From Moniliella sp. 'wahieum' (lineage: Eukaryota), in the NCBI GenBank assembly GCA_003971905.1, contig RSEE01000037.1, forward strand, positions 558,001 through 622,000: DNA of 64,000 nt. Direction: 5' to 3'. Under the pieces are notes generated by a model. It was not told the origin of the DNA, searched no databases, and worked only from the letters and a program-made list of their open reading frames with translations. This document shows positions 1 through 64,000 of the stretch, one piece after another (the first letter of the stretch is position 1; every line of letters starts with the position of its first letter). A program made the translations under genes and the position numbers.

Positions 1-714
1 CACCGACGCCCACGACGGCTCGGGACGGCGCTTGCGCACCTTGATCGAGTACCCAGAGAAAGCGTGGGTAGGACAGGCCAAGTACGCGCTGCAAGGCCTA
101 GTGTACGAATACGACTGGACCCATCCAGGACCCGACAAGGTTGACGCCTTGGTGGATGGCGAGATGGCAGGCGAGACGTACTGGACCAAAGTCAAGCACG
201 TTCCCTCGGATCGCGTGGTCGCGACGTTGCAGGGTCAATGGAATGGGAAGGTCACCTTTACCTTGAAGGGTCAACAGGTTAGTACAGTTTTTTGTTTTTC
301 GTTTCTTTCCGTTTGCTCTTATTGGGGGGGTGGTCTCCTTCTCCTCCCCGCGACCCAAGTCGTAGTAGCTGACATGTATTGGTCCGTCGAAACAGGAATC
401 GCACCTACTAATCAACCTGCCCGACTTGGCTGTCACCCCCCAAGACTGTCCGGCCCATCGACGAGCAGGAGCCCATGGAATCCCGCCGCCTCTGGGCGGC
501 CGTCACCGACGCGATTCACAACAAACAGTACGCCCAGGCGACCGAGGCCAAGCACGCGATTGAGCAACAGCAGCGCCACCGCGCCGCCCAACGCCTGCAT
601 GCCAACCAACCGTTCACACCTCAATTTTTCCTTTCTGACTTCACCTCCGGCCGGCCGGTGCTGACGCCAGCCGGGAGGGAGGTGCTGGAGGCCATGTGCG
701 TTCGATCGGCGTGA
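1..714 (+). CDS. Oxysterol-binding protein (Osh6/Osh7-like), C-terminal part; 5' end outside the window; intron ~278-394
   Basis: VATLQGQWNGKV followed by RPIDEQEPMESRRLWAAVTDAIHNKQYAQATEAKHAIEQQQR...FTPQFF is the typical OSBP C-terminus. Intron signals: GTTAGT donor, GCTGAC branch point, CAG acceptor. Confidence 0.85.
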
Positions 715-1061
715 GCTGGACTAGGGGCTCGTACCCGCCTTCGCAGCCTCCGTATACCACCGGCAACTCTGACGCGTACCGATCTGCACCCCTCCCCCCC
801 GGGCTCCTTTCTATGGATGATACTGGACAGCCTTCGGTCCTGCAAGTAAATCACACTCCATCCGCAGGGCGGCTGCCTTCCTTGCTGGTCATTGGCCGCG
901 TCTCCGTGCGAGCAAAGCTGGTGTTCCATGTCAATACACCCACTAGATACCAACCTCCTTGCCCTAACCCTCCCTTTGCACTACTGGGCGTATACGAGCT
1001 ACATGAATCCCACGTTTCGTAAACCGAAGGCAAGTCGATTCGTAAACATAAACCAAGGCAC

Positions 1062-2234
1062 TCAGCCGAACATGTTGTTGCCCGCACCGCCTGCACCGCC
1101 TGCACCGCCCATACCACCGAGACCGCCCATACCACCCATCATGGACTGTGCCAGCTGCATCATCTGAGGGTCACGCATCAACTCTTGGATTTGAGAGAAG
1201 CTGGGGACAAAAAAAGATAAGGTGGGTCAGCACTTTCATAAACCTACACAGTCAAAAGCGCAAGGAGAAAAGGAGAAAACGTACTCGGGTGCACCACCGT
1301 TCTGGCCCATACGCTCGGCCATAGAGCGAACGGCAGGGTTGGACATGAGTTGCTGCAACGAACCATTTTGCATCATGTTGGCTGCCATCTGCTGCATTTG
1401 GGGGTTGTTCATCATCTCCGACAGACCGGACATGCCGCCGCCCAGTCCGCCCAGTCCGCCCAGACCAGCAAAAGGGTTGCCCCCGGCGCCGGCACCGGCG
1501 CCAGCAGGAGAAGCACCAGCCGCACGGTTGGCCGGTGCCACGTCGGACGTATCGGCGGCCTGCTTCTTAGCCGACTCGAGACCCGCCTGCATCACCTTGC
1601 TCGTCGGGTCGAGTTCAATGCCCTTCTCGTAGGCTGTCACCGCTTCGGAGTACTTGCCCAGGCTGAACAGCGCATGGCCCATGCGCGAGTAAGCCTTGCT
1701 GAAGCTCGGGTCGAGCTCGAGGGCCTTGTTGGCATCCTCGACGGCACTCTCGTGCGCGCCCGCTTGGCTGTACGCCGCCGCACGGTTGGAGAAGTACACG
1801 GGCGAAGTGGCATCGAGCTTGATGGCCTTGGTGTACGCGGCAATCGCCGCGCCATAGTCCTTGGCCGACATGGCCTTGTTGCCCTCGGCCTTGAGCTTGT
1901 CGGCCGCGGCCTTGTCCTCGGCCGAGGGGGCGGTGCCCTCGGCAGAAGCAGCAGCGGCGGGAGCAGGGGCAGACGCAGACGCCGACGTGGAGGCCGCAGG
2001 CGCCGGAGCAGGCGCAGACGACGACGCGGCCGCGGCAGCTGGGGCCTTGTTCTGGGTCTTGAGGAACACGTTCCACACCGCCTCGAGGCCCGGGGCGGGC
2101 GGGGCGGCGAGCTCAGCGTCGGTGAGAGCGGCGCGCGAGGCAATCAGATCAGCAGCCTGGGCGTACTTGTCGTCGGCGCCGGTGCTCTGGGCACGCAGGT
2201 ACGCAACAATGGCGGTGGGGAGCGAGGTGGACAT
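1062..2234 (-). CDS. SGT2: SGT2/SGTA TPR co-chaperone of the GET pathway; intron ~1201-1284
   Basis: N-terminal dimerisation-like segment (AIVAYL), three TPRs (ADKLKAEGNKAM...YFSNRAAAYS...YSKAYSR-like FSKAYSRMGHA), and an M/Q/N-rich STI1-like tail (MMNNPQMQQMAANMM). Exon 2 ends GNNMFG* at 1062. Confidence 0.9.
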
Positions 2235-2583
2235 GGAGGTGGTGGGGGCAGCAAGGCAGGCCACGTGCAGGGGGGCGGAGACCACCAGGTACGAGGTACT
2301 AGTTACCTCCTGGGCGCGCGGAAGGCAGCCGAAGGCAGCCCCGCCACCCGAACGGCAAACCCGCCTGCTTCCAGCCGCTTCGGCCTCCACGTGGCCGCCC
2401 CCGTGTGCATCTGAAATGTTCACGGCCCTGCGCTTCTGCACGTGCCGTCGGGCTGCCTCTCTAATCCCTTCGCAGCAGATCGGACGATCTGATCCCCACT
2501 GGGCTACCTATCTATGGCGGGCGCCTGGGGTCGTGTATGAGGGCAAATGGCATGCATGTTCCTCGCCGCGTGTCGCAGCGCCG

Positions 2584-3742
2584 CTACTTGGTCCGCTTGT
2601 ACACCTTGTGCAGGAACACGGTGAACACCGCCGGCTTGAGCACCGGCGTGGCCGACGGCGCATCGGGGAACTGCTGGATCAGCCCCGTAATCTTGTCGTA
2701 CGACGCCTGCTCGTACGCCTCAAACTTGGCCTTGACATCCACATTCGCCGCGGTGAACACTGCCTTGACCTTGGCCTCTGCCGCCGCGTCTTTCCGCCCA
2801 TAGTTGGCGTCCAGCACCGCACGCTGCTCGGGCGTGGCGTGGGCCAGGGCGGTGTTGATGACCCAGGAACACTTGTTGTCCTGGATGTCCGTCCCAATCT
2901 TGCCCAGCACTTCGGGCGGAGCGTACGCATCCAAGTAGTCGTCCTGCACCTGGAAGTACTCCCCCAGCGGCAGCAGGATCTCCAGCGCCGCCTTGTACTG
3001 CGCCTCGTCCTGCACCCCAGCCAGGCGCGCGCGAGCGCAACCGGAAGGTAGAACGAGTAGAACGCCGTCTTGTACACCACGATCAGATGGTGCCTAACTC
3101 CGTGTCAGCACACACACCGCCATAGCACAGGAAAAAAACAAAGGGGGAGAGTGGGGCGGGGCGGAGGGGGACGCACTTGTGCAGACTAAACTTGTCCAGG
3201 TCCACATGGTCTTCGGGTGCGGTGAGCAGATCGATGAGCTGGCCCAGTTCCGTTTGGAACGTCACATCATGGAACAGTTCGAGGAAATCAACATAGGCGG
3301 CGTGCTGGCGGAAATGCTTCTTGAGCAAAAAGTAGATCGCACCCTCGAGCATAAACGCATCGTTGATCGCAATCTCGCCGACCTTGTCGACGCGGTACCA
3401 GCACGGCTGGCCGCGCCGCGTGACCGATTTGTCCATCATGTCATCCGCCACGAGGAAGTAGGCCTGGAGCAACTCAATGCACCACCCCAGGATGGCCGCG
3501 GGCGTGTACTCCGCTTCGGGCAGGTCCAGCGCCGACGCACGGCCGGTAATGATCGCATACGTGTCCACCACACTCAGGCCCCGGTTGAGCTTGCCGCCAG
3601 GCGTGTTGTAGTTGAGGTTGTCCTCAAACCAGCTGATCGCCGTCTCGGGGAACCCTTGAGCGCGCACGTACTCGCTCAACTCCTTCACCAGCGTGGGGAA
3701 CACGGCCTCAAACCGCGCACGTACAGCTGCCTTGTCTGCCAT
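2584..3742 (-). CDS. ERG20: Farnesyl diphosphate synthase; intron ~3095-3176, apparent frameshift near 3020
   Basis: Motifs [15 protein letters not shown] (FARM), [34 protein letters not shown] (SARM), [14 protein letters not shown] and C-terminal KVYKRTK. Confidence 0.95.
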
Positions 3743-4264
3743 CTTGTTTGCTACGACCGCGCTTGCGAGGGCGGGGGCGAGAGTGAGGTGGCGATGGGGG
3801 TGGTGGTGGTAGGCCAGGTGGCAGGCGCCACGCGCCGCGCAATGAGCACATCCCGCCACACTGCCCCCTGCCACACCCGCCGCCGATCTTCCACCTTGGC
3901 CGCTACACCTTCCGCTCGCGCTCCGCGCCATTTCCGCCCCCGCCCCCCACCCTTGCGCCTGGGCTGCTGCGGTGGTCACGGGATCTATGTATAGGCCAAC
4001 GCTGTCTCCTTGCTCGTGTCCAGGCCAAGCATCCTACCCTGGCGACGCTGCCGGCGGGGCCATCCGAGTTCATTAATCATTCCCTTCGCGGAACGAGGCA
4101 AGGGCCAAGTGGTCCTCCCAAGGAACTTTGAAATCACCACATCATTGGATTGAAAAGAAGGAAGAGAGTGGGTCAGAGGGTGTCGTAACGGCACGCAGGA
4201 CGAAGAGTCGCCTTGCGGCAGCTTGCACCTAGCGGGATGTTGTGTCTGCTCCCTGATGAGGCAC

Positions 4265-5207
4265 TTAGATCACAATCTTCTTCTTCCTCGACTTCTTTTC
4301 CGAGTCGTCGTGGCTCTGGAACTCGACCTCGGTGCCGTAGTGGTTGGAAACCAGGCGTTCGTCAAAGGAGGTATCGAGACAGTGGACTTTAAAGTTGCGT
4401 CCAATGTCCATCAACTTGTCTCCCATCTTGCCCTCTACCGCCTCCTCCTCCTCCTCCGACAGTGCACGCCGCGTCCAGATCGCAATCCGGTAAAACTGCG
4501 GTCGAGCAGCCAGCAGAACGCCCGTCACCAACGACTCTTCCCCGGCCGCGCGTTCCTGGTCCAGCGATGGCACAGCACGCTCCCCGGGGGGGTAGGGTAC
4601 CTCGAGCGTTTCCCCAATCGCAGCCAACATGGTGTGAAGCCAATACCGGTCCACGTTCGGACCATGTTTCTTATCGCCGCGGCTGAACTGGAAACTCCAC
4701 TTGCCGCCCTTCTCGTTGGCCGGGTCTTCCCACATAGGCTTGATGTTGTCTTTGAACAGGTAGTAGTTGGCCTTTGGAGGAAGCGAGGACGCAGGCACAA
4801 TGTTGTTGTACAGTCTGGCAAGGGGAGCAGAGGGGAAAAGCGTTAGTGGGAGATCGAGGACCGCCACAAGGGCGGAGGGGGGGGAGGCGAGGGACAGACG
4901 AAGGACAAACGACCTACCCCCAAAACTCCTCGACAGTGTCGATATCCACCACACGGTTCAGCCCTTCGCCCCAATTGTTCCTGGTGGACTTGGAGAGGTG
5001 GCCCTGCTGGGTGGGGTTGTCGAACCAGAGCGTCCAGCGCGACGCGAGCGGATGCTTGCCCTCGCTGTCGGGCTCAGCAAAGGCAGGGGCGCCCTCGGCA
5101 CCCTGGGCACCAGTCGCCTGGTCGCTTCCGAGAGGAGCCGACTTGACAGCGGCAAGCGCCTCCTTGGACGCCTGCACCACCGCAGCGGGCGCGTGAATGT
5201 CGGTCAT
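4265..5207 (-). CDS. Translation initiation factor eIF4E; intron ~4815-4917
   Basis: Motifs HPLASRWTLWFD, VEEFW, LYNNI, YYLFKDNIKPMWEDPANEKGGKW, AAIGE and RIAIW carry the conserved Trp pattern of eIF4E. Confidence 0.93.
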
Positions 5208-6974
5208 GGAGCGCGGAAATCAACGGCGGATGGTGGAGCCCAGAGCGAATGGCATCACAGCTTCGACAGAGGTCTGTGCACCCGACCAACCCTAGCCCCC
5301 GCGCTGGGGAATGGGTAGGGGGGGGGTAGGGGTAGGGTTGGTAATTCCACCGGCCCAAGCCAGCGCAACACTGGCCGTGTGCGGCTCCATGATGCGCTCA
5401 CCTCCATTCCGCCGCTTGAAGCGTGAAGCTTGACGTGGGCTCACCGGTGCTCGCGGGAGCGCCGCTCAAATGGGGCAATCCAGCGGGAGGCCTTCGATCC
5501 TCCACTCGAAGCGTACCGTTCATCAAGTTCAGTCATTAATCATTGCTCTCCTGCTCAGGCGGATGCGTTTGGTCACGGCCCAGGCAGGACAGCCAGTCCG
5601 CCAAGCCTGGGCAGGCATAGCAGCACCTGGGAGCCCCCGCGCAGCCCAGCTGCACTATCCGTTTCCGTCCCTCTGCGACACACAGGCATTGCCAGGATGG
5701 CCTTCCGCTCGCCATCACCCAAGTCGTCCCCACCGTGCCCTCATACAGCGCGGCAGGGGAGAGAGCGTCATGCGCATCGCGGGAATGAGGGCGGTGAACC
5801 GTACGGGTACAGGTGGCGCAGGCCTCCCTTCCAGCCGATATCGGTTGCACATCATCCCGCTCTCCACCCCGCCCCTCTCGCCCACATCTCCGCCTTGGCG
5901 CGCCCACCCACGCACACAAGCCATTTTGGTCCATTTTAGCCATCCATCATCTCCGCCACCCAGTACGTGAGTCAGATGCCCAGCAGGCGGTGTGCGAACT
6001 ACTCCGTCGGATTGCTCCCTGACACCCCATGAGTCAGCCACCCAGACCGCACATGATATTCCGGCGAGGGGGGAGGGAAGTGGAGCCCAACTCACGGATA
6101 TATCCTGCAACCTGATCAGAGGCCCTTCTGGCCTGAAGTTTTATGTCGAGGCCACGCATCCCCTGTAGCTCGTGGACGAAAGCTATATGATTGGGCTCCA
6201 CCCGCAACAGGCGCTCCTTGCCCGTTTAACGAACTTGAGTCATCCAGCCTCTTGTCGTGGGGTCTCAAAAATGGAGAGCGCGTCATCGACAGTTCTCGTT
6301 GAAGATTCGTGTGCGGTTTGCCATGCGCCAGATCAAGCATCGCCAATCCATCAAGTGCGCTCTGGCGACCAAACCAAATGTGTTTCCACGGTACATTTGT
6401 TTGTTCTACATCTTCTTTCCCCCTCGTTGTGCGGCCGGCGATCTGAATCGACGGTAGCACACAGAAGAAGTATGAACCGTCAATCCAACGTACACCCATC
6501 GCAGCATCATGTTGTGGATGATCTAGTTCGCAAACAAAACAAGTCTGCTTGAGCGCGCGCACAAAAAGGAATGACCATCCCATCATTTGCGCCATGCATC
6601 ATTACGGATTGTCCAATTTCTGTGGGGCACGCAGCTAGAGTTGCGGATGCCCGTGAGAGCACCGACAGGACCGAGAAGGGTGAGGTCTGAGTGGGAGAGG
6701 GGACTTTTTGTACTGTCCAATTCGACCAGCTCATACTACCTTCTCGGTCCACGAAAGCTATTTTGAGTAGATCCGCTGCAGCTCATGTTCATGAGCGTAC
6801 TGGGATTGTTGTCTCTGCTGGATGCGACTCAGGGCATTACTGTGTACGGTCTGTTTTGATTCGGGAGAGATAGAGGGAAAAGATACCAGTCCCCACGCAA
6901 TGAAGTTATGCTTTCGGGCGACCTACCAGCACATGTGCACATGGACCTAGTCGACTTAGCATCGAGCTCGACTG

Positions 6975-7190
6975 TGACGCCACTCTGGTGTACTAGTGGC
7001 GCCGGTAGGCCAAGCCCGGAACCTTCAGGTTCATTCCTTGCACCAATCTTCTTTCCTGGCGCACAGGAATATTCTCTAGCCTCTATAGCTCATGTGCAAT
7101 GTAATACACCATCAAACACCTGCTCTCTCGTCTTCTACTGGACCACCCGCCATGTATCCGACGGCGAGGCAAGTACCCATCTAGTAGAAA
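6975..7190 (+). repeat. Diverged dispersed repeat, copy A (inverted relative to 12958-13250)
   Basis: GACGCCACTCTGGTG..AGTGGCGCCGG..CCGGAACCTTCAGGTTCATTCCTTGCA..GGAATATTC..CATGTGCAATG..ACCTGCTCTCTC aligns with the reverse complement of copy B. Confidence 0.75.
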
Positions 7191-9353
7191 GATAACGGAT
7201 AACCCGCGTTATCGATCCCATCAATCGTATCCCTTCTCCCCTGCGCTCATCCCGCAGTGTCAGGGATTTGACGAGCATGCGTACGACTATCGTCAGTTCA
7301 TCCACAGCACGCGACTGTCCTGGCTTTTTTCCGGTTACCGGGTCCCGGTCCCGGTTACCAGTCTGTAAGTTTTGAGCGTTCCCGGTTACCGGTTACCCCG
7401 CTACAACGATCAACGTATCGTTTCTCCCGACCCAAGGGGGAAAAGAGACGTTCCTAAAAGGAGTGTGATGCGGTGACTAACCCCTGCATCTCGAGGTCAC
7501 ACTCTTATAGTAGTCACCACTATATCTATAGGAGACGATTCAATTGACTATATCGACTAGTGACTATAGTTACTGCTACTAAGTACTAACTATCTGTGTT
7601 CTGTGTGTTTGCGTTATTGGTTACTAGTTACTAGTTACTCCCCTCCCCCCCCCGCTTCTTCACCGAACCCAAGAGAGGGGGTGGTGTCGAAACGAGGGTG
7701 ACGAACGACGAAAAAGTTCAGCGTTCAGTTGAGTTGACCGTTCGGTGAACTTGAACGTTGGTACGTTGAACGTGAGCACGTGAGCCAAGGAATGGGAAAG
7801 CCGGGAATGCATCCTGCGAAACGCACAACGCGCAAGGGAGGAACAGGTCATGGGTCATGTTGTTGGTGGTGGTGTGCGACAAGGCCCACCGAGACGGTTC
7901 GACGTTGTTCGGTGCCGCTTGCCATCCGGGTGAAGACGCGCGGGCGTTGCATAAGCTGCTGGCTGCCTCCGGCCGTTGCATGTTACAGGCAAAGGAACAT
8001 GCCCGACTGGTTTGGACTGGGACGTGGTGACGTGGTGACATGCATGTGACCAGGCGACAGTGGATTTGTGGATGGGTCGATGGGCATGCAACGGGGGATG
8101 CCGCGGCAGGAAAAAAACGGCGGTAATGGAGGTGATCGGGTGATCGGTAACCGTACCCGATCCTCCGCGCAACCGTAGACCGAACGCGCCGGTTCGGCAT
8201 CCAGGACGCCGCGGCGGCACTGCCGGCACGCCAGGCACGCCCTGCAGCCACGGCCTGAAGAGTGAACGTTTGGCAAGCAGATCCGGACATGATCCGGACA
8301 TTAGCAGATTGGCATGGATGTTGAGTTGATGCGTGACACTGCATGCGACGTTGAACAGTTGAGCGTGATTTTAAACGTTCAACGTGGATGCGTTGCCGTG
8401 GTGCACTAGTCAATGGATGCTGGATGGCCAGTGGGCGCAGAGGGGGTGGGCCTCTGGATCTGCGATCGGACAGGATGCAGGATGCAGGACCGAGGACGCT
8501 GGATGCGTCAGCTTAGCGCTTGCCTGGGCTTGGCGCTTGGATGGCTTGGCGTTGTGGCTGCCGCCGTGGCTGGCGCTGGGCCAGGGCCAGCTGCTGGAGG
8601 AACAGGGTGGGATCCGCGGACATGGACGGCGTTAAGGGGGTAGACACGTGACGCGTGACACGTGACGCGTGCGCCGAGAGTGGGTGGGGCTGCGGTGCTG
8701 CGTGCTGCGGCTGCGGCTGCGCGCCGCGGCTGCGAGCTGCACGGCACAGCAGATGCTCATCCATCGGCCATACCCTGCATACCGTGCCCACCACAGCGCA
8801 TGCCAGCATGTCAGGCATGATGCATGATGTATGTATATGATGTGACGGGGCATGTGACGGCCACCTGTCCCCCGTTTCCAAGTCACGCGTCATGCGTCCG
8901 CCCGGCCAGCGCGCCCGACGCCACACGGGCTGCCGCCTGGGAGCGCAGTATGTTAGCTAAGCGCCACGCCCCGGAGCACCCACCAAGGTTGCAAGCCAGC
9001 CGTCGGACCTAGCAACTGGTGCCTGCTTGCGCCGCGCCCTCGCGTCGGGCAGCCTCGGCTGAAAAAGATGCGCTGCACCGGGCCAGTGTCCCGCCAGCGT
9101 CGTTTGCCCAGCGTCGTCCGGCCACCGCGGAGGGGGGGCAGGCGGAGCAGCAGCCCGCAGTCGCAGCCCGCAGCACCGCTCGCGTGCAAGCAGCCGCGGA
9201 GCGCTCGGCATCTTTCTTGCCAGCCTGGTAACGAGGGCCTAGTACTAGTACCTCGTAACTACTCACTCGGCGTCGCCTGCGCAGCCACCGCCATCAGCCA
9301 TCCTCCATCCCTTCTCCTCTTCTCTTCTCTTCTGCCCCCCACCCCCACCACCA

Positions 9354-11930
9354 TGCCCGACGTCAGCGACACCTCCTACGACCCCCCCGCCGGCCCCCTT
9401 GCCCGCGCCGTCGCCCATGGCATCGCCCGCCTCACCCAGGCCGTCCAGCCTGCCCCGCGCCACTTTGGCTGGCACCCGCCCGCGCCCCAGGTCGCCGCGT
9501 ATGCGCGCGAGTATGCTGCCTGCTGCCAGTCCTACGCCGCACCCAGCCTCCACCGCTTCACCTCCTCCCACTCCTCTCTCTCCAGCACCTCCCCCTCCCT
9601 CCTCTCCCAGTCCGACGCCGATCACAGCCACCGCCATCCCCACGACGACGACGACAGCGCCGACGACGACAGCGGCCACGCTGCCACCCCGGACCCAGCC
9701 CCGCGCCGTCCCCCTCCACTCCCCTCTGCTCATCCACCCCTGCTTGCGCTGCCCTCCCCCCACCACTGCCACCCCCGCGTCCGCTGCCAAGCAAGCTGCC
9801 GGTCCCAACCAACTCACCCTCACCCTCTCCCCGGAGCAGTCCCCGATTCAGTCCCCGGTGCAGTCCTCAGTGCAGTCCCCATCCATCCCCACCCCGCCCC
9901 CCTTGGCGCGCCCGCGTGTGCCGCTCATGACTCGCATTGCCTCCTGGTCCGCGCGCGCTCGCCCACACCCCCTGTCCCCCACACCCGTGCCTCCACTGCG
10001 CCGGCCGACCAGCCCAAGCGCAAACCGCCCTGGGAGTCTCGGGGCCTCCTTCTACCCCTTTGCTCCCCTGCCCTCCCGTCTCGGTCCAACTCATGTTCTC
10101 CCTCCCTGCGTGCCAAGCCAGCCGCCTCGCTTTTCCCCCAGCCCCTGTGGCCGCAGCTCGGCTGAACCAGCCACCAGCCCCAAGCGCGTCAAGGTGGTTG
10201 TACGGCACAAGCCCACTGTGCGGGGCGAGTACCCTTACTTTCTTGGCCAACAGTTTGTTGTTGGCACCCAACCAGCCCGCCCTTTGCCTACCCCCGCCGT
10301 GCCCCCCGTGCAGGCTTTGGGATCTCACGCCGTCTCCTCTATCGCCACTGCGCTCGAGTCCATCAGCAGCGGGGCCCGCCACCGCCTTGTCTCGGTCTCC
10401 GATTCCTCCGAGCCCATTTTCCCGCCGTCTCTCTCTCTCCGCCATTCGCCGTTCCATCCAGATCCGTGCTCCCTCGCTGTCGCCCCCGATGGCACCGGTC
10501 GCATCGTCTCTCCTTCCCTTCCTCCTCCGCCTCCGCCTTTGCCTCCGCCTCCGCCCCCGCAGCACCAACGGTAGCCAGCCCGCCTCCTGCACCAGGCCTG
10601 CGCAAACGTCCGACGTGGGCCATGCGGTGGTCGCTGGATGGGCGGTACGTTGCAAGGCCGGAAGATGGGACGGTGTACATTTACGACCGTCAAGGGCGCG
10701 GTGGAGCCCGAGGTGCTTGCGCTGGGCCTCCCAGCTCGGATCCGGCCTCGTCACTGCCCGGCCTTCTGCCCCACGATGCACTGAGTGTGTTGCACCCCCA
10801 CCCTGTGCGGCCGTGCGCGAGCACACGGGCGCCATCCTCGACCTAGCATGGAGCAAGAACGGTTCTTGGCGTCGTGCTCGTTGACCGGACCGTGCGCCTG
10901 TGGCATCCCAAAGCGGCGCGGTGTCTCGCGTGTTTACGCATGCCGACTTGGTTGCCGGCGTCACCTTCCACCCCAAGACGAGCGGTTTCTGTTGTCGGCC
11001 TCGCTGACGGCAGGATGGTGATCTGGACATCCCTGCTCGCCAGTACACTATTCCGCCAAAGTGCCCGGTCTTCCTACGGCCGTCTCGTTCAGTGCGTCGG
11101 GGCAGACGTACTGGTGGGCACGTTGAGGGCAACGTGCACCTATATCGGACGGAGAAGTTGCAAGTCGTCAGCTCGGACCGCGTGGCCCGGGGCAAAGTCA
11201 CGGGCACGAGCCGCTCGGCCCCGATACCGTTTTGATCAGTGCCAACGATTCCCGTATCCGGGTGTGGGACTACGCGGTCGTCGTCTTGCTGCCCCCCGAA
11301 CTGCGCTCCAGCATGTACCACAAACCAAACCCCCAAATTCGCGCAGCCTGCCGCCCGATGGCCGCGTGGCCGTCTCGGGCTCCGAGGACGGCAAAGTGTT
11401 CCTATTTGACCTGCCGCCGCTACGCGCCTTCCTCTGCCTCGCCCGGGCCCGAAGACAAGGACAAGACAAGACAAAGCCCCGACAAAGAGCGAGACAGTGG
11501 CTGCAAACGAAAAACGCCAACCGAACCGCCGTATGCGATGTGGACCGCGTCCGCGACCAAGGCAGCCATCAAGTTGCCGCCATGGCGCCACTCAGCACGT
11601 CCGACTGGCTCCGCGCGCTGGCGACCCGGTCCTTGCGCCGGCCGCATCGTGCTCACCGCCGATGCGGAGGGCAGTTGCGTGTGTGGCGCGCCGAGCGGTG
11701 CGGACGCAGAGGGCCAGGCAAGTCTGCCCCGCCCGACCACGTCTTGCCTACAGGCTCGTCCGCCGGCGCCCAGGGCGAGGGCGCGCGCCAACTCGGTCGC
11801 CGCCCCGTCTCTTCCCCCATCGTCGGTGGCGGCGGCACCGCGCCGGCGCTCACTGCGTCCCCTGTCTTGCTGCGTCTCCCTTGGTCCGCCAAGCGCGAGA
11901 GCTGCTGGAGTGATGTGTACTTCCCTCGCT
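9354..11930 (+). CDS. WD40-repeat protein, WDR44/DGR2(YMR102C)-like, with low-complexity N-terminus; many frameshifts, ends approximate
   Basis: Pieces across frames: [86 protein letters not shown]. Confidence 0.8.
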
Positions 11931-12957
11931 TGGTGGTTTGTTGCCTGCCTCCCCTCCCGGTCCCGATTCCTCTCCTGTTTTGGGTTCTGTTTCTTTTGGC
12001 CTTGGCTTTGGCTTTTGCTCGGCGCTCCGCGGCCGGGTTCTGGCTACCCCATTGCCCGCCACGTTCGTCGTGTCGGATCGTGTGCCAAGGACCGGACGCC
12101 ATTGATCGTTGAACGGACAGGCTCGGTAGTCGGCAAGGCTCGCCCTGGGTCGCTTTCCCGCCCTCTTGTCCCTTGTCATGTTGCCACTTTCACTTGTCAT
12201 TTGGCACCGATCCACTCTACTTATCTCCCCTCTCACTTCTCACCTCTCATCTGTCATTTCTCATTTCTCCTCACCTCTCACTCTCCGACTTTCTTTCATC
12301 CACTTGCTTGTTCCTCCCTGGCATCACTGCTCTTGTCTGCTCTGCTGCACGCACGCACTCGGTAACGGGATACGGCGTACGTACCCCGGCGCCCTTCCCT
12401 CGCCCTCCCCTCGGTCTTCCCCTCGGTCTCCTCCCTCGGTCTCTCCCTGGGCCCCTGTATCGGTCCTGCCTCGGTCCCCCTCGGCCCCGCACTACCAACT
12501 ACCAATGTATTTTGCTGCCATACACTCTCCTGAATTGAATTCAGCTGTAGCTACGCTACCACGCTGAGGCCGATTGCACGTGTAAGGCAAGATAGGAAAC
12601 AGCTAGCGATAGCTTCTTGTAAGCTCCTCCATCCTGCATCCTGACGCTAGTCCCACCTTAGCTTGAGTGCAGCAGGGAGAACAAGGAGGGGAACGAGGCG
12701 CGACGGTACCCAATCCCGAGCGCGCGTCGCGGACCTCTGATGCATCACATGTCACACCAAGTGGTGACATGCATGTCACAGGCATCACATGCCACCACAC
12801 TCCCACCGAGGAGGGTCGAGCCACGTGACATGCCCCCCAACCATTAACGTTTAACCAACCCATCCAACTGTGCCGGGGTCCCCCCCAAACCACCTCGAGC
12901 CTGGTCTAGGCCCGCGATCCTTACTCAGTACTCATTGGGCGCGGTCGCGGCGCCCAC

Positions 12958-13250
12958 CCTACTAGTACTGTACTCGTCCTCTCTCGATCGGTTAAAGACC
13001 AGAGAGAGCAGGTTGTTGATGGGGTGCATTGCACATGCGCTCCAGAGACTAGAGCATTGTGGGAGGCGAGCAACGCAGGGGGGCAGACGGGGGTGGGGGA
13101 TGCAATCAGGGCGAGGCAGCCTGGGCGCAACAGAGGCGGAACGGGGCCGCGCAATTGAATATTCCGGCGCGCCAAAGAAGAATATTGCAAGGAAGGAACC
13201 CGAAGGTTCCGGTGGGCTGCCGGCGCCACTGCACCAGTGTGGCGTCCCAC
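12958..13250 (-). repeat. Diverged dispersed repeat, copy B (about 100 bp longer internally than copy A)
   Basis: The reverse complement reads GACGCCACACTGGTGCAGTGGCGCCGG..CCGGAACCTTCGGGTTCCTTCCTTGCA..GGAATATTC..CATGTGCAATG..ACCTGCTCTCTC. Confidence 0.75.
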
Positions 13251-15668
13251 CCACCACGCGGGACTCCACTAGTCACTAATCATTATTCACTCCGTAGGGC
13301 CATGGAATGCAGCCAGCTGCCCACGCCGCAGCAGCACCACTTCCGACCCACCCCCTTTCTATTGCCGAGTGGGCCTAGTCGATGCGCGTGAGGCGCCCAC
13401 CCCGTTAACCCTACCGCCCGCCGCGCCCACTCTCCCGCCCCCCCGTGCAGCACCTGCACACTGGCCTGCTGCTCCGCCGCTCGGCATTCAGGTATGCGGG
13501 CAGAGCGCAAACCCTATCTCCCGGTGGCCGCGCGTGGCCGGTGCACAACACTGCCGCCGTGCCGCACGGGGACCGCCACAGGCTGTACACTAGCGCCATG
13601 GGGTGGCCTTGCGCCGCGCGTCGTCTGCGCTGCCAGTCCAGTCGCTCGATAAAAGGCTGCCCCCCCCGCCGTGCGGCCACTCTTCTTTTCCCCACCTATC
13701 GCCAGAGTTGCGCGCCCCCTCCGCGCCGTGGGGGGCTGGTTGTGGTGTCCATGGGGCAGCATGCGTGGAGCAAGCCCAGTGCGCTTGCTGTCCCCCCCCG
13801 CCAGCCTCTCATGGCGGGCGCCCTCTCTCCCTTGCCAAGGCGGTCGGACCAGGCAGCGGTCCAGCGGGCGTCTGGGTGGTTGCCGGGCCTTTGTACCGGC
13901 GCTCCCACCGGTGGCCTTCCCGGTCCGCTTGGGCCTTTGCCTGTGGTGAATTGTCAAGACGGCAAGACATGCCTAGATCGCATCTCTGTACATGGATGAG
14001 ACGGTGTGAGGCGGCCAGCGGGAGTGCTGGTTCGCTTTTGAGGACGTGCTTTCCAGTTGTCACGGTTTATCGTTCGCCTTGACGCACTGGTCCAACTGCG
14101 GCTGGACACTCGAACGATTGATGTCGGGCGGCCCTAAAGAGAGGCTGCCGACCTGCACGGGGTCGCGTATCCCCCACTTGGATCCCTAGCATTCCCAAGC
14201 GAGTCGCGAAGTTGCGGACGCCGAAGCATGGCCATGTCTGCCCCGACCGAAGGAGCGGGATCCACGAGCATCGTTGAGTCGGCCGACGGTTGCGAACCCA
14301 AGCGCCGCAAGTGTGGTTTTTTTCGTCAAACATGGGGCATGCGGCACGGACTGCTTACGAGGTAGTACTGCATTGGAGCCCTGGTATATTCGGTCGAGGT
14401 TCTGGTCAGCCAACGTTGACTCCGTGAAAACCAGGTCTGAACTTGCTGTTATGCAAGAGGTTTTGAGGGTAATCCTGCGAGGCCAGTTGGTCCCTGGCTC
14501 CAAAAACCCCATGGTTCATGGTAAGCCCAAACCAGTGCAACGATCGCAGTCTGGTAAACTGCGAGACGTTTTGATTGTGGATCCCTCCACTTAGCCCCAG
14601 GTACTCCAAGCACGCCAAAAGATGCGTTAGAAATTGGAACCTGTGATGCGCTCCCCCATCATGTCGAAAGAAGGACAGTATTGTCGACCGTTTTCCATTG
14701 GCTCCACGAAACTCGTTCTATTCCCGTTGCCCCCCCGCCGACCAAGCTAACCCCGTCACGTAGGACGGAGCGAAGATGAGACTGAAACCAACGGAGCAAA
14801 AATCCATTCAACCAAGAAAGTTTCTGCCTTTTCAAGGCTCAGAAGCCTTGTTGCCTTGCCCGTCCCATCCCTGTACCCCCCCCCTGTTGCAAGAGCGCGA
14901 TCTGCCCCGGTGCTTTGTTCCGTCCAGCGACGGCCCGGATCCCGGCGCAGCCGGCCTTGTCTTGCCCTTTCCTCGTCTTGATTTCTCACCTCCCCTCGAG
15001 GGGTTTTTGGCCCGTTCCAATCCATTCGGACGTCGATGTTGCTCTCCCGGTCGTTTGGCTGGTGGGACGATGTCTTTCCCCTCGTACTTGTGTTGTGTGC
15101 GCTGTAGAGATAGGTTGGTTCACGTTGGGTTGCCAGGTGGAGATGTGCAAGGCTGGAGTCGAGATGGGGGCGTGGCAGGCAGGGTGGACCTGTTTCGCTC
15201 TGGGTGCTTGGTTGGGGCATGGCACCAACTCCCAGAGAGCCGATCCGTACTCGTTCATGTCGCCTCGACCCATACCTATTGCGTCTCCATAGTCGAGATG
15301 TTGATTCCTGCAATCAAGGCCAGCAGTCGCATTAGTGCCGGTGATCAGCGTCCAGCTAAATATTCAGCTCTTTCGTGCAGTATTTAGTCTAATTGAAAAA
15401 GGATGCACCCATGGAGTAGTGACGCAGCGGTTAGCGTGTGAGATTGCAAATGCCCTATATGGGGTAGCTTCCATCTTGAAGTCGTTGGTTCAAGTCCGAC
15501 CTACTCCTTTTTTTCGGCGGGGCGGCGTTGTTTTGTTTTTTATCCTCCTGTTTCGGGTTGCTGCTTCAAGCTTCAAGCTCCAACGTTCAACGTTAGTTTT
15601 GTTTGCTAACACAAACTTGATGGCAGCACAGGGACTCCAACCCTGTGTTTTCGCCTGCCTTTCGCCCG

Positions 15669-15843
15669 TGATGAGGCCTGGAGTCCGGATGGTCCTCAAG
15701 GGTGATATGCAATCGCACTGGTGCTGGTGGTCTAAGCCAAGCAGCAACGCCTACACAGGAACATCAAACAGCGAGTCGTTACCAGGGGCTACGCTGTGCG
15801 GAGCAAGGAAAAACAGGACAGAGATAAGACAATTGAATATTGA
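15669..15843 (-). repeat. Partial copia-type LTR (3' LTR remnant)
   Basis: Diverged direct repeat of 20380-20550. Both copies start TGATGAG.CCTGGAGTC and share AGC..CGCCTACA and CCAGGGGCTA. Confidence 0.65.
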
Positions 15844-16679
15844 TGTCACGGGCTGCGGCGGACCCAAGATGGTCCGACCCAAGCTAAGGCCCGCCTGCTC
15901 CGCACATGCCCAGTAGAGCGTGCACCGCAGGCCAACCAAGTGTGATGACGGTTGGCTAAATTAAGTACCGTGGCCCGAAGGGTCATGCTCCGTGCGACAA
16001 TAGTCGCCCCCCGCCCAAGTCCAGGTCAGCCGGCTTAAATAAGGCCACCGAGCTTCCAGTGCCGTGGCGACGTCTGTCGCCCCGTCCCCGTTTCCTTTCC
16101 TTTCTCGGTCGCACCTGCGGCGACCAACCCGCTTTTGACATGTCTTCCTTTCTACACCCCCTCTTGTATCCGTTTCCCTTTTGATCCTGCCTGTACCCCT
16201 GGTTGATGGGAATCTTTTCCCCCACCTTCCATTCTCGTCATCTCTCGTCTCCACCCTCGTCCCTTCCCGCCTATCCTGTCCGACTCCTGCCCGTTTTCCA
16301 GCCAATTGATCCAGTACAGTGTTAGCGCCCGACATCTCCTCCGACCTCGTCCTCCAGCCCTTCGTCAGTCCAATCGCGCGAGCCCTCCTTCGGTCGCGGC
16401 GATTCCCAGTCCCAGTTAAGGCAGTGTTTGTCCGCCGCTGCCTCCTCCCGTCCCTAAGTCCCGGAGGCTTCAGACACGTTACTATGGCCCAAGCCGGTGC
16501 AGACGCAGCCTTGCCACACGTGCAGCCGCCCCACCAAAGGCCTCTCCTCGTCCCTAGCTCCGCTCGGACACACCAACCAGCCTAAGCCCGAAACTACCGT
16601 GAGTCGACCTACCGTCGCCTAAGGGATTGCGTACCCCAAAAACCCCAGGGCGGGCCCCTGGCGGCGCCCGCCCGTGACA
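15844..16679. mobile_element. Solo LTR, copy A, inserted at the 3' end of the copia element
   Basis: Termini TGTCACGGGC...GCCCGTGACA form a 10-bp inverted repeat. Closely similar to the reverse complement of 40893-41762. Flanks TATTGA/TATCGA are only an imperfect TSD. Confidence 0.85.
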
Positions 16680-19600
16680 TATCGACAAAGAGCTGGATGG
16701 GGTGCGTGGCGGAACAGATGCCCAGCTCAAAAAGAATGTTGCGCACAAAGAGTGCACTGCGCAGCCTATCGCCCATAGCCATGTGCTCGGAAGCGGCCTG
16801 GTCGCTTACTCCTTTTCGTTCTGCGTCTTTTTGTGGTATTCCATGACACTGTGGCACGCCGTATACAAATACGACGTACCCGGAAACACAGGTCTTTTGA
16901 ATAGGGCGTGTCCGGGGCAAAGAAATCATCCGTGGGCAATTCGAGAGGTCTTGGGAGAAGAGAAGGTGTCAAGCGAGAGAGAATGGTCGGCAGCACCCTT
17001 CAAACACTGTAACAAGCCAATGGCAGTGTCACGGTGAGCCCGAGAAGGATCATCCAGGAAACGAGCCAAGAAGATGGCGGCAAACAAGGCGTCCGTCGGG
17101 CGAGACATTCGTGCCGATTACATGGCAGACCCGACCATAGGGCGATAGGCATGATTCTCGTCGTGTGTTGTAGATCGTGGTTCGTGCTCGGGATGACGCA
17201 GCGAAGGAGGAAGAGTGTGGCTGAGAGCGGAAGGCGTCCAGAATGGTCGTGAGTCATATCGTATAGGTAGCAAGCGTCTCAGCAATGAATTGCGGCTGGT
17301 TCATATAGAGGCGGCCACTTCAATGCGGTCGTACGAGCAGCCGAGAAGGAAACGAAGGGGGGCCATTGGATTTCATTTCGATATGACGGCGATCCTCGAC
17401 AAGGAAGGAATGGTAGATGCCCCCCCAACGGCGAGCAACAAAAATCGTCAGTGTGTGGATCGCCAACGGAATCCAAGGATTGGGTACGACGAACAAAAGA
17501 TGGAAATGGGTAGGATGCTCGGCAGTGTACAGAAGGTTGGTTCACTTGAAGGGGTTTTTCTAGCCATTGTAATCAAGCCAGGGCCGCCATGTAGAGCAAA
17601 GAGCCAGCCTTTACTACCATGGCGCTCGTCGTATCCGATTAGCATGGCGGGAACGGCCTGCGGACCCAGCTTGCCCCCGTCACGCTGGTTGGGAAAGAGG
17701 GCAAGGTAGGTTAAGGTACTGAAACCATACATAGGAACTAAGTGAGGGAAGGAAACTGTGGTAACGTACGAAGCGGCCGTTGCCTCCCCCCATCCTTTCG
17801 GAGGGATAAGGTTGTGCATGTACGCAGCAGTGTGAAGCGCTTGATATCGCTATTCCTCGGGGTGAGGTGTAGTAGAGGCGAGCAAGGTGCGAGCACGATA
17901 CATGATGGAGCGGATTGCCATCTCGGCACACCATTGGAGGCACTTTCACCTGGATTGGTGGTTTCGGTCACGATGTTGTTCGTCGTAAAAATCGATCATG
18001 GCGGATGTCACATCGGGAGCATTTTTGTCGGATCGGACCACCTGGAGGGGTCTTTCAGCGTGCTGACGCTGCTCACGGACTCGATAAAGTGGCGAAGAGA
18101 TGCAACGGCTTCATCATTGAAAGAAAGAGACGTGGCTGGTGAAGTCGTCAACAATACTAACCCCCACCCGTGTCCCCCGCCACCTTGACGTGAAGAATAT
18201 CGACCACATCGATGTGAATCAAGGAAAAGGGTCTGGTGGTCGGGGTAACATTGGGACAAAGGGAATGAGAAGGGGCTGTGTGACATGCGAGTGAGAGAAT
18301 ACATCATGACTGGCAATTTAATGTTATTGAAGTTGGGGTCGAACAGTCGCTGCATCTTGAAGCAAAACAAAAGAAGGGAAGGTAAGGAAGCGGTTAAGCG
18401 TGCAAGCTGGTCAAGGGAGCCTATAATTCCACTGTGCATGGACTCGGTGGACCTTATCCAAAACGGTAAAGGATTCAAGGAAATGGACGCTAGAGAAAAG
18501 AGAGTCAGAGCGGATAAGGGGTTCGATAAACATTTTGTAACTAGCGTCTCCGTAACAACTAAGGCGAGGAATATCACCTGCGCGGTATACAGATAGATGG
18601 ATATCTTGGTCCCACACGCCACGACCAGACTCTCCATTCGGGCCATCGTTCGAGAGCTGGTACGCACTTACCAAGTTATAGGGAAAGAAGCACAATAGAA
18701 GGAGTCGGGGAGTGTTGAAAACATAAAGGGTAGGACGGCACAGATATGGATATACAGAGAGAGACTGTGCCAATGCCATCGGCTTGCACGTCCTGTCCAT
18801 TTGCACTGAAGAGGACTATAAAAACACGACTAATATAGGGTAAAGTGAAGTAAATGCGTTCTTATCATTGAAGTCAGGGGCGCGCGCCCGAATCGTGGTG
18901 CGCAGGGAGGGTGACGCGAAAGACTTCCCGCGCAGTCCTATTCAGGTGGGTGAGAAGGAGACAGAGATGCAATCGCGCCCTCGGGACCAGTAGGAGGGAA
19001 AAGACAGACCCACCGGAAGCCGCCGCACTCGGATACGCTGTCACAGAAAAGAACCCGGAACGGGACCATAGTGGTGGCAGTGGTCCAATTGGCATCCCCT
19101 TAGGATCCGTAAGACCACGTTCCTCCACCCCGTGGACCAGACCCGGTAATAGGTGCAACGCCGCCGCCTGACTCATGCTACCTCACAGGGCTGAGCCACG
19201 GCCCCGAGAAGATCGGCCACCGCGAGAACCCCGCAAAGGGGAGTGGCCACAGGGCTTATTTCCAGATGCACCCTGGAAAAACACCGGATGCGGTATGGCT
19301 TGACGATCGGAGATGATCATCGAAATGGTCGTAGTCGTCATTGAGATGTGATGCCGTAAAACTGGGATGTGCAAACCATTGAGCAAACATGTGCTAAAGT
19401 ACCAGTCAGGAAGAGGTGGAGAACCCGAGCGCATACGTAGCTTATAAACGAGGCTGCGGTGGCGTTCCACGTATTTCGCGCACGGACCAGGTTCCAATCT
19501 CAAGATCAATCAGTTGCCGAAAAAGGGCCACGAGATCCGCCGGGGACGACCGACCGTAACGTTGAAGCAGAATGCGGAACAACGCAGAACCCATGCCTCC

Positions 19601-20379
19601 AGTTTCAGAAGAGGGAATAGTCGAGGCAACATCGCGGTGGAGGTGGGCCAAGAGTGGCGCGTGGAGTTTGCGGTCCAGAAGGCTGTTATAGTGAGGATCA
19701 CTTTCGCCCTTTTGAAGAAGCGCACGTGCACCACTCGCTGCACTGTCAAGGCGGTCCAGAACTAAGTCCGCCCACGCCCAAAAGTCTTGTCCGATATTGT
19801 ATTTGTCCGTAGTGTTGATACCGCGTGTAAGTTTTGCCAGAGATGGGAAGGGCTCAACCGTGGTGATAGGCACAGATGCAGATGAGGTGTTGGACAATTG
19901 CTTCGCGGAAACAGCCTTGCCTTCAAGAACCGCCATGGCAGCAGATGATCCCACCGTAGCACCCCACCTGTTCTTGGCCAAATCCAAGAGACATTCCGCA
20001 GACATAATGGTACTCAGCCGAGTCAAGATAGCTGTGATCTCATCGTCGATTGGCGGAGAAGTTGAACCAGCGACAGCAGGAATGCTTCCCACGTCAGGCA
20101 AAGACGGGATGGTTACCCGTGGGGTTGGGACAGGATCCACAGGGTCAGACGTTTCGGAGGATGGCTTGGGAGAAGAAGGGAGGAACCATGATGAATCGCA
20201 ACCGTCCAGCATAACACGGTGAAAGACGTCACGCAAGTCGTTGAATTGACATGTGACAGACGTCTGGGAAGACGGATCGCTGGGGACCCACCCTTTGTAG
20301 GATCCCCGATCATTTTCACGATCTTTGCTGTTGGGGCGATCATTGTTACTCTTCACTGGATGAGCGAAGAGTTGAACTC

Positions 20380-20625
20380 TGATGAGACCTGGAGTCGATG
20401 GTCTTGTCCTCGAGGGTTATGCAATCTCACTGCTGGTGGTGGTGGTCTGAGCCAACCAGCAGCGCCTACAGAGAAACATCAATAAGCAGCTAGCCGCCAC
20501 CAGGGGCTAAGCAATGGAACAAGGAAAAAAGGAGAGAAATAGAACAGAGCTCCTAATAGGCCTGAGGAGGGACTGAAGGGACGTTGGCCAAAACACATGA
20601 GCCACCCGGTGGCTCAACCGCATCA
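20380..20625 (-). repeat. Probable 5' LTR of the copia element
   Basis: TGATG...CATCA termini, lies just upstream of the gag ORF (20356), and is similar to 15669-15843. Confidence 0.6.
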
Positions 20626-21425
20626 CAGGTCTGTGTGGTTCACACTTGCATGCTGTCTACCTAAGCAATTAAGCTTGGCATCTCAAATTCGCTGGAGAAT
20701 AAGCTTCGCTCGCCTTTGCCAAGACGGCTGAGGTGAGAAATGTAATGAGAGAAACGAGAGCAATGCGATTGACGAGAGGCTTGAAAAGCTCGGTTGCATT
20801 CCCACTTCTGTGTCGCTTTTGCGCATGTCGATTATCGAGATCATCCTTCTCCCGACTGCCGGTTTCCTTAATAGATTCATTACAGGTCCACGATCGCACG
20901 TTCTCACTTTTCAATCAGCTCGCTTGCCCTCCCTCCCCCATCGGAGCTCCCCGCTTTCTTTCCCGGCCCGGTAAGGTGCGAGCTTCTTCGCAGACGTGCC
21001 TACTGGCTCTACCGGATGAACAGCAAAGCACTACTCGCGACCCTGCTTCGTTCACGCCGGTGTTCCTTGGACTTTGGCTCTGAAACGTGTTCCGGCCACC
21101 GTGAATCTTGTCTCTGATGGACAGGGAGGGTCTTTGCCTCGGCTTGGAGGCCAGTGACCCCGTAACATCTATGACAGATTCTAGTAGTCTTTGGCCTGAG
21201 TAGATGTGTCTGTTCTGCTCCTTCAAGGCAACGCACATTCCCAAACTGTGTTTTTTGCACCTCAGTGGGCAGCACGCTCGTGCCGCCAACTGGAAGATAG
21301 GTGCCAAGGAACGAGCTGGCACGGGATTGCTCGCTCCCCACCAGAAGGTCATCCCTTCCCCCACCGGACACAATACTCACGGCGGACGGCGGACGGCGGA
21401 CTGAATGGGTGCGTATCAGATCCCC

Positions 21426-22371
21426 TGTCAGGAAACGGGAGATGGAGGAAAGAGGAGCATATGGATTAGATACATCTACAGACGGACTGATGGAGGTATA
21501 TGTACCCTAAGGAAGAGGGCCCAACCGAGAGGTAGACACTAGAGCTCCCAACTGATAAGAATCACACCGTATGCTCATACGGGCTTAGTGGGCCAAGGGC
21601 CTCTAGCACGGCACGAGCCTGACATCAACAGCCCCAAGGTACCCATGGGATGGAAAGTAGAAGGGGCGAGAGCTAGGCCTTTCGTGTTGTCGTCGGACTG
21701 GTCCAGGCAAAGCCACACTGAAGGAGAGGGCAGGGTTTTGCAGGGGCCGGATGTGATGAAGAGCGTGAGGCTTCGATGGGAGTTGGTCGACAAGGTGGGT
21801 TTTCTAGAGTGGCTCCTAGAAGAATAAGTGCAAAGGGGAGGAAAGAGATGGTGGGTGGTTTCTCCATCACACTTGGGAACAAGGAACAGATAGAACAGAT
21901 ATTGTAAGGTTTAGGGAAGAAAGAATAGAGACGAGAAAGGGGAAAGAACCAAAAAATAAAAAAAGAGGTTGAGAGATTGCAGTCGAGAACGAGTCTAAAA
22001 GGGAAACGAGTCTAACTGGGTAAGACTGAGCGAGGACCAAAAACACCGACGGAACGAGGCGAGAAACAAGTATAGAGGGCCATCGGGGGGAAGAAGGCAA
22101 GAATGCCTAAAGAGACTGAGTCCAAAGCATGTGTCGAGTGATGGGAATTACTAAGGCCTACACAACGGAGGACGAGACATACGGAAAAGAAAACAGACTT
22201 GTGTAGATTGGGATACATAGGAAGAGAAGCTGAATCGAGATAGCAAGAGCGCGAGATGGAGGAAAGAAGAGAAGCTGAGGATAGTGAGATGGAGAGAGTT
22301 GCCCGAGAAGAGGGAACCAAGACAAGGAGACAGTATAGCTGAGCAAGACGCCTAGACGCCGGCGTGTGACA
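21426..22371. mobile_element. Possible old solo LTR
   Basis: TGTCA...TGACA termini enclose a strongly purine-skewed non-coding tract like the other LTRs here. No TSD and no second copy in the window. Confidence 0.3.
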
Positions 22372-24379
22372 CTTAGTGCCATAAAAGCATCACGTATGGG
22401 TAATGCAGGCACCACAGCCATTTCCATCGTTTCAACAACGGGAAATGGACTCCACTACGAAGCGATAATACTCTAGTCTGTGGAGAGGTCCGTTCTCTGG
22501 AGACAAAAGCATCCATCATAACAGATCCAACCAAAGATTGTACTGGCAAATGAGAAGAAGAGAGGCTGCGTTTCCGTGCTGTGCCCCAGCACATATCCTG
22601 CTGGTATCGTTCTGGGGCTGCTCCAAAAAAGCGGTATCCGATTCACGAGAACTATGGCGCTCATCCGTGGTTCACTAGCAGCTCGCCTTTCAAGCATCCA
22701 GAGATTGCACAGCTCTTTGACAGCTCTTCCACAGTTGGACGTTCGGGCCTCTGTGTAGTGTTGTATTAGCAGTCCAGAGTCTCGAGCGTCTAGGGTGACT
22801 GCGTTGACTAGAGACTGGGTGAGACGTTCGTGGCGCCGGATATCCACAATTCTGGCGGATGCGAACACTGCGTACAACTGAAGAGTCTGCCAGGAGAGGT
22901 ACGAGTATAGTGTGTGAGGTGAGTGCGAGGGTAGTAGTGAACCTAATGGCGGTGGGAAAGGCGGGCCGGCGAGGCAGATCATATGCTCGCGCGCGTAAAT
23001 GATAGCGCAAAAGCGCTTACTGTGCGCTTACTCGAGGTGACTGTGGTGTAGTAGTAGTTGCCAGTATATGATGTGTTGGTTGGCACCTGGGGATTGTGGA
23101 TGGGATGGAGATGGGCAGCACAGGAGGCGCTGCGTGGCTTTTTGTTGGCTGGCTGATGTGGATGCCAGTGAGCGATGATTGATTGAGGCGTGGACGACCT
23201 GCGCCCGAGGGGGTGGAGGAGGGTGGAGTCGGGGGGGGCGCGACAGATGGGCAGGGACAACGAGGGGGGTGTTTGTGCCTCACATTGTACAGCACACTTC
23301 ACATTCACATTTCACACAGGAGCTGAGCCAGGGCGCTCCAGTTGGGCATGTGGCGCCCCCCCGGATGTCCGCTGACCATCACCGATGGACGCTTCGAACA
23401 CAGCGCCCAGGCGAGCGATGCATGGTGCATGCGTGACAGCGGGGCGCCGCTGAAAAAAAAACAACTCGAGCCGCCGATCGTCGATCACCGATCACCGGCA
23501 GCGCCGCTGCGTACTCCCCAGCAGCAGTGCCGGTCACCCTGCCATGCGCTGGGGGGGCGGTGGGAGCACCGCAGCGGTTATGCGTTACGCAGCGGCCAGG
23601 ACGGGCGACTGGCCAGTGTCCGGCTGCAATAGTTCCATGTCGATCATGCATCCGCAGCACCCATCACATAAGCACACGCGCGCCGTGCGGATGCTGAGCG
23701 CGGATCCCCACAGCCTGACAGTCGCTTGCGGTCCCTTGCAGTGTCGCCAGGCCTTGCGGCTCGGGACGACAGTGCCTAGTGGCCTCTGGCAACTGGCCCC
23801 CCGTACCTCGCGTAACGAGTAACGCTTAATGCGTAAACGTCGCAAACACGGCAGGTGAACGCGCAGGCACTGGCCCCCGCCGCGGTTATGGGTGCGGAGG
23901 CACAGGCGCAGGGCGAGTGTGGCGAGTGTGGTGAGGGGGCATGCCGGGACACTGCAAGGGATTTGCCCAGAGCACTGCCAGGGCGGGCATGCCGCACTAG
24001 GCTGCAGTGCCGGGCGCCGCACCAGGCGGCATGCACGTTGGTGCACCCTGTGTGTGCTGTGCCTTGCGGTGCCTTGCTCAGCTGTGCCTGCCGTGTGCTG
24101 CCGTGTGCTGCCGTGTGCCGGCAAGGAGGACAGGCAAGCGAAGCGAAACCAGCCAAGCCAGTCCAACCACTCCAACCACAGCGCATTGGACCCCCACCTC
24201 CCCCCCCTCCTCCATCCCCATCCCCATCTCCATCCCCATCTCCGTCCCCCCCTCGCCACCGCGGCTGGCCCACGCTCCTTACTGTGCGCTTGCGCTTCAC
24301 CTTCTTTCCGTCCTTCTCCTTCTCCCCGCGGCCAAGTCCTCCGCTGGAGCGGCTGTGCCCTGGCCTGGCCTTGCCCACC

Positions 24380-27300
24380 ATGCTCTTCCGCCGCTTCGCC
24401 CACCCATCCGCCCTGCTTGCGCTCTCGTGGCCCTCGCCCTCGCCCTCGTCGCCCACGCCACCAGCCGAGGCCCAACGCACACCACCACCGCCGCCTTGCC
24501 CTCCAGGCTGAGCACGCTGCTCACGCACCTCCCCGCCAACGCCAATTCGATCGGTGGTGGCCCCTGGCCAAGGACAACTCGGGCTCCAATCGGGTTCCAA
24601 CTCGCTCGACCCCTTTTCCATCGACACACCCCATTGGCCCTGGCCCACTCCCTCCTCCACCCCACCAGCGCTGTCCCATGCTCAGCACAAGGGTGCGACG
24701 GATACTCCCCAGACAAGCCCTTACTCCGCCTCCGACAATGACGACCGGATCTGGATCTGGATCTGGATCCAGTTCTGCTTCCCCTGATTCCAGCTCCAGC
24801 TCCGCCACACACCATCACTGCCTCTCCTACTTCCTCTAACGAGTCTCGAGTGAGTCGGACTCGGACACGGCCACTGCTACGCCCACCACACCACTCTGCT
24901 TCTTACTTCCTCGAGCGAGTCGGAGTCGTCGGGTGAGTCGGATTCCTCCGTTAAACCGGACCCCACCCCCACGGCCACGGCCGCCCACCACCACACTCTG
25001 CTTCTCCGACTTCCTCTAGCGAGTCAGAGTCGTCGAGTGATCGGACACGGACACGGCCACGCTACGCCCACCCACACCACTCTGTTCTCCGACTTCCTCT
25101 AGCGAGTCAGAGTCGTCGAGTGAGTCGGACACGGACACGGCCACGCCCACCCACCACCGTTCTGCTTCTCCCACCTCTTCAAGCGACTCAGTGTCGTCTA
25201 GCGATTCGGGGTCTTCGAGCTCACCGACGGCCACTGCTGTTCCTACCCATCATCACTCTTCTTCCCCCTCGTCCTCTGCAAGCGATAAGTCGAGATCGCG
25301 ATCCCCCGTCTCGTCGGCGCAATCGTCTTCGCAGTCGAGTGTGGACTCAACTCCTTCGAGCTCCAGCCCGGATCAATCTCGGTCGTCTTCGGCAACCTCT
25401 GAGGCTAGCTCAACGGATTTGAAACCCAGTCCGACCAGGTCCAAGGCTCCCACCAGCTCGGCTGTGTCGTCTTCTCCCTTGCACCATCGCCCCCATCCCT
25501 CCAGTGGAGCCTCGACGTCCACTGATTCCTCCATCGACTCCTCGGCTTCCGCACACCGCTCCTCCACACCCCCCGTCCATGCCTCCAGCGCCTCCGCCTC
25601 CTCCGCCTCCGAGTCTCGCAGCGCCTCAGTGCCTACTCGTCCCACGTCACGTCCTCACCGGCATTCATCTTCTGCAACCGACACCGACAGCTCAGTCAGC
25701 CGCTCCATCTTCGCCTCGTCCGTCATCTCGGGCCTCAGTCCCGTCCCATCTTACTCACGTTCGAACCCCCATGCTTCGGCGAGTAGCGCAGCGGCAAGTT
25801 CGGTGGTTTCGTCGCTAGGGTCCTCGGCCTCCCAGTCCAGCGCGAGTGAGGTGAGCCCCTCCCCTTCGTCCTGGGTCCATGGCACCTCCTCCTCGCCCAA
25901 TGTGCCCCCCTCGGGTAGCTCGCGCCCGGTCCTTTCGTCGGGCAGCAGCACGGGTACTGCATTGCCGTCGGGTCACCATTCGCGGTCCGTTCCCGTTTCT
26001 GGAAGCAGCTCGCGTCCTGCGCCTGCGTCCGGAATGAGTTCGGGTACATCCTCTCTGTCTGGGACCTACTCCAACTCCCCCACCTCGCCGTATGGTAGTA
26101 GTGCCACGCTCGCTTCTGGTTCTGGCTCCCTCTCCCGCTCCGAGTTTGGTTCCAGCACCCGCTCCACTACCGTCGTTTCCGGCTCGGACATGCACTCGTC
26201 CGCGGAAAGCGCATCCAAAACTTGGGGAGGCAGCGGCACGTCCTCCATCTTTGCGTCTTCCTTCCACACCAGCACCTTATCAGCCAAGCGTCTTCGGGCA
26301 CGGGCAGTGCCTCGGCCCCGTCGGCCTCGCGCTCCTCCGGATCAAGTGGCGCCTTTTCGGGTTCGGCACAGCCTTCGTCGGGGTCCGCCACGGGCGCCTC
26401 GGGTTCGTCGGCCATGCCTGGCTCGTCGGTCATCACTGGTTCGTCGGCCATGCCTGGCTCGTCGGTGATGCTTGGTCCGTCGGTAGCCTCCGGTTCGATG
26501 GTGCAGTTTTCCGGTTCGGCGCAGCAGTCCGGCTCAGCGAGCCAGTCGCACGGCCCATCCGGCAGCTCGGCCACTCCCACTGCGTCTAGTTCGGGAAACG
26601 CTCACAGCAACGGCAACAGCAAGTCGTCATCGTCCGGGAGCAACTCATACGCCAACTATTACAGCTATGCGCCCAGTAAATCGCTCCTCTTGCCGCCTGG
26701 CAGCTCGTCCGGCAATCTTTCTTCTTTGGGACCGATGCTCTCCTTGTCCTCTGCGGCTCCGGCAGCGTCGGCGTCCGTCGTGCAGCCTCAGCTTCCTGCC
26801 TCGATTGCGCCGATGAACGGCAGCCCCCAGCAACCGATCAACACGACGACCATTGCCTTGCTCTTCAACCAGTCGGTTATGTGGCCGGATGTGGCGAGCC
26901 CGAATGCCGGGAGCTTCCGGCGCAGCTGTTCAACTTTATGCCTACGGTGGTTGGTACCGGGCTTAACATCTCAGCGGACAAGGTGGTGACGTATGCCCTG
27001 CAGGCGTACCACGGCGCTGGCGAGGTGGACTCGACCAACTGGCATTCGCAAACGGTGTATGAGGCATTCATCCCCAAGGACCTTGTCCAAGCATTGCAAA
27101 CAGCTGTCAACGACCCCCAGTCGTCCTTGTACACCCACCAACTCCAAGGCATCAACTTTGAGTTGGCTTCGTACATCACACCTGGCTTCAACATTCTTTC
27201 TGGGGCGGGCAACACCAAGTCGGCGCAGCTCAATGCGTCTGGCACGGGGAACGGGCACAGCAACACGCTGCGGGATGCGTTGATTGGCGTGTTCGTTCCA

Positions 27301-28109
27301 CTCGTGGTGTTGCTTGCGGCGGCGTTGGTGGCGGTGCTGCTGTGGAGGAAGAAGAAAGATGCGCGTGACGCGGCACTGGCGAGGGAGAAGCGGGAGAAGG
27401 AGAGCCAGTGTGGGGTACGAGTCCGCTCCAACGACAGGCCACGATGCGGTCGGTCGGGCTGCGCGAAACGTGGGATCCCACTGCGATGGAAAACGAGGGA
27501 GGAAACGCGGTGCAAGCCAGTGCTGCGGGTGTTGGGGGCGCTGTGACCGCCAGCACGATTGGACGTCCACCCAGTGGCCGGACGGGCCAGTTCAGCGTGT
27601 CGGATACGTCGGACCCTTCGGGAGCTCCGTCGACTCTGACCAGGGCCGTGGGACGGGCGGAGGACGCTTCGCCAGTCTCTGGACAGGTGCGGGAGGAGAA
27701 CCCGTTTGCCGAGCACACGGCCATCCTGACCACCGGCCAATCCGTTCGGTCCCAGCGGGCTTCGATTGCAACTCGTGGCACTGGCCTCAGTTGGTCCGCC
27801 GTGTCCTCCTCCTCCTCTGACCACCTCGCCCTCCCTCGCGGGCCGGGTTTGGCCACCATCCCAGCCTCGCCTGCTCTGTCGCAAAGCCAGTACTCGACTT
27901 CGGACAGGGCCAGCGTCATGACTGAGTCGCAGCGAATCCAAGCGGCGTACCAGTCAACTGAGCCGGGCGTGGCACTTTCGCCCCCCTCGGCGCACTTGGA
28001 CCCCTTTGCGGATGCCCATGCCCCCCGTCCCGCCGGCAGGGAGCCCACTCAGATCCCCTATGGCAGCTTCAACTCGAACCCCTTCTTCTATTCTAATACC
28101 GCATCTTGA
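24380..28109 (+). CDS. MSB2: Msb2/Hkr1-like signalling mucin (frameshifted in this assembly)
   Basis: Signal-peptide-like start (MLFRRF..ALALALVAHA) and a very long Ser/Thr tract with internal repeats (~24830-25200). An HMH-like domain follows (PQLPASIAP..IALLF..AQLFNFMPTVV..VVTYALQAY), then one TM helix (LIGVFVPLVVLLAAALVAVLLW) with RKKK and a cytoplasmic tail. Confidence 0.7.
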
Positions 28110-28164
28110 TGCTGCCGGTCAGCGTCACTGGATTCGGCCGTCTTGGTTAGAAACCTATTTTGGT

Positions 28165-28265
28165 CTTCCTCCTCCTCCTCCTCCTCCTCTCCTCCTCCTC
28201 CTCCTCCTTCTTCCCTCCTCCTCCTCCTCCTCCTCCTCCCTTCTCCTCCCTCCCCCTCCGCTCCT
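28165..28265 (+). repeat. (CCT)n microsatellite downstream of the mucin gene
   Basis: Visible imperfect CCT run. Confidence 0.85.
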
Positions 28266-29762
28266 CGCGCACTCGCGATTATAGATGCGCAGTTCTATGT
28301 CGTTCCTTCTTCTTTTTCTTGTCCTCTCTTCCCGTCTAGTCTTTTGTCACCCTTGGGTCTCCAACGTTTCCATCAGGCGATGGACCACTGCAACTTGTGT
28401 CGCGCAGCCAACGTTTTTTTTCTTGCTTCTCTCACCAGCTTCCCTTTGGGCCGTCCATTGGATATCATCCCGTTCTTCATCCCTTTCCCCACTGAGTACT
28501 GATTCCTTTTGCTTGCCGGGCATAGTTGCAAGTGTAGGGCACATTGGTGCCGCTCGTTTCTGTTCCTGTTCCTGCTCCTACCACACGCTCGTTCTTGGTT
28601 CTTGCTGGGGACCCGCACCCTCCCCGTTCGTCCCTGGTGGACCCCAAAGCCGGCTTTGACTTCTTGGACGCGATTGCATCAGGATGGATCATGCATTGAG
28701 GTAGAACAGGCGAACGTCCTGGCCGTGCGCCACTCTACAGATTGCAGGCCGCTAGTAGCCTGACTGACCAGCAGAGCAACTACCAACCCTTTGATCCCAC
28801 AGACAAGAGCTGCAGGAGCGGACATGGAGGCAACGTAGTGGTGGGTCAAAAGAGGAGGCGTCACAGGCTGGATATACAAAGGCAAACACCATATTGTGAG
28901 TAGGAAAAGGGAAGACATTTCGAGCGAGTGTTCGACTACTGTATCAGGGTGGTGGCAAGGCCGCTTGAGCGGGCGTAGCGCGAATATATAGTACGTCAGT
29001 CGATCCATCATCGGATCCACTACGATGGCCACTATTGAAGATGCCGTGATGCCGACGACTCTGCTGTCCATTCGACGCGGCGGTTGTTGGACCACGGCCG
29101 GAATCGAGTAATGCCTGTCCCAGCGGGGACCAGTAAGCGGTAACCCCAGCGAGGGAGAGGCCAGAGGGGGTGCTGCCGTGTTGGCCACTCAGGTGGACGG
29201 ACAAGCGCAGGCGCCGTGGCTCGCGCTTCAACCGAAGCCTGAGTCAGATCCCAGATCCAGATCCCACCGGCGGTAAGCTTAAGCGGCCGGCAGGTGCCAA
29301 CCCTACGGTGCGGCGCCTGCAGAATTCGATTGGACAGAAGCAAGAAGCAAGCTGGAGGAATAACGACGGGTGATTAGATTGCCGATTATCAATCACGCAT
29401 TACGCGCTGCGTTACGGGCTCAGCTGATTAATGATTGGCTGCGATTGCGCCCACTCGACCCAGATTCCGCGGAGCGCAGCGGGCCGCGAGTGCCGTCCCA
29501 TGCGAGCCGGTGCTGTGTGCCTGAGAACTGCGTCTCAGTATCAGTGAGCTCGGGTTTCCGTTTCACCGTCTGGGCTGTTCTTTTGAGTTCTCACATCTCA
29601 CATCTGCCTTCTCACCCCGCCGCCTCGCCATCGCCTGCCGCCACGCGAACACGCCTCGCACGTTCTCCCCACGTTCGCATCGCCACGCCCCATCGCCGCC
29701 TCCCCCCCTCCCCCGCCTCCCCCGCCTCCCCCGCCACACACCGCCTCCGCCCCACCGCGCCC

Positions 29763-31463
29763 ATGTCCACCCACGCGCCGTTGGCCAGCCATCTGGCGCA
29801 GCTGCAGCTCCAGCCCCCTTTGCCGGCATCCGCTGCTCCTTCTGCCACACCAGCACCACGCCCCTCTGGCGCCGCACCGCCCAGGGCCGCCGCCTGCAAT
29901 GCGTGCTGGCTCCACGACCGCGCCCATCCCGGCCAGCCCCGTCCGCTCGCCAGCGACGCCGCGCCCCGCGCGCCCCTCTGGCCCACGGTGGTCGAGAACC
30001 ACACCTGTCCCGGTGGCGGGCTGTGCGACGGCACTGGCGCACCCCATCCTGCATCTGCCTCGGATGCCCCACATACAACAACCGCCTCGGTTCCCACGCA
30101 CGCCGCCCTGCCACCCAGCCTCCCATTGCGCCCGTCCAGGCCGAGCCAAGCGCGTCCCCCCCGCCCCCAACAGAGCCCGAGTGTCTCCCGGCCCCCGTGC
30201 CCTCGGTGCGCTCTACCCCTCCGCTCGGGCCTGACGACGCGGCCGCCTCCCCTCCGCAGCCCAAGCCGGAAAAGAAGGAACTGACACTCGCATGTGTCAA
30301 CTGCGGCACCACCACCACCCCTCTGTGGCGCCGGGACGAAGTGGGCAACCCAACTGCAATGCGTGTGGGACGTGTCCTCCCCCCCCTCCCCCCCTTCTCT
30401 CTTCGCTTCGCTGGACCCTTTGACTAACACGTTCCTTCCCCAGGCCTGTACCAGAAACTCCACGGCACCCGCGACCGATCGCGATGAAAAAGTCGGTGAT
30501 CAAACGAAGAAGACGGACGGTGCTGTCGGAAGCGGGCGCTTCCGGCGTGGCTCCCGAGACATCTTCTTCGGCCGTCACTACCAATTCCCCTGCCGCCCCT
30601 GGTGTGGTGCCCACGCCGATGGAGGTATTGCCTACCCCACACGTCCATGACCCTGCGTCGACTCATCCTCACGCTCGTGCCGAGCCTCCCACTTATTCCC
30701 TCTCTATCGATCAGTCCCAAGCCCAAGCCCAAGCCCAAGCCCAAGCCCAAGCCCAAGCCCAAGCCCAAGCCCAAGCCCAAGCCCAAGCCAGCGCAAGCCC
30801 AAGCCCAAGCCCAAGCGCAAGCCCAAGCCCAAGCCCAAGCCAAGCCCAAGCCCAAGCCCAAGCCCAAGCCCAAGCCCAAGCCCAAGCCCAAGCCCAAGCA
30901 GAAAGGCGGGCGCCATTTCCGGTGCACACCGAGGCACAACCGCCATCATTCGCCCCTCATCCCACCCCAAGCGCAGCATTTCGGGAGAGAGGGAGAACGA
31001 GGCGGCATTAGCATTGATGGAGGTACATGAGCTGGGACGGGGAACGAAACGCGCACGGGAGGATGGGCGCTCGGCGTCCCAACCGGCTTGGAGGCACATG
31101 AGAAACGTGCCGCTGGAGAGACTGGAGCAAGCATACGAGGACTTGCTGCGTGCCCGAAACGAGGTGGATGATCTTCTTTCCGGCTACACGTCTCTTCTGC
31201 ACCTCGCCCGGTCACACACACATCCCTCCCCATGGGAAACCAATGCGGTCCCCAATCCTCAAACCCAGCATGCCTCGAAGCACACCCTCTCCCTCTCCTT
31301 TCTTCGTCTCTCTCCTCCCGCTCCTCCTCCGGGACAGAGAGGGACAGCTTCCGCCCCTGAGAGGGAGGCAGCCGCGCTGGGGGCAGTAACCGTGCCCGGC
31401 GGACGAATGGGTGGACGGGTGCGTTTTTTATGGATACCTTATTATTTCCTCCATCTGGTATAG
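29763..31463 (+). CDS. Iron-responsive GATA transcription factor (Urbs1/SreA/Fep1 type); intron ~30365-30443; frameshifted
   Basis: Finger 1 [19 protein letters not shown] (~29835-29910) and the Cys-rich iron-sensing segment [22 protein letters not shown]. Finger 2 [24 protein letters not shown], then [18 protein letters not shown] and a C-terminal coiled-coil-like segment. Confidence 0.88.
30716..30899 (+). repeat. (CAAGCC)n hexamer array encoding poly-QA/SP inside the GATA gene
   Basis: About 30 near-perfect CAAGCC units. Confidence 0.95.
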
Positions 31464-32536
31464 AACAAGGTAGATTCATGCCTCGGTAGCTTCCGTCGTG
31501 TCGTCCCCCGTCTTGCGCGCTTTGTGTGGCTTGCGCTTCTGCTGCTGCGCCGCACGCACGGCTAGAAAAGGGGTCAGGGCTCAGGACTGGGTACTCAGGT
31601 GGGATGGATACCAAGCGAGCGACAGGCCTGCGGCGATCGTATGCATCGGTCCAAGGGTAAGAGGGAAACGTACCAGCCAAATGTTGCTGCAGGATGTCCT
31701 TGCATCAGAGGGAGCCCCATGTGCTCAATCACTGCCAACACATCGTCGGCCGAGACGGTCTTTCGCTTGCGTTCGGCTGCTTGCTCCTGGGCCGCTTGGC
31801 CTGGTCGAAGCTAAGGGTCAGCAGTGTGCGCTCTGGGGCGCGACAGCAAGCAAGGAACATACCGAGATAGAGATGAAGACAGCGGTGCAGCTGGACAGGG
31901 CGAGGGTGGCGTCCTTGCGCACCTGGGTGCTGGCCGGGAGCTGGGCGTGTGTCAGAGCTACGGCAGCAGCGCAAGGAGGAGGCACGTACGGCGGCCCTGA
32001 CGGTGCGGTGATGACGGCCCGCGGCATCTCGAAGTGGTCCAGGCCGGGTGGTCGTCGTCGTCGTAGGCGGAGGTGGTCCTGGTGAGCGCGGCATGGTGGG
32101 GGTGGGCGCGGGGGGCAGCCGAGCGGCGGGGCGTGGAGTGTGAGTGTCGGCGGGGTCGAGTGTGAGTGTCGGCGGTGCCAGTCTGCCTGGGCGTGTCGGG
32201 CGCGTCGCGCCGAGACGAGGCGACTCAACCCTAGCGCCTCTGCCCCGGCTTGCGGCTCAGCCGCCTGGCCATCCAGCGCGGAAGGGTGTGGGCGGAATGG
32301 CGGGCGCCTCTGCCAGTTGCATTTGGTCCAGCGGCTGCTCCCGCCGGCCGAGCAGGGTGGAGGACAGCACTTCAGTGGCAAGCAGCAGACGGCACGCGAC
32401 ACGCTTTCTGATCGCACTCGCAATCGCAATCGCAATCGCAATCGCACCGCACCGCCTCCCGTCCGTCGTGCTCGTGTGGCCGCCGATGGGCAGAGCTCCT
32501 TCAAGGACCTGCAGCAGAAGCGCTCCTCCCGCGCTG

Positions 32537-34300
32537 CATGGCTCTACGACCCCACCGCCCCCCCGCCTCCGCCCACGTCGACCGTACCCCCCCCCCCGCC
32601 CCCGCTCCTCTTCTGCCTCCGCCACTGAGCCCGCTCGCCCCCGCTCGCCCCCTCCGGCACAGGAGGCACAGGGGCATGGACCCCGGCTGCCCTACCGCCT
32701 CCCATCCAATCCCGACGTCGAGGTGCGCGCGACCAAACGCAAGGGCCGCGGCCTGTTCTGGGCTCCGCTCGACGGTCGCGTGCTCCAAAAAGGTACGTTT
32801 TCCCCCTCGCCTGGACTTGGCTTCCCCCTTGTCAGCCGACCTAACCCGCCGACAGGAGATGAAATTCTGCGCCTTGAGCCCGACTCGTCTCGCTCCTGAC
32901 CAACATGCTCCCCGAAGTATGTGGAGGCTGTCTCACCGCACGTCCGCGCGCAAGTGTCGATGCGGTGTGATGGTGTACTGCAGCACCGTGTGCAAGGAGA
33001 GTGATCATGCCCATGCGACGGAGTGTGGCGCACTTCAAGTGTTTTGCCAAGCGAAGACAGAGGCGTTGGAGAGGAGCACCGAGACTCTGGAAGGACTGAC
33101 GCAGGTGCCGAACGAGTCGGTGCGGGGCATGGCGCGACTGCTGTTCCAGCGGTCCCGCCTGTGTACCCGGGGACGCTGGGCGGCCATCGAACACCTGGCC
33201 AACCCCCGTGCCAAGCTGCCAGACACAGAACAAGCCCAGCTGGGTAAGACGGCGAGTCAGCTGGCTTACTACCTGCACTGCGGGGACCCTAAGCAGGACC
33301 TGCACCATGTGCTGGACAACTATGCTCTCTCTCTTCCGCCCGGCCCTGTTGGACTTTGTGCACAGTACCACGGCAACGCATTTGCCCTCCTCGATGACGG
33401 GGCAACACGTTGGGAACTGCTGTGGTGCCCGAGGCGGCTCTGATGAACCACGCATGCGCGCCCAACACGGTGTGGGGGTACCCAGCCGGAGCGGGGCGCG
33501 GCGCATGTTTCAGCGTGGTGTGTACCCAGCCCATCTCCCCCGGAAAGGAAGTAACCACCTCCTACCTTCCTCCCACCACTCCGCTCCATATGCGAGACAA
33601 GACGCGAGATACGTATGGGTTTGAATGTGGATGCACGATCTGCCGAGCGGGCCGGCAGACGGTACAAGCCATCCAAACAGCGATGCAAGCGGGCACCCCG
33701 GCGCCGTTGCATGGCAAAGACGGGGCGATGCTATGGCACGACCCGCGCGACGGTATGCTGTGCCCACAGGGCTGTGGAGGATGGATCATGGTGCCCTTTT
33801 GTACCGAGCAGCAACTTGCCGACCTGGCCCGGGATACGTTCACCGCGCCTTGTCCCAAGTGCAAGGTCCAGTCCAAGTGGGCGTATGGCACGGTCCAGCG
33901 GCTCAGGTTGGAAGGCAGCAAGCTCTTGCTCCAGGCGCGGGTGGAGGATGTGGAAGATGCCGTGCTGGCCCAGTGCATCGCCCAGTTGAAACGCCACCTG
34001 CCGGTCGCAGCCTATCCTTTGCAGGAGTTGATGGGATTGAAGCCGGCATAGCTCGCGCTGTGCTGCGAAATGATGACTATCATGCCAGCGCCCGTTGCGC
34101 TCCTTGCCGATCCACCTCGAGCACAAGACAGCCACGGTTGGACTTGGATTGGATACCTAGAAAGCATGCATTAACTCAGCGAGTAGAAATCCTCAGCGCT
34201 CCCAGCCTTGATCCTGGAAACGGTGCCCCTGTGTGGAGCGCCTCATGTTGGGCGATGACTTGACCAACACTGTGGTCGTGTCAGGAGAGAAGGGAAGCTG
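32537..34300 (+). CDS. SET-MYND (SMYD-type) lysine methyltransferase; intron ~32793-32855; ends approximate
   Basis: KGRGLF (SET-N), MYND-like YCSTVCKESDHAHATEC, NAF, ALMNHACAPN, ISPGKEVTTSY and post-SET YGFECGCTIC. Confidence 0.85.
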
Positions 34301-34753
34301 GAAGAGACATGTTGCTCGACTGTGGAAACTCGGGAGGGGCACGGAACGCACGGAATCAGGCCTGACAGTTGAAGCTAGAAGGTGGCACCCTTAAATGAAC
34401 ACTGTTGCTGTACTGTGAAACGGCTGGCTTGCTAACTTGCTGGGTTCTCCCACTCCCACAGCTCGCTCTCCGGCGTCCTAGACGAGAGCCTGAGGTCTTG
34501 ACCCTGATCTGAGTTGCCCACAAGGACGGGCTGCAGCCAGCTTATACTATATTTGGTGTTTCTTTACCAAAACAGGTGTGGCCCTCGTTACATGTTTTGT
34601 CGCCAAATCTCTGTTCCCGCACCGAAATCCGTGCAGAGGAGACTACAAGATGGAGGGGAATCGACGGGTAGGGATGTCTGTCTGGTCCGAGGATTCGGGA
34701 AGACCAAGAGGTGGTCACTGAAGCGGCCGGTGGGACGCTGATGAGCTAGGAAG

Positions 34754-34930
34754 TGTCACAGTCGGGGCTAAGGCGAGGGAGACCAGGATCGGACTAGGCC
34801 AAGGGGTGTAGCAATCGTTCGTGGAAAGAAGAAGAACAGAGGACATGGTGCGAAGTGGAAGGAACAGGGAAGGAGCGAGACGCCGGACGAAGAAATTGGA
34901 AATGGGAGCGAGATCAGCCAAACTATGACA
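34754..34930 (-). repeat. 3' LTR of the chromovirus
   Basis: Near-identical to 40342-40521. Confidence 0.95.
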
Positions 34931-34946
34931 TTGCCCCCTTCATACC

Positions 34947-37900
34947 TCATCTCCCGGCGGCGACGAAGGCGAGAGAGGGCGAGTCGGCGGGCATGGGAGA
35001 CAGGCTTATCGGGTAGAGGGCGTGGAAACGAACCACTGGCTCGGTCATGAGACATGTCCGCAGCGGGTACCCACTCCCTCTCGTGGACAGGATAGCCCCG
35101 GAAGTGAACAAAGTACTCAATGCGGCCTCCACGACCCTTGCGGCGAGATCGAGGACATGCTCGACCTCGTGATGACCGCAACCATCATCAGCAAACTCGG
35201 GGAGAGGAGGCGGGGGCTCGATCAAGCGGGCAGGGACCACGTCACCAGGGTGTAGGCTCGCAAGCGGGACACATGGAACACGTCATGGAGGTGTAGGTAG
35301 TCGGGGAGGCGGACCTGGTACGCGGCGCGGCCCACGGCGCGGACAATGGGAAAGGGGCCGAGGTAGCGATAGTCCAGGCCGTCAGAAGGCCGCTGGCTGG
35401 ACACATACCCGTCCCGACGGACCAAAACAGGCTGGCCTGCAGTGAAGGAAGCCGCCTCGGTGCGCTGCTGATCGGCATAATGCTTGTAGCGTTCTTGGGC
35501 CGCGGCGAGCGTGCGGCGGGCCACCGCCTGGGCCGAACGCAAATCCTCCAGATATGACGCAGCATCGGGCACGGGCGAAGTGGAGGGCTCCAACTCCCCC
35601 CGGGGGGAGTAACCATAGGTGAGGACAAAGGGGGACTGGTGGGTGCTCGAGTGGGAGGACGAGTTGTAGGCGAATTCGGCCGTGGGGAGGAGATCGAACC
35701 AGTTGGACTGCTGCTCGTCGAGGTAGCAGCGGAGGTACTGTTCGAGGATCTGGTTGAGTCGCTCAGTCTGGCCGTCCGTCTGGGGGTGGTACGCGGTGCT
35801 GAGGCTCGACTTGATGCCCAAGTCGGCACACAAGGCTTGCCAGAAGTGGCTTGTGAAGGTCGGTCCCCGATCACTCACCAGATCCCGGGGAAGGCCATGG
35901 TAGCGAAAGACCTGGTGTACAAACTGGCGTGCGAGCTGGGGCGCAGTGTCCGTCGTGTGGGCGGGAATGAAGTGACCCATTTTGGTAAAACGATCCACCA
36001 CCACCAGAATCGCGTCGTAACCATTGGATCGGGGAAGCTGGGTAATGTGGTCCATCGTCAAGTGGGTCCACGGGCCTTGGGGAGGGGAAAGGGGCTGAAG
36101 GAGTCCAGCGGGTTGGTGGCGAGGCGCTTTGGTCCGTTGACAGCGGTCGCACGAGCGCACGTAGGCCCACACGTCGGCTGACAGGCGGGGCCACCAATAT
36201 TGAGCGCGGACACGGGCCAACGTCTTGTCGCGCCCTTCATGGCCCGCCAATGCCGAGTCGTGGGCTTGGTGGAGAATGGCAGCGCGGATCGGCGGGTCGC
36301 TGGGGACGTATACCTGGTTTCCGTGCCACAAAAGGCCGTCGCGGACCGTCAAAGCATGGCGGGGTGGGCGTGGAGCCGTAGCAAGGGACCAACGAGGGTC
36401 ACGAGGCAGGAGTTGGCGGATGCGCTGTCGAATCTCGTCGGCAGACACTCGCCCCACCACCGGTGTATCGGGGTCCGCCGCCATGAGCTCGAGGGCGGCG
36501 GCAGAACGTTCGGACATGGGCTCCACCAGTACTTGAGGTGCCGCGTCAGCGGGCCGGGGCCCCTCAGAGGTCGGGACGGCGCGACAACCCGTCAGCCGCA
36601 CCATTCTTCTGCCCGGCACGGTACACCATAGCAAGGCGGTAGGGGGACAGGGTCTGGCGCCATCGGCCCTGGCGGCGGTTCAACAGGCGGGGACGGCGGA
36701 ACGTAGCAATGGCCTCGTGGTCCGTAAGCACTTGGACAGTCTCAACACTTTCGACGTAATGGCGCCACACCTCCACGGCGGCCACGATGGCCAGCACCTC
36801 CTTTTCGGACGTAGTATAGTTCAGCTCGGCCGCGGTGAACTTGCGAGAATGGAAGGCGACCGGCCGCCAACGACCGTGAACATCCTGCTGGGCGAGCACC
36901 GCACCAAGCGCCGCGTCCGACGCGTCAGTCTCGAGGCGAAGGGGGCGAGTGGGATCAAAGTGGCAGAGGAGGTGGGGCGAGGCAAAGACGCGCTTGAGCT
37001 CGGCAAACGCCTCTTCGCAGGCTGGGGTCCAAGAAAACCGCTGGTCCTTGCGTGTCAGGTCGGACAGAGGGGCTGAGATACGGGCAAAAGAACGGACGAA
37101 GTGACGGTAGTAGTTGGCGAAGCCGAGGAAGACTTGGACTTGGCGAGGGGTTCTGGGTGTTGGCCACGACCGAATCGACTCAACCTTGGACGGGTCCATC
37201 CCGATCCCGTCAGGCGAAACGACGTAGCCCAGGTACTCGGTGCGGCGTGTGTGGAACTGACACTTGTCGGGGTTGAGGTAGAACTTGGCCAGCTGCAGAC
37301 GCCGGAGGACCTCGGCAACGTGGCGCTCGTGCTCCATCTCATTAGTCGAAAAGATGAGGATGTCGTCGAGGTATGCCAATACCGAGACGTCGAGGAGGTC
37401 ACGGAGGAGGTCGTTCATCACAGCTTGGAAGGTGGCAGGGGCGTTGCAAAGGCCAAACGGCATAACAAGGGATTCAAAGTGTCCGTACCGAGTGCGGAAG
37501 GCAGTCTTACTCTCGTCGCCTTCTCTCACCCGCAACAAGTTATACGCCCCACGGAGGTCAAGCTTGGTGAAGATGCGGGCCCCCGAGAGGCGGTCCAACG
37601 AGTCACTAATCAGAGGCAGAGCCAACCGGTTCTTGATCGTAACCGAGTTGAGCGCACGATAGTCCACGCACAGGCGCAACGAGCCGTCCTTCTTTTTGAC
37701 AAACAGGACGCCCGCGCCGAAGGGAGACTTGGATGGACGGATGAACCCTGCAGCCAGGTTCTCCTTGAGCCACTGGGACAAGGCCTGCATTTCGCCCGTC
37801 GACAAGGGGTAGAGGCGAGTGAAGGTGGGGGCGGCGCCGGGGACAAGGTCGATGGCGTGATCGGCGGCACGATGGGCGGGGAGCGTCTTAGCCCCTGACT

Positions 37901-38950
37901 TGGAAAAGGCGCTAAGGAAGGAGTGGTAGCGGGGAGGGACTGTCTGGCGGACGTGCTCGAGGTACTCGGGTGTGTCACACTCGTCGGGAAACATTGGCTC
38001 GGGACCGCCAGCGACCGCGACGGACGAGACGGCCAACTCGGGCTCAGGGGGAAATGCGACGTTTACCATGGCCTCGGGTTCCTTGACCACCTCGAGCTCA
38101 AACTGCTCCAGAGAGAGAATGTCAATAGGCGGTCCAGACCGAGAAGGCAAGGAGGGACCCGGGCCAGAGGGCGCCGAGGAGGGGGTGTGGGGAAGAGGCT
38201 GCGTACCGCGCGACGGGGGGTGGGACGAAGTGGGTAAGAGAGGGGAGGAGGGGACGGGCTGGGAGGGAACCGAGGAGGGAAAGGAATCGAGTTGACAGAG
38301 GGGGGCGAGATGGGGTTAGATGGGGAGGTGGACTTGGGCCGGGGCCCGGGCGAGTGCTGGTGCTGGTGCGTAGTCTTGGTCTTGGGCTGGTCTTGGTGCT
38401 GGGGCTGGTCTTGGTGCTTGGTCTGGTCTTGGTGCTTGGGCTGGTCTTGGTGCTTGGGCTGGTCTTGGGGCTTGGGTGGGGGTTGGGGCTGAGGCCGGGG
38501 TACAGTCGTGGAAGGCATATGGTGATCACGGCACTGCACCTTATCAAAGTAAAGGGTGTGCGAGGGGTAGTCGGTGCTGGGGTTGTGAGTCTCAAGGAAA
38601 GGGAGGCCGAGGATGAGGGGGTGATGGAGGGAAGTGAGGAAGAACTCCTCAGTTGAGACATGGGAGCCGATCACGACAGGCGCCTTCACCGCTTGGGTCA
38701 CCAGACCCGAGGAAATGGGACGCCCGTCTACCACCCTGACGACCACAGGCGACGGCAGCGTGCGAGGAACCAGGCCATGCTGGCGGGCAAAACCATGGTC
38801 CATGAAAATACTGTTCGCACCAGAGTCGACCAAGGCGGTGACCGGGATCGGGGAAAAGGGAGACGGAGACGAGGGGCCAGGATGCAGATGGGCGAGTACC
38901 GTGAAAGACCGAGAGGAGGGGGGACAGGGCCCCACTGCCGCCTCAGACAG
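34947..38950 (-). CDS. Pol polyprotein (protease, RT, RNase H, integrase, chromodomain), split over several frames
   Basis: Protease LVDSGA; RT LRLCVDYRALN, MPFGLCNAPATFQ, YLDDILIF; RNase H LETDASD. Integrase H-H-C-C plus MDHI..SDRG..QTDGQTER and YLGPF. Chromodomain EVEHVL..EYFVHFRGYP..EWVP. Confidence 0.93.
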
Positions 38951-40300
38951 AATCAGCGGCGGGGCCGAGGAGGCGGCGGGGAGACCTGGACGTGGGGCAC
39001 TCGGCAATGAGGTGGTCACGGGAACCGCAGTAGAAGCACGCACCTTGAGCGCGGCGCTCGGTGCGCCGTGCCGCCGCTTCGGCGGTGGCGGTGGCTGCGC
39101 TGAGGTCCATGGGCTCGGCTTCGGGCGACGAGGGCCGAAACCAATGATTGCCGCCCGATCCCGGGGAGGTTGCGGTACCATGAGCGCCCAACGATTGCGA
39201 TTGGTCGATGTCAATGGCCGCTGTGCGCAGTTGTTCGAAACTGATCCGTCCAAAGTGAGCCGACTCGCCGCGGGAGGCGATTGCGTCACGCACCCGCGGC
39301 TTCAAGCCGTACAGAAAGTGATAGTAGCGGTCCTCATCCGACGCGTTGGGGTTCCAGCGACGCAGCAGAACCGTGAACGTAGCGGAATAGTCCGCTGCAG
39401 ATCCCGTCTGCCGAAGACGACCAAACTCCTCAAACGCCTTCAGCGCCGGGTTGCGCTCGCCCCACTGCTCCAGGAAAGCTGCGCGAAACGCAGGCCAAGA
39501 CCGGAGGGCGGGTGTGGTGCGCGCCTCCAGGGGAAGGGCCACCTCCGAACCGAACTGCTCGACCCAAGTGAGGGCCTCCCCCTGCAGCAGGCCCATGAAG
39601 CGGTCGATCCATGCCGCCGCGCCCAGATGCGTGAGGGCGACGCGCGCGTAAATCTCGAAGGAGGTGACGACGTGCTGGGCCTGGACCCGGTCCCGAGAGT
39701 TGGGATTCGCACCAGACGACGGGCGGAAACGAACGGGCTCGAACATCTTCGGCTCTTCCGACACCTTGTTCGGGATGGCGGTCAGATCACCATAAGGCCC
39801 AGGGGCGGGAGCGGGGGCGGGGCCCGAGGACACCACGCCAGTTTGAGCCTCCCGTACCGAGGCGGCCAACCGGGCCTCTTCCGCGGCGAGCGCCGCCTCC
39901 TCCCGCCGCTGACGGAGGCGGTGCTCACGGCGCTTCGCCTCTTGCTCATCCTCGAAAGCGCGGCGCTGGTCCTCCTGGGCTGCAAGGTAGGCCTGGTGTT
40001 CCCGGGCCTCCGTCAACAGAAGCTGGCGCATTCTGCGGGCCTCATCGACCCGGCGCTGAGCGGCCTCGAGGTCCAGGCCGGACAGGTCGGAGGCAGGCAA
40101 TGTATACCCCGGGGGCGCGGGCGCAACAGAGCTGCATGGGGGGGTTCAGAGGGGCCAGCCGGGTGGAACCACTCCGGGCCATCGTCGTCGAACGGAGCGT
40201 CAGAGGGGGGTCGGACGGGGGTCGGATCGGGCCGCGCCGCGCGATGGGGTGCGGCGCTAGGGTTACTGGGGTCATGGGGGTTGTCGTGGATCGAGGACAT
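38943..40300 (-). CDS. Gag polyprotein (first ATG at 40300 is in a different frame from the main ORF)
   Basis: Retrotrans_gag-like LRQTGSAADYSATF..FLYGLKPRV, EPMDLS, and zinc knuckle CFYCGSRDHLIAEC. Confidence 0.9.
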
Positions 40301-40341
40301 CTCTGGTCGGGCTCGCCTGTTGACGGTTAGACGAACGATAA

Positions 40342-40521
40342 TGTCACAGTCGGGGCTAAGGCGAGGGAGACCAGGATCGGACTAGGCCAAGGGGTGTAGC
40401 AATCGTTCGTGGGAAGAAGCAAGAACAGAGGACATGGTGCGAAGTGGAAGGAACAGGGAAGGAGCGAGACGCTCGAGACGAAGAAATTGGAAATGGGAGC
40501 GAGATCAGCCAAACTATGACA
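40342..40521 (-). repeat. 5' LTR of the chromovirus
   Basis: Near-identical to 34754-34930. Confidence 0.95.
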
Positions 40522-40892
40522 GGAAGTGACGTGGGATTGTTTGGTGGATCAATGGATTAGTCGTAACTGGTCGGAGATGTTGGTACAAAATGACCCCTGG
40601 AGAATAACATACTTGGAAGAAAGCGACCGGCGCGTCGGACACGCCGGAAGCCATCACAAGCGCGTACCCCCTGGCCCTCCATCCAGGCCAGCTCGACGGG
40701 ACGGCCCCGACTCAGCGCCCAGCTGCTCGGGCGGTGGATGCAGCGCAGCGGTCAAACACACCCTGCGTGCCGTCGCTTCCGGCCGCGGAATATCCACTGC
40801 AACGGTGCTCACCAATAGAACCAAGTGTTCCCCCGACCACAAGATCCCGCACATCCCTTTTTCGCCCACTGAGGGCAGCGGCCGAACCACAT

Positions 40893-41762
40893 TGTCACGG
40901 GCGGCGCCGCCAGGGGCCCGCCTGGTTTTTTGGGGTACAATCCCTTAGGCGACGGTAGGTCGACTCACGGTAGTTCGGGCTTAGGCTGGTTGGTGTGTCC
41001 GAGCGGAGCTAGGGACGAGGAGAGGCCTTTGGAGGCGGCTGCACGTGTGGCATGCTGCGTCTGCACCGGCTTGGGCCGTAGTAACGTGTCTGAAGCCTCC
41101 GGGACTTAGGGACGGGAGGAGGCAGCGGCGGACAAACACTGCCTTAACTGGGACTGGGAATCGCCGCGACCGAAGGAGGGCTCGCGCGATTGGACTGACG
41201 AAGGGCTGGAGGACGAGGTCGGAGGAGATGTCGGACGCTAACAAGAGGAGCTGCCTGTACTGATCAATTGGCTGGAAACGGGCAGGAGTCGGACAGGATA
41301 GGCGGGAAAGGGACGAAGGTGGAGACGAGAGGATGACGAGAGTGGGGACGAGAGGATGACGAGGTGGGGACGAGAATGGAAGGTGGGGGAAAAGATCCCA
41401 TCAACCCAGGGTACAGGCAGGATCAAAAGGGAAACGGATACAAGAGGGGGTGTAGAAAGGAAGACATGTCAAAAGCGGGGTTGGTCGCCACAGGCGCGAC
41501 CGAGAAAGGAAACGGAAACGGGGACGGGACGGCAGATGCCGCCCGGCACTGGAAGCTCGGTGGCCTTATTTAGGCCGGCCGACTTGGACTTGGGCGGGGG
41601 GCGACTATTGTCGCGCGGAGCATGGCCCTTCGGCCACGATACTTAATTTAGCCAACCATCATCACACTTGGTTGGCCTGCGGAGCACGCTCTACTGGGCA
41701 TGTGCGGAGCAGGCGGGCCTTAGCTTGGGTCGGACCATCTCGTGTCCGCCGAGCCCGTGACA
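40893..41762. mobile_element. Solo LTR, copy B, with perfect 5-bp TSD CACAT
   Basis: TGTCACGGGC...GCCCGTGACA termini, CACAT at 40888-40892 and 41763-41767; inverted copy of 15844-16679. Confidence 0.92.
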
Positions 41763-42796
41763 CACATAGTCCGGTCCGTCGATGGCTTGGTCTGGCACAG
41801 GCACCACCGCAACGAGGGCCTTGCCAGGCAGCTCAGGCAGCTTGGAAGAAGTCCCATTCCACCTCCCACTACCAGGCATGGCAGCTTACCCCTGTCAACC
41901 CTCCCCCTCTCATCCGGCTAAAGTGCTGCTGAGATGCCATTTGTGACGCACCCTATATCCGCACTGCTTTGGTCTCTCCTCATCCCCACCCCAGGTTGGT
42001 CGAATGACAAACGACACCGCCGTCTCCTCCACGGTTCGGTTGCCCTCACGGCCGCCACCCCTCTGTGCTCCTCTGTCCCCCATTCTTCTTCTACTGCGTT
42101 GTTTTCCTTTTAGTCCTTTTGGCGTCTTTCCCTCCTGCGTCCTCGCGAATTGATCCAGAACACTGGCAGCCTCGTCTCCCCTTCAATTAGCTGTCTTCTC
42201 TCTACCCGCCCTCTTCTCTCAGTTCGTCAGCCAAGTCCCAGCCAAGTCGCGTCGTTCATCCTATTATCCAGCCAAATCGGATCAAGTCCTCTATGGTCCA
42301 GTCCCAGCTAGTCTGGCAGGCTTTCCAAGTCCCCCGGCCAGCTCAAGCAAGTCAACGCCGTGAGTCGACCGTTGGACTCTATTATGAAGAAGGTATTGTA
42401 CCACTTAACCCGGGCAGGTCGCGCCCTTGACACTTTTCTTTCCTGCCCCTCGCCGAGCCGACTTGCTGAGAGCAAATGGCCCGACTAACACCAAGAGGTC
42501 GGGCGTTCAGCCTCATCCTCAGTGCTGATCAATCGGTCACCGGTCACGCTCACGAGAGCACAGAGGCGAGAACAACATTTGTTGCCGCCCCGTGCTGCGC
42601 TGCCGTGCTTACCCACCACCGCCATTCCACGGCCGCGCCGGCCTCCTCCACCTCATCTCTTCGCCCGCGCTTTCGGCTGTGTGGCAGCTCTGCTGAAATT
42701 GGACAAGGGAAAGCCCTGCTTCTGTTGCCTCGCTGCCGCCCCGGCCCTCCTTGCGCCGCCCGCCTCGCCTTGGGCTCCAGGCGTACAGCTGGCCCC

Positions 42797-45700
42797 ATGT
42801 CTTTCCCGGCGCCTCGCCCTTGTCCCGCCTGCCGACTCAGCCTCGCCTGGCTCGCCAGCGACGCCCCCGGTTCCCACGTTCGCTCGTCTGCACATCATTT
42901 CAACCCAGATCGAGCTGAGCCCCGACTTGCCCCCCGTCCATGTCACCATTGGCCGTCAGAGTCTGGTACGTGCCCTTCCAATCCCGCCTGACGGCCCCTT
43001 ACCGGCCCTGACCCCCTGCCTGCCTGCTCAGGCGGCTACACCTCTCGGCTGCTCGACATCCTCCCCGACCCTCTTGCCGCCATCCGACACGCTCGCGTCT
43101 GAAGCCTTCTCAAGGGCCAGGTTGCCGCCTCGAATTTTCGTGATCCATTCATTATCGTCCGCAGTGCCCTCGACAAGCTCGACCTGGAGTATTGTCCTCG
43201 TCTTCGCTTGCTTCTGCCGCGAATGCCAGTATTTTGTCTCCGAAACCCACTTGACCCTCGTATCTTCACCGACGTGGCACTCATGTCGCCTTTGATAAAC
43301 AGGGTTGTCTCGCCGCTAGACGTGCTCTGGGTACTTTGCCTCCGTCGCGCCAACCGCTCGTGCCGACTGAAGATATGTTTCCCCCTTCCCTTATCCATCC
43401 TATTGAACTGGTTCCCGTTGGACTCGAGGCAGTGTGTGCCGAATGTATGCATGTGAAGGAGTCGCCAGCTTCACATGCCCGAAAAAGAGGTCACAAGTAC
43501 AGGATGGTCCTCCTGCCGGTTCAACGCTTGACTTTCCATATCAGGCGTGCGATTGTTCCATCTGATAGAATCTCCGGAGCCCAGCGTCACTTGCCTCGCC
43601 TCCCCGCTGCTGTCCAGCAAGGCCAGAATGCTCTTGATTGGCCCTCAGACTCCGTCCAGAATGTGCAAGCTGGAAGCAGAAGCCGCGTCAGGCCCGCGAG
43701 ATGCAGGGCACACTGGTTCGGCTGGCCAGGAAACTGCCATACACGAAGAGGTCTGTAGGGGCCGTGGGGATCGCTCTTCTAGCCCCTTCCGGAATGAGCC
43801 GTCCGCCAACCCTGAGCTGGATTTCACAACGTTGCGCCAGGTCCCGACCCACGCCGCGCGGCCGAATCAACGAGGGCCTTTGAGGAGAGCCATCGAAGTT
43901 GCCCATCAGGTAGCGTCTGTCATGGGGCCACAATTGTCAAGCGCTGATTCTTTGACCCGAATCACAGACGAGGAGCAGCGGATGGGCTCTTTTGCGCGCA
44001 TCTGGCACGTCTCCCGACTCTTTGGTGGCGTGCAATTGATGGCGCTGGCCCAAGCGCGGCAGCTTCCAGGCTTGCGCCCGCAGCGACAACAAGCTGCAGC
44101 CACCTTGGTGACCTGGGCCACTGAGGTATTGGACTATGCTCATCCATCCATTCAACACTTGCTCCCCGCCCCCGGCGCCGAGTCGACCTCTTCCCAGTTT
44201 CATTCAGGCCTCGAGGTCCGAGCTACCACAATGAAGTCGTACAGTGCTTGCCTCGCTGACTGCCTTGTTTTCACCCGCTTCCTTTTGTACGCTCGCGCCT
44301 CATTGGGCACGCAGCAACAGCACCCGCTCGCCACTCTAGCGGCGAGGGTCTTGCCGAGGCATGAGCAGGCCTATGCCCGCGCACTGGCCCGGGAGGGATA
44401 TGAAGAGACTTCGACCCCGCTTGCGGACTTGCTGGAAGATGTCGTCTCCGGTTCGGCGTGGACGCCGCCACCGGACGCCCCTGACGCTACCCGATTGAGT
44501 TCTGACCCGCTCTTTGCTCGCATTGGTATTTGGCTTGATGTGGTAGTGACGCAGCCATGGATGCCCCTCCTGGAGGAGGTTAGCCCCGTGTGGCTCTTTG
44601 CCTTCAGCCAGTGCCTTGCCATTTGGCACCCGCCCCACCGACGGGCCGTTGGCCAATGCACCGTCTCCGGCGGGTCCTCGTGCGGGTGTGGAGGGGATTT
44701 TGGAGGTGCCGGATGGCGACGGCGGCCTCGAGGAGGATGAGTTAGAGGAAGACGAGCTTGACGACGTCGAGGTGCACGGCCCGGCAGAACAAAACCCAGA
44801 GTTCCTGGAAGCACTGGGAGGCGCACAAGCAGAAGCTCAAGCAGAGATACAGGGCGGAGGAGGCTCTTTGGTCTTCCAGGCACCTAAGAAGGTCTCTTCC
44901 ACTATGGCCGGGCTGATGTGGTGTCTTCGCCTTTCTGTCTTTTCCTCACTGCATCATCGTTCAAGGCACCTGGCCACCCTTCCAGACCCGGTACGTGTCC
45001 AGAAAGAATTGATTGACTATCAGAAGAACCACTTGGTCTTGAACTCTGCCGGTGTGCTGGCCAAATTGCAAAGGTATTGCAGTATGCCAGTCGTGTCCGC
45101 GCCTTGCATGGGAATGACATCGGCACGTTTGTTTATCGACCTGACCAGACAACCTTGCCGAATGGCCTAATCATCCCTCACCACCATCTCTGCGTGTTTG
45201 CCAATTCAATCCATGTCCGACTGGAAAAAGATGCCTTCCTCAAGATGATTACTATTGGGCGCACGGTATGCCTCTCTCTTCGACAAGCATCCAGTTTACC
45301 GTCATGATTTGAAAGACTTGTTCAACAATCACGCAGTCGGTTACTCGTTTGCCACTGAGCCTCAAAATCTTCGTCTCGCCCAAGATCGTGACCTCCACCA
45401 CATTCTCGAGTCCATTGTTCATCACGAGCGGCTCGACGATAAGGCTCAGCTCATACTCGAAAAGCTTATCCTCAAGCTAGAGGAGTCCTTCCTGGTCCAG
45501 CTCGCCTTGGCCATTCATGTCTGCTCGGGCGTCTCGCCTTCGGTTGCAGACACGGTGGATTTGCGCTGTATAAATGAATTGTCCAACACCCGCAGCATCT
45601 ACGTTGCTGGCGATGAGGTCTTTCTCGTCATGCGGCGCAGCATGTCGGCCATGGAAGACAGCCCCGAGGCTACCCTCCACTCTACCCGCTTTCCTGATCC

Positions 45701-48018
45701 GACGACAGCCAAGGTGCTTAAGGCCTACTTGCTTCTTGTCCGACCCTACACCGATCTGCTGCGTCACAACCTGGCACCAAACCCAGCAGTGGTGCCTGTT
45801 TGCCAACCCCAACTCTTCGTTACTCTCGCCTGCCCGCTCCAAAAAGCTATCAGCCATGCACATCATCAACGCTCTGCGTGCCAATTGGCCTGACGAGCTC
45901 GTGGCTGGGGTGATGACGTCGACTATCTGGCGCCACTACTCTATGGTCGTATCCAAGGGCCAGCGCACCTACGCTCTCCTTGGCCAACGGCAGGGCCTCG
46001 ATGGATTCGGTCAATCTGGGATAGACCGCGAGGACGACCCCCAGGCTCCCGGCACTTCAGCACAGCACATGCGCAGACAGCGCGACCGCGTCTTGGCTGG
46101 CCAGGCGACCCAAGCAGGCCGTTCATCTAACCCCGACCCCTTGGCCTATGGTCGAAGCGTCGATCAGCTGGGATATCTCGACTTGGCCCCATTGCCTCTT
46201 GCTCGCCTCGTCAGCCGCGACTGGCAAGAGAATGTTCTTCAGCTCACCCTTCCCCCCCTTCCTACCTTTCCCCCGACCCCACTGCCTGACGTCCCAGAGG
46301 CATCTCCCTGGACTCGCCTTGCAGCCGCGCGTGAGGCCGGTCACCGCCTTTTTGGCCTTGGCGGTCTGACAGAGACCCAGCAGGAAGGTCTCGAGCGCGT
46401 ATTCTTTGATCCTGTTGGCGCTGCATCCATGATCAGTTTGGCACCCGGAACAAGCCGCACCGCCTTGTGGCTCATCCCAGCCATCACCGCTGCACCTGGC
46501 ATGGTGCATGTCATCCTCGTACCCCTGCCCAGCATGCTTGCCGCCATCGAGTGCCACTTGCTCCAACACCGGATCAAGTTTGAGTGCTGGCAGCCCCCCC
46601 ATCCTAATGCCACCCACCAAGTTCCTTAGCTAAAACGAGGGACCCGCATTTTGCTCACAACCGTTGGCCACCTCGCCCACAGAAATTTCGCCGACCTTCT
46701 CCGCTCCCTATCCTAGCACAAGCGGCTCGAACGGATTGTACTGGAAGAAGCACACCTCATCCCTCTGCAACGCCACTTGCAAAGCGAGTTGGACAACATT
46801 TCCTTCCTTCCCCCCTTTGTTGCCCATACACGCCTCCTTGCACTTTCAGCCGCGGCGCCGCGCGGGATTGTGGAGGAGCTGGAGTTAATGTTGTCAAAAG
46901 ACCGCCTCTTTGAGTTTTCCCATTTTAACCCGCCAGTCCTTCGGCCCGAGGTGCAGTATGTATACCACGCGCCAGACCCAAGTGGCGTGCATGCCACATT
47001 GTCTCGTCTGTTATCCGTGCACCTTGAAGCCCGAAAAGCTTGGCGCAAAAACCCATGTCAACCACCTGCACCTCGCCGCGCCATCATCATCGCCAACTCG
47101 CGTAGCGATCGCCAACTCGCGTAGCGAAGCAAAGACAATTGCATCCCACCTTGCTGTTCCAGTACGTCTTTCTCACCCGTTCTCAATTCGATTGTTTGCT
47201 AATTCTAATTCATCCCCTGTCTCGTTCGTTTACTACCTTCCCCCTCTTCCCGCACCGTCCCGGGTAGGCGACACCCATGCTGCCGAGGTGGAAGAAGGGG
47301 CGCAGGACCTGGTAAAATTTGTGCACGGTGACGAAGTGGTGCTTGTGGGAACCAACGAGCTTTCCGTATGTGTGGACGTGCCCGACTGCGACAAGGTCAT
47401 TTGGGTGGGTGTCCCATTTACTGGTCTCGATTTGATCCAGGCGGCCGCCCTGGCAGCCAGAGGCGCAGGCGAACGAGGCCAACTGATCATTCTCGCCCCC
47501 AAGACCAGGTGCGCCACGAGCTACAGCATCCAAGTACGAATGAAAGCCGAATCTATGTGGGCAACGTAGCGCATTGGCTGCACACCTCCCATTGTCTCAT
47601 GGAGGCGGTGACCACCTGCCTCTATGCGTGTCCCATGCGGTGTGAAAACGTGGATGGTGCCCAACCATGTACTGCGTGCCAGCTCCAAGGCCCGTGTTGC
47701 CCTCTACCTACCCTAGCGCCAGCGACGCTTGACAGCCCTTCGCCCCCTCCACAGCCTAGGCTTCCGCAGCCCCAACGCCAGATCCAGCCCGAGGCTAACA
47801 CAGCTGCCGCCCAGGTAGATGCGACGCCTTCCCTACCCGCTCGCCTTGATCCGCCCACCTCCACCGAGCAGCCGAGGCGGCGCAAACGTCCAGGGCCCTC
47901 ATCCCCCAGAGCCGAATGGGTCACACGGAAACGCACAATGGAGCGGCAGCAGTCAGACGATCCGTTCACCCCATCTTTCTCCCCAAGTTCATCGTCCGAG
48001 GGGTCCCATGGTCGATGA
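42797..48018 (+). pseudogene. Telomere-linked-helicase-like gene: DUF3505-like Cys/His N-terminus, recombinase-like middle, degenerate RecQ-like helicase and Zn-binding tail; start uncertain
   Basis: N-terminal FCRECQY and CAECMH; middle LAIHVCSG..RSIYV..TRFP..YLLLVRPY, WRHY, QAGRS..AYG. Helicase motifs in order: APGTSRT, VILVPL, RIVLEEAH, LLALSAAAP, RPEVQY, AIIIANSR, VLVGTNELSVCVDVPD, IQAAALAAR. Tail CLM..C..PCTAC. Confidence 0.72.
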
Positions 48019-51000
48019 TAGAGTCGGATTTTGTACAACGGGGAGCCCCCCGAGGCTGCAAGCTTCATCCCGGCCTGGGTGCCGCGCCGTGCCATGCCAT
48101 GCTATGCATGTGGCCCATCGGTTCCAGTTGATCTGCGCTAAACATGTATGCACATGGTGCATAGCAATGGCAGCAATATATATGTATGAAGCAAGGTTAG
48201 TAGAAGAAAATGTCCTGAAGGCAAACGGGGCGCAGGATGGGTGAGGGGCGGGGCGTGTTACGGATGGGATGCCCCCCCGACTCCCAGGTGTGCCCCACGT
48301 GGCGGCGGCCGTCGACCGACTCAACCTGATTTAAGAAAATGTGAGTAACGGAGGGTCGAAGAGAGGAGATGAAGGAAACGAGAGTGCACGTGGGGTTTCC
48401 TTTTGGCTCGAGTTGGAAGATAGGCGGCGCGGGACACGGCGACTTAGCCAACCCTTTTCTTCAATGTGGAGACACGCATCCCCCTTCCGTACGCCCCCGT
48501 CGAAGCCACGTCGCAGTGGCGATCCAGCGTGGCTTCGACTTGAGCATTGGTGCTTGACCGCCGCCTTGGAAATGGTGCTTGGGCTTCGAATTGAGTTGGG
48601 ATCGGGACTGCGGCTTAGCTGCTTCGACGGCCCGGTTGCAGCCTAGCGGCGGTCTGGGTCTGGCGTAGCGTGGGTGCGTTTGCCCTGCGATGCGCGCTCC
48701 CACCCGTCGCGTGCCTGCGCATCCCGGCGGTCCAAGCGGCTGCGGATGCACCCCAAGCCCCATGCAACGCGCAAGACAGACAGAGGCGACAGAGCGGGAG
48801 GAGGTGGTGAGGGGCGAGGGAGTGCGGGGGGCTGAGCGGGGATGAGTGCGAAGGCTTATTGCCAGCCCCTCATCGATCATCGACAGCCAGCGCCCAGCCG
48901 CAGCTCGTTTCAATATTGCAGTGCTTACCATAATCGATGATCGACATGATCGCCTGATCGATGATCGCCTGCGCAGCGGCGCGGTCAAGACCGACGCAAC
49001 ACTCGTCTCTGCCACCAGCTCCTCTTCTCGCCTGGCGTCCCCCATCCCGCCCCCATCCCGTCCCAGTAGACACTCGATGGATATCTGACTACACACCATC
49101 AACTCGCCCCCGGGCCCTTGGCGTGGGTCAGAAGAGAAGCAACCTTGTAGCGTGTGGTTCTCATGCATTACGCGCCGGCCGACGAGTGCGTGGGAGGATG
49201 GACGTACGAAGAAGCATGCAGGCTATCCTTTAGTGCCATCACTCGAGGCGCAAGCCAGACTCAAGCACCAAGTGGACACGCCCTACAAGCAAGGTCATCA
49301 GAGGTCAGCAGACAACGAGCCGACGCTGCACCCCGTCCAGCCCACGTCTTGGCGGGCATTCGGCTCAGCTCGCCATCCTGGCCGGCTACCGTCCAACCCC
49401 GCCTTGCCAGTGCAACCGCCGATAGAAGCAACCCGGATGGCGTCATTGCTGGCACCCGCATTGCTAGGTAAGGCAAAGATCATGTCCATCCCATGAATGC
49501 TCCCCAGTCCGTCCGACATGTGACAGGACTTCGCTCCGAGCGTACAGGAATACTGGCACGACAAGCTCACGGGGTTCGGTCAAGCGCAGTTGAGATGAAA
49601 TTGGACCACTCGTGTCGGGCACGAGAGTTACCACCCAGCCGGTTTGTGGCAAATGCTAACCCTTGGGGGTGGGGGTGGGGGCACCCACCAGTCTTGGCGA
49701 CTGAAGACTAATGCGGTGTGTTGTCGAGCGGACCGGCAGGGAGTGGGGGGGTCAGGTTGAGGCGCGTCATCCTTGGCCAAAGGGCGTAGCAGTTCTCACA
49801 GGCTATGCTGCTTTTGGTTGGGGCGCTGCTGGCTTTAAGAGGCATGAATTACACATCCTGCCGACCATCGAAGGGGAGTGGGTAATTCCTAGTGCCGCCC
49901 CCACTGACCCCACACGCATAACCCAGTTGCCGGTACCCCATGTGTGGGCGGCGTTGACGTCTTTGCATTCTGCCTCGCATATCTCGCTTTGAACAGAGAA
50001 GCGGTCGAGCTGGGAAAGGCACGATTTACGCTTGCACACGTGTCAGAGGTTTTCCGTTCCGATGACATGAGGTCGACGGGCGAGGAAAGTGCGTGCCTTG
50101 CTCAGTATGCTGTTAGAGACGATCGCCGGGGGCGGCAGGGGATGAAGGACTGGGAGGCGCGTCGAACGTTGTGTTCGAAGGTTGTGCTCGAAAGTTGCGC
50201 CGCGCTATTCCAGCGAAAAACCGTCGATCCACTTTCGAGGGGCGCAGCTTCTTCGAGGAGTTGGGGTGAAGATAGGCGAAGGGCGAGCAGCAATGATGAA
50301 GCAACGAACATCGAACATTCCGTTCGACGGTGTTTGAAGATGGGAGCCAACATGTACATGCCCCTGAAGAGCACCCAGACTAGCGCGTGTCCCCTGGCCA
50401 CGTTGAAAAACATGTACGGAGAACGATGGGCCTTCGGAGGTGACAAAGGAAGCAAAGAGGGCCAGGCGCTGTGCTAGCAAGGCGGACATCCGTTTGTCTG
50501 TCAGTCGACTGGGGAAATGCACAGTACAGGGGATAACCGACATGGCCAAATGGTGATGGTGTTGCCGAATGACCATGCCACGTTCCTCTTCCTCACAAGT
50601 TTCGAAGTAAACGCAAGTTGCAGTGCGGCCCCTTGTCTTCCCACCCCACTAGGGTGGAAGCTAGTGGGCCCAGCTAGTGGGGTGCACATTGAAACCTGTG
50701 AAGGTCAATGATGAGCAAAAAAGTAAATGTAGGGACATACTTCAAGCACTGCATGCATGCAGCCTACGAATAAGCTGACGTTCGGCATGCCTTTTTGGAC
50801 GTGTGCGGGAGGGGGCTGAACGGAATACAGACTGGTCTCGATGCGTCGCGCCGGGTTTAGACAAAAAATGATCCCGCTTTGAACGAAGTAGCGAGGAGGA
50901 TGGAGGGGCTCAGCAGCCCCTCTGCAAATGAGCATCTTCGTGGGCACCCCTCCCCGCTTGTTTCGAGAGACAGGGGATTGGGTACCGGCTTCGGCGAATC

Positions 51001-51528
51001 TACCCCGAGCGTTGCACTCACGATCCCTCGAAAGGCCCTACATTAGTCACACTGCCAACATTAGCAGGCATGGCGCCAACAGACATGTTGGAAGTGCTGG
51101 CCGGAACAATGCCTTGGCATATGTGGTGGCGGTGGAGGCGCAAAGAGAGCAAGCGCGGGCCAAACCGATAGTGATGCCAACCCTACCGGTACACTTGCAC
51201 GGGCTTATACGGCACTAGGGCTGGGCATGAGTCGGCAGCTACAGCCCTATTAACGTCTAAGAGAAGAACCGCATAGCTCCAATATGGCTGGTGCTGCATC
51301 CAAGTGATATTAGTATGAAGGGAAGAGGTGGATAGAAGTACCACTGGGCGGAGAGTAAAGGCGGGGGAAGGTCGGTCGGTTGGGCAGGGGCGAGAGTGCA
51401 ATGTTGGGAAGTACTAGCTGGGGTGTAGCTGCTTGCTGGTGGGCGGTGGGGACAGGGTCTCTTGGTACACAATGGAGCTCTGGACGTGGGCTGTGTGTAC
51501 TAATAGTACACAGCTGGAGCGGTTAGAA

Positions 51529-51670
51529 GAATGACAGTACCGAGGATTCCCACGTGGGCCTCTTCTTATTCTATCGTGGTACTATATACTGAGACTGAGT
51601 GATGATGTGGTGACCATCGTAGATCTCGGACGGGATGTGGTCACTCTTTCACATTTCTATGGCTGCTGGT
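51529..51670 (-). pseudogene. Degenerate 5S rRNA copy
   Basis: Shares CCGAGGATTCCCACGTGG, TCGGACGGGATG.GGT, CTTTCACA.TTCTATGGC in order with the intact 5S at 60911-61028, with several insertions. Confidence 0.8.
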
Positions 51671-52081
51671 GGTGATCTTGGTTCAGTAGGGGGATATAAT
51701 GGGGGCATGCATTGGTCAGTGGTGGGGGGGGGGGGGGGTCCCGTGCGGGTCTGCACAGGGCATTAAAAATGCACTCCAGTGTGTCACTAAGTTATAAGTG
51801 CACAGGGGTCAGTATACGTACAAGTCGGGAGAGGGTCAATATATCCACAAGTTGGAAACTTACAGGGGGGTTCTGTAACAGAGAGGCAACAGGGGGTGAA
51901 GGGATCAAACGTCAAATTCGCTTCCTGTTCCACTCTTTTTTCTATGCCAAGTTGTCATATCATGGTTCGGTAGGGTTGTATTTGGGGAACGCAAAGCCCC
52001 CTCTCTCCGAAGAGAGAGGGGGGGAACTGAGCTGGCGATTATGCTACTTCAGCCAGAAGCGCGACGGAACTCCACCAGAAG

Positions 52082-52128
52082 GGGACAGTGGGAGTCTCGT
52101 TAATCCATTCATGCGCGTCACGAATTAA

Positions 52129-64000: not shown

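Follow-up and report, generated by a model that had tools for sequence, protein, structure and literature searches.

The stretch of DNA at 45303-46158 is very probably the mutated remnant of a 'TLH domain' in a dead gene of telomere-linked-helicase (TLH) type, a domain with the predicted fold of the catalytic domain of tyrosine recombinases and type IB topoisomerases. The window analysed here, i.e., the whole stretch of 64 kb, carries the host gene as a pseudogene of ~5 kb on the + strand, at about 42.8-48.0 kb. Its reading frame changes at least five times and contains three in-frame stops, and the Walker-A Lys of the helicase is gone. The fungal protein P0001 was collinear with window positions 43913-47157 by tblastn (HSPs with E-values of 1.6e-10, 3.1e-19 and 2.0e-46). 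The parts of the pseudogene are as follows.

42821..42847, + strand: weak candidate (CPACRLSLA) for what is left of the first N-terminal C2H2 finger; collinear tblastn match to P0001 19-27 (CPACHVHLA), E 2.2 against a 3.2 kb target
43276..43569, + strand: relic (VCAEC..H..H from 43432) that aligns with P0001 in the region of its second C2H2 finger; tblastn to P0001 97-199, E 0.092 against a 3.2 kb target
43913..44632, + strand: conserved N-terminal region of the pseudogene, frame 2; tblastn to P0001 342-570, E 1.6e-10
44874..45302, + strand: middle region upstream of the recombinase-like domain, its reading alternating between frames 0 and 2; tblastn to P0001 616-743
45303..46158, + strand: decayed tyrosine-recombinase-like ('TLH') domain; phmmer E 1.5e-14 to P0001, with tblastn matches to P0006, P0008, P0002, P0139 and P0144
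46324..47566, + strand: decayed RecQ-like SF2 helicase; tblastn to P0001 934-1373, E 2.0e-46, three stops
46438-46461, + strand: Walker A relic LAPGTSRT, Lys replaced by Arg
46738-46755, + strand: DEAH-like relic VLEEAH
46627-46629, 46714-46716 and 47122-47124, + strand: in-frame stops in the helicase part
about 47303-47461, + strand: Helicase_C relic, frame 2

In the middle region, P0001 616-743 was matched in frame 3 (with two stops) and in frame 2 (45047-45262, E 3.3e-4). The second-finger relic is collinear with the stronger P0001 matches downstream of it. A preliminary description of this DNA had placed the domain between a DUF3505-like N-terminus and a RecQ-like helicase. The position upstream of a helicase was borne out by the tblastn match to the helicase part of P0001. 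No OrsD/DUF3505 or C2H2 Pfam match was found in the window upstream of 43.9 kb, leaving the DUF3505-like N-terminus without Pfam support in this copy, where the two weak, collinear finger relics are found. The sole Pfam match among the ORF pieces of the window was a sub-threshold Helicase_C (E 0.0011, 19.7 bits against a cut-off of 23.5 bits).

The recombinase-like motifs that had drawn attention to the stretch were all found on the + strand where they had been reported:

45507-45551, + strand: LAIHVCSGVSPSVAD, frame 0
45591-45605, + strand: RSIYV
45684-45701, + strand: TRFPDP
45726-45749, + strand: YLLLVRPY
45925-45939, + strand: IWRHY, frame 1
46111-46125, + strand: QAGRS
46141-46158, + strand: LAYGRS

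These motifs fall in two reading frames, and a frameshift of one base at 45825 separates the two, QPQLFVT extending to 45824 and SPARSKK beginning at 45826. The alignment to relatives continues across the frameshift, and there is therefore no room for an intron at this point. When the motifs were aligned to those of the relatives, the box-I Arg position (45540-45542) was found to be Ser (SPSVAD vs APRGQE), the Lys position (45642-45644) Met (RRSMSAM vs QRSKTSL) and the His position (46120-46122) Arg (QAGRS vs QSGHS). The second Arg (45931-45933) and the Tyr (46147-46149) were retained, i.e., the pentad of the window copy reads Ser, Met, Arg, Arg, Tyr and two of its five residues survive. The losses of the box-I Arg and of the Gly-His His had been recognized before, and the motif alignment adds that of the conserved Lys. 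As three of the five catalytic-type residues are lost, the reading frame is broken by frameshifts and stops, and the Walker-A Lys is absent, the window copy does nothing now; it is a dead relic, and its worth is as a pointer to its family.

The family was sought by phmmer with the translation of 45249-45893 as query; of 1.84 billion representatives, 16 matched at E <= 0.001, P0001 most strongly (E 1.5e-14). Judged from these comparisons of sequence, the likeness of the window stretch to its relatives exceeds chance. The three best matches with helicase domains were P0001, P0006 (OrsD, the domain, DEAD and Helicase_C, in that order) and P0008. A word-indexed search for longer proteins gave no match with 45249-45893, and with residues 700-1080 of P0001 it returned P0001 itself alone. 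The relatives are fungal proteins in which C2H2/OrsD fingers, the recombinase-like domain and a RecQ-like helicase are combined. The family comprises 306 profile matches, two of which carry the NCBI name 'ATP-dependent DNA helicase tlh1', and single protein clusters occur on as many as 28 and 32 contigs (P0022 and P0042, respectively). It also includes a sister group from Fusarium and Colletotrichum, whose proteins combine OrsD with the recombinase-like domain and have no helicase.

Conservation was examined in 44 aligned relatives, a set spanning proteins only 20-56% identical. The box-I Arg and the Lys are present in all 44, the second Arg in 43, the Glu of box I in 40, the Gly and His of the Gly-His pair in 41 and 40, respectively, and the Tyr in 39; the Arg, Lys, Arg, His and Tyr stand in recombinase order. 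Three residues before the second Arg, where the HxxR box has its His, 21 of the 44 proteins have Gln, 17 have Arg and one has His. The His of the classical HxxR box is absent from the family. In two seemingly intact Tilletia proteins, P0008 and P0143, the His position of the pentad is occupied by Arg, and for that reason catalysis is not assured.

The fold was assessed with models of relatives 26-34% identical to the window translation, the window's own sequence being broken. An AF2 model of the stand-alone member P0011 (pLDDT 77.6, pTM 0.74) was compared with 48,161 chains; judged by their titles, the chains in rows 1-20 were without exception tyrosine recombinases or type IB topoisomerases. 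The archaeal Xer 4a8e was the best match, with 156 residues aligned at Z 10.7 and rmsd 3.4. An AlphaFold model of the domain of P0001, the closest helicase-fused relative and about 26% identical to P0011, gave the same picture (pLDDT 79.9, pTM 0.81): rows 1-21 all belonged to the same superfamily, 11 chains had Z >= 8, and 4a8e was again the best match (Z 11.1, rmsd 3.5, 154 residues aligned). In the P0011 model, Arg95 and Arg218 each stand at the start of a helix, a short one in the case of Arg95, and Lys129 comes after strand 2 in a sheet of three strands; this predicted placement of the conserved residues fits a recombinase. The loop bearing the Tyr was modelled at low confidence: in P0011 pLDDT is < 50 at 261-274, and in the P0001 part at 289-305. 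Foldseek against the PDB, which had been proposed as a check and was here run on the relatives, also placed recombinases in the top rows for both models, but its E-values were not significant (no match at E <= 0.001 with either model; best 5.7e-3 for P0011 and 0.13 for the P0001 domain). A language-model look-up with the P0001 domain gave Phage_integrase, NDC10_II, Integrase_2 and protelomerase as the nearest clusters (scores 0.82-0.86), which are taken as leads only. The tyrosine-recombinase fold suggested from the window's motifs is supported by the Z scores of both models to archaeal Xer.

Recombinases were not reached by sequence-level searches. When 44 members were searched against Pfam at E <= 1, 32 families matched, and the 25 of them that were listed include neither Phage_integrase (PF00589) nor DUF3435 nor GCR1_C; each of the remaining seven matched at most one member. 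No integrase family was found in PHROGs with 42 members, and PDB sequence searches with both domain halves and with the family profile yielded no recombinase; the best sequence or profile matches there were a surface anchor protein, a proteasome subunit and a centrin (E 0.07-1.1).

The nearest structural counterparts are the Xer/Cre/lambda-type recombinases (XerA, XerH, XerD, Cre and the integron IntI), to which the predicted catalytic-domain fold is matched with Z 8-11 and rmsd 2.8-4.8 over 139-156 residues, and whose ordered Arg, Lys, Arg, His and Tyr the family conserves. Unlike them, the family has Gln or Arg in place of the HxxR His and shows no detectable profile similarity, and its domain is eukaryotic, fused to C2H2 fingers and a RecQ helicase, with no core-binding domain identified. 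Among type IB topoisomerases (bacterial, poxviral and nuclear), the two models matched 3m4a with Z 7.4 and 8.8 and the variola enzyme with Z 6.6 and 7.3. These scores lie below those for Xer, and the domain here lacks the topoisomerase N-terminal domain and is fused to a helicase. The family's Arg-Lys-Arg-His-Tyr pentad, without the extra His of the recombinases, appears similar to that of type IB topoisomerases. Cryptons and Starship captains (DUF3435) are likewise fungal multi-copy genes that encode a tyrosine-recombinase-type domain, but the family here has a fused helicase and no element ends were found; in Pfam, DUF3435 and GCR1_C, the DNA-binding domain of CryptonF, are missing from the 25 of 32 families listed.

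The layout of the gene is that of the telomere-linked helicases, in which, in the parts of the published descriptions that were accessible, C2H2 fingers are followed by a 'TLH domain' of ~250 residues just upstream of the helicase and by RecQ motifs (10.1101/2024.02.27.582403; 10.1101/2022.03.07.483234). The order of parts is the same in the family here: in P0001, P0006, P0008, P0139 and P0144, the domain that lies upstream of the helicase is a homologue of 45303-46158, the relatives P0006 and P0144 show the layout with C2H2 fingers, and the decayed helicase of the window is a RecQ-like SF2 enzyme in the C-terminal half. The domain is equated with the published TLH domain by this position and layout, not by alignment to a named TLH protein. 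The gene had been taken for a new kind of element; it has instead a layout that is already published. The TLH domain was reportedly defined by Rehmeyer et al. in 2009. In the TLH texts searched, as far as they were accessible, it is called a family-specific motif of unknown function and the word 'recombinase' occurs 0 times. Among the listings and passages covered by a full-text literature search, no paper calls the TLH domain a recombinase, with Rehmeyer et al. 2009 and the published TLH-domain alignments outside its reach. According to the accessible parts of the same literature, TLH genes lie at chromosome ends in many fungi and one choanoflagellate, with up to dozens of copies per genome.

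One objection to a recombinase fold is that the motifs resemble those of recombinases by chance and that the domain is unrelated to these enzymes. This is very improbable: no sequence-profile or Foldseek E-value was significant, yet with two independent models the top 20-21 rows out of 48,161 chains hold recombinases and type IB topoisomerases alone, with Z up to 11.1, and the conserved residues occur in the right order on the right structural elements. A recombinase fold could also be a DNA-binding module only, as in the kinetochore protein Ndc10 (of CBF3), which is not known to carry the catalytic residues, or the phage regulators MrpR/SroF; the domain would then tether the helicase to subtelomeric DNA and leave that DNA uncut. 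These catalytically dead recombinase folds share the fold and are among the structural matches (Z 4.3-6.0), but the highest scores, Z 9-11 and well above Ndc10, belong to active enzymes (Xer, Cre and integrases). The HxxR His is missing family-wide, the His of the pentad is Arg in the Tilletia proteins, and no profile match to catalytic integrase families was obtained, all of which would suit binding alone. The family nevertheless keeps its catalytic-type residues (Arg in 44/44 and 43/44, Lys in 44/44, Tyr in 39/44) at 20-56% identity, and selection for binding alone rarely keeps such residues; the binding-only reading is therefore considered rather unlikely.

A further reading, which goes back to the preliminary description, takes the ~5 kb gene for the transposase of a self-mobilizing, discrete element that joins recombinase and helicase and has defined ends; such an element would be inserted and excised in the manner of Cryptons. 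The size of the family, the spread of the P0022 and P0042 clusters over as many as 28 and 32 contigs and the helicase-less sister group are compatible with such an element, and the window copy lies away from any telomere repeat and beside a retrotransposon, as a transposed or relocated copy might. No ends or terminal repeats were found for it, however: between 33 and 53 kb, the only direct or inverted repeats flanking the gene were the LTRs of the neighbouring retrotransposon and chance 25-mers, and no second copy of the gene was found in the window. Published TLH genes, in the accessible parts of their descriptions, are located in duplicated subtelomeric blocks rather than in bounded insertions. 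A discrete mobile element of this kind is considered unlikely.

For the intact members of the TLH family, a mechanism can be proposed that would assign DNA binding to the N-terminal C2H2/OrsD fingers and, to the recombinase-like domain, the nicking and rejoining of a strand via a 3'-phosphotyrosine link; unwinding or branch migration of the joint would fall to the fused RecQ-type helicase, such that the gene unit, or the chromosome end carrying it, could recombine with other ends. It is suggested only tentatively that intact TLH proteins are active site-specific recombinase-helicases and that the TLH unit propagates itself, cutting, unwinding and rejoining DNA so as to be copied or moved between chromosome ends, or alternatively that the enzyme may heal or resolve ends; on this view, the helicase-less Fusarium and Colletotrichum proteins would form a sister group, made up of Crypton-like transposases not yet described. 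Should the TLH domain prove to be an enzyme of tyrosine-recombinase type joined to a RecQ helicase, two long-standing questions, the spread of the gene units among chromosome ends and their role when telomeres fail, become directly testable. The family would also constitute a new and very divergent eukaryotic branch of the tyrosine recombinase/topoisomerase IB superfamily that current profile libraries have missed.

The window copy differs from the TLH family in being dead. No match to a TTAGGG array was found in the 64 kb, which show no chromosome end. A retrotransposon with LTRs adjoins the pseudogene. An intact relative adjacent to a telomere was found, with P0139, on the metagenome contig L001, where an ORF of 1352 aa lies 4.3 kb from a contig end made up of (TTAGGG)n (at 11139-11216; 12 matches vs 0 expected). 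This ORF contains C2H2 fingers, AARGTE, HSKT, QWRQL, ANHS, SWYA and a DEAD domain, then Helicase_C, and its protein matches the window at 45486-45755 (E 1.7e-6) and 46111-46884 (E 6e-4).

The sequence motifs from which a recombinase-like domain had been proposed in the preliminary description are all present on the plus strand at 45.25-46.2 kb, where they had been placed, and are distributed over two reading frames.

Features of the window
34754-40521, minus strand: Ty3/Gypsy LTR retrotransposon, apparently intact, with ORFs for gag, aspartyl protease, RT/RNase H and integrase
42821-42847, plus strand: C2H2 finger trace, weak, collinear with a relative
43276-43569, plus strand: second C2H2 finger trace, weak, collinear (E 0.092)
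45507-45551, plus strand: LAIHVCSGVSPSVAD, in the frame of the upstream half
45591-45605, plus strand: RSIYV, same frame as LAIHVCSGVSPSVAD
45684-45701, plus strand: TRFPDP, same frame as LAIHVCSGVSPSVAD
45726-45749, plus strand: YLLLVRPY, same frame as LAIHVCSGVSPSVAD
45925-45939, plus strand: IWRHY, in the next frame, after the frameshift
46111-46125, plus strand: QAGRS, same frame as IWRHY
46141-46158, plus strand: LAYGRS, same frame as IWRHY

Between the two halves of the domain lies a 1-base frameshift (45825). Relatives align without a gap across this point (QPQLFVT / SPARSKK against QPLLFVDPNSKRM), and the change of frame is therefore a true frameshift rather than an intron. The nearest relative recovered, the helicase-fused P0001, is collinear with 43913-47157 through frames 2, 0, 2, 0 and 1 (E-values of 1.6e-10, 3.1e-19, 3.3e-4 and 2.0e-46), and the reading path has to change frame five times or more, although introns could account for some of the early changes. 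Three in-frame stops were found (46627, 46714 and 47122). The helicase is altered: its Walker A motif reads GTSRT where P0001 has GAGKT, its DEAH box is LEEAH, and it is followed at about 47.3-47.5 kb, in frame 2, by a Helicase_C relic that scores below the Pfam threshold. The DUF3505-like N-terminus that had been suggested was not recovered, as Pfam matched no OrsD domain upstream in the window and only the weak C2H2 traces are present there. The frame changes, stops, altered helicase and weak finger traces identify the region of about 42.8-48.0 kb as a pseudogene of about 5 kb, and the copy in the window is inactive. A cysteine-rich stretch, CENVDGAQPCTAC, lies past the helicase relic (47641-47679, frame 1); it may be the remnant of a C-terminal zinc-binding segment, comparable to the cysteine-rich tail of the relative P0006.

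An exhaustive phmmer search with 45249-45893 returned 16 proteins at E <= 0.001. Helicase domains follow the matched region in three, including P0006, which is ordered OrsD (DUF3505), matched domain, DEAD and Helicase_C; P0008 is a 'DNA 3'-5' helicase' of Tilletia horrida. The other 13 have no helicase match, and one of these (P0015) carries an OrsD domain. A profile search extended the family to 306 proteins at E <= 1e-5; among the 120 listed, OrsD was found in 51 and a helicase family in none. Two of the listed matches are labelled 'ATP-dependent DNA helicase tlh1', and source names include Fusarium, Colletotrichum, Dactylonectria and Corynascus.

Among P0003-P0133 is a large helicase-less sister group from Fusarium, Colletotrichum and other ascomycetes, in which the recombinase-like domain is combined with an OrsD/DUF3505 finger domain. 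In P0073, P0125 and P0129 the finger domain comes first, and in P0114, P0122 and P0015 it comes second. These proteins are 700-1200 residues long, some of their clusters occur on 28-32 contigs, and the group is a candidate for an undescribed Crypton-like transposase family.

The fold of the domain was predicted for two relatives, and each model was aligned structurally against 48,161 PDB representatives. The model of P0011, a 382-residue stand-alone member folded with a 44-sequence alignment (A2), had a pLDDT of 77.6 (mostly above 90 for residues 1-230) and a pTM of 0.74; that of a 339-residue part of P0001, folded with an alignment including helicase-linked members (A3), had a pLDDT of 79.9 and a pTM of 0.81. 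Every one of the first 20 matches to the P0011 model, and all of the first 21 to the P0001 model, were tyrosine recombinases or type IB topoisomerases. The P0011 model aligned best with archaeal Xer (4a8e), at Z 10.7 (rmsd 3.4, 156 residues), followed by XerH (9.5), Cre (9.0), integron integrase (8.4), XerD (7.8), topoisomerase IB (7.4) and Flp (5.8). The P0001 model likewise matched 4a8e best, at Z 11.1 (rmsd 3.5, 154 residues), followed by XerA (9.6), XerH (9.2), IntI (9.0), XerD (9.0 and 8.8), topoisomerase IB (8.8) and Cre (8.1), with 11 chains at Z >= 8; values below 8 may reflect a common arrangement, but the best values here are higher and the top rows are an unbroken run of a single superfamily. 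The proposed recombinase fold is thus supported by structural alignment of the relatives' models, although Foldseek, which also ranked XerH, Cre and XerA at the top, gave non-significant E-values (5.7e-3 for P0011 and 0.13 for the P0001 part). PDB profile and PHROGs searches of family members, and the 25 of 32 matched Pfam families listed for them, gave no integrase link for the domain. A language-model look-up pointed the recombinase way, to Phage_integrase, NDC10_II, Integrase_2 and protelomerase clusters, with scores (0.82-0.86) that serve as leads only.

In A2, the residues expected of a recombinase active site are largely conserved: the Arg of GGQxPRxxE (44/44) and its Glu (40/44), the Lys of HxKxR (44/44), the second Arg, of YRQ (43/44), the Gly-His pair (Gly 41/44, His 40/44) and the Tyr of TYG (39/44), the last on a loop predicted with low confidence in both models. 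The ordered boxes that had been anticipated in homologues are therefore present except for the His of HxxR, which is replaced by Q (21 of 44) or R (17 of 44). In A3, all five residues are kept in the helicase-linked P0001, P0006 and P0139 and in P0002, predicted without a helicase, whose gene model may be truncated. What these results show is the fold of relatives, together with a catalytic-type residue set conserved beside a RecQ helicase.

At these five positions the window copy carries Ser, Met, Arg, Arg and Tyr. The box-I Arg and the GH His had correctly been described as lost (now Ser and Arg); the conserved Lys, now Met, is a further loss. Arg also replaces the His in two seemingly intact Tilletia horrida proteins, P0008 and P0143 (at 46120-46122 the window reads QAGRS, against QSNRT in Tilletia and QSGHS in other members), and as it is common to both, the alignment suggests that this Arg may be a basidiomycete lineage variant rather than decay.

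Telomere-linked helicases (TLH) have two C2H2 fingers and RecQ motifs, with a family-specific TLH domain of some 250 residues immediately preceding the helicase (10.1101/2024.02.27.582403; 10.1101/2022.03.07.483234), and the F. oxysporum preprint of this pair gives the protein's function as undetermined. This layout is matched by P0006 and by an intact gene on L001, an 11.2 kb metagenome contig (1-11221). In the latter, an open reading frame of 1352 residues encodes the C2H2 fingers, a DEAD domain and each of the five motif residues, and a Helicase_C frame comes after it; the helicase is thereby split between two frames that overlap (763-4821 and 4755-6854), and an intron or frameshift may explain this. 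The gene points towards the contig end, where a (TTAGGG)n array (11139-11216) lies 4.3 kb downstream. The window sequence also matches the L001 protein, and the pseudogene is classed, by position and layout of its domains, as a probable relic of a TLH-type gene. No telomere repeat was found in the 64-kb window.

For intact relatives we infer a mechanism in which the C2H2 fingers would bind DNA, the recombinase-like domain would cleave one strand through its Tyr, with two Args, a Lys and a His activating the phosphate, and the helicase would unwind or branch-migrate; as a result, chromosome ends would exchange sequence or the gene unit would propagate. Intact members are, on balance, probably catalytic. 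That the domain binds DNA only is unlikely. Lacking the HxxR His, the residue set is similar to the topoisomerase IB pentad, and by this analogy a nicking and relaxing role is also possible. The earlier proposal of a bounded transposon is improbable; no repeats bracketing the pseudogene were found at 33-53 kb.

In the titles and text passages returned by full-text literature searches, no paper linked the TLH domain to recombinases, and neither the two TLH papers nor the fungal telomere review checked for the term 'recombinase' contain it. The domain was reportedly defined by Rehmeyer et al. 2009, and it may have been recognized as a recombinase in print before.

Ordinary genes with TPR, polyprenyl synthetase, eIF4E, GATA and SET domains occupy 1-34 kb. 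The pseudogene follows the Ty3/Gypsy element at a distance of about 2.3 kb; the 177-base LTRs of the element (34754-34930 and 40342-40521; TG...CA) match at 93-100% in three segments. The gag/protease region of the retrotransposon contains an 18-base tandem repeat (38333-38506; 8 overlapping copies of a 54-nt unit).
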